DNA of 63,998 bases, the filler included, from Dirinaria sp. TL-2023a (Eukaryota): assembly GCA_051941275.1 (NCBI GenBank). It is 3 parts of 3 records of this genome, joined end to end, with 100 filler letters (N's around TTAATTAATTAA, not from the genome) between each part and the next. Parts side by side here need not be neighbours in the genome. Positions count along the whole stretch, not along the records: positions 22,272 to 44,399 come from JAVEBF010000234.1; 2 more parts are not named here. The stretch is one strand, 5' to 3'. The translations under genes and the position numbers were made by a program. Under the pieces are notes generated by a model. It was not told the DNA's origin and did not search any database. It saw only the letters and a list, made by a program, of their open reading frames with translations. Shown here piece after piece: positions 1 through 63,998 of the stretch (within the stretch, counting starts at the first letter, position 1; the number at the start of each line of letters is the position of its first letter).

Positions 1-1028
1 GAAGGGAAGGGACGGATGTGGAGTTTTTCGTAGAGAGCTAGATTGAAAAAAAGGGGGGGGCGGAGCAGGGGTTCAGTATAGCAGATGTTTTTGAGATAAT
101 ATATGCTGAGGAGTATAGAGTACGAGTACTGAGGAGAGAGAGGGGTTCTAGGAACCGAAAGGGGGACAGGTGATATATATACCCAATCTGAGCGGAATGT
201 GTCCCCCCCCTTCCCTTTCTCCCCAAAGAACCCCTACTGGAAGCACTTACTTTTTCCGACATATGCTGCTAATCTGGAACGAGTTATCTCGGAACCCTGC
301 AAGGAAAGAAAGTTTGTTTTAGGTCTAAATACAACTATTTGCGGTACTTGTTTTTTTTTTTTGGCGGTTGGTGGGGATTCTGATTCAATATCAATAGACT
401 GGGATATATTTGGAGAAAGAGGACGATACATACTGTACATAGGGTGTTGATTCTTGAGAAGGGATGAAGAAGAATTCACGAAATTGGATGTTTTAGAGAA
501 ATTTTTAGGATGGGAATATGATTGATGAGATGGGATTGAGTTAAGGGGGAAGGAAGGGGGCTTCTTTTCCTTTTCCTCTGCTGGATATTTATATCTATGT
601 TGGGGTGAGAAGAGGCTTTTGTTTTTGCGGCTGCTGCATGCTCCATAATGCGGAGTAAGATATCTTGACAGACAGATTTAGATATGCATGGAAGAGGGAA
701 GAGGGATATTGGCGTATATACTACATCTTCGTCTTTTCTTTTTTTCTTTCTTTCTTTTGGGATTGCCCGAGCTTGTATTGCACTCACAGTCATGTGCATA
801 TGTAAGTTCTGGGCTAATATTGAGGCAGGCTGGCTGGCAGGCAGGCAGGAGAATCTCATGGCTCGCAGGCAACGTACAATGGCTAATGAAACCCTTGGAA
901 AACCCCTGAGGCGTCATCAAGACCACTACAATGCTGACAATGAGTCCCCTTTTCTTTTCGAAAGTGACTGGGATAATTGCCCGTCCTGCAGGCTTTCTTA
1001 CAATGCTGGGACAAAAATAAACGTATCT

Positions 1029-2057
1029 TCATGCAAGCATCATTTTGACACTGACAAACACAATCCCACTCGCCCTCCTCGCTTCATACGTAGCCTCATA
1101 AGCGCCCGTCCACCCCCTCACCGCCATCTCCGACATGTGGATCGCGAACCCCTGGATAAAATCCCAAGGCACGGGCTCGGCATAGCAGAAAAAGCTCAGC
1201 CGGAAATTCCACCGCGCGAAGATGACGCTGTGCAGCAACCCCTGCGCGGACCAGGTTCCCGTCTCGATTTTCCAAGCGATCAGGTCGTAGAAATCTTCCA
1301 GGAAGGCCGCGGCTACTTGCACGGGGGTTATGTACGACAGGGGTGTGAACTTGATGGGCGTGAGGGGTGGATCGGCGCGTCTGTCGAGAGAAGGTGGGGA
1401 GCTTGAGCGTTTGGAGGGTAGCAGTTGATGAGGAATATATTCAGCATTTGCGAGATAGAATGAGACGGCCATTGTGAATCCCGTGGCTTCGTCAACGAGA
1501 TAGACATCGTACAGCTGTGTCCAGCCTCGCGATGCCCACTCGGCCATTAGCGAGCACCAATCCCTCAAAACTGGTTTCAAGACCGGAGTGCCCAGGCTGG
1601 AAACAGTCAGACGAAATGCGCCGTACGCTATTGTGAACAGATGCGGGTTGGGTGCAGATTGCAAGTCACCATTGGCGATGAGTAATGTAACGCCTTCGTA
1701 AAATGCCGTGAGAGCGGCGCTCGCCACTGGAGTCGGCGGTAGCCTATTACTCAACCGCAGTGCTCTGAAGTTCAAGTTCGGAAAAGCACGTGGCCTGAAT
1801 CTTCGTAAATTGTTTTTGTTTGGTTGAATTATGGTGACCTTGGGCCCGATGCCAGTGTTGGATATTTCTCTGCTCGTGGTGCAATACTTGAGCCCTTTAA
1901 GATGCACCGATCCCAAAGCAGACTGTTCATTGGCAGGTACTGAGACCCCGTCAGTGGATCTGGTGAACAGGCATAAAGGCTCGGCTAGACACTGTGAGAG
2001 CACGAAAAACAAGATCACTGCCCACAGAGCCGGAGCTCGGCCGTTTTCGAGCTGCAT
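1029..2057 (-). CDS. Putative secreted protein with two tandem homologous domains, unknown function
   Basis: Single 342-aa ORF with hydrophobic N-terminus (ALWAVILFFVLSQCLA). Two similar units: TPVASAALTAFY...FRLTV...PV...ASRGWTQLYD and TPVQVAAAFLEDFY...FRLSF...PVPW...AVRGWTGAYE. Confidence 0.75.
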   Translation of the reverse strand: MQLENGRAPALWAVILFFVLSQCLAEPLCLFTRSTDGVSVPANEQSALGSVHLKGLKYCTTSREISNTGIGPKVTIIQPNKNNLRRFRPRAFPNLNFRALRLSNRLPPTPVASAALTAFYEGVTLLIANGDLQSAPNPHLFTIAYGAFRLTVSSLGTPVLKPVLRDWCSLMAEWASRGWTQLYDVYLVDEATGFTMAVSFYLANAEYIPHQLLPSKRSSSPPSLDRRADPPLTPIKFTPLSYITPVQVAAAFLEDFYDLIAWKIETGTWSAQGLLHSVIFARWNFRLSFFCYAEPVPWDFIQGFAIHMSEMAVRGWTGAYEATYEARRASGIVFVSVKMMLA

Positions 2058-3887
2058 ATCAAGCGAATCTCGTTGGCCACATGGAGGTCTCTGGATTAAG
2101 TTCCGGCAAACCGGTTGGTAAACGCAGGTCGCCTGGAAGATCCAAGAGCATCCTAGTGCTTTCCTTTATGTGTCTGGTTTTATGTTTTGAGTCTGAGGCG
2201 GTTTTATCATTTTTTATGTTCTATAGCATAATAGCCGTAGCGCTTGAATCCGTTGATTGAAACCGCACATATCGGGCCTCGACCCAAAGGAGAGCAGAAA
2301 AGCAGATTCGACAAAGAATTTGCGAACATCATATAATTAATTTTCAGTCTTCTAACATTTCCTTATCCGCGTCGTCTTGAAGCAGCCTTCAGACAGCGGT
2401 TATCGGGTAGACTTATAAAAAGCGCAGTGACACTATCTCACTTTTTATCTGTTTTAACTTGAGCAGATGAATCATGAGACTCGAAGGGGAAGAATGGTCC
2501 AGCAAATCTGCGACATAGGATGTTGCGAAACGAGGTGCGATTGGATACATGGACCATCCCGGTCGCGATTGAGGCTCGGATGATCTCAAACAGGAGTCCG
2601 GCTTCGCGCGTTCTGTCCATGCGGGTCTGTGCCTTGTCACGATCGCATATTGAGGCGTCTTAGCCCTTCGCCTATGCAGCGTTTCCGCGGTTTGAACATT
2701 TTCCCTGCATGTCATTATTGCTCCCTACCAGCACCGTTGCCAAGCCTGGAAAATATAATGGCATCGCTAAGCAGCGATTCGTCTTCTAAGCTACTGGGTC
2801 AACATAGGTATACGTTGTATCTTACAAGAGAGTAAAGAAGATTCCGGGCCTAATATTCTTGCCTAGGATGGTTTGCTCCATCCGATTGGATGCGGATTAG
2901 CAAGGCTGGATGCATGCGCTGATGATAAGGCTAGATTCAAATTTAGGAAGAGGCATATTATGTGCTCATGTGGTGATTCTTCAACACCACGATGCTTTCT
3001 TTATGCTTGAGTACCTTCAAGGTTGGAAGTCCAAGCGCTCAGTTCTCTGAGAGCGCCTATTGGTCTTCTGTGCAACATTACACTTCCAAGGATGGAGGGC
3101 TGCCATGCGGCTTGCTGCAGGACCTCTCGAAGCATCTGCATGCCGAGTATGGCGATTAGCACAGTCTTCACCATTAAACGCCGCGCCCTCTAAGCAAGCT
3201 GAGCCAAGTATTTGAGGCCAAGTATCCCTGCATGTCCGTCATCAGGAAGCGGCGACCAGCAAATGGCTTTTCAGGTAGATATATATATATTTATAATCTT
3301 AAGAGGAGAGTCGTTGGACAGACGGCGCGAAAGGGGATGCTCTATAGATCGAGTCGCCAAGAGCTCCTCGAATGCAGCTGGAAGAATGCGGCGAAAAGAT
3401 CTACTTTCCGGTCCGATAACCGATTTACTCATTAGTCACTTACGACGCGGCATTCAAAACGGATGCTTAATTAGGAGAGGTCACAACGAGTCAGATGGGG
3501 ATGAAACATAAGTGGTCCTGTTCATGGTAGATGAGCCAAGCGAAAGCTCTCACTTGGGACGCTTGGTGTAAATGCATCATTGTCGTGTCTGCGAGAGTGC
3601 TTAAACTAGAAGATGTCGGCGTACTTGCCCTGCTATGAGACCATATGGGGTAATATGTTCACGTATCTGTGGCTTTCGGTTGTGGGCAAAAGTTAGCGCA
3701 GTTGCTCTGAATCCGAGATACAGGAAAGACAGATCATACCCAGGACGGAAATCGACAAGCGCGGAGGTTAGTCTTCATGAGCAAGCGGCCGCCCGTAGCA
3801 GTCGCGCAATTCTACTCAGCATCCTATATAATGCCTTCGTTCTTGGATGATGAAAATGTCTGAGGCAGTTTCTTGGGTGCTGATACA

Positions 3888-6800
3888 TTATAGCTGCTCG
3901 ATATCTGTTACAAGCTGGTCCAGTTGGTCGATGTTATCATTTTCGATAATACTGTGCATCGTGCGCGAGCTTCGAGATGTTAGAACCTTGATCTGGGACC
4001 TACCGGTACACTTACAGGTGACTGATATTCTTATACGCCGCTTTATCCTCCAGCTCTTTTGATTTCAGTGCGGCAACGTCGAGTACCGGTTCGGGTATGT
4101 TCGCCAGTCGAGCAACATTCAACCTGCCATACATCAGCCTCGCCAGTTTCCAGGACACAATGGTATTGTACCCATAGGATCGGTGTGCTACACCCTCGCC
4201 GACCTCGTACAAAAACGTAATATCTTGTCCGTTTTCACCACTTTCGTAAAACCGCATATGGACATTTTTCAGCTGGCCATGTGCGGATCCATGCGCGAGA
4301 GCGCTCAGATGCTGGTAATGAGTAATGAAGAGCGTCAAGCTCTTGGTTTCCCGGACCACATGATCAAGCACAGCCTGTGCAATTGCGACACCATCATGCG
4401 TGGATGTTCCTCGTCCTAACTCGTCCAAAATAATCAAAGACCTCGGCGACGCTTGTTTTAATATATCAGAGGTCTCTGAGAGTTCCACCATGAACGTCGA
4501 TTCGCCGGCCATCATGTTGTCGAAAGCACCCATCCTTGTGAAGACTGCATCAAGCATGCCCAGTTTTGCAGAAGCCGCAGGAACATACGACCCTATTTGG
4601 CCCATGATAGCGATCAGCGCAACTTGTCGAACATAGCTGGATTTGCCGCCCATATTGGGTCCTGTGATAAGGAGGGCCCTAGTTGCATCGAAGGATAGAT
4701 CTATGTCGTTGGGTACGTAGCTATCAAGCAGAAGCTGTTCGACCATGGGATGCCGCCCTTGCTCTACCCAAATGCGAGTTTCCTCGCTGTATTCTGGCTT
4801 TACGTATCCTGGTTGACTAGCAACAGCGGATAGAGATAAAAGGCAGTCTAAAGTAGCAAGGGCTTGGATGCAATCACGAAAAGACTGGTAGTTTGTCGAG
4901 ATCTCGGATAGCAGCTCCGAGAAAGCTACGTCGCATGCAGCTGCCAATGCCTCCCTATGCTGATCTCGTTCTCGAATCAGACGAACAACTTCCGGTGTGT
5001 GATAGCGCGATAGCTTCTTGGTGCCACTGATCTTAGCCCAAGAAGCTGGAACGTGCTTAGTCAAGGTGTTATCAACCTCGATGAGATACTCAATCCCCGC
5101 TGATGTCACAAAGTCCACCCTTTTCTTCCTGAGTTTACCAGCAGCATCGGCGCGGTGGGCATCCAGCTCATGTTCTACGCTCGCTATTCCGAGTTTGTGG
5201 TCCGTGATGCTGTCGCTCTCCATCTCTTCGCGAAAGAATCCGTACTTATCGTCTTGTTTAGCTGCTTCGGCATTGATCTTATCTAGATAAGCTATCACAT
5301 AATCGCTTATCATTGGGAGCGACGCAATAGCTTTATTGAGGATGGTTGAGGAGAATCCGACATCCTCCGGCGTCTTTACAGTCGCAAATTCGTTTGCAAT
5401 TCGTTGCATCGTCTGCAAGACCGTGAGAAGCTCTGGCCGAGTGCACTACGACATGTCAGCTCAATCAAGACCGCCAGCACAACTTCTTACCTTGCCATAG
5501 TATATGCGAATCAAACTTTTCTCCAGATCACTCTTGATCTGTGACAGCAGGCCTCTGACCTTATCGACCTTAACGGTTCGCTCACCACTGAGGAGCTCCT
5601 CGACTGCCGCGATTCGGTCTTCCAAATCCCGCTTTATCAGTAGCGGTCTTCCAACCCATTTTCGCAGCAGCCGGTGGCCAAAGCGGGTTCTCGTCCGATC
5701 CAACGTCCAAAAGAGGCTACCTTTCTCGGAGTGGTCAGTTTGATTTTGGTAGATCTCGAGGCTAGTCAGGGTCGTGCCGTTGAGCAGCATATGTGATCGG
5801 GCACTGAAGGATTGGAAATACTTGGTAAGATCAAAAACGTGCTCAAGTCCAAAATCTGACATCTGTTTGATCATGGCCGACAAGCATATTGTAACGTCTT
5901 CGGCAAGCTTCAGCACTTTGTCGAGAATTTGACTAGCCCTCTCGTCTTCCTGGTCATTAGTTGCCTTCATCTTTCCGGCATAAAAATTGGAAACGTGGTT
6001 ATAAGCCTGCGCCGCCATGTTCTTGGGCTTTTCAACCCTTTCGACTCGAACCTTATCCCCAAAAACGTTCGTGCTACTTCCAGAGATATGTCGGATCAGT
6101 CTCTCGGTTGCCTTGGACAAGTCCCCGACAATAAGTATTTCACAAGGAGCAATGTGAAGTAGCCTTGTTTCGATCTCGCTCCGCATGAAGCCATCTTCAA
6201 AGCTGTCATGTACGACATCTCCGGTTGCCGGCTGCACGGCTAAGACGCCGACATGTACTTTCTCATCCGTTCCCCAGCCATTAGCGTTGGTCTCCGTGAT
6301 ACACACAAGGTAGCCAGTCGCTGGAGCTCCACCAAGTGGAGTACCCGTTGGACCTTCCAGACCCTCGACGTCATCTATATAGGTACCTTTGGTGTAGAGG
6401 TTGGTCAGTTGACGGACAAAGGGTGCATTTCGATTGTCTCCAGCAGCTTTCAGAGCGGCAGTCTCTAGTTGGCGTACAATACCTACTTTGTGGCCTGCAT
6501 TCACAAGGCGCTTGACATGTACGTGAAGCCGATGCACTGGGACGCTTGCCGAAGCAAATCGGTCCAAGTGAGCTTCAGAGGCGTGCTCATCGTACCTCAT
6601 CTTCCCAGGTATACAAACGATGCTTAATTCTCTGGCCGCTATCCTCGCATCTTCGCCGAAGAATCTAAACTTGTAGCCAACCTCCACTATCAAGATCGTG
6701 TCCAGGTGTTTCCGTTTAATGTCAAGAAACTGCTTCTCCATTGGCGTGAGCTTGCCACCTCCTTTCTTGGCTGTAAAACCTTTCTTGCCCCTTGCTGCGG

Positions 6801-7464
6801 GCTTCGGAGCCTCGTCTTCCTCCGGGTCGTCACTGTTCTCTGCATCCGGATGAGACTCTGTGTTCTCTTCCGGAAGTTGCCGATTTCGCCGTTTTATTTC
6901 GGCAATACTGTCTGGGCGACCAAGCTTACTGACAAACTTCTGATGGAGCGACTGCTTCCGTCTTACTATCTCTTCGTCATGCTCGGCGTTCTCTACATCT
7001 TCACTTGGCGGGCTTGAGTAGATGTACTTTGATGTTTTCTCTGTGACCTTCGGTTTCTTGGCTTGATTGGGGGGAATCGAAGTGAGCTTGGATGTCCTGG
7101 CATGGTGGCCATTGGCATTGGATGATAAAGGTGACTTTAGATGCGGGTCTGAGCCACGGCGCCTCTTGCCATTCGGCAGATCCGCTTCAGTGTCGACCTC
7201 AGTAAAACATCGCTTGGATGTGGTCTGGTGTTGGTGGGGGGTAGAAGAGTGGCTCTCTTCGCTATCCGATGCAATGAATAAGGAATTATCCTTCTCATTC
7301 TGGACACTTCCATGGCTTGTTTTCGGATCATTCCTTTGAGGGGCCGTGGTTTTGAGGGTTGACGGTGTCCTAGACGCGTTGCTGCCTTTGGTGAAAAATT
7401 GGGAGATGGACTGCTGCTTCTTGGCCGAGACCGCTAGCTCTGAGGGTTTTGTAGCGCCAACCAT
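3888..7464 (-). CDS. MSH3: DNA mismatch repair protein Msh3 (MutS family)
   Basis: LTPMEKQ and [14 protein letters not shown] (Msh3-type), P-loop [29 protein letters not shown]. Introns read at 5446-5490, 4124-4171 and ~3970-4015 join the ORFs. Ends ...[11 protein letters not shown]. Confidence 0.95.
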
Positions 7465-8096
7465 GATCAGTCCAACAAGGAGATCACATGTCGGGCATGG
7501 CGAGCCTAAATGAAAAATGAAAAATTCGAAAGCTCTCCAGCCCAGGTAGAATCGTCTAATTGAGGTTTCATGGACGTGAACAAAGTCGCGTGCGCCTAAA
7601 GTAGGTCCGAGGGGTTGGACCCTCGGACTGCCACGCTAGTACCAAGTAGGCATTACATAAGGTACCTTATGGGCGCGACAGAAGGTCCTGGTGTTCTTTT
7701 AGGAAAAGGACGGCATCTAAAGTACGCCAATTATGATACCTCGTCTCATACTGGGAAATCGTATTTGATAAAATCACTATAGTCTGTAGCTAACGCTGCT
7801 GAAATTTAATATAGAAGTTTGTACCGGTTGTTTGATAGCGCTGCAGGCATGATGTCAATACCATTTAGTCAACCCCTTTCCCCCTTAAGCTCTGAAGACT
7901 CCCTAGCTGTCTTAAAGACCTTGACATAAGCTTCTCCGCATGCTCGCCTGTAGAAAGGGCATCTGTCGACAGCGGTCTAGTGGAATGACGATCCACGTCC
8001 ACAATTCATCCTCACTGCCATCGATGTGTGTGTGTAAAAGTCCCAAGCCTTCCGCGGTAGTAACGCTGTCAGATCATGTCCGAGATGAGTGGGCTG

Positions 8097-10067
8097 TCAC
8101 TTTTGTGAACGTATACGTTTGTTGCTGGCCGGACAGCGGGTGTCATCCTTGTGAGCTGGTATCTTGTTATTAGACTGCGCTGGCGGCCCATTATTGCTTG
8201 CTTCGTTCCTCGACGGACAAATTTGATTGGGCTGCATTGAATGAGAGACCGGATTCTCAGCTTGTGGCTTGGCGTTGAGTGGATTGTAGGGTGTGCTCCA
8301 GAACCTGTGATCTGCAAAGCCGCCGAACCCCATCTCAGGGGGCAATTGGCTGAAGAATCGAGGTGGCTCGTATCCCCTGACGGAAAAATACCGCTGCGTT
8401 ATGCGTCCGGGTGCAATATCATTTACTTCGCTGTCTGTATGTCCCATAGCATTCAGCAGTGGCTGCATGTTCTCCTTAGAATCTAAAGCGCTGGGCCTCA
8501 ATGCACTGAAGCCTGCATTATCACACCTCTCCGGCTTTTGCTGCGCAATACTGGTGCCTTGCTCATCGTTCGATGGAAGTCCGCCTAGAGCATGAGAAAG
8601 ATGTTCCTGAAGGTGATACGCTGCGGTATTGGAAGCATCATTTGTGGTCGTTGGAGCGAAATCGCTTTGCACGAAAGGGTCGTCGAAGGACCATAGATGA
8701 CTTTCAGCCATCCCATGAAGCTGAGGAGGTGCTACAGAACTCGTGTCCGAAAATATATCAAAACCGTTTGAAGACGTCGGTCTAGGTAAGCCCATATTCA
8801 ACTTCCATTCAAGAGCATCTTCGTCGATGACTGCAGAACGCGCCCGCAGACCTTGACCGCTGTCATTTGCTCTTAATGCAGCCGTGTCTTTGAGGGGAAA
8901 GTCGTCATTACTCGTGCCATTTGCTCTTGGACCAGGCATCGAGGACTTCGACGTTTCTCGCATGTTTTTTGTTGACATATTCGTAGAGAGCTCACCAAGT
9001 ACGGCTTTACTAGCCTTACCTCGACGGCGCTTAGGTTTGGGAGTGATTTCAGGGATTGGACTACTCTCCACATTGCCGGTGATTGGCCGTGCTTTCTTGA
9101 GTGTCCATTCTGGAAAGTAAATTTGCTCCACCGGCTCCACCATCATTGCATTGTACTCCATCTGCGCGAGTAGAGAGTGTTCCTTCTTCTGGTTTCGCAA
9201 GCGTTGAGACTTAGGGCTGGCGGAATCAAACAAGGCCATTCCCGGATATTGCGGTCCTTTCAACTTCAGGAAATGCGTTGAGCCGGTATCGCTCATAACG
9301 GGACTCTGTTCAATCGACGATATCCGGCCAGGAGTGCAGGCTTTAGATTGAGGTGAGTCAAGGCTAGGGGTGGTAGCAGAAAAACGATTGTAGTAGTTTG
9401 GCAAAGCCGTGGGATCCGGATACGGAGGCTGTCTGTAGCTTGGGCTGCTGCGCTGATCTAGCTCTGGATTATCGGCTGCGTCTGGCCTTATAGGTGGGCT
9501 TTCCCGCCGGCAGCAGTGCACTCGCCTTGGTTGACTCGACACCCGAGTAGCCGTAGGGGCACGAGGTTGCATACGTGGAGCACGGGTCCGGTGCAGCGAC
9601 GTAAGATCGAAAGAGGGGAGATCATGGTCCTGAAATGTGGTCCCCATTGACTCATCCTCGTCTCCAGCTCCTAAGAATAGTGAAAGTTGTGGATCTATTG
9701 CGTCTTGATGGCCAGATCCGAATATGGCGTCCTGCATGTTAGATGGTCCTTCACAATCTTGTGTGGCTTTCTCCTCTGCGACTGGCCGGAGAACGCTGGC
9801 TCTTGTGGCCCTGTATTTGCCATTTGGCTTCTTCGTGTCTTTTTGAGCCATTCGCTGGGATAGCAGGCTCTCGATTTGGTTCCCGTCATACCATTCATCG
9901 TATGCTTCGAGCTGACGGCGGACCTGACCATTTTCGCGGCTACGCACCTGTGCATTGAAGTAGTGCGCGAGATGGCCCTTGGAAGACACGTGGGTAAGAA
10001 GATGGGAAATATCGCTGAAATGCGGCTGCTTTGGGCAAATTTTGCAAAGCAAAGGAACAGACTCCAT
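8097..10067 (-). CDS. Uncharacterised protein with N-terminal C2H2-like zinc finger and long low-complexity region
   Basis: Long ORF, likely start MESVPLL. Motif CKICPKQPHFSDISHLLTHVSSKGH; later LKGPQYPGMALFDSA block and basic patch PKPKRRR. Confidence 0.75.
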   Translation of the reverse strand: MESVPLLCKICPKQPHFSDISHLLTHVSSKGHLAHYFNAQVRSRENGQVRRQLEAYDEWYDGNQIESLLSQRMAQKDTKKPNGKYRATRASVLRPVAEEKATQDCEGPSNMQDAIFGSGHQDAIDPQLSLFLGAGDEDESMGTTFQDHDLPSFDLTSLHRTRAPRMQPRAPTATRVSSQPRRVHCCRRESPPIRPDAADNPELDQRSSPSYRQPPYPDPTALPNYYNRFSATTPSLDSPQSKACTPGRISSIEQSPVMSDTGSTHFLKLKGPQYPGMALFDSASPKSQRLRNQKKEHSLLAQMEYNAMMVEPVEQIYFPEWTLKKARPITGNVESSPIPEITPKPKRRRGKASKAVLGELSTNMSTKNMRETSKSSMPGPRANGTSNDDFPLKDTAALRANDSGQGLRARSAVIDEDALEWKLNMGLPRPTSSNGFDIFSDTSSVAPPQLHGMAESHLWSFDDPFVQSDFAPTTTNDASNTAAYHLQEHLSHALGGLPSNDEQGTSIAQQKPERCDNAGFSALRPSALDSKENMQPLLNAMGHTDSEVNDIAPGRITQRYFSVRGYEPPRFFSQLPPEMGFGGFADHRFWSTPYNPLNAKPQAENPVSHSMQPNQICPSRNEASNNGPPAQSNNKIPAHKDDTRCPASNKRIRSQK

Positions 10068-10786
10068 CGAAGCAAGTAGCAGTAGAATCGAAGGAGCAGA
10101 AGCAAGGAAGCGATGAGGCAAGCAGTGATAGTACTGCTTGCTCAAGTTTGCATCGAGCTCGCAATGCTCCTCCCAAGTGAGCACTGACGGCGACAGGAGT
10201 ATGAGGGGGCAGGTAGCCGGAAGGAGAGTAAGAGGCAACTGAAATCAAAAGTAGCACTGCAGAGTCGATCTCGCCAAGCTGAGGAGGCGCTTTCAAGGAC
10301 AGAGGAAAGCACGAAGGACAAGGGGCTTCTTGCCAGCCCATGGCACGGTCCGTCGAAAGCTTTACTTCCAACAGAGGCAGAGTAAGGTAAGGTAGTCGTT
10401 GTAGTAGTAGATTACATGCAGTACATTTACTTTGATCTCTTTCGATCAATCCAAGGTACGGGTACATGTAGGACTACATTACTGTAGTCGAAGTGCCGAG
10501 GCAACCTTGTGTGTAGCGGAACACGAAGCGATCATTAGTGGCTAAGGAGCATAAGGTACATTACTGTATGGATGAGGTAGACTGCATGTCTCTTGGCGTC
10601 TACTCTCACATCTATGAAATTGAGTGATGAGATTCGTGTGAATGGACAAGAGCTCTTCCTCTTCTCTTGCCATCCCAGCAGCAATGGGGCCGTGAAGTGG
10701 GTTATTAGATAGCAAGAGACGGTCAACATGGTCAGGGAATAGTCACTTTGAACGTCGAAGACCCGGCTACCCTTCAGCGTTGTTGC

Positions 10787-12018
10787 TCAATGCCCAAGTA
10801 CTCGTTTTGTGACTGCAAGTGGCATGCCACTTCCATGCTCTGTTAGCACTTCATTGAAGACAAGTAGAAGGCGATCAACAAGCTTACTAGATCGGATCCA
10901 CATCCTCCAGCCCTGGGTGGCCAAGCAGACTTAGCCCTGCAATAGCAAAAAAGGTGTGGAATACATCTACCATGTCGCCTGGCCGATCTGCAATACCTCC
11001 CACTCCGGCGTCCTACACAGACTTAGCGGAAGAAACGAAATGGGACAGAGTCCTACCTGGCATTGCAGGATGAAGCGCGCCAATTTCCTGCCATCAATCC
11101 AGTGTATGCGGTCAATCATAGCCAGGCTACTACCGACCCACCAGCTGTAACATACATCCTCAAGCTTCTCGGGTCTACCATTGAAGCCGCCATCTTTGAG
11201 CTGGCGTTCGCTCAACCACTCACCCAGTCGATCCTTGTCCACGGCGTCAAGCCGACCGGCAATAGCTAATGCACCTACACAAGTAAAGATCTGACCAGCA
11301 TGAGATTCAGCTCCTGGCCTGACCCCGTAGCCGCCGTCAAAATTGGCACAGGATTGCACGTAGGTGACGGCCTTGGAAAAATCGACCAGGGTGGTCATTT
11401 TGAGCAAAGATAACGCATTGAGAGCACCGTAAAGAAATCTTGTATCAGTCTCTCCCCACTCATCACCCGCAAATGAACCAGTGGTTCGGTCTTGAAGATT
11501 CGCAATAACTATCAGGTATGTCGTTAGCGCACCGCAACTCACGCACAAAGCTATTAGTATGACGAACATTTTCCAACTCCTGCTTTACCTCCGTATCCTC
11601 GTTCCTCGAGTTGTTCGAATGCGTCGACGGTGGCCAAAATTTGCACAGCGCTAACAGTGTAGAGCATGTGGGCATCATGACCCGGTGCAGCCCCAAACCC
11701 GCCATTCTCGTTTTGACACGAGAGAACAAAGTCGATGGTCTCGTCTCGTGGTAAAGCGTCTGGGTGGCCGAGCAAGTGCAAGGCCGTCAGGCCCCAGTAC
11801 ACACCGTTCAGCCGGAGATGCTCGGTCAGCCAGTACTCGAGCTCATCTTTCCGCTGTCAGCTCATGAGCGGTGGCATGGGTGGATAAGGTATGAACGAAG
11901 GACGCACGGTATCGAGGCTTCGAATGTATTCGACATGCTTGTCCACGTGAAGAAGCAGCTCGTTGGGAATCTCGTGGCCGGATGCGCCACCTCTGCCTGG
12001 GCCAGATACCAGCGACAT
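10787..12018 (-). CDS. BET2: Rab geranylgeranyltransferase (type II) beta subunit
   Basis: [73 protein letters not shown]. Multi-exon; ends [14 protein letters not shown]. Confidence 0.93.
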
Positions 12019-13313
12019 CGGTAGAGGGTCTTGACTACGAGAGTAACTATCTTAATGTCGATAGGTGAAGTTCTACATTAAGTTCCCTTCAGGTAAGTAA
12101 GGTAGGAACAGGAAGGTCTGAATGCAGCTAAAGCAGTAGCTCCGACTCCGAGGCTGAAGAAGCACGTGCCATCGCTTAATGCCGCCGCGGTTAAAAAAGA
12201 TGAATCTTGGCAGTGAATTGGCCTGTTTAGGCTGTTTGAGGATGAAGCGCCATCTCTTTTATGCCCTGCATAAGCGTGGTTGTGCTGTCAGGGGTTGCAC
12301 ATTCCAAAGAAAATCAGTTTACTAGTACCTGTAATACCAGTACCTGGAGAGTACACTTTACTTGACTTTATCTAGTGACTCTGAACTGCGAGTCTGTCGA
12401 TTTCACTTTTCCGCCCCCCTCCCCCCACACACCCACACCACCAGCATCGACTGGCCCGTTACTGGACCCGTCACAGAAAGGGCAAGTCGCTGGCTCTGAG
12501 ATTACCATAACAGAAAGTCTTGATCTCTTCCCGTGCGTGTGTCGGATCAGATGGGGTCTAGGGGGTCTCGTCATCCGGGCTTTCTTTCTACTTGACAAAG
12601 CCTCGATCGGGTGAAGCGAGTTGCCTTTGTTCATTCGACTGTTGCGGCTTAGGCTCCCAACGCAAACTATCTTCCCATACAGTACTTACCACTTGAGGTG
12701 CTTCCTTGCCTCACTGACTGCTCGATATTACCGTACACCTGCATCGTATGACCGTTCTTGCCGACGCTGGTCGTCACATTGCTTCCCTCACTCCACGCCC
12801 ACTGGCCTCCAGCATTATTCCTCGTCAAGCAGAACCCAACACAAGGAGCGTGGAGCTCGCGGTATTGGAGCCTGGAGCAGCGGCATTGCGGTCGCCCTGG
12901 ACGAATCAGGGTGAACACAGCACACACTGCAACCTCTCAGAAGGTATGTACACCCTCGCTTGCATTCGCAATGGCGGCCATACGCAGCTACCTGCAAATG
13001 AAATCCCTGACAGTTTGAGAATGCTCTACAAAATGGCTGCCTTGAGATGTCTTCAGCTAACAGTGTTAATGCATAGGCTGTCGCTTTGCAGATCCACGGG
13101 AACTGCCCCTTTATTGTTCACGGACTGCCTCGACCCATTGCAAGTGAATTAGCTCGGTCTCGAATCCTCAAACCCTCTTTTGTGCTATTCTTCCACTGTT
13201 GCATGGGAACAGCATTGTCCCTGGCATAATTTCTTCGGGGAACACTACCTACACTTGTCGACCGAGAACACCGTGGATGCTTGAGGTGGCAAGCGTATAG
13301 CTGGACACGGGCG

Positions 13314-15449
13314 ATGTCGGCGCCGCAGGCGTTAACATTGGCAGTTCCCAACAATGCGGAATGCGCATCGCCGGTCAGTAGTGCTATTACGTCTCCATCT
13401 GAGCCAAGAACAAGGTCTCCATCACCGAGCAGCCAGACTTCTCAGCAAGTTTCGGGAAGACCATATCGCGCGATATCACGAAAAGACACTCAACAAAGTA
13501 CACATCCTCAGTCAGCGGCCGATCCTACATCTCCCACTCTAACCTCACTTCCTCCATTTCCTTCATCACCCAAGAGCGCACCAAAGCACATTCGAGATCA
13601 ATCAAAATCGTTCTTTGCAAATCTCAAAGCCTCGAAGTCATCAAATAAGATACAAAACTTCGAACCTACAATCAGGCAAGTGTCTGAGGACACCACCCGA
13701 GGGCACAAAGAGCTCAGAGAAAATTCTTTCTATTCGTTGCGAAAGAGCCCAGGATCGACGCCGGACTTGAGTAAATCAACGTTCGACAACAGCTCGGCCG
13801 ACGTTGCTGACGGTATAGTACCCCAGTCGCTCGCGGTTGATTAGGTTCCGCTACTAATCAAACAGTCTTAGACACCCAAAGCCAGAGTGACGTGCCCCAG
13901 CGGCCGACTGGAACTTCCATTTTGTCAGACACAGCTCTTGTGACAAGCCAGTCGGAATACAACAACCTTAAGAAGGGAAGGCCTCGGTTTGCCCAGCTAT
14001 TGAACAGAACGCGGTCCATGCGTATCGATGAAAATGGCCTCAGGGCAAAGCCTCCAGCGCCGATTCGGACTACAGATTGTGGGGATCGTCGTGAGCTTAA
14101 AGGTAATAATGACCCTGCCCTAAAGAGTGCCCCTTTGCAGCAAGAGAAGGACCGCTCCATCCGGGAGATGGTGGGCTCAGGTATGCGTAATCGGTCCGCG
14201 GATCGTCAAGCTGCTCCAAAACAATACCAACCCTCAACGACAAGTAGCAGACTTGATCGAGAACCTGTCCAAGCATCCAATGCCTCACATTTTGGGTCGT
14301 TCCGTGAACATGCAGGTGGTCATCTTTTCACGAACATCAAGAACACCTCAAATCAAGCTACTGATGGCCTGAGAAAGGCCGGCAAAGGCTTCTTCGGCAA
14401 AATCACTCGAAGTGGTAGCAGCAATTCGAGAGAACCAGCAGACGAGGAACCTTACGTATGCACAACGATAAACCTCCCACTAGTGGAGCAGACTCGGCGC
14501 ACACGTATTGCTAAGCGATTAGAAGACTCAAAAGATAAGACGGAATTTTGGATGCCTGCCTTGCCATGGAGGTGTATTGAGTAAGTTGAGACTAGAATTA
14601 CCCCCATACCTAGTGCTAACCATCTCTAGCTATCTGAATTTCAGAGGCTGCGAGGAAGAAGGGCTTTATCGAGTCCCTGGCAGCGGACAGAAAGTGAAAG
14701 AATGGCAGCGGCGCTTCGACACAGGTAAACATCATCGGCATAGTGTTCCTGGTATACTTGCTTATTTCCACACAGAACATGACATCAATCTGTTCGACGA
14801 ACCCGAGCTTTATGACATCAACATCATCGGCTCAATGTTCAAAGCGTGGCTGCGTGATCTGCCCACGGAGATCCTCCCTAAGGACACACAAGCTCGCATC
14901 GCTCGGGAATGTGTGGGAGCGCAAGAAGTCCCTCAAATGCTCAAAAACGAGCTTTCCATGCTTCCACCATGGAACTATTACCTACTCTTTGCCATCACCT
15001 GCCACCTCAGTCTTCTTCACGCCTACGTTGATCAAAATAAGATGAACTACAATAACCTGGTCATATGCTTCCAGCCAGCTTTGAAAATTGACAGCTTCTG
15101 CTTCAACTTTCTAGTGTGCCACTGGCGCGATTGCTGGCAAGGTTGCTGGACCGAGAAGGAGACTTTGGACGAGGAATACCGCATACTAGAGCGACTTAAC
15201 TCGAGTGGAGGTGACAGCTCAGGCGGGTCTACTGCTGTTGAAGAGCGACCAGCCGGATCATCGCAGAGTAACAAATCTAAATTCTTCGCCCGAGGCCAAG
15301 ATCGAAGCAAGCCGCCACCATTGTCTTTGACCAAACCTAGCGACGAACACCTTTCTACTCCCAACACAAATGTGCCAAGTCATTCCAGAAATAATTCACA
15401 ACTACCTGAACTGGCACCCGTCATGCCACTATCGCCTATCGGGCTCTGA
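13314..15449 (+). CDS. RhoGAP-domain protein
   Basis: FWMPALPWRCI-YLN, EEEGLYRVPGSG (arginine finger), FKAWLRDLP, NKMNYNNLVICFQPAL. S/P-rich N-terminus; introns near 13813, 14581 and 14725. Confidence 0.88.
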
Positions 15450-16148
15450 GGAACAAGCCCAAAGCTTCGGGTCAACAATTGACGCTCCGAAGGCGACTAT
15501 CAAGCTCATGCTAGCAGGAAAAGCACATGCGCAGATCTAGCCACCACTTATCACGCACCAGGAACTGCCGTGGTGGCTAGCATCCTCCTTGGCTAACTAC
15601 CTTATTAGCCTTTAATTTCTACTATATGTCGTTGATAAATCATTACTTGTTTTTGAGCGAATTGGCATCAGGTTGAGAGATTGTACGATAGGATGTGAGA
15701 GGGAGAAGGTCGTTTACCTTCTTCCCAGGGCCTGCTTCAGGAAGGCCTAGCTAAGTAAAGTAAGCAATTGAATTTGGCTTTTCCGTTTGGACTTGGTGCA
15801 GCAGTAATCCCCTGGTACTGTGACGATAAGGTCTCTCAAGCACATAGTCCCCGATTGTCGACTCCATAGCCCAGCGCAACAGCGCGGCGATGAAGCCAAA
15901 TGGTACTAATCCTTCTCTGAACGCCGCGCTCTCAAGGAATCACTCAGCAATGAGGCTGTCAGATACCTGGTTTTATTTGGAGCTGGAGTACGACCACCAA
16001 CTCATCATTCCAGGACTGTCAGATCTATGACTCGCAGAGACCTAATATCTGAAACATCTGAAACAAATGCATATAATTTTGGGTCACCAACGCCATCGCT
16101 AAGAGTCGTCTTCCAGATCAGTCGTCGTCAAACATTGAATGTGGTGCA

Positions 16149-16871
16149 TCACCGGCCGCCAGCACTATCCCCTTTCCGTGACTTTCTCTCATTTGCCCTG
16201 TCCTTCCTCTCCTTCCTCCTCACTCTCTCTTTCCTCTCCCGTCGGCGCTCCCCGCGAACCTCTTTCCCATCTCCCATCGCCACCTCCTTCTTTTCATCCA
16301 CCTCGACAAGCCAATCACCCTCGCCCTCCTTATTCTGGCCCTTGTAGCCCCATTTCGGCACCCACTCTCCTGCGGCCTCATCGTACACCGTTTTACCTTC
16401 TCCCCTCCTCTTGACCTGAATCCCCTTCTTCTTGGCAAACTTCTCCCATTTCGTCTCGGCCTTTTCCGCCGGCAGCGGTTTCTCGCGGGGTAAGGGGGTT
16501 GTGCAGGGTGGAAGCGTCATGAGTAGGCCGGAGGTCGGGGAGGATTTTATGGGACATTGTGTGAGGAGTTGATTTATCAGTGCCTGCGCGGAGTCGCGGG
16601 CCGTGGAGTGGAGGAGAGCCTCCGAAGGGTGCGGCGGGAGGGGATTCGCGTCATTACAGAGAAGGTTTCCGAGGTCGAATGTGTAAGGGATTGGTTTGGT
16701 GACTGTGACGGAGCTGAGGCATGGCTGTTAGAGGCGGTGGGCTTAGGAGAGGTTGGGGTAGGGTGTTGCCTACGGTCGGTCCCGTTTGAGTTCTGGAATC
16801 GCAGTGGCAGAGGCGCTGATCTCTTGACCTTGTGGCGAAAGGACGGAGTCACCGGGCTCTGCTGAGTCCAT
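16149..16871 (-). CDS. RRS1: Ribosome biogenesis regulatory protein Rrs1
   Basis: After one intron: VTKPIPYTFDLGNLLCND, ARDSAQALINQLL, LPREKPLP, TKWEKFAKKKGI, WVPKWGYKG. Confidence 0.92.
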
Positions 16872-17068
16872 GTCGTGTAATAACGTAGATTTGCAACCGC
16901 ACCCTCGCACCCTCCTGGTTCCCTGAACTTTTTGGAGATTTGCACTAGCGGCTCGGAACGATTCCGCTCCAAAAGTGCTGTCCCTCGGGTCAAACTTCAG
17001 ACCTTCGATTTTGGAAAACTAGCGTCCAGCAACCTTTTGTCCATTCCATTCAGCCAGTGGTTGGCATA

Positions 17069-18694
17069 ATGTCCCTTCATACTTGCTGGCGATGCTTCTA
17101 CCGAGCTCCAGAGCGGGTCTCATCATCCTCACCCATCCCGGGCGCTGCCACTACATCCTCCATTGCCCTCTTCTCAACTGCGGCACCTCGTAAAGCCAAG
17201 ATGGCCCATTTACAAGTCAAACCTGCTCCTAATCAAAAGTCTGTCGCAGCAACTGCCTATGTCAAGCCTAGCAAGAAAGTGGGGATGGTCGAAGACAGGT
17301 CGAAGCGTCCGGCACCAGGCGAGCGAAAAGCTCTCCGTAAACGTATCGTCCTGTCGAACACCAATGCCCTCGAAATCCGCGACATGCGAGACTTCAGCAT
17401 CGAGATACTTCAAGAGGAAGGACTCCAAGGACAGGTACTGGGCATACCAGGGCCTTTGGTTGATCAATTGAGGGCCGTGGAGGCGTTTAAGACCACTCAA
17501 GCGTGGCGTCTGTACCGGAGGCCTGGAGTGTTGGTCAGAGAGGAGACTTTGGATTATGGGAAGCTTATGGAAGAGCTGAGTCAGAGTGGGCGCATGGTCA
17601 GAAGGATCCTTTATGGTGAGAGAGGAAGTGGGAAAAGTCTCCTGGCGCTGCAAGTCATGATAATGGGATTTCTGAGACGCTGGACCGTGATCAACATACC
17701 TGAAGGTATCTTCTATCGCTAGCCCTTTGGTCTACTTCTCAATCTGCCTTGCGCTGTTGGCCAAGCCACCACGAGTACCATGACTGACGCTGCGGTAGCC
17801 CAAGAACTCGTCATCGGCCACACAGCCTATGCTCCTCTTTCCTCCTCATCCACTAACACCCTATACGCCCAAAAAGACTACACCGCAAATCTCTTGAAAT
17901 CAATCAACCTCGCAAACCCGCACCTCGCCACTCTCACTCTTGCCACGCCGCCCTCATCCTCCGGCCTCCCCATACCAATCCCACCCAACATATCCCTCTC
18001 TCGCCTCGCCTCCCTCGGCATCCAAGACCCAGACATCGCTTGGCGAGTCTTCACTCTGTTAATGACGGAGCTCACGATGCCCAACTCTCAGCTTACAGCC
18101 GAGCAAGCTCGGCCTCCGTTGCTGCTCACCATGGACAGTCTTGCCCACGCCATGAGGCCAGACACGGCGTACCGTCACCCGAATTTCGAACCCATGCACG
18201 CGCACGACCTCGCGATAGTGGACTTCTTCATGGGCCACTTCTCCGGGCGGAAGCAGCTGCCCAACGGTGGCCTTGTGCTTGGCATCACTAGCGGGTCGAA
18301 CCAGCCCAGAAACCCTACCCTTGACCTCACCCTTGCGCAATTGGAACACGAATCCTCTTCTTCTCGGTCTAGTTCAGCGCAACCGCAACTCAATACACTG
18401 GTACACCTGACCCAACCGATGACGCTCCAGCAATGGGAACTGCAAGGCGACCCCTTCAAAACTTATGACCAGCGTGTGGTGTCTATTTTTAAGAACAATT
18501 ATGAAGGAAGAGTGGAGCTGCATAAGGTGAAAGGGCTAAATAAGGACGAGGCGAGGGGTCTGATGGAGTATTGGGCCAAGAGTGGGCTTTTGAGAGGGAA
18601 GGTTAGCGATAACCTGGTCAGCGAAAAATGGATCTTAAGCGGGCAAGGCGTGGTTGGGGAGCTGGAAAAGGCGGTTGTGAGGATGAGGGTTTAG
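17069..18694 (+). CDS. RSM23: Mitochondrial small-subunit ribosomal protein Rsm23/DAP3 (mS29)
   Basis: Presequence-like N-terminus, PGERKALRKRIVLSNTNAL, P-loop GERGSGKS, EARGLMEYWAKSG, C-terminal GVVGELEKA. One intron ~17706-17798. Confidence 0.88.
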
Positions 18695-19796
18695 AGGTGC
18701 TGGCATTGGAGTGTGTAAAAGTATATTCGCATACTAACTGTAGGAAGAGCGGTTGAATCTAGAAGCCCCTGCCTCTTTGTATATATGGGAAGGAAATGTA
18801 TCATAACATCGATTCATAACTTCTCAATGCGGCCTATAGTAATATTATCATTGAAAATGACAGAGAGATGATATTATATCACGATTGTTTTCGCCCCATT
18901 TCTCACTGATAAAAGTACATCTGAAGTCATTCCTCATTATCTTCGTACAGCATGATCTTGACCAAAGTTGAATTTTTAGTAGCCGGGAAAAATCGGCACG
19001 CTACAGCATTCTTTGACTCGATTTTAAAGTAAGATCTATCAACTTCTTGGCCTCTGCAGTTCAGCCTAGTAGAAAAAGTTTTACGGAAGTACGGAATGGA
19101 AGGTATGTATTTGTTTTTTCAGCACCATAACGATGACTTGATGAATTTGCTACTTGTCTGGGGAGGAGAGAGGAACGAAGAAAGAAAGCACCTCTATCGA
19201 ATTCTTAAATAGGGTCAGAGAAATTCAATACTACTCTCAGAGTGATGGTCTGAGCAGGATACATACATGGCCTTACATGTGAATGCCGTAGTGCGTCTTG
19301 GCAGACCTTAACCGCGCGGCTCTGGCTGCGGATAGCGTTTGTCATGTTTAGAACAAACATAAGTACTGCGAGTACCCGTACCTACACATATTTCAAGCAA
19401 ATAATACTATATCAACTACAGCTGTTCCTCGAAAAGCATTCTCTTACAGATACAGAATCGTTCAATAGGCTCTGTGCACAACCCTACCAATGGCTTCTCG
19501 CACGGAGATAATATTTGATGTCCCAGTGTGGAGAACTGCTACAATTGGAGCAAAAGCTTCAGTTGTACGGAAAACTTTCGAGCATGGCTTCCTTGAGAGC
19601 TACCTGTGAGGTAGATGAGCTTTCATTGATCCTGCTCAGTGGTTCCCACTGTGCTAAGCCTCCAAAGGCATTGATACAGTTTGCAAAGATACTGTAATGT
19701 CTGTGGTTGTGAAAGTTTGTCGTTGGACATCCGTCATACTGCGTTCATACTTTTCCTATATACCTGTTATGGACAAAACAAGTTCGGTCTCAAAAG

Positions 19797-21009
19797 ATGT
19801 TGAGACTTTTCCACCTGAAACTCGGCATCGGACATTTTGGGGCAAAGCTCCCAGTGGTCGTCCTTTCTTTGACACCGACCTCTTTGCTGTCTTTAATCCA
19901 GAACACTTTGCTGCATGAACCCTCCCAACCCAGACAGCAAATTTGGCATAACATCGATGATGTTCTTCCCAAATCTGTGAACCAAATGATCAGTGGATCT
20001 CGGCAGGCTCGGAACTACTGGAGGTAATTCCAACAAATATTGCTTTGTCAGTACCTATCTTGGTAGCTATGCGGTAGCTGCTCGGCAATGTGGATACAAA
20101 GCTAACACAAACCATACACACAAAAAGCAGACCTTCTCCAAATTACAACCAGCCAGCCTCTGAAACCTTTTCCTTGACCTGCTCCTACAACGCTGCAGAG
20201 ACAATCGGCATGGAGGGCAAAATGGTTGCGGCTATGCATTCCACTTCTCCACAGACTAGTAGTACTCGAAAGGGAGTTCAAACAACCTCCTACGATGCCG
20301 CAGAGGCAATCGGCACAGAGGGCGCAGTAGCTCCACCTATTACTTCCACCTCACTACAGACTGACAATACCTCGAAGCGAGTTAAAAAGAAAACTAGAAG
20401 GGGAAGGGGAAAAAAGGCCACTAAGAAAGTATGTACCTCTAATTCCCCCTGGGGCCTTGAAGACGCCGCAGAGGCAACCGGCACAGAGGGCAAAGTGATT
20501 CTGGCTTTGCCTCCTATCTCTGTACAGGCTAATATTACCCCAAAGCGAGATATAACAAGCCCCTACAACGCCGCAGAGGCAATCGGCACAGAGAGCAAAG
20601 TGATTGCGGCTATTCTTTCTAACCCTCCGCCGACTGAAAATACCCCAAAGCGAGGTAAAAAAAGATATCGAAGGAGGAGAAGAACACGAACCCAGGAAGC
20701 GTCCACGTCCAACTCTGAAGCTCACCAACAACTCCTCATAGACCCAAAAGACCACAACGCAAAGCGCAAGGTATGTATCTCCTCCATCGCGCTCGCACAA
20801 TCAGCTCAAAAAAATCTAACACCTCACCCTCAAAGCGCGAAAACTCCGAACCCATGGAGGAAGCGCGAGCCTTTTCCCCATCCTCATCCAGCTCCGGCGC
20901 CCAATCTCTGAACCCAAAACGCCAGAAGCAGGAGGTCCCGGTCGATACGGTCAGGGAGGCGGATCGTTTTCTGGAAAATCTCGCCGTGGACCTCCAGCTC
21001 GGGAGCTAA
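19797..21009 (+). CDS. Orphan basic protein with four internal repeats
   Basis: ORFs 19797-20022, 20131-20770 and 20836-21009 join in frame via GT-AG introns with CTAAC branch sites. True start uncertain. Confidence 0.5.
20182..20715 (+). repeat. Four degenerate coding repeats (consensus YNAAEAIGTEGKV...TPKR) in A-B-A'-B' arrangement
   Basis: Variants of gccgcagaggcaatcggcacagagggc at ~20192, ~20297, ~20465 and ~20570; units 2 and 4 carry a K/R-rich tail. Confidence 0.85.
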
Positions 21010-22171
21010 GAGGCCGCCCGTGCTGCCCAGACGCAGAATGAAGAGTAAAGGGGGGAAATGAGAGACTCTAATTCATATGCGAGAGAGTCTGGAACGAGTT
21101 GGAGGAGTAAGTTCACTTTACGAGCCCAGTCGCGCTTGGTCTAATGCTGCTTTTAAAGGTACCTTGGCTAACCAAATTTGCATTCTTCAGCGTACTTCAC
21201 CGATTGTAAGGGAAGGGGCAAAACCAAGATCCAACTTTCTGTGGCCGTCAATTGTTCGCCTACATATACCTACACCTACACCTACACCTATTCCTATTCA
21301 CCGACCTTACACAGAACTAGATTTCCTAGACGATGGTGCACACGAACGGGTCTATCATTATGCTTTTCCTTTCTTCCCCCGTCCGTCCTATCAATCTGTG
21401 CGCCTAAAGCAAGAGGAAAGATGTACACTAGTTCACCTTGACACCATTTTCACTTCTCATGCATGTATGGTATGCATTCAGTTGTCTTATCAGAATAGAA
21501 CGCATTCAATGGCGAGATTACGCTACATCTTTCTCATCTCCCGTGAACAAAAAGAAGAAGAAAAACATAAGAAAGAGAGAAATGGTCCTACAGTGTGTGA
21601 TAAAAAATCGCACTTTACCGAGATCCCAGAAAGTACCTTAGCTAACTAAATACATAGCAAATCCGCTTTTCCAAGCATCCTCTATACCTCCTGTGGTTTT
21701 TCAAGATATGCGAACTTTCCAAAACCTCCCTCCCTCCCTTACCTTACCTTACCTTCCCTTCCGTAGTAGTATCCCTAGCTAAGGTCGCTAGCGATTGATA
21801 TCTAAAAATTCTTTACGGTTCTCGTTTTTCCTTTTCTTTCTTTCCCCGTCTGTCCTTTCAATCTGTACGTACAAAGCACTTTAGCTGCATACTACTTCAC
21901 TTCCACTTTCTCTTACTTCTATTACTGCCTTGGGATAGAAAGAACATGCAATACCAAACTCCCCCTCCCCGATCCCCCCATCTACAATCGACGCCTTCCA
22001 CAACTTCCCTATTCCACAAGCTCACAATTCAACAGCACCAACTCCATCTCCTCTCCTTCCCCCCACGCCCCCAAAAAACATCACATTCAATCCGCTCAGC
22101 TCATCTCACAGACATCAAATGCTCCAAACCCTCAGAATCCAAGTGGTTGAAAACGGGTAGGATTACGAATG

Positions 22172-22271
22172 NNNNNNNNNNNNNNNNNNNNNNNNNNNNN
22201 NNNNNNNNNNNNNNNTTAATTAATTAANNNNNNNNNNNNNNNNNNNNNNNNNNNNNNNNNNNNNNNNNNNN
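22172..22271. other. Assembly gap with artificial six-frame-stop linker TTAATTAATTAA
   Basis: N-run, ttaattaattaa (22216-22227), N-run; the same construct occurs at 44400-44499. Confidence 0.95.
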
Positions 22272-24051
22272 GTTGTGCCTGGGAAGGGGGCGGGTGGTGG
22301 TGGTGCGAAGGTCCCTCCTCCTCCTAGGGTAGTAGGTGGCTGGACTTGAGCGCCGCCCGTGCTGGTGCCGTCCTTGCTGTTGCTGATGTTGCCGCCGGCT
22401 GCCATGGGGACCGTTGGTAGGCCTGGGATGCCCGGGAGAACGGGCTGCCTGGCGGGCATTTTCTGGTCCACGAGGCCTTCGGCTTCGTCTTCGAGCTCTT
22501 GCTCTTCGGCCTCGTGCAGCGCTTTGCGGCCGCCGCGCCGGTCCCAGGTGCCCATTGCTTCGGCGGCCGAGTCTCCGAGGTGGTATCTGTCGTTGAAACA
22601 AGCGACTTCGCCTGGTCGTGCGCGCGTCCAGAAGCGAGTGACGCGATCGTTGGAGCCGGATGCTAGGATGTGGCCCAAGGGATGCCAGTCGAGGGACCAG
22701 ACTGCGTACTCGTGCGCATACTGGATGCGGTGGGCGGGATAGATGGTTTGGGCCGGAGCGTTTTCGGGATTGGAGGTGTCGTACGGGGGTAAGTTTGTAG
22801 CAGTGCCAGGGGGTGTGTTCGGTTCGTCTAGGAGGTAATGATAGATAGATCCGTCGTTGCCGCCGGTCGTGAGGAGATCGATGTGGAAAGGGTGCCAGGT
22901 CAGGGTGGTGACATCTTTCTCGAAGCCACGGAGGAGACAGATATCACGCATCATTCGCAGGTCAAAGACTCGTGCAGCTTGGTCTCGAGCACATGTTGCC
23001 AAGAGTTGACCTCGCGTCGGTTCGAAGAGGGTCTTAGCGACGGTATTTTTGTGGCCATGCAGAGTGGTTAGACATCGACTGGTCCTTGGGTCCCAGAGCT
23101 TGACTTGGTGATCTTTCGAGCCAGATACTAGAAGGCCTTTGGTCGGATGCCAGTCCACTGTTTTTGCATCCCACTGATGCCCCGTCAGCATGGACTCTTG
23201 TACGCCTCCGGCGAAGTCGAAGATTTTTAGCGTGGCATCGTCACACGCGGTCACAAACTTATTATCATTAGGTGAGAAGGCCAGGTCACGGATCGGTTCA
23301 TGATGTGCTTGTATCGCCTTGACATTGTTGAAGTTCGGCTGCCAGTATTTTACAACGCCGTCTTGATCTGCTGAAACAAGCCAGTCTTCGCCATGCGAGT
23401 ATGTTGCAGCTCGAATGGCCGAGTCGTGTGCCTACGACATCCCGTGAGCACTCATTGGGAGATCTACCGCCTCTGCAATAGGAACGACGAACCTGCATGA
23501 TGGTCTCGAAGTTGAAGCCCATACCGTTCCATAAGGTAAACTCCCCACTGCTCGACCCTGTCAACAGCCGTCGCCCTTCGGGAGTCCATCGTACAATGTT
23601 GACCGGATGTTTGATCTTATTGAGAGACGAATGGAGGTGTCGACAAGGCACAGCATCTGCAGCACGGCCTCTCGCACCTGGTGGAAGCATCTAGTATTCC
23701 GGCTTAAGTCAGGATGGAACTAGGCCAGCGACTTTTCGATACAGCTACAAACTACGTACATTGATCACATAGCTGGGACTCGGCCTCTCAACCTGCAGCC
23801 TTCCACCACCCTTATAGCGTGGTTGACGATTTCGCATCCACTGGACCATGGATGATCCATAGTCTGTGATAGGTCCTTCGCCAGTATTAGCACGGTATCA
23901 CGAACCGGACGGCAGGGTGCTAGAAACAATGTTGGAGAAGCGATTGGTAGAGTGTACTTTTGCCAGGTTGCCTTTTATAGCTACCATCATACGCGCCTGC
24001 TCCACCTGTGGCTGCATAGCCAGTGTAAACACCAAGAGTGTCCCGATCCAT
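22272..24051 (-). CDS. PFS2: Polyadenylation factor subunit 2 (WDR33 family, WD40), 3' end truncated by the gap
   Basis: [81 protein letters not shown]. Confidence 0.93.
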
Positions 24052-24663
24052 GGTTTTCAATCAAAGTGATCCGACATCCCTAGTAGTGTTCTATGTCTTA
24101 CGCTGCTGGAAATCCATTTCCCCATGCAATTTACATGCTGTCACAGAGAGAGGCCTAATACCCTGTAAATTGGCGTTCAGTGTCGCTGCGAGCGATCGTT
24201 GTCCACTGCATTATTACGTGTAGGTAGAAGTCGCAATATCTTGTAGTTCATCATGGCTCATCCACAGCCTGAAGTTGAATTACCGAGATATAACCGTCGG
24301 ATCGGTGTTCCGGCCAAGCGCAAGCGAGACGGGTAGATCTGTAGATCACGCAAGACGTGCATAAATAGTGCATAAACGATGCATAAGCATGCAACGGTCC
24401 TTCCCCAACATTTGATTGTCAAAAAGCTAGGGACTGCCTTAAGGCATCCTGATACTGTTCTGCTTCAACACCGAACAGCCATTGGATCGGCTCTTACAGA
24501 CGGTCCAGTCTCGCTGCAATCGTAGTCTTGTACAAGGTCCATGTTTTTCTGCAAACAGCATCCGATGTGTAATTCGGCCGTCTGGAGTGTGAAGAAGGAG
24601 CTATCAGCAAGCTCGCCTTAAAAACTCCAAGACTGTCCTCGAGACCAACCACTCTCCGAGAAA

Positions 24664-26253
24664 ATGTCGCAGAGTGATGTGATCAAGAAGGATGCCGATA
24701 CAGCAAATGATCAGGGAGCTTTGCAAGAGTCAAGCACACTGTCTACCTCTGCCACCAACCCAGCCAAAGGATCCCCCACCAAATACAGGCATGTTGCGGC
24801 TGTTCATTCTCGCGTCAGGACATCTCTTTTGAGCACCGACCATGAACATGCGACAAGTTTTTTGGGCTTCAGGAACCTCATGGTCCTCGTGCTGGGTACG
24901 TAACCTGCAGACCTCTGGAACCAGCCGGACTGAGCAGCGGATTAGTTGTGATGAATCTTCGCTTGGTGGTTGAAAATTTCATGAAGGTATGGGGCAGGAA
25001 TAGGTTTTTCGTGCTATCTCTAATGTTGCTTGCAGTATGGAGTCTTGGTTTGCATTAGCTGCCACGACTATAGAGGGCAAGATCTGCTCCTGGGTGCGGT
25101 CCTCTACACGCTTGTTCCATGCCATCTCTTTGTAGCCTACATTATCGAACTTGCGGCGGCTCAGCAAGCCAAGGGAGCCATTGGCAAGGCGAAACGAGAT
25201 GATGATGCCGTCAAAAATCACCACGACGCTCAATCCCGCGAAGCCTTCCACCTCACTTGGATGGTCATTGCTTGGGCGCATGGAATCAACGCTACTCTGT
25301 GCCTTCTTGTCACGACATTTACCGTATACGAATATATTCACCATCCTTTGATAGGAACCATCTCGGAGGTTCATGCCGTCATCGTCTGGCTGAAGAACTG
25401 CTCTTATGCCTTTACTAATCGAGATCTTCGTCATGCGCTTCTCAACCCGAGCTCTGCGGTTTCACTGCCGGAGATCTACTCACAATGTCCGTATCCCCGC
25501 AATGTGACTGTCCGGAATCTTTCCTATTTTTGGTGGGCACCCACTCTTGTCTACCAGCCAGTCTACCCACGCACAAAGAGCATTCGATGGGAATTCGTGG
25601 CTAAACGTGTCGCAGAGGGAGTCGGCTTGAGTATTTTCATCTGGCTTGCGTCAGCTCAATATGCTGCCCCCCTTCTGCGTAATTCTTTGAACAAAATGGC
25701 TTCCTTGGATGTGGCATCAATTGTGGAGCGGCTAATGAAGCTATCCACTATTTCGCTTATTATTTGGTTAGCCGGCTTTTTCGCAATTTTCCAGTCCATT
25801 CTGAATGCTCTTGCCGAAGTTATGAAATTCGGCGACCGGGAATTTTATACCGAGTGGTGGAATAGCCCCAGCGTGGGCACGTACTGGCGAACCTGGAATA
25901 AACCTGTCTACCATTTCATGCGGCGGCATATATACTCTCCACTAGTGGGTCGAGGGTGGAGTTCGAGGGCCGCAAGTGCTATGGTGTTTGTTTTCTCCGG
26001 TTTTCTACACGAAATGCTGGTGGGTATACCGACCCATAATGTTCTTGGAGTTGCCTTCGTGGGCATGGTCGTGCAATTGCCTCTGATATCCGCAACGATG
26101 CCGCTCGAACAGATGCGAGGGGTAAACGGGAAGATCATTGGCAATTGCATTTTCTGGGTCAGTTTTTGTCTCGTAGGCCAACCGTTGGCTGCCCTGCTGT
26201 ATTTCTTTGCATGGCAGGCTAAGTATGGAAGCGTTAGCAAGAATGCGGTTTGA
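24664..26253 (+). CDS. MBOAT-family O-acyltransferase (DGAT1/sterol acyltransferase type)
   Basis: SFLGFRNL, NLRLVVENF, APTLVYQPVYPRT, FGDREFYTEWWNS, WNKPVYHF, catalytic SGFLHE. Two short introns. Confidence 0.9.
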
Positions 26254-26395
26254 CTTTGAAGCGTGGTATCCATAGAATCATGACTAGCAATGCCGCTGGG
26301 CGGTGTCAAGGAATCCGGACTGCAATATGTTGCAGTTATGGCCGATCGGCGTATTTTGAATCAGGAGCTGCAGGACCTTACTTTTGATTGTAGAA

Positions 26396-29017
26396 TTAAG
26401 TCGTGCTTTGCTCCTGCTTTTTGTATGGTTCTATGGCTCGATTGATTTCCTCGACGATCTCAGCTGCGTCAGTGGCGTTGGAGGCTTCGAAATCATATCG
26501 CTTTTGCTCTCTTTCTCGAAACACGAGTAGCTTGAAAGAGTCAGCAATGTACGGTGTCCTTAGCGTGCTGGAAACGACCTACCTTTAGTTCCTTGGGATG
26601 TCTCCTCGGCTGTCTGCATCCAATAATTTTGCTGAACGGTATCCTAGTGGTCTTTGCACCACTATCGAATAATCCTTTGCCTGACTCACCAGGTAGTATA
26701 TGCAAGTAATCCTCATCGATAAGCAGCACTCGCTGATGGGTTGGAGCAAAAGTCATCGCCTGCTTGCGAGTGACATTGTACTTTCTATACTTCGCAGTGC
26801 TACCCAATACGTCCTGCTTGTACGCTAATGGATGCACCATCGGTGCTCCTCGTTTGCCTCTCTTAGGTGTCTCCGCTTGTAGGAACAAGGGTGCATTGGG
26901 CGAACTACTACCAGGAGACCCGACGAGGCCCACCGTTCCATCGCCAACAAAGCGGCGTCGCACAAGGTCAAGATCCGTGCGATTGCCAATCGACTCAACT
27001 GTGCGATCGACCGGCGCAACAGTGCTGGTACCTGTAACTTTAAGTAGATGATAGCCTTTGTCTAGGTTCCAACGCTTGCAGACCGTATCAAGGACCTCGG
27101 CAATGTATGTGTCCGTTGTGACCTCAATCGTATTAATTTGTGTGAAAGCTTCAAGGTTGGTATAATGTATCTTTAGCATCTTTGGAGGTCCCATCCGTGG
27201 GGTAGAATGTGCCGTGGCAAGGATCGGCTTATCGACTGGTGCTACAGTCGGTTTCGGAACTGCTGGTGCAAAAGGGCGACCGGGAGCAGCAATTCTAGAC
27301 CCGCTGTCTTTCCTTTCACCCATACTAGGCCGTTGAGGTGCGTGTCTCGAAGCCTCGTCTGCAGCTGTCGAGGGAGCGGGCTCATATTTAGGCGTTAGAG
27401 TTTTGTTCTCGTTATATTGAGCATCGCTCGCTTCTACGAGAGCAAATTCATCGTATGGTTTTTCCCTCGATCTGCCTCGAGCACCACGATTATTGTTCGA
27501 TGTAAAATCAATTATCGGTCTTGTCCGGCTCAGCGCAGGGAAGTCAAAATCCACCTCTCCATCCTCGATCATTCGCAGAGTCCAGCGGTTCACATTCAGC
27601 TTTTGAGTCTCAATTGAGGGTTTCAAGCCTTCTTCAAGGTATCTATACAAAGCTAAACCAATGGCATCAGCGACACTCACTTGAGGCTTCTCGCCACTTT
27701 CACTATCTTGTGCTGTCTTCTGTAATGGCATATCGAAGGGCTTGTCAGGCGATTGTGAGAAAGGTGTGTATATTCTGATATACAATGGATCTGGAACGCC
27801 TTTACCAGATAGACGTGCAAAGGCGTCCACAGGATTCTTTGGCGTTGATTGTTTGGCTTTGATAGCTTGGCCTAAAAGGCTGACCGGCTGGACTGTGCTA
27901 ATTGGGCGAGGCGGAGGAAGAGCTTGCAATGTCGAAGACGGTACAACCCTTGTTTTCTTTGGAGACTCTAGGCTAAGATTTATTGCGGGCTGCACATCTT
28001 CGAGGGAGGATGACACGAACGTATTGCGTAGATCATCCAGCAAGGATTCTGAGTCCGCTGCTTCGGCAAATTCGGAAGATAAGCTGCTTCTGTCGGAGAC
28101 TTCTGCTGAGTCCTCGTCAATGGTTTCGGTCGTGTTGCGAAATGTCTGCCTCTCATCCTCCTTGTATTTCTCTGCTAGGAGGTTGCTAGCTTTTGCAGCA
28201 CGAGAAGGATTGATCTGTCTTCGCTTAAAGACAGACGGATCGAGCTCATTCTCGGACGACATATCACTGCTAGTCGCAGTGTCTCTTCTGGCTCGCTGCT
28301 TCACGGCTTCTACCGCACCAACAGACCCGGCTCGGAGCCGGCCGTCACCAGATCTGCGCGAAGGGGATGTAATGATCACCTCGACATCATCAATTGTCTT
28401 TGAACTACGTAGTGGTGAAGAACCAGATCGATCTCTGAAAGGCATCTTAGCAAATTTGATCTGTTGCGCAGCTCTTTAGAGTGTTAGCAGCCACTTTGGC
28501 ACATCTGTTGTTATTCAAAAGCTGACCTTTGAGCTCCCTCCGCTTCCTCTTCGCTCTCGTCCGTGAGGTCACTGCTATCATCCTCGTCGTGCTGCTCGCG
28601 TCTTCGGTTCTTCTTCAGGCGAGGGCCAGGTGCCACCGTATCAGCGCTACCCTTCCCAGTAACCATACCACCTTCGTCTTCTTCATCATTGAAACCCGGC
28701 GGAGCAAAGCCTGCGGACCTTGGCGGGGCCGAGAAATAGTCTGAAGTGACAGCTGTAGGTATAGGTGGAGAGTATGTCCTTTTAATGTCCGCGAGGTTCG
28801 CAGACCATCCTGCAGCCCGGAAACTTGGATCGTTGAGCACGCTCGAATCGACGTTGATCAGACGTTCTCCAATACCATCTTTTATATGAGTCAAGTATGA
28901 TGTTCGCAGTTGCCAGATCAAGAAGCTGAGACGAAATCCTTGTTTAACTACATGTTCACAAGGGAATAACCAGAGGAAAACGAGTAATACTTACTCTTCG
29001 TTCTGTAGCAGAGCCAT
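26396..29017 (-). CDS. AVO1: TORC2 subunit Avo1/Sin1
   Basis: MALLQNE..FLIWQLRTSYL, IKRTYSPPIP, CRIM region WTLRMIEDGEVDFDFPAL, PH region LLIDEDYLHILP and KRYDFEA...AAEIVEEI. Confidence 0.9.
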
Positions 29018-29446
29018 GATAGAAAGACTGAATATCTTTCAAGTAATTTTGCGGATCCTAAATAGCCAACTCATCGGCCTTTAGTGGCAACTGTGGGCAG
29101 AATGGCTTAATGTCACCTCTTCCTCAAGTCTACAAATCTATTACTATCTTTCCCCGATATATCATCTTCGGCTGTCTGAGTCATTTGCCCGGTATAGAAT
29201 AAGTTAAGACCCGATCAATGCTCGCTCTGAGGGTCAATTGTGAAGATATGAACCATTACAGTAAGGTAAGGTATCTTGAGTAAGGTATTACTTGGCAGGG
29301 CACACCTCAGCTTTCGAACCCTACACTCAACCCTAGAAAGATTTATCTATCTTGCAGTAGAACCGTCGAGCTATCTTGCTACATAGAGTGCCTTCTGTTG
29401 CATGAGAATCGCGGCCCCTGAAGCTCAACAATAAGCCAATTTCACA

Positions 29447-30628
29447 ATGACTTTGGTTTCGTATTCAGAGTCTGAAAGCTCTGACTCCGAAGTCAAGTCA
29501 AGCCACTCAAGCGCTGTAAAGCCTTCGTCTCATCCAACAAAATCTGGCTTCCACAAGGTCGTTGACCGCTCCAACCCTCAAAAGATAAAAGTCAAACTCC
29601 CTGTTTCGTCGAGAGATGCAGGCAAAGTAGACGGAGATGTGCAAGAGCCTCCAATGAAGAGAGCTAGGGTTGGACCAGGATCATTTGGCGGGTTCAACTC
29701 TCTACTGCCGGCGCCAAAGCGAGCTGGAGGTGCAAAAATCGGAACGAGCTTGGGTGCAGGTGGGGGCTTAAAGACAGGCCTAACACCAAGCTTTAGCCGA
29801 GAGCCTGTGGTTACCGAGAATGCTTTTGCTCAAGAGGGGGGAAGTGAAGGGCCTGATAACCTAATAGAAGGTGCCGAAGTGAGTAACGTCGGACCTGCAT
29901 CATTGCAAGAAAAGACACCAGCAGATGGAAGCCAGGAGTACAATAAGCCTGAAAAGCCCAAACCCATCATGTTCAAGCCGCTTTCTGTGGCCAAAAAAGC
30001 AGGGAAAAAGAAAAAGTCGACTCTGAAAGAGGAAGCTAAGAGTGAGGGATTTAATTCACAAGGGGTGGACCGCCCTACTGAGCTACCAGGAAAAAGTGCT
30101 TTATTCCCAGTGGATCATGAAACGAATGACAACGCTCAAGGTGCAGCCGTGACAGATGAGTATCGCCCCATGCTCTACCAATCGAGTACTCGAGAAGGTA
30201 GCAAGGATGGGATTCTTCAAAGTGGCAGTAATCCTTATGAAACCTATGCACAGGAAGAGGTTCGTGTTCATGTGAATCCTAATCCAGATCTGGGCGGCCA
30301 GTCACAGGAATCCCAATCTTTGGATGCAATAGCAGCAGATCTGAATCTTTCTGAATCTGCCAAAAGGCAGCTTTTTGGTCGCAACAAGAACAGCTCTGCA
30401 GCTATCAATATCGTCAGCTTCGATACCGATCGTGAATACGCCGCCAACGAAACCTTGCGCCAAGCCGGCGAACAAGCACAGCATAATCCTGTGCGCGCCA
30501 TTGCCCCGGGCAAACACAGTCTCAAACAGCTTGTCAGTGCTGCCAGTAACCAGAAGGACGCACTGGAGGAACAGTTTGCTAGTGGAAGAAGGAACAAAAA
30601 AGAAGCTGGAAGCAAATATGGCTGGTAA
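29447..30628 (+). CDS. PRCC-like (MAD2B-interacting) domain protein
   Basis: MTLVSYSESES start; C-terminal GKHSLKQLV...LEEQFASGRRNKKEAGSKYGW is typical of the PRCC C-terminus. Confidence 0.85.
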   Translation: MTLVSYSESESSDSEVKSSHSSAVKPSSHPTKSGFHKVVDRSNPQKIKVKLPVSSRDAGKVDGDVQEPPMKRARVGPGSFGGFNSLLPAPKRAGGAKIGTSLGAGGGLKTGLTPSFSREPVVTENAFAQEGGSEGPDNLIEGAEVSNVGPASLQEKTPADGSQEYNKPEKPKPIMFKPLSVAKKAGKKKKSTLKEEAKSEGFNSQGVDRPTELPGKSALFPVDHETNDNAQGAAVTDEYRPMLYQSSTREGSKDGILQSGSNPYETYAQEEVRVHVNPNPDLGGQSQESQSLDAIAADLNLSESAKRQLFGRNKNSSAAINIVSFDTDREYAANETLRQAGEQAQHNPVRAIAPGKHSLKQLVSAASNQKDALEEQFASGRRNKKEAGSKYGW

Positions 30629-31775
30629 TGGTTGCCCAGAAAAATTTGAACACCTTGCACTTTGCGCGCTATGTTGTTCAATCAAGTCACCAATCGTCTA
30701 CCAGTCTAGAATCACACATTAGGCGAGTCCCTTCCTTACATGTACTTAGGCAGCTTATTTCCAAATCTGACGAAGTTCCTGTCACAGCGTTCTATTGCGT
30801 CACACCTTTAGCGAAATGATTTAATTGTCCGGAGACATTCGTTACAAATTCACGTGCTGTTAAAGAACCATAGAGCACTTTCGCTCTCGTAGCGACCCTT
30901 GGCCTATAGATGAATTCAACTCCGCTAAAGGAGTACCAGCTCAGAGGATACCGAAGAACGCCTTACGCAACGGACTCATTGGGCTTCTCGATTAGTGTTG
31001 CATTGCATAATCCAATGACAGCCCCACCTTTGTATTTGCTAACAAACATCTCATTTCTTCGTATGTCTATCGTCTTATGCTAGCTCGCTGGCAAAGTGCA
31101 GTCAAACAGACTTCCTAGGACCTATAGGGGTACGTTGGTAATGCTTCCAGTCTCTAAGGAATTCTTCAGAAGTGCCGATAGAAGTCGGAACGCTGCTGAG
31201 CCTTATGAAGAGATCCTTAAGCTATCGTCACTTGGTCAGTGGAGGTAAATTGGTCAGGGAGAATGCTGCGTCAGACAAAGATTGGGCGAACAGCTATAGA
31301 GGTTGGCTCAATGATATTTAGCTTGGATCCATCTACTGGATCTTGGAGACGAAAGCTCAATAAATAGTGCGAGTTCTCGTAACAAATAAGTAGAGTTCAA
31401 GCGTTAGAGAATATAGGTGGGTGGTCGGATGGAGCGTAAACCGAGCAGCCAAACAGTATTCAGCGCAAGCAGATCATCTGTGAGCATAGCACATCATAAA
31501 ATCTTTGTCTCATCCCAAAATCCACTTATTGAGAAGCACAGAAACCTTTCGAGCGTAACCTCAAGAATCGTGTCCATGGACAATTCCATACCGGTCAACA
31601 GTAATGGAGGCAAACGTGCTCTTGCTCTTTCAAGGAGGATTACTTCTAATGCAGTCGAAGCCAGATCCTGGAATTATGGATTTGTGGTCAAGATGAGACA
31701 AAGTAATGTCTATTAGTATTTGGGAACGAGATCGAGAATATCTAGCCTCGGCTAAACCCTATCACATGACGCGAA

Positions 31776-31790
31776 GGAAGCTTCGAGAGC
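31776..31790 (+). promoter_or_regulatory. Possible heat-shock element upstream of CDC37
   Basis: gGAAgcTTCgaGAG, a near-perfect nGAAn array ~110 bp upstream of the ATG of an Hsp90 co-chaperone. Confidence 0.35.
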
Positions 31791-31898
31791 TCCCATTGTA
31801 CATCATGGCTGATTTCTACCCGTTGTTGGACACACAGCTCACCACTCGTTGGCTCCAGACCAGTGCTTGTGGGCGCTCGTCACAACATTCATGTCATC

Positions 31899-33541
31899 AT
31901 GGTCTTAGATTACAGCAAGTAAGTATTTCTGCGGCCCGACCTGCCGACCATTGAACTGATTGGCTTAGATGGGACGCCCTTGAGCTCTCTGACGATTCAG
32001 ACATCGAAGTCCACCCCAATGTTGATAAACGCTCCTTCATTCGTGCAAAGCAAAATCAGATTCACCAACAACGCTACGAACGGCGACATCAAATAGAGAC
32101 TCTCAAGTACGAGCGCATAGTCAATGATGGCCTCCTCGAACGCATCGACGCTCTTCTTGCATCCCTTCAAAGCCATGAGGCTGATGCGACAAGTGGCCCT
32201 GAAAGCTTTATGATGCAAGCTCTAATGGACTCATCCGGAGACCCTGCAAAAGACCAGCCACCGAAGCCACCAGAGGGGGTTTATACAAAGAGCGAGCAAC
32301 CCCGTTATTCGCAGATGATGGCTAGTCTTGTAGATCAAGTGAAACATGAGGTAGCTGAGACGCCAGGAGATTGGTACCCAAACTACGTGAAAGGGGTAGA
32401 AGGGCACCGGACGAAGGTGCAGGATTTGCAAAAAGATCTCTTGCAAAAGCTCAATGAGTTGGAGAGAGAGGAGGGAAGCAAGATCACAAGTGACTCAATA
32501 CATACAGGTTTTGATAAGAGCTCCGTGTCGAAGGAGAAGGACAAGCCGAAGCCACCGGAACGAAAAAGAGCGGAGACGGTGGAGGTTCTGAACCCAGGAT
32601 CTGCCAATAAAAATAAGCTTGTGCGCTCGGATAGCGCGCAATCATCAGGCGCGGATGCGGACGTAGATGAGCCTGCGGGCGAAGAAGATAAAGATGACGA
32701 TCAAGCTGAGGCTTCTGAACTAGGCAAGGAGTTTGCGAGGATCAAAATAGGGGACTACAAAGCTTGTTTGGAATTCATCTCACAGCATCGAGAGCTAGTT
32801 ACTGAAAAAGAGACGGACGGCCTGCTCATCGAAGGCTTCAACGCGCAAATGGACGGAAAGGGCGTTTATGCCAAACAATGCGTACATCAAGCTCTGCTGC
32901 TTCAATACTGCCGCTCACTAGGTCGCGATGGGGTCGGTCTCTTCTTCAAGCGGTAAGTCTATTCTTCTCGCTGCTGTTCTCGTACGCCAGACTAAACTAT
33001 GTACTTTAGAATAACAACGCCTGGCCACCAAGCCCAACAGGTCTTCTTAGACGACGTCAACAACACATATACCCGCATCAAGACTCGCACCGCCGAGATC
33101 GCCAAAGAACGCGCTTCAAATCCCTCTTCAGCTGCTGATGCTGGAGCAGGCGTCGAACAAATTCAACTCCACGCGGTCGAACCCGGCACTGAAATACACA
33201 TCAACATTCCTCAACCCAATAGTACGGATGAGGTTGAAATCAAAGCGCGAGAAGTTTTCGAAGCTTTCCCCCCTGGGCTACAGAGAGCGTTGGAGAGTGG
33301 TAGCTTGGATAAGGTCAATGAAGTTCTGGGTAAGATGAGCGTAGAGGAGGCGGAAGAGGTAGTCGAGCAATTAGGAGAGGGAGGGATGTTAAGTCTGGAA
33401 CAGGGCGTCATTGATGGGACAACGGAGGAGGGAAGGGAGAAATTGAAAGAACTGGAGAGGGAGGCGGAAAGGGAGAAGCAGGGAAACGGGAAGCCGGTTG
33501 AAGAGAGATTGGAGGAGATTGAGGTGGCGGATCCCGACTGA
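31899..33541 (+). CDS. CDC37: Hsp90 co-chaperone Cdc37
   Basis: MVLDYSK/WDALELSDDSDIEVHPNVDKRSFIRAKQ, QCVHQALLLQYC, EQIQLHAVEPG, FEAFPPGLQRALESGSLDKVN. Two introns. Confidence 0.95.
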
Positions 33542-34026
33542 GGATCGAAAGCTAGGCTGTGGATGCTATCGAGATGCTATGTCGGTCTAACATGATATTT
33601 TTCGGGCCCCAATTATTCGTGTAAACATTGATCTGTATATCATCATTTGCCAAGTTCGAAGTTGATGGCAATCTCCCATCTTCGTCACATTCACTGAGCC
33701 ACTACATTTCCAATATTTGATTCCAGTTTATATATAACACCAGGCCAAAATTGGCACATATATATTCAGTAAGGAACTGTAAGCATAAGGCATTAAGCGA
33801 ATTCCCTACCCTAACACAGTTTCCATTCTTTTGGGTTCGTCCAGCAATATAATCACTGTACTCGTACTTAGGGTACGCATAAGGGGGAGGGTAGCCTTTC
33901 GAACAGGACACCGGCTAAAAATTGACGTGTTCGTATCATATCAAGACGAGTGCTGAGCGATCTGTAATTTCAAATGGACCACGCAATGATCTTTTAATAC
34001 TGCTCAAGTTCGAAGACGATCTCAAC

Positions 34027-35061
34027 ATGGCAGATCGCTTTCCATCCCTGGAAGAGTTTGGTGCCGGTAAGCACTCAATCCAGCCTTTTCTTCTGCCACA
34101 ACTACCAGCTTCTACTGATCTCTCCTAACAATGCTGCATGTAACACAACTGACCAGTCTGTCTCAGGCCAAACCTCGCCTAAGGGCAACGGCGCTGGCGG
34201 CGTCGATGGCGCTGACCTTGACTCTGATTTTCTTACCCGCGAGCGTGCTGCCTTAGGTGACGACGCGGCGCAATTCGCTTCGGCCAACGACAATGCAGCT
34301 ACCGTCGAAGATGGAGAAGATGACCTCCTAGGAGGTGGTGGTGATTACCAAAACGGTGGAGCTAGGGCTGAGGAGATTATGGATTTTGAGAGCTCTTTTC
34401 CTGCCGTTGATACGAGCAATAATGTGCGTCCATTACCATAGATTGATCGGAAGGCGATCGAAATTGATTGAAAGCAATCTAGCAAATGGCGCCTGGCGGA
34501 ACCATCACGGGCTCATCCCTCCCATTTCAATCAGGCGTGAACCAGACTCAGCCTTCTTACGGTGCATTCGGTGGCGAGCCTGAAGAAGAGCCCGAACCCA
34601 TCAAGTGAGTCCCTTCCACGGCTCCCCACCCTTTCCACCGTATCCCATCTACTCAGAGTCCGATCACCTGTTGCTCTACGCATACTGACCCTCTGTCTTC
34701 TCCTCACAGGGCCTGGCGCGAAACTCGGGATGCTAATCTCGCCCGTCGTGCCGAACTCGCCGCTAGTAAGAAAGCCGAAACCATCAAGCAAGCCCAGCAA
34801 TACGTCGATGACTTCTACGAGAACTACAATACGAAGAAAGAAAAGTCGATAGCCAAGACCCGCAAGGAGGCTGAAGAATTCCTGGCGAAGCGTGAAGATA
34901 CCTCTGCGGGCGGTACGAGCTGGGAGCGCATTGCCAAATTAGTCGATCTCAGCGGGAAGGGTGCTAAGGGCGGTGCGAGTGGTACTGGCAAGGAGCGATT
35001 TAGGGAGATGTTGGCGGGGCTGAGGAAAGACGAGAAGGCGCCCGGGGCAAGCGGGTATTGA
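34027..35061 (+). CDS. CLC1: Clathrin light chain
   Basis: MADRFPSLEEF, DFLTRERAALGDDA, EEEPEPIK/AWRE, GGTSWERIAKLVD, LRKDEKAPGASGY*. Three introns. Confidence 0.92.
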
Positions 35062-36049
35062 TTGATATTCGGCTTCGAGCTCGAATGTAACATTCACATG
35101 CATTGAGGGCGTTTGCGGGTTTGAAGCATTGAGACATCATTGCTTCTGCCATTTTATTGTAGATACAGTATGCAGGGAAGCCTAAAAAAGGCATGCAATG
35201 GAAGGCTTTTAATCATCATTATGACCCGGTGAAGCAATCCATAACCTCTAGTAAGGCCGCGTTCAAGGCCTTACGCCTTCCTTAGCAGGCAATCTCCAGA
35301 ATCTTGAAAATCGTAGCGTGGTCGGAGTGACGGAGCGTTCTCTGTCTCAAATCTCCCAAAAACCAAAAAAAAAAAGAAAAAAAAAAAAAAACCAAATGGT
35401 CACGAAGACCCCTGCTGAATTATACAGCCCCTGCATCCCATTTTCTCAGCAAGCGCAAAGACTACATAGTATCTTCCCCGATACTGGGAAGGAAGCAACG
35501 CCACATCTAAAAATGTTCAAGAGTGAAGTGCATTGAAGATCTTCAGACGGAAAAAACCCCCTTCAAATCACCGTCTCGTAGCATCAACATTAGCAGCAAG
35601 TCAGGAAGAGCGATGATGCTTCTTCTCTCAACCGAGGAGTATCCATCGTAAACCATCATCACACAGTGTCCGCTGATTAATTTTCTCCCTCGGTAAGCCT
35701 GCTATCATTGATGTGCCCATGGCGAAAAATAAAATATCTACCTTATTCATGTTCAAAAGAATAGGAGCAATTTCCTGGAAACCTAGTGTACATGCGTTAT
35801 TATGGTATGAATCTAGATATCTCTGAAAGCCATCATGAGTGAGGTGGTGCAGGTTTGGCTTGTGATGGTGTCGAGGGCGTACTCCTTGCTTGCGGTTTTT
35901 GCTTGTAGTTCCGACAGTCCCGGCTTTGAAACCTAGAACAGGGAAAGTCGATCGACGCTCGGGAACAGGTAGCGCGCGCGTGTTTGGCTGGACTTGGCAG
36001 ATCTGGGAAATCTTGTAGATCAGGTAGAAAAAAAAAAGAAAAAAAAAAA

Positions 36050-36205
36050 TGTAGACCGAGTCCGAGGGATTTGATCCCTCGCCATTCTCCGATATTTGCA
36101 AGGAGCCACATGGCCCACTAGGCACTCTCATCCTGCCTACCCCGCGTTAGACGCGGTTCAACGACAACTCCGGATAGACCTACAAACCTAGGCCATGAAC
36201 CCTGG
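36050..36205 (-). ncRNA. Candidate Pol III-type, tRNA-like structured RNA of unknown identity
   Basis: A-box-like TGGCCTAGG (36195-36187); T-arm GAGGG-ATCAAAT-CCCTC containing B-box-like GGATCAAATCC (36077-36067); acceptor-like GGGTTC/GGACTC pairing; T11 run just downstream. Confidence 0.45.
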
Positions 36206-36387
36206 TGAAAAATATTGCTCTTATTCTAATCATGAACATAAAGAATGAATTTCTTAGTTGTGCACAGTTCTTGAACCGAGTCATGTGTTATCGATAAGGT
36301 ACCTATATCAATGAATTTGCACTTTCATATGCACAATCTCCTAATTTGCTATTGACAGACAGTCCTTTCATAGTTTACAATTTTCTC

Positions 36388-38112
36388 ATGGAAAACCCTC
36401 AAGATCCAGCGGCGCCACACGCCCCCACTCACGAATTTATTCCGGGCCAAGGTTATGTCATTCCTCCATCACTGACCACCTACGAGGACAGAAATGCTCC
36501 CTCATCCGGGCAGCAGCAATCACACCAAGATAGTGCAAACGCCCACGAAAATGAAGAAGAGGAGCAATACAGCGATTTACTACTCAGCGAGGACGATGTC
36601 GATGAAGATGACTTCGCTTCCTACAACCCCACCGACTTTACCAAGACGTACAACCGGCAGCGACGCATCCAAAAAGTGTCTTCGGATCCGAACGCACCCA
36701 AGTCTACCTTGCCCAAGACCAACCCCCAGAAGCCGGCCGCGAACACTTTAGCCTCGATAGATGATCAAATTGCGTCGTTGTCGCGCCATGCGGGGAAGTT
36801 GCGACTGGATGCTGAACAATCGGGCTTGAAAGGAAGGAACGTTCGTTCTGCAGATAAAAGCGATCGGGCGACGAGTGAGCAGGTGCTGGATAAACGAACA
36901 CGCATGATCCTTCTGAAGATGCTGGATCGAAATATCGTTTCTGAAATCAACGGATGTGTGTCGACTGGGAAAGAAGCCAACGTCTACCATGCCGAATCAG
37001 TGGTTCAGGGAGATGACGCAGAGGCGGCGGTGGCACCTCTTCAGAGAGCTATCAAAGTCTACAAAACTAGTATACTGGTGTTCAAGGATCGTGATAAATA
37101 CGTCACCGGCGAATTCCGGTTCAGGCAAGGGTATAACAAGAGTAGTAACAGGGCTATGGTCAAGATGTGGGCGGAAAAGGAGATGCGGAATCTTCGACGT
37201 ATCTATGCGGCTGGCATACCGTGTCCGGAACCCATATATCTACGCCTACATGTACTGTTAATGGGATTCGTTGGCGACCGGAAGGGCACTCCTGCGCCTC
37301 AATTAAAGGATGTTGAGCTCACTGGCGACGACGTCGAGTCCAGATGGAATTCGCTGTATCGGCAATTGCTAGGTTACATGCGGATCATGTTTCAAACATG
37401 CCATTTGGTGCATGCCGACCTGAGCGAGTATAATATCCTCTATCACCAGGATAAATTATGGATCATCGATGTCAGCCAAAGCGTTGAGCATGACCATCCT
37501 AAAAGTCTAGATTTTCTACGAATGGACATTAAGAATGTCAGCAATTTCTTTGGTCGCAAAGGCATAGACACCTTGCCAGATCGATCAGTATTCACCTTCG
37601 TCACAGCCACTCAAGGTAGTGTGGTCCAATCAGAAATGGATGAAGCCCTCCAAAAGCTATATGAGGTTCGAACTGAAGAGCACGTTAATGAGGCAAAGAA
37701 GGAGGTTGACAACGAAGTCTTTCGTCAACAGTACATTCCACAGACTCTTGAGCAGGTCTATGACGTGGAGAGAGATGCGGAACAAATAGGGAGGGGCGGT
37801 CAAGATTCGCTTGTCTACCGTGACTTGCTCGCTGATCAACTGGCTCCCTACCCAAATGGCCAAGCGGTCGAGGCATCGGATGGTGTATTGAAATCCGAGA
37901 ACGAGGAATCAAGCGCATCGGGTAGTCGCCACAATGACGATGACAATGACGAAATTGCTGTACGCCCAAGAGGAAAACGTTTCGAGGATAAGGACGCCAA
38001 GAGGGACCACAAGAAGCAAGTCAAAGAGGAAAAACGGGTCAAGAGGGAGAACAAATTACCAAAACATATCAAGAAGAAGATGATTAGCAACACAGCCAGA
38101 AAGAAGCACTGA
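36388..38112 (+). CDS. RIO1: Atypical serine/threonine kinase Rio1
   Basis: DKSDRATSEQVLD, STGKEANVYHA, AIKVYKTSILVFKDRDKYVTGEFRFR, LVHADLSEYN, IIDVSQSVE, K-rich tail. Confidence 0.96.
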   Translation: MENPQDPAAPHAPTHEFIPGQGYVIPPSLTTYEDRNAPSSGQQQSHQDSANAHENEEEEQYSDLLLSEDDVDEDDFASYNPTDFTKTYNRQRRIQKVSSDPNAPKSTLPKTNPQKPAANTLASIDDQIASLSRHAGKLRLDAEQSGLKGRNVRSADKSDRATSEQVLDKRTRMILLKMLDRNIVSEINGCVSTGKEANVYHAESVVQGDDAEAAVAPLQRAIKVYKTSILVFKDRDKYVTGEFRFRQGYNKSSNRAMVKMWAEKEMRNLRRIYAAGIPCPEPIYLRLHVLLMGFVGDRKGTPAPQLKDVELTGDDVESRWNSLYRQLLGYMRIMFQTCHLVHADLSEYNILYHQDKLWIIDVSQSVEHDHPKSLDFLRMDIKNVSNFFGRKGIDTLPDRSVFTFVTATQGSVVQSEMDEALQKLYEVRTEEHVNEAKKEVDNEVFRQQYIPQTLEQVYDVERDAEQIGRGGQDSLVYRDLLADQLAPYPNGQAVEASDGVLKSENEESSASGSRHNDDDNDEIAVRPRGKRFEDKDAKRDHKKQVKEEKRVKRENKLPKHIKKKMISNTARKKH

Positions 38113-38501
38113 TTGGGTCTGCGACGTTACATAGCAGCCAAATCCCTCCACATTACCGACTTGTTACCAATTGGTGAAGTACCAAGCTCGGCTGTTCCTT
38201 TGGTGAGAGATCCACTCAGCCCCTCGAGACCTGCGACTGCGATGATGAGAATACCTAATTCATCTGCCTAGCTGCTTTGTAGTGTTTAGCCTTCGTTGCT
38301 CATAACCTCATTGTATGACTGAAGGATGGAGCCAGAGGAGCCTCCATGCTGAAGCGCTCGATGCAGAACAAAGAGAGCCCTGAGCAGCTTGCCACGCTCC
38401 CAATACGCAAAATACGCAATGTTCGTCTCTAATGGGAGAATAAATGCTGACACTTTCTGGACAGTGCCCTCGACCTCGCTAAGTCAGAGCATTAGTGCAG
38501 C

Positions 38502-39968
38502 TCATGTATTTCTTGTAACTCGCTCAATAGCTTGCTGGATAACAGATTCGGGTATTTCGGGAACAACGGATCCTTCAGCATCAACTGGTGAGAGTTTGTA
38601 TCTTATTGGACCTTCTGCCATGCCGGGCCAGATATCGATGGGCAAGAAATCGCCCTGCTCATTTCTGAAGGCATCTCGTGCTTCAGCGTCGGTTTCATAC
38701 AACCTATCTAATTTTTTGAGGGTGTCCTGGATGATTTTGTCCGCCTTTATCTCCAGAGCTTTTCGCCTACCGACCTCGACGAGCAGATTATCGTATGCTG
38801 TCAGATAGCCGTCGTAAAATTCACGCAAGCCTTCCAGCTCTTCCATGCGCTCGTCTATCCTTGCTCTTTCCTCATCCCACCTCATCAGGAAAACCTGGCT
38901 TTGCGCAATAAAAGCGGGTAAGCGCTGGCCAATGTCTTCAAGCTGCCTGAAGGCGGACAGAGTATTTCTATGGTCTTGATCGCATGCGTTCACATGCTCC
39001 ATTAGAAGTTCATGTTGACTCTCCATCTCGACGATGTGTGATCGGATCTCGGTGACAACCTCGTCGACCTGCTCAGCATCTTTCTCTATGACGCCTATCA
39101 TTTCATTCCGTTCGTCCTTACTGATTGGTTCAGGAGTTGCATTCACGAGATCTTCACCGATTGCCACGCCCTCTGGTAAATCAACAGCAAGACGATGGGC
39201 AGTAACGTCACCGCCTTCTGTGTGCTTGATCGCCAACACGCAAAGATCAAAGTGTTTCACTAAAGACTCGAGATTATCAGCCATCTCTGTTGCGTGATCT
39301 TCCATAGTGTCGAGAACATCTGGAAACGGTGATCGCGCTCCAGTCTCTTTCGCCCCGTGGGCGGACATCCCAGCGTTCCGCTGTCTCAACAGCTTCTTGA
39401 CGCCTAAGACCTCCTCTGCAAAGGCGCTGTTTGTGTCAGCGAACCCTTCATGCCCTCTACCGGCACTTCGAACAGATTCTTTGATTGTGGCCACCAATTT
39501 CTGCACGCCGGTCTCATCCACGAAATCTAGCAGATTCTTCTTCTCTTCGCTGATAGGTCTTAGGCCTGACTCTACGAACGTGTCTCTCAACGATTGTAGA
39601 GTCCCTTTGAGCCGCTGGTCTGCTTCTTCCACTGATTTCATGGCCTTGTCCAAATCGGCCCTACCGGTCTGCTCGACCCGTCGACTGCCACTTTGCGCCT
39701 GTTCCAGTATCTTAACCTGCTCATTCATGCCACTCCTGAGGAACTCGATTCGCGCAACAGCGGTTACATTTTCCTCGAGAGCTTTACGCGTGGAGGTGAC
39801 GATCTCGTTGGCTCGCAGGACATGGCTTATGGAAGACAGAGAGCGTTTGGCAGCAAGAAGATGGGAGACGAGAGATTCCGTAGTTGTCGCTTCCTCGACT
39901 GGGGAGGGCTGGCGAGAAGAATCGGGTGAGGACGACCGAGAAGAGGCATCTTCCGAAGGCGAAGACAT
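38502..39968 (-). CDS. ATG17: Autophagy scaffold protein Atg17
   Basis: SLVSHLLAAKRSLSSI, LLDFVDE, MADNLESLVKHFDLC, YDNLLVEVGRRK, GDFLPIDIWPG; 488-aa helical ORF. Confidence 0.9.
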   Translation of the reverse strand: MSSPSEDASSRSSSPDSSRQPSPVEEATTTESLVSHLLAAKRSLSSISHVLRANEIVTSTRKALEENVTAVARIEFLRSGMNEQVKILEQAQSGSRRVEQTGRADLDKAMKSVEEADQRLKGTLQSLRDTFVESGLRPISEEKKNLLDFVDETGVQKLVATIKESVRSAGRGHEGFADTNSAFAEEVLGVKKLLRQRNAGMSAHGAKETGARSPFPDVLDTMEDHATEMADNLESLVKHFDLCVLAIKHTEGGDVTAHRLAVDLPEGVAIGEDLVNATPEPISKDERNEMIGVIEKDAEQVDEVVTEIRSHIVEMESQHELLMEHVNACDQDHRNTLSAFRQLEDIGQRLPAFIAQSQVFLMRWDEERARIDERMEELEGLREFYDGYLTAYDNLLVEVGRRKALEIKADKIIQDTLKKLDRLYETDAEARDAFRNEQGDFLPIDIWPGMAEGPIRYKLSPVDAEGSVVPEIPESVIQQAIERVTRNT

Positions 39969-40437
39969 TATTCCTAAATTAGTATCCTCTGCTTCGAAAA
40001 GTGTTCAGGCTGTCGATCAGCATCATTTCAGCCCTCAGCACCACTTCTGGATTGTATCTTGGTTCACCGGGAAAGTAGACTGCATGACTACTCGTGGACC
40101 CAGATAAGGGTGACGTGGGTAGAAAAGTAGTAGTGATGAATGAAAGAAAACCCTTTCACTTGGAAATGGGAAATGAGTAAGGTACTTCGGAGCTTCATCC
40201 GAGTAAGTCCTCTTGAAAGTACCTACATGTAGAGTAGGTAGGCAGTTCAGTAACTTCAGGTACTACCTAGACCTTAAAGCACCTTAGTAAGATCAAGGTA
40301 CGAGTACGAGTTACCTCGGTACATTAATATTCCATGTGGGATCGGGACTTTTGACTAATCCTGTACTTGTACCGTACCGGCCCTACCGGGGCAAAGTGAA
40401 AGCCACAAGTCTTGGCGATGGGCGATCTCTACCCCAA

Positions 40438-40447
40438 GTGGCGCCAC
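40438..40447. promoter_or_regulatory. Palindrome GTGGCGCCAC, CYS3/MetR-like site upstream of sconB
   Basis: Perfect 10-bp palindrome whose inner 8 bp match the Neurospora CYS3 consensus ATGRYRYCAT, ~400 bp upstream of the ATG. Confidence 0.4.
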
Positions 40448-40846
40448 ATTGAGAGGTTTGACCCGTTTGAGGGCAACTTCAGGCCAAGTGCACTTTTTCA
40501 GTGTCGACGGCTTGATTCACTAGACAACGTCCATACCTTGTCCCACCCGCTCATCTGCCTCGTGGCCTGGTATAAGGTAATCCATCAAACCTCCAGCCCT
40601 TCGCTTCAGTCTGTAAGAGAAGGTATTGACTTCATGCGCTCTCCAGGAATGAAGATGGTTGCATATCAGCATATGTTGGCTCAGAGGTTGTGTCTCGCAC
40701 GCCATCGATTGCGAATCTTCCCAAGCCAGGAAACCACCCACTCGAATCAATCCCACTCCCTCCGGCATACTCTTCGCTCGGCAAAATAACACAACTTCCA
40801 CACTGTTACACCACCATCAACTGAACCTCCATTCTCAACGTCCGTC

Positions 40847-43032
40847 ATGTTGGACAACCAAGAATACGCACACAGCCCGTCGAAGCGTAGACGACTTTCG
40901 CCACCGCCAGATTGGGATCAGTCAGCAGCAGCAGGACGTCGACTGGAAGTTCCCAAAGATACATATCGCGCAGATGGACACAATAAGACTATGAGACTTC
41001 AGGCAAATGGCTCTCAGGATGGCAACGTGACTCTGTCCGCCACGTCGAAGATAGCAGGACAGACCGTTGCTCCATTCCTAGCAAAGCACATACCTCATCA
41101 ATACGCACCGATGGGGGGCGTCGATTCGTCCGGCAGTCCCAAAGCAAAGGATCCTAATACGAAATACTGTTACCGCCATCGACCGGACCAGAAGTGTCGT
41201 CGACAAGCCAATGAGCCTTCCATGGAGCAATTGCAGCATGTGAGTTCGGCGCCCGCGGGTTTACTTGTAGAAGCTTTCTGATAGACCAACAGGAGTTGGA
41301 AGTCCTACCACAGGCAGATAAACAAGCCATCGCGCATGTGTGGTCACTTTTCTCAGCTGCTCCTGCGAAACACCGCAACCTCATGCTGCAAGGCATTCTC
41401 ACCCAGTGTTGCTTTCCTCAGCTCTCGTATTTATCGGTAAACGTGCGTGAGCTCATCCGCATCGATTTTCTCAGTGCACTGCCTGCCGAAGTTGCATTCA
41501 GAGTTCTATGCTTCCTCGACACGACATCCCTCTGCAAAGCCGCTCAGGTGAGCCATAAGTGGAGGACACTTGCAGACGACGACGTGGTATGGCATAGAAT
41601 GTGCGAGCAGCATATTGATCGAAAGTGTACGAAATGTGGTTGGGGGCTACCACTGCTGGAGAAGAAAATCCTGAGAGCATCTAAACGGCAAATCCAGCTG
41701 CGAGCAACTGGTCAAGGTCTCAACGAGTGGTCACCAAATCTTACACCATACCCAGAATCGGTGGATGAGTATCATGGAAACCCAGCCGCCAAGCAGTCTT
41801 CTTCGAATACAGCGACAGCACCAGGTTACAACGCTGTGGCCATGACACGCGACGGATCGAATAACAGCCATGAGAATGACCCCCAATTCCCAAAGCTTCA
41901 ATCCAATGGCTCCGACCTCGCAGACTCCTACTTTAAGCCACAATTGCGACCTTGGAAAGAGGTCTACAAAGACCGGTTCAAGATATGTACAAATTGGAAG
42001 CACGGCCGCTTTTCGACCAAGATCTTCAAAGGCCACGCCAACGGCGTAATGTGCCTGCAATTCTGCGACAACCTGAACGTGCTGGCCACAGGGTCCTACG
42101 ATGCTACTATCAAGATATGGGACCTGGACACATGCGAGGAAATCCGTACCCTACGAGGTCACGACAGCGGTATCCGCTGCCTTCAGTTCGACGATCAAAA
42201 ACTTATCAGTGGGGGCTTGGATCGAAATGTCAAAGTTTGGAACTGGCATACTGGAGAATGCATGTCGACCTACACGGGCCACAGCGGCGGTGTCATTGGA
42301 TTGAACTTCGATGGCGCGATCCTTGCCACGGGATCCATGGACACAACCATCAAGATCTGGAATTTCCAGGACAAATCGACTTATGTCCTCCGTGGCCACA
42401 CGGACTGGGTCAATGCGGTGTCGATTGATTCCACCTCCCGAACGCTCTTTTCCGTCTCGGATGACTTCACCGTCCGCCTGTGGGATCTCGACACGAGAGC
42501 CTGCATCAAGACGTTTGAAGGTCACGTGGGCCAGGTGCAGCAGGTGGTCGCTCTGCCGCCCGAATTTGACTTTGAGGAGTATGACATCGACGAGCACGCC
42601 AGCAGCAGATCCTCAGCCCCAAGCACGCAATCGGATCCCCCAACCGCGCAACCACCGGCCGAGGACCCCTCCTCCTCCTCCTCCTCATCCCATTCGTTCG
42701 GTCCGGGTTTCACCGACGCGGCACGTCCCCTGCCCCCGCGCTACATCCTCACCGGTGCTCTGGACTCAACGGTTCGCCTGTGGGACACGGCGACGCAGAA
42801 ATGCCTCCGCACCTTCTTCGGCCACGTCGAAGGCATCTGGGCCCTCGCGGCCGATACACTGCGCATCGTCTCCGGCGCCGAGGACGGCATGACCAAAGTC
42901 TGGGACGCCAGGACCGGCAAGTGCGACCGCACTTTCACCGGCCACGCCGGGCCTGTCACCTGCCTGGGCCTCAGTGACTGTCGACTGTGCACCGGTGGAG
43001 AGGACTGCGAGGTGAGGATGTATTGCTTCTAG
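40847..43032 (+). CDS. sconB: F-box/WD40 sulfur metabolite repression protein SconB/SCON-2/Met30
   Basis: [19 protein letters not shown]-box [41 protein letters not shown], multiple GH...WD repeats. One intron ~41240-41292. Confidence 0.94.
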
Positions 43033-43484
43033 ATTTTTCCATCATCTAGTTGTGAGAGTATCCGTAGGGAGAACGAGAAAAGTTCGGCGCATTTTCAACC
43101 GATGCAGTCAGTCTGTGCCGAAATCATATTTTTTCTTTTCTCTCTCTCTCGAGGCGCCAGCAAAAGAAAAAAAAAGTTCCTGCTAGCTAGCTTACTGCAT
43201 TGTTTTAAATAGATAGATAGATACCCTTCAAAGTACTCGTACAGTGATGTACATGTAGAATAATGCAAAGTTTTTTTGTCTTGCTTTCTCTCTCCCTCTC
43301 AGAGCTCCGGAATCAATAAATACAGTAATCCGTGCCATCAACCATCATAAAAAAAGGTTTAATATCTACAGGCAGAAATAGAGAGAAATTTTGAAAGCAA
43401 AACAGCGATATAGGAGGAACTCGATCATATTATCAATTAAAATTACCTTTGAATTCGAAGAGCTACTGAGGGTTACCACTGGCG

Positions 43485-44399
43485 ATGGGGCCCGCGATCC
43501 ACCCTGACCGTCGCGGTGAGGTGAACGCGGTCGACGCGACGTCGACAAGTGAACGAGACATCATCGAGGCGTCTTCGCAGAGAAGGATATCAGAATCGAG
43601 CGAAATATTGAATGAGGTAAATAAGATTGTGAGACTCTATGAGTCTAAGAGAATTAATGTCAGCGAAATGATGTCGATGACTGAACTGCACAATCTGTTC
43701 GACATGATTCGCGCAAAGACGCGTCAGAGCGAAGTCGCAACTATCTCGATCACACAAAATGATAGCGGCGCGATGATTGCGCGACTTGAGAAAATGATCA
43801 GCAGACTTGAAAAAGCTGTACAAAAGAAGAAACACGTGCAGAAAAAGAGTAATTGAGCGAAGATAACGATTATGAGCATCGCGAGCGCACAAAAAACAAC
43901 ACGCGTCAACGTTACTGCTACATCGTCGAAGCGTCAGCTGAGCAGAGAACTGAAGATTGTGATCTGAATCAAAGAAGACGCGAAGACGAAAAGAGTACAA
44001 AAAATGAGTGCAGCAGAGATGATCGCACTGACACAAAAGCTCAACAACGTCAACACGCTCTCGACGCGCAAGAGTATATTGAGAATTCGAAGATTCAAGA
44101 GCATGATAGTTTTTCGCGTCGACTCGAAGACTGTCAAAAAAACGCTGAAATCGAGCGATCATTGAGTCAAAGATGTGTTCAAGACGATCACTCTGCGTCA
44201 GAAACGCGCAGACGTACTGATACACGAAGTACGAGTCAAAAGAATATCAGCAGATATGACGAAGAATTCAAAGATCATTGAAGAAGTCTGCGCGAGAACA
44301 CACTCGAGACTTAAAGTGAATAAGACAGAGTGACTTACGAAGAATATCGACAAAAAAGATTATTCGTTCTTGATCGTGTGAGTCACGAGCGCTGAGATG
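43485..44399 (+). mobile_element. Hypermutated non-LTR (LINE, Tad1-like) retrotransposon ORF1/gag remnant, truncated by the gap
   Basis: One frame from ATG 43485 broken only by TGA codons. Residual motifs SN*AKI, LIHEVRV and YSFLIV resemble the xWAxV, VHGV and SSLIV motifs I recall from fungal LINE ORF1. Extreme CC/GG depletion; lies at a contig end. Confidence 0.7.
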
Positions 44400-44499
44400 N
44401 NNNNNNNNNNNNNNNNNNNNNNNNNNNNNNNNNNNNNNNNNNNTTAATTAATTAANNNNNNNNNNNNNNNNNNNNNNNNNNNNNNNNNNNNNNNNNNNN
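44400..44499. other. Assembly gap with artificial six-frame-stop linker TTAATTAATTAA
   Basis: N-run, ttaattaattaa (44444-44455), N-run. Confidence 0.95.
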
Positions 44500-45524
44500 C
44501 CCACCCTCCCCCCTATTCAGCGTCAATCCAAGAAAGAAGCAGTTCCGAAGCCTTCAGTCGTTATATTGTATAGACACGTCGCCCGTAGTTTTTGAAATTT
44601 CATCATCCCATTATCCTCGAATGGCCCCAGATCCTGCAAATACCACGCACTATTACCTCCCATCCTTCCCCTCCCTCGAACAACCCTTGCCTCAAAAAGT
44701 CCCTGCTTCCCTCAGTAACCCACATATACACATACACACACACATTCTCTCTCTCTCTCGGATGTTTTTGAAACCAAGGCGCGGGCGGAGGAAAGCCAAA
44801 ACCTTCATGTCTGGACCCCGGCTGCTTACCGTACCTATAGTATGTACGGTGCAACCCCGACTCCGACGAGACTGAGAACAAGGTGGAAAACGGATCATCC
44901 ATATCACCGACGGATGCTCCGCCGGGCCGACCATTTTCAACAGCTGTGTCCTGAAAACCTCTACTGAGTTTAGTATATGTATAAATTTCTTCCTTGAGGG
45001 ATCGGATGATCGCCAGGATTGGGGAAACATGGACGCATTATTGGGGAAATTTGTTTGCGCCTGGGGACTTCGGACTCCGAAAGGAGCGCGGTCGCTGTTT
45101 ACGGGATATGAATTATACCGAATGGCTGTCTGTGACTAGGATGAGTACTTGTATGTATGTAGATTGCCTGCTTCTCGGTCGCAAATACATATCCTGGAAC
45201 ACGTTTACATTTGCGCTTAAGTCTTGGGAATTTGCGGTAGGCCATGGGTTTTGGAAAGAGTACGGTACAAGTACCTATTTGACTCTGCCCTTTTATCATA
45301 TTCACCTAGCGCAAAAACATGCTGAAGCGTGCTCCCAGCTGATCGTCAACCAACCACGACCCGAAATTTGGAATCTATTCGTGCAGGGAATTCAGTTTTC
45401 CAATACCGCATTAATTAGTTCTAGCAGTCTACATATTACGGACATGCGTCAACCATCGTTTGCCTGAACAACGCCGGCGCTATGCACATCACAATAAGCC
45501 ACCTGCCCACCCCAAAAAATCATC

Positions 45525-47513
45525 TCATCTTCGACCATTGGCCTCCTGCGTTTGCTCTACCACGGCCTTTTTGTACTCCCCAGTTGCGACCTCTATGGCT
45601 TTCACCGTCGGCCCGAGTAATTGGTTGACGACTTTCGCTCCGCCCTTCACGCTGTCGTAATCGGGCTGAATTTTCCGTTTTGTTCTCTCGTAGTAATCCC
45701 TCGCTTGCTTCTTCAATTTGTCGACTTCGACCTTGCGCTCTGCTTCCGCATCGTTCGCGACTGCTTTGATTCTGTCCATGGCCCGATCGAGCGTTTCTAC
45801 TAACTTGCTAAGCTCGTCCGCACGACTGGCATCTCCGGAGAGGAAAATGCTCCAGAAATGCTGCAGGAACTCCGTTGTGGTGGCATGGGTGAGGGAGAGG
45901 CGGTCAAAGATGGCCGAGCTTAACCCGTACGTTGAGTTGGATTCGACAGTAGAGAAACCGGTGGTCGAAGCGGAAAGATCGTCATGCTGATCCTGTTGCT
46001 GCGATATGGCTGCCATTATCTGCGCGGTTGCAGCAGAAATGGCAGAGTGGCTTCCGACATGTCCCTGCTTTGACGCAGTTTCGTCGTCATCGCTGTCGCT
46101 GTCAGGATCAACGCCAATGGCTGCTTCGAGACTGGCATTTCCCTTAAACTGGGAAAGATCGGAGCGCAGCGACGACAGCACTTTAGCGGGTTTTTGCTTG
46201 GCATATTTGAGCGCATCCTCGGAAGCGCCGGATTCTTTGTCTGAAGCGAAGAATCGGGATTGGTCTTTGATATTGAGGATGCGCTGGTTTTCTCCAGCAT
46301 CACCTTGGAGGTCGCGCAGAGCGAGGGAATTAAAAGTTTCTTCGTCTACGCCGATTGGGAGAGAGGGATCAACGTCGTTGGGGGTGACGTGGGACATGAT
46401 TTTTTCAGACAAGGTGTTCAGTGTACGAAAGATAGGGACTTTGTTGCTAGGGCGCATCGTCCAGTCTGGGGCGTTACCTTTGCGTTGGCTGTGATTCTCT
46501 TCGTTACCTTCTATATCAATTATGTGCGGGATATGTGCTTCCATGAGGCGTTTACTCCTTTCGGCATCCTCGTCATGCTGTAGATATTTGTCGAGCAGAG
46601 GATCTGGCGGGTCATTTTCGGTAATCCGCTCACCTTTCAGTTTCTTGAATAGGCGCGATTGGAAGAAGCGGGACCAAAAAGCCTCCTCGCTAAGCTTTGG
46701 CACATTCTCATCGTAGACGCGTTTGACGAGGCTGTGTTGGCTAAAGATCAATTGGATTTGCTCCTTTGAGATACTGAGTCGGGTGGTGTTGTCGACTGTC
46801 ATAGGCCGAATGGTAGACAGCACATTATACTGGCCTCGGGTCTGGTTCCTCTCAATGGCATGGGCACGGAGTAGGTGGATCCGCGAAGACCAGAATTGAG
46901 CCGTGAATTGGGAAGGCGAAATTGAATCTGGTTTTGTACGAAGAGATTCCATGAAAGTTTTAGACAGCGAAGGATTAGCTTTCAGTAGAGATTGCTGTAG
47001 CTCTCCATCTGCCTTCAATTTCGAATCGTCGTACCAAGCATTAGAATCTCCACCGGATTGCGCGCCGGATGACACAGCACTTGCAATAGCCATGGCGGCG
47101 GAAGACGCATTGCTCGGTGCCGCAGCAAGCGGATTACCGCCACTTTTGGACGCTTGAATTACTTTACTAAGGACGTCTTTGATAGCATCTGCCTCAGCTC
47201 GAGCGGTCGTCTGCGAGGTAAATGAGAATGTATGTGTCTCGGCTGCAGAAGCTCCAGGCGCCTGAGCAAAGATCTTCAGCATCACCTTGGGGCTGCTGGC
47301 GGGAGTCTGTTGGAGGTCTGGCAGAGTTTAAGCAAAAACTCCAAAAGGCATTTGGCATTTCTTCTTACTGGTGATGCTCGAAATCGGCATGGTGACAACG
47401 GGTTGTGATCCTGGTGGGACCACTGGAGTCCATGACACGTACTGATTATCTTTGGACAAGGCGAGGGTGCCGTCTTGCTTCTTGTACGCGGCAGAGCCCC
47501 GTGGTGGTGGCAT
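45525..47513 (-). CDS. TFB1: TFIIH subunit Tfb1/p62
   Basis: PH-like start AAYKKQDGTL, NLQQTPASSPKVMLKIF, BSD motifs LQQSLLK, FWSSRIHLLRAHA, FWSRFFQSRLF, IIDIEGNE, TTTEFLQHFW. One intron. Confidence 0.93.
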
Positions 47514-47824
47514 GTTGATTCCATGAGGTGTCTGGAATATTGTTATTGAGAATGGAAGGATCGAGCGGTGCAGGTGGTATAAATTGATTTAATGGGTTTT
47601 GGTTTAGTCGATAAATTAATGTAAGTAAGTGAGTCGAGGCGGAAAAGATTCCGCCGGTACCGCCTGCCGTTAACGGAATTCAACCGCCTTCCGCCTCCAC
47701 ATGCTCATTCTTTGAACTTTGGATCCGATGCTTGATCGATCCACGGTTCAGCAAGCCGCGCAGTTGAACGGTCCGTGGTCCTTTCTCCTCCACACCTAAT
47801 GTGAATCCTTCTTACGCACCTAAA

Positions 47825-50800
47825 ATGCTACGCCATTCATTCCGCGGTTCCGGAAGCTGCCTATGGCGAGCTCACCAGCACTCGTCGTGCTTGGCGAAGT
47901 TGCCAAAGCAAGCAGCGCCGACTTCGCGTGCTGCAGTATCCTCACACGCAGGCCAGCGGAGACGCTATGCGGTGGCTGCTGAGCAGACGAACAAGGGAGT
48001 GGTAAATGACTTTCGTCTGCGCTGGTAGAGTTGAGAAAGGAGTATGCTGATGAAATTTGGCGAAGGACCCCAATGATTCCTTCCTTCAAGGCAACACTGC
48101 CAATTATATTGACGAAATGTACTTGTCATGGAAGCAGGATCCCTCAAGCGTCCACCTGTCATGGCAAGTCTACTTCAAAAACATGGAAGATGGCAACATG
48201 CCAATATCTCAAGCCTTTCAACCTCCACCAACGCTTGTTCCATCGCCAGAAGGTGGTGTACCATCGGTGATGCCGGGCGCCGGTCTAGCTTCTGGTCAGA
48301 GTTCAGATCTGACATCGCACCTGAAAGTTCAGTTGCTTGTCCGGGCATACCAGGCAAGAGGACATCATAAAGCGAAAACAGACCCTCTAGGCATTCGTGG
48401 AGAGGCTGAGTCGTTCGGCTACCATAAGCCAAAAGAATTGGAACTTGAGCATTACCAATTTTCCGAGAAAGACCTGGACAGGGAATATGACCTAGGTCCG
48501 GGTATACTGCCAAGGTTCAAGGACGCAGGTCGTGATAAGATGACATTACGCGAAATCATTGCTACTTGTGAAAGGCTCTATTGCGGTTCTTACGGCGTAG
48601 AGTACATACACATCCCCGACAGGGAGCAGTGCGACTGGCTAAGAAAGCGTTTGGAGATTCCTCAGCCGTTCAAATATTCCGTCGACGACAAGCGTAGGGT
48701 CTTGGATCGTTTGATCTGGAGTTCGAGCTTCGAAGCCTTCCTGGCTACCAAGTATCCCAACGATAAGCGCTTTGGGCTCGAGGGTGGTGAAACACTGGTG
48801 CCTGGAATGAAAGCACTTATCGACCGTTCGGTTGATTACGGCGTCAAAGACATTGTTATCGGGATGCCTCATCGTGGGCGATTGAATGTTTTGAGTAACG
48901 TCGTTCGAAAGCCCAACGAATCGATATTCAGCGAATTTGGTGGCACCGCCGAACCATCTGATGAAGGTTCAGGTGATGTGAAGTACCACTTGGGTATGAA
49001 CTTTGAGCGTCCAACGCCGTCTGGTAAGCGAGTGCAACTGTCCCTCGTTGCTAACCCTTCGCATTTGGAAGCCGAGGATCCAGTCGTGCTTGGTAAGACG
49101 AGAGCTATACAGCACTATAATAATGATGAGAAGCACTTCTCCACCGCCATGGGAGTCCTGCTGCACGGTGATGCTGCGTTTGCAGCTCAGGGTATAGTGT
49201 ATGAGACAATGGGATTCTACGCTTTACCAGCGTATGCCACAGGAGGCACAGTCCATATCATTGTTAACAACCAAATTGGATTCACGACGGATCCTCGGTT
49301 CGCCCGCTCCACACCGTATTGCTCAGATATTTCCAAAGCGATCGATGCCCCTGTTTTTCATGTCAATGGCGATGACGTTGAAGCAGTCAATTTCGTGTGC
49401 CAAGTTGCTGCAGATTGGAGAGCTGAGTTCAAGAAAGATGTTGTTGTCGACATCGTATGCTACCGGAAGCAGGGGCACAACGAGACGGACCAACCATCCT
49501 TCACCCAGCCGCTCATGTATAAGCGCATTGGCGAGCAGAAGCCTGCCCTGCAGAAATACGAAGAGAAGCTTCTAGCCGACAAAACCTTTACAAAAGAAGA
49601 CATCGAGGAGCACAAGAAATGGGTCTGGGATATGCTAAGCAAGAGCTTTGAAGAAAGCAAGAATTACCAACCAAACTCGAAAGAGTGGCTGACCTCGGCA
49701 TGGCATGGTTTCAAGTCTCCCAAAGAGCTTGCTACTGAAGTGCTGCCCCATCATCCGACCGGTGTTCCGGCAGAGAAATTGAAGCACATAGGCCGACAGA
49801 TAGGTAATGCGCCAGAAGGATTCAATATCCACCGTAACCTGAAGCGTATCCTTGCCAATAGAACAAAGACCGTAGAGGAAGGTAAGGCAATTGACTGGTC
49901 CACAGCCGAAGCGCTTGCTTTCGGTACGCTCTGCGATGAAGGCCACCATGTCCGAGTTTCGGGACAGGACGTTGAGCGTGGTACATTTTCACAACGACAT
50001 GCTGTTCTGCACGATCAGGAAAGCGAGAAGACATATACGCCTTTGCAGCACGTCAGTGGGAAGCAAGGAACATTCGTCATCACTAACTCGTCACTGAGCG
50101 AGTACGGCGTGTATGTATTTTGACTCTGACTCGTATTGAAAACATGTCGCTGACTTTCAAAACAGACTTGGGTTCGAGTATGGCTACTCACTCTCATCAC
50201 CGAATGCTCTTGTGGTGTGGGAAGCTCAATTCGGTGACTTTGCCAACAACTGCCAGTGCATCATCGATCAATTCGTCGCTTCTGGCGAAGTCAAATGGCT
50301 GCAGAGGTCTGGCCTGGTAATGTCGCTGCCTCACGGTTACGACGGTCAAGGCCCCGAACATTCGTCCGGGCGCATGGAACGATACTTGCAACTGTGCAAC
50401 GAGGACCCGCGCGAGTTCCCCTCGCCGGAGAAGCTCGACCGCCAACATCAAGACTGCAACATGCAGATAGCGTACATGACGTCGCCGGCCAATCTCTTCC
50501 ACATCTTGCGGCGACAGATGAACCGACAGTTCCGCAAGCCGCTTATCCTGTTCTTCTCAAAGTCCCTTCTCCGCCACCCTATCGCTCGCTCGCCCATCGA
50601 GGACTTCACCGGCGACTCCCATTTCCAATGGATCATCCCGGACCCGGAACACGGGGCTGGGATCAACGCGCCCGAAGACATCGAGCGTGTCATCCTCTGC
50701 ACCGGCCAAGTCTACGCCGCGCTGCACAAGCACCGCGCCGACAACAAAATCAAAGACGCGGCGATCACACGCATCGAACAACTCAACCCGTTCCCCTGGG

Positions 50801-51078
50801 CGCAGCTGCAGGAGAACCTGGACATGTACCCCAACGCCAAGAACATCGTGTGGGCGCAGGAGGAGCCGCTGAACGCGGGCGCGTGGAGTTTCACCCAGCC
50901 GAGGATCGAGACGCTGCTGAACCACACCAAGCACCATGATCGAAAACACGTGCTCTACGCCGGCAGGAACCCCAGCGCCAGTGTAGCCACTGGTTTGAAG
51001 GCGAGCCATATGAAGGAAGAGATGGATCTGCTGGAGATGGCCTACAGCGTTTTCCAAGAGAAGTATAAAGGTGAGTAA
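47825..51078 (+). CDS. KGD1: 2-oxoglutarate dehydrogenase E1, mitochondrial
   Basis: [74 protein letters not shown]. Two introns. Confidence 0.97.
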
Positions 51079-51231
51079 AGAAAGAGGGTGACTGGAAGAG
51101 AAAGAGGGTGACTGGAAGGGGAAGAGGAGAAATTCCCAAGTTCTTTCTTGTCTGTACATATCATGAGCAACCCTTTTTTTTCTTTTCTTCTTCTTGTTCT
51201 TCTTCTTCTTCTTCTTCTTCTTCATCATCAT
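51079..51231 (+). repeat. 20-bp tandem duplication and (TTC)n microsatellite in the KGD1 3' region
   Basis: agaaagagggtgactggaag twice (51079-51118); ttc/atc triplet run ~51186-51231. Confidence 0.85.
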
Positions 51232-51555
51232 ATTGGTTTCTCGATTGATCGAGGCTCCCTGTTGAAGTATTATTCTTGGGGATTAGGTGATCCCTAGGTA
51301 TGTGGTGCCAAAAGTAGCGAATAGTCTCCTAATGCGACTGACTCCCCATTCTCATCATGAAACCGAACAACACGGTCGGTATCCGCTGTGTGAAAGAAGG
51401 AAAAAAAGCTAAATCGTAGCTATAAGCAATAATAAAACGAGCGATGCAACAACAAACACAGAGTAAGAACCCCACACCGTCCCAAACCTGACCTTACTAT
51501 ACCGTGCCTGTTGCCCCTTCTGCTGCCCAGAATTCACTCCCTTAAGGCGAGACTA

Positions 51556-52845
51556 CTAACCTGCGACGTCCGTATTCGTACCCCCAACGAATAACGGCTC
51601 CGTCGCCGCTTTCCTACGCCGGATCCGCGGCATCCTTATCTCCCCCTCCTCATCCCTCTCCATCCCGCAGCAAAGCCACGCCACCTTCTCCCACCACGCT
51701 TTACTCTTCTTCGGCGGATTGCCGCCACTCTGTACCGCCCCATGGTGGGCTTCTGCGCGCTGCGCAGCCGCTGCTCCAGGTTGCCCAAGCTGGACTCGTT
51801 CGTTGGTGTCACTGCCGGGATACCGCATCATCTCAGTCGTATCTTCGCCTCTGATGGCGTACCAAGGATGCATACCGCCGACGACGCCGTGGCCGCTGGG
51901 GCCTGCTCGCCATCGGCCACGGATGAGCTCGCCGTTCTCGCCGCGCATGACCACCCCGCGCGGCAGCGCCGTCGTCTGCCGCCTGTATTCCTGGTCCACG
52001 AGCCGCCGGGACCGGAAGTGGTCCCTGAACCGTGCCGGTGGGGCGGGGAGCCGGTAGTTGTAGGCTGCAGGCGTGTTGAATGTGGGAAGGCCTGGCGGGG
52101 TGGGTTTGCGTTCTGGGGGTGCAAGCCCGGGCTGGTTGGGGAATGTGGTGGTCCCAGCTGGGACGGAGGATGAAGATGATTGCACGCTTCGCCGTGTGAA
52201 GGAGCTGAATGATGGGAGAGAGAAGGATTTCCGGTGGCGCGGCCGGACGGTGGGTAATGGTTTCAATGCGTTCGCAGAGGGGGTGTGCCGCAGGTGGAGC
52301 GTGGAGGCTTTTTCCTTGGGCGTGATCGTTGCCTGTGAGCCTTTGGCTGTCACGGCGCGGCGGCCGCCAAAAATCGAGGATGCTTTGGTTTGCAGCGTTG
52401 CTAGCGATGTTTTCTCGGTGATGGGATCGAGTCGGTGCGGTCTGTGAATCGGATCGATGTAGTTGAGCCATGCCAGCCGCTCGATTCCGCGTCTCTCTTC
52501 TTCGGCGTTGAAACCTGAAGCCGCTGGTTTCGAGGGCGGGTGGTGCTCTCTGCCAGCAGCGGCATTATTGTTCTGCTCGTTGGGCGGTGGGATGTTCTCT
52601 TTGCTCTGGGAACTGACGATGGAGGCTTCGTAGATGGACTCGTGGGCGCTGGGGATGCTTTCAGACGAGTCGAGGTGGGTCTGGAATGTCTGGATGGATT
52701 GCTTGTGACGGAGAAGGAAATCGGACTGCCTCGATTTAGCCGTGGCAAAGGGCGTGGGCGGGTCAGAACGGGATTCGTTGGTGTTCGGCATCAGAGGCAA
52801 ACGAGTAGTAGATTCTACTGCTTTGAATGGGGTAGTAGCCATCAT
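51556..52845 (-). CDS. Uncharacterised S/P/R-rich protein
   Basis: 429-aa ORF with coding-like GC3; motifs LDPITEK and RKPTPPGLPTFNTPAA; C-terminal WWEKVAWLCC. Confidence 0.7.
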   Translation of the reverse strand: MMATTPFKAVESTTRLPLMPNTNESRSDPPTPFATAKSRQSDFLLRHKQSIQTFQTHLDSSESIPSAHESIYEASIVSSQSKENIPPPNEQNNNAAAGREHHPPSKPAASGFNAEEERRGIERLAWLNYIDPIHRPHRLDPITEKTSLATLQTKASSIFGGRRAVTAKGSQATITPKEKASTLHLRHTPSANALKPLPTVRPRHRKSFSLPSFSSFTRRSVQSSSSSVPAGTTTFPNQPGLAPPERKPTPPGLPTFNTPAAYNYRLPAPPARFRDHFRSRRLVDQEYRRQTTALPRGVVMRGENGELIRGRWRAGPSGHGVVGGMHPWYAIRGEDTTEMMRYPGSDTNERVQLGQPGAAAAQRAEAHHGAVQSGGNPPKKSKAWWEKVAWLCCGMERDEEGEIRMPRIRRRKAATEPLFVGGTNTDVAG

Positions 52846-53699
52846 CTTAAATGCTGGTGTGTAGCAGCTGTTTAAATTAGCCGTGCAGGTATCAATGCTG
52901 CCATCTCATAGCACGGTGCTCCACGATAAAAAAAAAGAGCTCCATGATGAAAATGTATAATGCAGTAAGGTATCTATCTATTAAAAAGCGACAAAGGGCA
53001 ACAGGTCAGCACGTGGGAGGCTACTCCCCAGTCAAGAAGCTGCTCCGGTATGTGACAACAACGCTGTAAAGGCAAAGATGGTGGACCTTATCTGCTCATG
53101 ACGGAAGGAGCGACGGCAAATGCAATCCGTAAATCTGACAAGGACAAGCTTGTCAGTATACTGTAAGAAATGCCGATGGAGTCCCTACAGAACTAGGTAG
53201 GCTATTCAAAGTGTCGGACAACATGGACAAAGCGATGTCGCCAATGCCACGAAAAAACTATGCGAGACTGGGCTAAACAGAATATTGCTTTTGGGGCAAG
53301 TATTTGATAGAATTAGAAGAGTTATCGCAAAGCACTTCGATGCCTAGATTGAAACACCTTTTTTAAATGCCGCTCAATATGAGAACACTGCTAGCCCCTT
53401 ACGATATTCATGCGCTCAAATCAAGCTGGGCTGTTACCCTTTACGAGTAGAGCACCACGGTATTTTCCGCCTCCGGTAAGGCACCGATTCTGTCATCTAA
53501 GTCGTGTATATCCTTTCCTGCCATTTGTAAGCTGGTGCGGTCACTTGCACTTGCTCAACAGCTGCCGCTTCCAGCCTTTCTGGTCAGTCGACCCTCGCTC
53601 GAACGATTGTCTGTCCATCCCGAGTTCCTGAAGACGGATCATTCGGCGAAGCCCAAACCTGCCTTCGCCAGATGACTGCAGTTATAAGCGCGAATCCAC

Positions 53700-56389
53700 T
53701 CACTGCGCGGTCATGCTTTGGTTGAGCGAGGACTTTGTAGGAGTCTGGTCGCGTTTCAACGTGCGGACAAGAGCTTCCAGTTTACGGCGTTCCTCCTGTT
53801 CATACTATTTTGCTGGTCAATGTTGTGCGCTCGAACTGAGTGAAGATTCCTTACCCTCAATGCCCGCATGTTCTCTGCCCTCGTATCTCTCATCATCTTC
53901 TTGAATTCATTCTTCAAGACTTGCGTGCTGGTAGTGCCCGGACTCATGGAATCTCTTGCCCCAACACTGCCAGGACTCTTCACGCCAAGCGATCGCACCT
54001 TTTCTTCGCTAAGCTGAGTCTCGAGAGCTTCGCATCGATCTCGCAATGTATCTAGACTGCTTTCTAATTGCTCTCGTTCACGTTCGAATTCGATGGTGGA
54101 CTTAGTCATGGCCTCGTACTCCCCAATGGTCTCTGTAAGCTCTCGTTGCAAAGTCTGCACGCGTTGGCTCATCTCGTTGTGGCCAGCTTTGAAATTCTCG
54201 AGCTCTTTAGTCAGGTCCTTGTTGCGTGCACTGACTTCTTCATATTCTTGCTGTTTCGCTGGCTTCGCAGCGTTCTCAGCCGCTCGTTCTGCCCGTGTAC
54301 CGTAAGCAGCGTCTAATTCTGCCTTAGCTACCGTGAGTTCTGTCTGGAGCATGATCATCTGTCCTTCACGCTCCTGCAGCTCGTTGTGCGCCTTATCTTT
54401 GTCGGCTTGTGCGGTCTTGTAGTCCGAGGTCAAGCTCTGCATACGTTTCTCGGACTCTTCGAGTCGACCAAGCATCTCAGCGTTAGCAATCCCAAAATCA
54501 TCTTTAGTCTCTGCAAGCTCGTTTTCAATTTCAGCAAGTCGCTCTTGCTTTTCGGACAAATCGGCATATAGCCGTTCTTCGGTCTCGTGCCTCGCTTCTT
54601 TCTCTGCGGCAAGCGCCTCGTTCTCCTCCAGGCCTCGCTGCTGCTCTAGCAAGCTGGCTTCCTGCCTTATCGTATCAACACGCTCGGTCATAAGTTCAAC
54701 GCTATCTTGTGCCTCTTTCACTTCTCTCTCCTTTTTCGCTAGCGATTGCTTTGTTTTCTCTATTTCCAGTGACATCTCCGATATTTTGGTATCTTTTGCC
54801 GAGTCCGACTGCGTGTTGAGTTCCCTCTGTTGTTGTACTTGTCGGGACAATATCTCCTTCTGCTCTTGCAAACCAGTGGCACGCGCAAAGAGGGTTTGGA
54901 CTTTGGTCGAAAATAATTGAAGTGAGAACTCTTCACCTGAAACTTCACGTTGCACCGGATCCTGCCGTCTCAATTCTTCTTCGCCACCAACCAAAATCTC
55001 CCACAGGCCTCGTAGCACGGTCTTGTAATGCTCTGCTTCTTCAATACTAGCCGCTTTCGAGGACATGTTACGATTATCTTCACTTAGACGGTGTATGCTC
55101 TGCTCGACAGCACCCAGTCCAGCTTCCAAGTAGCTCACTTGGACATCCGGCCTTGTCCCAGAAGCTTCAGGCGGCAACGGATACTCGGATTTCTGACCTT
55201 GAAATCCGCGAGTAATGATGCTACGTAATCGGGTATTAAGTACTCCAAGATGCTCTTCTATTGCATATACCGAATGTTTTAGTTGTTGCGTGGAGGCGTC
55301 CTGGCTCCTTTGGAGGGCCGAGAAATTTCTCTCGAGATAACTCAGTTGCCCGTCAAGTGCTCCTATGAGCTCTCGACTATCATCCAAATGTTGTATAGGG
55401 GGTACAGGCTCTGTGTGATTGTGAGAGTCCTGCTGGCTGATCGTGTTCCTTAGACGCCGATTAAAATCTTCGAGCTTTCGTTCTGTTTCAAGGATCGCCT
55501 GGTCGTAATGCGCAAACTCCTCCTTAGATGCACCCCTTGCCGCATTTCCATGAGTGCTGGAGGTATCTAGCAGTATATCGAGTGTTTGATAGAAGCTTCT
55601 GTCGTCGAAGCCCATGCTTAGATCCAGTAGATCGACAGGAGTTCGCCCGATGAGGTGACCATTTGCTTCAGCTTGCCTGGGACTTGAGTTATCTTTCTCC
55701 AGGAAACCCTTGTGCGTCTTTTGCAGTATTCCAGCAGTATGTTCCAGAAGTTTTGTCTGCAGTATTTCTGCACGCTTCTCAAGGCCCCATAGTTCCTGCG
55801 CTAGATCTTCGCACTTCCTAGTACTGATTGCCAACTCGTCATCTGTTTTGTTCAACATGTCGCTAAAGCTGCCCTTGCTGCCCATTGTACTGCGTCGATG
55901 TCGCCTCCCACCTTTGGGAGAGCCTTCCATCATCTCGGACGATGTTGGATCTTGAAGGCGGTTCAGTGACTGTGCTGCATCGCGAAGCTTTGTTTCTAGG
56001 ACGAGTTTGCGTTTCGTACCATCTATTCGAGTTCCCAGTATGGATAATTCTTTCTTGATGGCATCGATTTCCTCGTATGATAGGACGTGAAATTGCTGGC
56101 TGTCACCCATGGCTGTTTCCATCAGTAAATGCATTGCGACCGGATCATCCATATTGAGGAGCTGAGGTGTTGGTGGAGGTCTATGTCGACTCATCTAAAT
56201 CTTGTCAGCACTTTGGGCGCGGACCGGTATTCAACTATAACGAACAACATCGTAGCGCGGATGTTCTCCAGAGCTACTGTAAGCGTCCACCAGGGCCTTC
56301 GCTCCAATGTGAACGCTTTGCAGGCCAGCACCATAATGAGTATCTATGCTCGAAGAGGACGAGGCTTGCCGCGGCCGAGTACCGTTCAT
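53700..56389 (-). CDS. Uds1 (up-regulated during septation) domain coiled-coil protein
   Basis: DDPVAMHLLMETAMGDS..VLSYEE..LKKE-like region, LETKLRDAAQSL, LLEHTAGILQ, long coiled coil, LKNEFKKMMRDTRAE. Last exon YEQEERRKLE...SMTAQ*. Start uncertain. Confidence 0.8.
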
Positions 56390-57415
56390 TATGATGCCAG
56401 GCATGCGCAAGATTTCTCGTCATCGGCGCAAACGCGCTTCTGCTAGGAAGCACGAATAAAGCGATGCTATATTCCCTCACATGTGTTGCCGTGCGTCAGT
56501 GGAGGCCGTGCCTAGATCGGTGTAGTAAAAAGCATTGGTCGAGTTTTGTACGCTGATTAAAATATGCGATGCTTGAAGCTAATAATGTCCAAACGTACCT
56601 CATAATGTATTATCTTACATGTAGTCTCGACGCTCCCCTGTTGGAAATCGCGAAGCTGGAGCCGAAGCGGTGCTTGGCACGCCCTGGCGGAACAGGCCCG
56701 AGGTGCCCGAGGGACCTGTCTACCAATCAGCCTGCAGTTTTCGGGAGACAAGACGGCATCAATATTCAATATTCACTTTGGCTTCACAACTATATCTGCA
56801 GCTAGACGGCAAGATAACGCTCGCCTGATTGAAATGGCGATATATGCAAGCGATCATGAAATCAAGATCTTCGAGTGCCAGTACTCATACCCATGTACTC
56901 GTACCATTTCCATCGACTTTGTCCAATCATCTCTTCCATCCCGGGGGAATTGAAGCTAACAAGGGCCTTGCCTTTAGCAAAGTCGGACTACCTTACAGAA
57001 CAAGCTAAGGCCAAGTAAGGTACTGTACTAATATAGGTCAACCTGGAATTGCCCAGAAACCCGAGTGCTGTCCATTAGCTCAGCGCTGGTCAATCACGTG
57101 CCGGCGACAAGATATCTTCTCTTTTCTCCCTTTTACCAGATGATGCTAAAGTACATGTAGCCACCCGTGCCTTGATTAGCATTATTCACTTTTCGCGGCT
57201 GCAGCCTCATGGAATGGTCGGCGACTTCGTTGCGAGATCTAGCAGCCTATGGAAAGCGGGAAGTGTATGGTGCACCGACAGCCTTGCAGTTTTCTGCCGT
57301 TGTATGCTGGAACATCACCTTGTTGCCATGAGAAGAAAAACGAGTTTGAGACATGTCAACAACTTCTGCCGATACATTCAAAAGTGTTTGAAGCCTGCGT
57401 CGCTGCCCGACTGCC

Positions 57416-58992
57416 TCAAACTTGATGGGGAACGCCTAACTCTCCCTGACTTGCAGGACTTGACACCATACTGATCCTTGAGCTATCGCGACTGGCACGA
57501 TCCGTACGATGGGGGTCCTGAGGTCCACTCAACCTCATTTCCTCCGCACTTTGTGGTTTAATGCGTCTCGAGCACCACCTGACATATCGATGGACGAACG
57601 CCATCAACGGAGCCGGACTTGGAAGCCTTCGCGACAGCCCTGCTGAGACATGTTTTCTGAACACTGGACGTAGCGATGGCAGACAAGCGCTCAAAACGCC
57701 CAAGCAAGCCTCGATCATTGGCCAGTATAGCGCCGGCGTCAGAATGTCTAGAGCACATAGTACAGTCAGTCTGATCGTCATGAAAGAAGTTTGGTTTATC
57801 TCATTGAAGTCTTACATGCCAAGTCTGATTCGCTGGATTCCACCTCTGTGTGCAAGATTTAGTGGTTTGCCGAAGAAGCGTTGAAGGGGTTCCGGCACCT
57901 CGTAATATCTGGTAGAAGACTAGCAGCTTCACTATCCCGGCTACGACGACTCTGTCTGCGTTTCAAAAGGGGTTTGTCGAACAAGGCTTAAGCAAAACTT
58001 ACAGCACCCCCATGAGCAGCATGCAGCTTACGGCAATCTTAGAAGATAGTGGCATCCGAAGCGCCCAGATCTTTGTCATCGTAAGTGATTTGCTTCGATA
58101 GGTGGGAATCGAAAGATAGACCGAAGGAATTGGTAATGACAAGATCAGCACTATCCATTTTTAGCAGAGGCTCGGTTTGGCGAAGAGGTTCTGCTCCGTC
58201 ACCGTCTGTAAATACGTCCGACCAAGTTTGACTTAGGTACATCTGGTCTCTGTTGATGCAAGCCTCTGATGTTCCGTCGTAAATTTCCCAAATCACAGGC
58301 AACGGCAAACATTGGAGGAGGTTAGCAAAAAAGAAAGCGACGGTCCATATGATTGAGATGGCGATCATTGTCCACACCGAAAAATCGAATATTCTGCCAT
58401 TTAAGATCCTGGTGAGTGGTGTTAGGCTTCTGTCTGTGGGACATCTAGAGACTTGCCTCTTGTAGAACAAGAGTACCGCCATTTTGGTGAAACCGAAGGC
58501 CAGTATAAACATCAGTTGCGAAGAAAATGTAGCCTACAAAGTTATGAGTTTCATATTAGCATCATACGCGTCTTGCTTTCGGGTCTACTTGTTGTAGGAT
58601 CTTTGTGCGGTGATCGAGTACTAATGCGCCAGATGTATAGGTTCTTGAATGCTGCCCTACGTGGCCGAGAGCAGTTGCTATTATAGCTGAGCATAAAGAT
58701 CTCCTTTTGTGAGTCTCACAGTGCTCACCAAAGAACGTGCATACAGCTGTTCCGATTGTGAAAAGCTTTTCACCCCTATCAGTCCCGTTCTGAATTGAAG
58801 GGGGCATGAGTTTCTCATGCGGAACACTTACTAGAGCAATCGCGACCAGACAATCATCCCAGGCCAGACCGGCCTTTTTTGATGTCTTGCGTAGAACCGT
58901 AATAGCACAGCGACAATCGCCAGTAATGTCAGTACGCTGGCGAGAGCGTACATCTGGCCTGCCGACTGGCCTGCTATCAACAAGGAACCCAT
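57416..58992 (-). pseudogene. PTH11-like seven-transmembrane receptor (no CFEM seen), with an apparent frameshift
   Basis: VLLRFYAR / GLAWDD, FTKMAVLLFYKRI, NLLQCLPL..IW, DVFTD, WPMIEACLGVLSACLPSLRP. Frame breaks at the A6 run 58875-58880; may be a sequencing error. Confidence 0.7.
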
Positions 58993-61900
58993 GCCCATTC
59001 GAGTATTGCTTCCGTAGAGGCAATGAATGATTTACAATTTTCACATTCAAGATCCCGAAACTGATCATATAATCGACAAGATAGGGGCTATTGCAGCTCG
59101 AGAGGATCCAGGTGAGGAGCTCGGCGCAGCAACGTGGATCGCACCCCAAATGGTGCCTTGTAAGATTATACCGCAGGCTGTTCAGCTCTGGCGAATATTA
59201 GATGACTCATCACCGTCTTACGTGGAGAAGGTCATCCACAGTCGTCCATTGGAGAGAGGCGTATGGGTCCAGCCAGGGTCCCACAGTCGCATATAAGATT
59301 CGTAGGGCACCGCTGGACAGGCAGAGAATCGTCATCCATACTGACGGTATTTAAGCCCTGCCATCAGGCTCATAGCAGCAGCGTGTTCAAGACTCTTGTC
59401 GCGGGTTTGGCTCGCCGATCATGCCATCAGGATATTGGCTGCAAGAATAATTCAGAAGCCGCAAACTTTCGGATGAGTGTCTGATGGCTTCATCTACTTC
59501 AGAGCTGATAGAGTTATGATATTTGCGAAGATGTCAAAATTGAAAACCTCAACAATTTTTCTCTACACCGCTCTAAATTCCCAGATATAAGTATATATTG
59601 AAAGCGTAAGATAAAGTGTTCAACAGTTTTCCAGACTCTTGACGATATAATTCGCTGCATTGTAAAAAGTCGATAGATAATACCTACCTTACCTTAAGGT
59701 AAAGCGGTGAAGGTCTGTATGGAAAGCCACAGCCTTATGGCTCTGTGGCCCACCCGAACTCTGGAGCCAGTAACGCGCGAATCGGTGTCTTCACATGTTC
59801 ATTGGCTGTATTCCGCACATTTGATGGGACAATTTCGATATTCGAAGCTGGGATGGCACGACAACATAATGGAAAATGCCTTCGGTACTTCACCTAAATG
59901 GACGATGATCAGAGGTCCCCCTGTGAACCCTTCATACCTAGTACCTCGTCTTAGGCGCATTACATTATGGTCAGTAGCACAGCGTTATGAGCGAAAGTAT
60001 AGCTGACGTGATGACAATCTATGGTAGTAGCCAGGGTGACTCGGCCGAGTCGCATGGATTGTGCTCGTTGGCTGGTTGGATGAAGCCCAATGTGCGTGAA
60101 TGTGATGGGCTTCCAGTCTTAAAGGACGTCTTTCAGCGACACGATCAGGCCCGTTGGACTAACATATCGAGAGCTAGGAAAGACTGGATACACGTCTGTT
60201 ATGCTCTACGTCAATCATATTTCCACAACAAAGACTCACTATTGAAGTCAGCTAATGCTGTAGAAGGATAGTCAACCTCGTGTTAATCTTGTTGGAACCT
60301 CCAAACATCCATCGAACACAATCATGTTACTACAGGCGTACTTTTTCTACGCTTGTGTCGTCCATTTCCCAGTACTCCCATTGCCTTTGCAATGAACGGA
60401 GATAGGATAGACTAGCGACTACTATATATTCTCTCGACGACCTCCATACACGGGACGATGAAAACAATACTAGTGTTGCTCCATCGAAAGACGTGGCTGA
60501 CTGGCGCTAGAATTACCCGGATTCAAAGCCCTAGAGAATCCCTAGCCGTCGCTGCCGCCCAACAATCGAGCCACAAGTAGTAATGACTGTGTGGTCTCTT
60601 GGAAAAGTCAAATCCCCTTCTGATCGAATGGGATGCACAAAGTCTTCGAACTCCGTTCGGCTATATCGGTGCCAGATGCACGGACTTTCACTTGGGCTTT
60701 CTAGGAGCAGTATGTTTGTCTGAGTATAGTCGTTGAAGTTGTCTGGCTCTGCAATCCGTATGTGAATAAACGTGGAAGAGACCTTGGTATCGAAGGAGTT
60801 TCATAGTGTGAACCATCTCTTCTTGGCGAGGAATTGTGTCTTTCATCATCTTGCTCGTACGATACTTCTGGGGTGGGTTGAATCCTTGTAGCTCGCGACA
60901 GGTGATGTTTGTATCACCGGCAGCTCATTATGATGTCTCCGTTACCTTACCGGGAGACAATATTTCTTTTTCAACTGGCGACACGGGTTGAATGAATGCG
61001 CTGTGATGTGTGCTACAAGAACGTAGCCCACCTTGCGATGGCGTATAGCGTGAGGTGACCCTTCGCGGTTCTAATGTCCTGCTTTTCGTTTGCAAGAGGG
61101 AGTTTGGATGTGCAGGGTTGTGTCCATCAATATGTTGGGCATAGAATTGCATCTTTTGATAGTAAGTCATCGCTTCAACAAAGGAACAAGCAACAGGACG
61201 CCACCCGGCCAGTGGAGTATGCGAAGCAACAGAACGTTCGTATGAAATAGTAAGGGTACCTTACCGCTCGGCCGATTCAGTGTATCGATGAGGTAGTCCG
61301 TATCATAACAGCTTCCCTGGCCGTCTGAGCTTCAAGCTTGTTTTATAATATGCCTCATTCGAACTCAGCGTACTAATAACATATGAGCAAACAGGGAGGT
61401 AAAACGTGACGAGCAGTAGTTCGAGCAGTAGAAGCGTGGCCCAGTTACGGAAAATCTTCCTTAGATTTTTTTTTATTTGCATTAGCCATTCATACTATTA
61501 CAAAGGCATAATCCAAGTGTCAACCTTGCCATGCTTCTGGACAAGCTTCGTTCTATTCTGCCTCATCATCCAGTATTGCCTATTTTGCAATCTTATCAAA
61601 CGAGGCATTGGGCTAGGACGTTGATGATGTGTAGTGCGGCATTCCACAAGCGGTACGACAGACATAAAGTAGTGTGAGCGACAGGGTGGCCGCTCTGAAC
61701 AAGTATGAGTGTCAGGGTGGAAGAGATCTTTGCTTGCGATTGAATAGTTAGTGTATGTGGTACGTAAAAGTTCGGGCATTACAGTTTGGATGGCGACAGT
61801 ATTCGCAGGCTGTGGGAAGCTCAACTAGAGTTATATGCAACCTGCTAGGAGGCAAGGTTGAGAGGCTCTTCCAGTATCGAGCATAAAGTGACTGGAGATG

Positions 61901-63998
61901 TGAATATCGATTTTTGATAGTAAAATTACTAAAGGGCCGTATTAGCACGAGCAAAATGCTTACGGTAGTACCCAAAAGAAAGCCTTCAGCTCAGAACACG
62001 GCATCGTGTTCTCACTCAAAAGCGCAGAATTGGTCATCACTCTCAAGTTTCTATTTAGCTGCTTGGCATGAAGAACCTTTAGAAACTCTTTGTGAATGCA
62101 TCCATAATCATAGCGCTCGAACCGCAAGCTGCATCGCTCCCTAGGATTTGATTTGGATGCTTCGCCACAACGAAAGCATATACAGATAGAGCTGCGCTTA
62201 AGATGCTGCTAGCTGATGGACGTCTAAAAGATTTAGAATATGTTGACTGGACTCGTCTTCGAAAGCATTGCTACCGGTTCGTATAGTTCCGAGGTGAGGC
62301 AGGGCAACGCATCTGGGCAAGCACTGGCTTACGGAAAGATCGCATATGGACTACCTGCATTTGTTGATCCTTCAGTTTAGAAGGGTATGAAGAAGAAAGG
62401 TCTCGCGATATCGAAAGCTCTACCGTCCGGCCGGCACTCGTGGCAAATGGACGGTTCGCGCAAAAGCACTGCCCCGTGTTGAAGTCCATGGAAAAGTACA
62501 GGCGCATTCCTTTGTGAACACGGCGTGCTCGGGCATGTGTGTCGGACAAAACATTTCGAAAGATCGTCAACCCCTTGACGCTGTAGCACCCAATGGTAAA
62601 CTTCCGGCTGCAAAAGATAGGCTTTCAAGCGTGGGGAAGCCTGTTGATAAACTGAACTCTCTGAAGATCCCTCTCAGTCTCCGGAAGCAGATGGCCACAT
62701 CATTCTGTATTAGGTAAATCGGTCGATATCAAGCGCCACATTAAGCGATCTCAGGTGGTTCAGACGAGTGGACTTGACGCTCGCAAGACGAGCGCGGGAA
62801 GTCAAGGAAGCGAAGACATGCATTAATTACAGACCACTGCTCAGCCATAACACCTACTTTAGTACGTAGGTAGGTAGATAGTACCTACGGAGCTAGGAGA
62901 AGTAACCCTAAGGTAGGTACTCGAGTGGTTATGCACATAGTATTTTACTATGCTCAAAGCTACGGGGCAAGGCGGCGGTGCTTCAGCAATAGGGATACGA
63001 GAAGCGGGAAGTCGTGTAAGAGCGCCAATAGAAAACAAGCCGGCTCCAAATGGGCCGGAGGCTGGAGTCAAGGAAAGCCCAGGGCTGTGGCAAGCTTCTA
63101 GTCAGCTTCCCAGGAGCGAATAATGAGGCGTTCAAGCGATCGGAGATTATTTGCAGGCGCTGGTGCCTGATGACTGATGTACCGTGTGTAGCGTGTGTCT
63201 GACGTTGGCAACGTGCTCGAGGTTCTGTAAGGTATGAGCGTTCCGTGCTGTCAATAATTCAGCAGTGACATTGGTGGGCTATTTGGAAACGTCGTTTCCG
63301 CAAAGACGAGAAGCCCCAAGACGGCAGGCTTTGTGCAACACACCACGACGAGAGAACGTGGGATTGACGACTGACTGCTTCGAAAGAAGCGTCTGTTTGG
63401 TCGACACGCAATCTATGATCTGCTCCCGGCGCAATGCGTGCGAGGTAGTACATCCCAGATAGCCGACTGTGTTCGATTCGCGACAAACCCGATGGAAGCT
63501 TTGGTAGACGAGAATGTTAGGCACTGGGTCGCTACAAAGGACGCTTCCGTCGGGCAGGCCGAGTAGATTGCAGCTCGCCGCCACGCCCGAGGAGAGCCGG
63601 GGGCAAGATGATGATTGATGTCTCTACTGATAATTATTAATCGATGGCAACGTGGGTTGCCGACCACTCCGCTCCTTTTTCGAGCAAGCACGATTTTTTT
63701 GGGTTTGTTTTTCGTTTTTTCGTTTTCTTTTTTACTGTCTCAAAATTCCAGTGGCCAGCAGGCATTTGCGGTAAGCAGACGCTGGATTGGATCATGGGAT
63801 GCAGCACAGGACAGGGTGTGTAACGTGGAAGTAATAGTGCATCGGCAGTCGTCATGCTGGCGCTCCAAAGGAGAACAGTGGATTGCGTGTTGGAAGCGCG
63901 TCGATAGGCTCGCCGTCTGTGCGAGAAACCCAAGTTGCGTCAATAATGTCCAGATTGGGGTGGCTTTCCCCGTGATTTGATTTGGCTGTATGTAAGTG

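Follow-up and report, generated by a model that had tools for sequence, protein, structure and literature searches.

A retrotransposon remnant free of CC and GG suggests CpC-first, RIP-like hypermutation in a lichen-forming fungus

The window, a stretch of 63,998 nt that was analysed as a whole, derives from a lichen-forming fungus of the class Lecanoromycetes and carries the remnant of a retrotransposon gene from which CC and GG are absent over 631 nt. The host class follows from the TFIIH-subunit gene on the third piece, whose product shares 99% identity with a protein listed by NCBI under a Dirinaria sp. genome (a MAG), all further named matches being Lecanoromycetes. We consider it likely that this copy was subjected to RIP-like, homology-directed hypermutation in a Lecanoromycete, with the target hierarchy CpC >> CpT > CpA >> CpG. 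Transitions, an equal effect on both strands, a rule set by the 3′ neighbour, restriction to the element and separate hits on other copies together amount to RIP-like behaviour in everything save the choice of neighbour. In this choice, the CpC preference of the tract breaks with CpA, the feature usually held typical of RIP. The tract and its borders are given below, with positions counted along the window.

43769–44399, no strand: interval with zero CC and zero GG as first delimited from dinucleotide counts
43530–44399, no strand: putatively hypermutated tract, with 4 GG and 0 CC in 870 nt
43485–43529, + strand: 5′ edge of the open reading frame, unmutated in this copy, with normal CC/GG and intact Gly and Pro codons
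44400–44499, no strand: artificial joint of assembly pieces (44 N, TTAATTAATTAA, 44 N), not biology

The base make-up of the 631-nt interval (A241, G151, C120, T119) leads to an expectation of 22.8 CC and 36.1 GG (58.9 combined), and neither dinucleotide occurs. Among 20,000 mononucleotide shuffles of the interval, the CC+GG count had a mean of 58.5 and a minimum of 36. The 1,219 other N-free segments of 631 nt in the whole stretch contained at least 41 and on average 72.6. Counts, shuffles and other segments thus all bear out the absence of CC and GG that a preliminary description of this DNA had reported, and CpA (46), TpG (38) and CpG (50) are as plentiful as was stated there. GA is over-represented (85 versus 57.7 expected, 1.47-fold), as is TC (37 versus 22.6, 1.64-fold), and TA is scarce (20 versus 45.5). 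The ratio (CpC+GpG)/(TpC+GpA), an index unused in RIPCAL, is 0 in this interval, and the GC content of the tract is 43%. The limits 43769 and 44399 hold for the interval that lacks both dinucleotides, but depletion sets in earlier, near 43530: from there to 43768 no CC and only four GG (at 43568, 43585, 43616 and 43767) were counted, and (CC+GG)/(TC+GA) is 0.02 in 43530–44399 versus 0.83 in the rest of the stretch. At the 3′ side, the limit of 44399 simply reflects the end of the assembly piece. The first ~45 nt of the reading frame (43485–43529) are normal and are followed by a gradient with the four GG up to 43768, which looks like an edge effect. The observed/expected ratio of CpG is 1.74 in 43769–44399, with no sign of CpG-methylation decay.

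The element that carries the tract was examined in translation. Its reading frame and the in-frame stops are as follows.

43485–44399, + strand: 5′ part (~305 codons) of a dead gag-like ORF1, ending with the assembly piece, before the zinc knuckles
43854–43856, + strand: in-frame TGA at a Trp position of the relatives (TGG>TGA)
43965–43967, + strand: in-frame TGA at a Trp position of the relatives
44163–44165, + strand: in-frame TGA at a Trp position of the relatives
44331–44333, + strand: in-frame TGA at a Trp position of the relatives
44379–44381, + strand: in-frame TGA at a Trp position of the relatives

The + strand from 43470 to 44399 can be read in a single frame over 310 codons, interrupted by no stops other than the five TGA. 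When TGA is read as Trp, this frame matches the protein P0001 with 63% identity over 188 residues (E 9e-68), and 49 cluster representatives are found at E ≤ 0.001, 25 of them at ≤ 1e-10. In both P0007 and P0174, the start Met lines up with the ATG at 43485. Homology to the relatives begins only at ~43479, and the 5′ UTR is therefore short, diverged or missing. A Pfam search with four translations of the tract gave no match above cut-off. Intact relatives (411–541 aa) carry three Cys/His knuckle-like motifs past the matched part, as seen by eye in P0001 and P0003, and Pfam matches to zf-CCHC in the relatives lie below cut-off only. In a structure model of P0006 that was built from 16 relatives (mean pLDDT 62.9), long N-terminal helices are predicted at 59–135 and a core at ~170–350 with pLDDT 73–90. 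The best solved look-alikes of this predicted core are tandem-RRM proteins (Foldseek probability ~1, with TM of only 0.27–0.39). ORF1 of non-LTR elements has the architecture coiled coil, then RRM, then CCHC. The element is probably ORF1 of a non-LTR (Tad1-like) retrotransposon; this assignment is probable rather than proven because the position of ORF2 falls past the piece end at 44399. A retrotransposon remnant, as initially proposed, is thus what the tract contains, in the form of a gag-like ORF1 whose relatives carry CCHC knuckle-like motifs.

To read the direction of the base changes, the tract was compared with its protein relatives. The DNA-level evidence consists of one copy of one family, the ancestral states were taken from protein relatives with a parsimony choice of codons, and these relatives serve as references and are not ancestors. 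All five Trp of P0001 fall on TGA in the tract, never on TAG. Six of its seven Pro fall on TCN (Ser) and the seventh on CTC. The ten Gly of P0001 are found at GAN after a base other than G, and after G mostly at AGN or AAN, the exceptions being one transversion and two sites where an additional G>A preceded by A is required. If the 3′ C were the one mutated, the expected products would be TAG, Leu, and AGN whatever base precedes. The observed replacements therefore indicate that the 5′ C of CpC was mutated and not the 3′ C. Codon parsimony over the 188 aligned residues, 74 of which differ, gave 83 nucleotide changes relative to P0001, which are distributed as follows.

G>A, 46 in all: 5′ neighbour G in 36, A in 8, C in 1 and T in 1
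C>T, 16 in all: 3′ neighbour C in 15 and T in 1
Reverse transitions: 15
Transversions: 6

G>A and C>T therefore make up 62 of the 83 changes, and a single one of these 62 is of the CpA type. A second comparison, with the N-terminal 80 aligned residues of P0174 that do not overlap the part matched by P0001, showed 13 G>A or C>T among 26 changes, 12 of the 13 in GG/CC context; the remainder are mostly reverse-direction changes in the P0174 copy. When both comparisons are pooled, GG/CC is the context of 63 of the 75 inferred G>A or C>T, with changes on either strand. That both strands are affected is also seen from the absence of CC as well as GG, from the excess of both GA and TC and from the occurrence of Pro to TCN and Gly to GAN on the same strand. 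The sites left in 43836–44399 are 0 CC+GG, 78 CT+AG, 45 CpG and 74 CA+TG. From these numbers, conversion can be estimated at roughly 100% at CpC, ~10% at CpT and ~1% at CpA and CpG, all of them lower bounds with silent changes unseen. The suggestion in the preliminary description that the 5′ C of CpC is converted to T on both strands, and to saturation, is consistent with these data, as Trp goes to TGA, Pro to TCN and Gly to GAN or AGN/AAN and no CC or GG site remains. CpC as the target needs qualification, being the first target and not the sole one: CpT-type changes come second, other contexts are affected in heavier copies, and CpG is spared.

DNA of other copies was obtained from public sequencing runs. 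Only two runs, X1 and X2, were found to contain sequence like the tract, both at a small share, and no RNA run was among those listed. Their contigs are 85–203 nt long, have a depth of 2–3.5, are 90–97% alike to the tract and leave 43000–43657 and 43940–44127 uncovered. Of the 23 listed differences between run contigs and tract, which at this low depth may singly be errors, 21 are transitions. With G/C taken as the older state, 13 of these are CpT-type, 4 CpC-type (one ambiguous), 4 CpA-type and none CpG-type. X2 reads GGG and GG at sites that are GAA and GA in the window copy, and X1, in which none of the listed differences reads CC or GG, has lost the last GG of the window copy (43767–43768). 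Once CpC is exhausted, copies differ chiefly at CpT, and CpG stays intact even though no other C context is as frequent in the tract.

Public data contain multiple copies of the family, altered to different degrees. Six copies that cover the N-terminal part (the window copy, P0174, P0172, P0173, P0007 and P0015) form a graded series of Gly and Pro loss. P0174 has kept nearly all of its Gly and Pro, and in the other N-terminal copies Gly is replaced by D, E, S, R, N or K and Pro by S, L or F. The series is not nested: MGP, HP and RRG are intact in the window copy and lost among P0172, P0173, P0007 and P0015 (the Pro of HP and the Gly of RRG in P0172 and P0173), and the Gly in 'LYG' (P0172) and 'ERG' (P0173) are retained where the window copy has lost Gly. 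Different copies were therefore hit at the same sites in separate events. The copies with the heaviest alteration also show His>Tyr, which is of the CpA type. Of 51 relatives, which come from ENA records and possibly from one shared study or lineage, 17 have a Gly+Pro content of 7–15%, and 24, which add up to 3,428 residues and reach 384 aa at most, lack Gly and Pro altogether. The 24 Gly/Pro-free relatives (P0020, P0005, P0018, P0029 and 20 others) carry 47 Trp. Each of the four Trp of P0020 falls on a TGA of the window, and for three of these the frame is shifted and no Trp codon ever stood there; most likely, then, the Gly/Pro-free proteins were predicted by reading TGA as Trp. Judged from these sequences, the public Gly/Pro-free 'proteins' are most likely hypermutated ORF1 wrecks that were translated in this way. 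Searches for the DNA of the relatives gave 113 pattern matches in metagenome contigs, none of which was confirmed, and no match to a degenerate 26-nt pattern; in viral contigs, none of 32 pattern matches was confirmed.

Outside the element, the DNA of the window is ordinary in its CC/GG content. The gene next to the element on the same piece is the following.

41215–43032, + strand: upstream single-copy F-box/WD40 gene (Pfam F-box-like and WD40), with normal CC/GG

As this gene is normal in CC/GG, the mutation is confined to the element, and the 1,219 other segments of the stretch likewise have ordinary CC/GG. No further copies of the element were found within the 64-kb stretch by tblastn or blastn. 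Of the 31 ORFs of at least 200 aa, 24 were scanned, and none belonged to a transposon family; 17 of them matched ordinary cellular families and 7 were without match. The confinement of the tract to the element, together with the independent hits in separate copies, fits the repeat-directed process that had been postulated from the tract alone.

Taken together, these observations can be accounted for by the following mechanism. A dead copy of a retrotransposon ORF1 would have been struck by repeat-directed C>T hypermutation of double-stranded DNA, with a C that has C at its 3′ side as the preferred target (CpC>TpC, equal to GpG>GpA on the opposite strand). The window copy would represent an early, light stage in which all CpC, only a minor part of the CpT and hardly any CpA or CpG have been changed, and heavier-hit copies of the family would then lose C in other contexts. 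A GC content still at 43% and the negative classical RIP indices would be explained by this light, CpC-first stage. Recognition of repeats by homology, premeiotic timing and a RID/DIM-2-type enzyme with altered flanking-base preference are presumed parts of this mechanism.

A CC/GG signature on a retroelement and Trp codons turned into stops are also features of APOBEC3G editing, and a RIP-unrelated deaminase (AID/APOBEC-like or other) might have edited retroelement DNA or cDNA at CpC. Indeed, the target is a retroelement, and enzymes that prefer dinucleotides including CC exist, APOBEC3G among them. However, APOBEC3G acts on minus-strand cDNA, where it deaminates the second (3′) C of CC and so gives GG>AG and TGG>TAG on one strand, whereas here the 5′ C is hit (GG>GA, with TGG>TGA in five of five cases) on both strands. 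Editing of first-strand cDNA would yield G>A only and leave the CC of the coding strand intact, but both strands of the tract are saturated (coding-strand CC 0, Pro to TCN in six of seven, 16 C>T beside 46 G>A). The APOBEC-type pattern of strand-biased G>A with a 5′-neighbour context is not what was found, since the 3′ neighbour decides, as in RIP, whereas APOBECs use the 5′ neighbour. The internal 5′ edge of the tract and its gradient also speak against such an enzyme, which we regard as an improbable source of the pattern. Somewhat less probable still is non-CpG methylation by a DIM-2-type enzyme followed by slow spontaneous deamination of 5-methylcytosine, with no active hypermutation. This route would give C>T on both strands, and methylation of repeats by DIM-2 is known in ascomycetes. 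On the other hand, complete conversion at CpC beside ~1% at CpA and CpG, in a copy that is still 63% identical to a relative at the protein level, is hard to reach by slow decay, and the copies differ in an all-or-patchy, non-nested manner.

An artefact, in the form of a chimeric or mis-assembled contig end, a damaged template or the repeat of another lichen fungus joined on, would agree with a tract that runs up to the terminal base of its assembly piece, with a metagenome-assembled genome (MAG) as the nearest named relative and with the lack of cover by run contigs at the junction between gene and element. We nevertheless consider it very unlikely: two other runs contain pieces that are 90–97% similar and largely free of CC/GG (with GG retained at two sites in X2), 24 of the 51 relatives from databases lack Gly and Pro, and on either strand the changes obey the reading frame and a strict rule on the neighbouring base. 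We know of no sequencing error that produces a frame-respecting neighbour rule on both strands. Further explanations were considered and rejected. UV would act on dipyrimidines at their 3′ C throughout the genome, and TC is over-represented in the tract; guanine oxidation should lead to transversions; and damage of the bisulfite or ancient-DNA type is blind to neighbouring bases. The relatives with 7–15% Gly+Pro speak against an original lack of CC/GG.

RIP-like hypermutation with CpC as first target was compared with the systems that have been described. For classical RIP, the available text of the source papers gives thresholds of TpA/ApT ≥ 0.89 and (CpA+TpG)/(ApC+GpT) ≤ 1.03 (PMC2621366, PMC3897900). 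The tract shows values of 0.48 and 1.12, both negative for classical RIP. With TA low, the pattern is thus not canonical CpA to TpA RIP and is missed by the standard indices, as had been anticipated. In the accessible sections of PMC5496416, the order of RIP targets in Neurospora is CpA>CpT>CpG>CpC, and in Trichoderma reesei crosses CpA and CpG rank top and CpC last. The tract resembles RIP of Neurospora crassa (RID, DIM-2) in the change of C:G to T:A on both strands, confined to an element that is multi-copy in public data, in the role of the 3′ base in setting the preference, in the independent hits on different copies and in the stops that kill the coding frames. In contrast to Neurospora, the preference is inverted here (CpC >> CpT > CpA >> CpG), TpA is not raised and the indices are negative. 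A survey of 1,239 fungal genomes states, in the text available, that RIP-like defences share the CpA preference (PMC12543289).

In lichen fungi, the accessible parts of several reports describe RIP in Cladonia rangiformis, Xanthoria and Endocarpon, and RID and DIM-2 homologues in Cladonia, where graded RIP levels are read as cycle numbers (PMC12542154, bioRxiv 10.1101/2025.11.25.690456, PMC3897900). LINE/Tad1 elements are named among the RIP targets in two of them (PMC12542154, bioRxiv 10.1101/2025.11.25.690456). As far as these parts go, the tract agrees with the lichen reports in host class and in the kind of retroelements affected, LINE/Tad1 included, but RIP detection in the reports relies on low GC or on indices built on CpA (RIPper and RIPCAL defaults), whereas the tract is CpC-type; no CpC context was found in the parts of these reports available to us. 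With a GC content of 43%, compared with the 35% GC threshold stated in the accessible part of PMC12542154, the tract would therefore be called 'unripped'. A RIP-like, context-specific C>T change of transposable elements at a non-CpA target is described for Pucciniomycotina (Microbotryum and Puccinia), namely hypermutation at TpCpG, in the available text of PMC3318451. The trinucleotide given there contains CpG, unlike the tract, where CpG is spared (0/21 transitions, observed/expected 1.74). The same text cites Clutterbuck 2011 for considerable variation of target sites among ascomycetes, and a similar preference may already be listed in Clutterbuck 2011. A description of CpC-preferring RIP was not found in the literature searched, most subscription journals lying outside it.

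Surveys of RIP, the kingdom-wide one included, score the products of CpA>TpA or low GC. They would under-call a lineage in which mutation begins at CpC and read its young, lightly hit repeats as intact. The wider proposition that Lecanoromycete fungi run a RIP machinery with the inverted hierarchy CpC >> CpT > CpA >> CpG, so that early RIP is invisible to every CpA-based index, has in our judgement an even chance of being correct. If the inverted hierarchy is true, it implies a retargeted RID/DIM-2 enzyme or a new deaminase, and the inverted preference would be a natural variant for probing how RID/DIM-2-type enzymes choose the flanking base. CpC-type mutation strips all Gly and Pro codons, and TGA is the sole new stop. 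The change of Trp to TGA would then be so systematic that gene callers read the wrecks as proteins with TGA as Trp. Metagenome gene callers appear to yield long Gly/Pro-free 'proteins' in this manner, polluting protein databases.

Several other features of the window were recorded. Identical 100-nt joints (44 N, TTAATTAATTAA, 44 N) at 22172–22271 and 44400–44499 divide the stretch into pieces of 22,171, 22,128 and 19,499 nt, and gene neighbourhood across the joints is therefore not real. A low CC+GG content at 54001–54600 (observed/expected 0.44–0.5) was considered and rejected as a second case; it belongs to a coiled-coil gene with skewed amino acids and is not a repeat.

53759–56194, − strand: coiled-coil gene (Pfam Uds1 and DUF7801), unrelated to the tract

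Simple repeats lie around the joint region, namely (TAGA)n at ~43209–43224 and (CA)n followed by (CT)n at ~44716–44760. On the − strand, 4015–7635 contains a mismatch-repair gene of the MutS family (MutS domains I, II, III and V) in two open frames, presumably split by an intron. Other housekeeping genes in the stretch encode 2-oxoglutarate dehydrogenase, RIO kinase, ATG17, Cdc37, Sin1 and, in the third piece, a TFIIH subunit.
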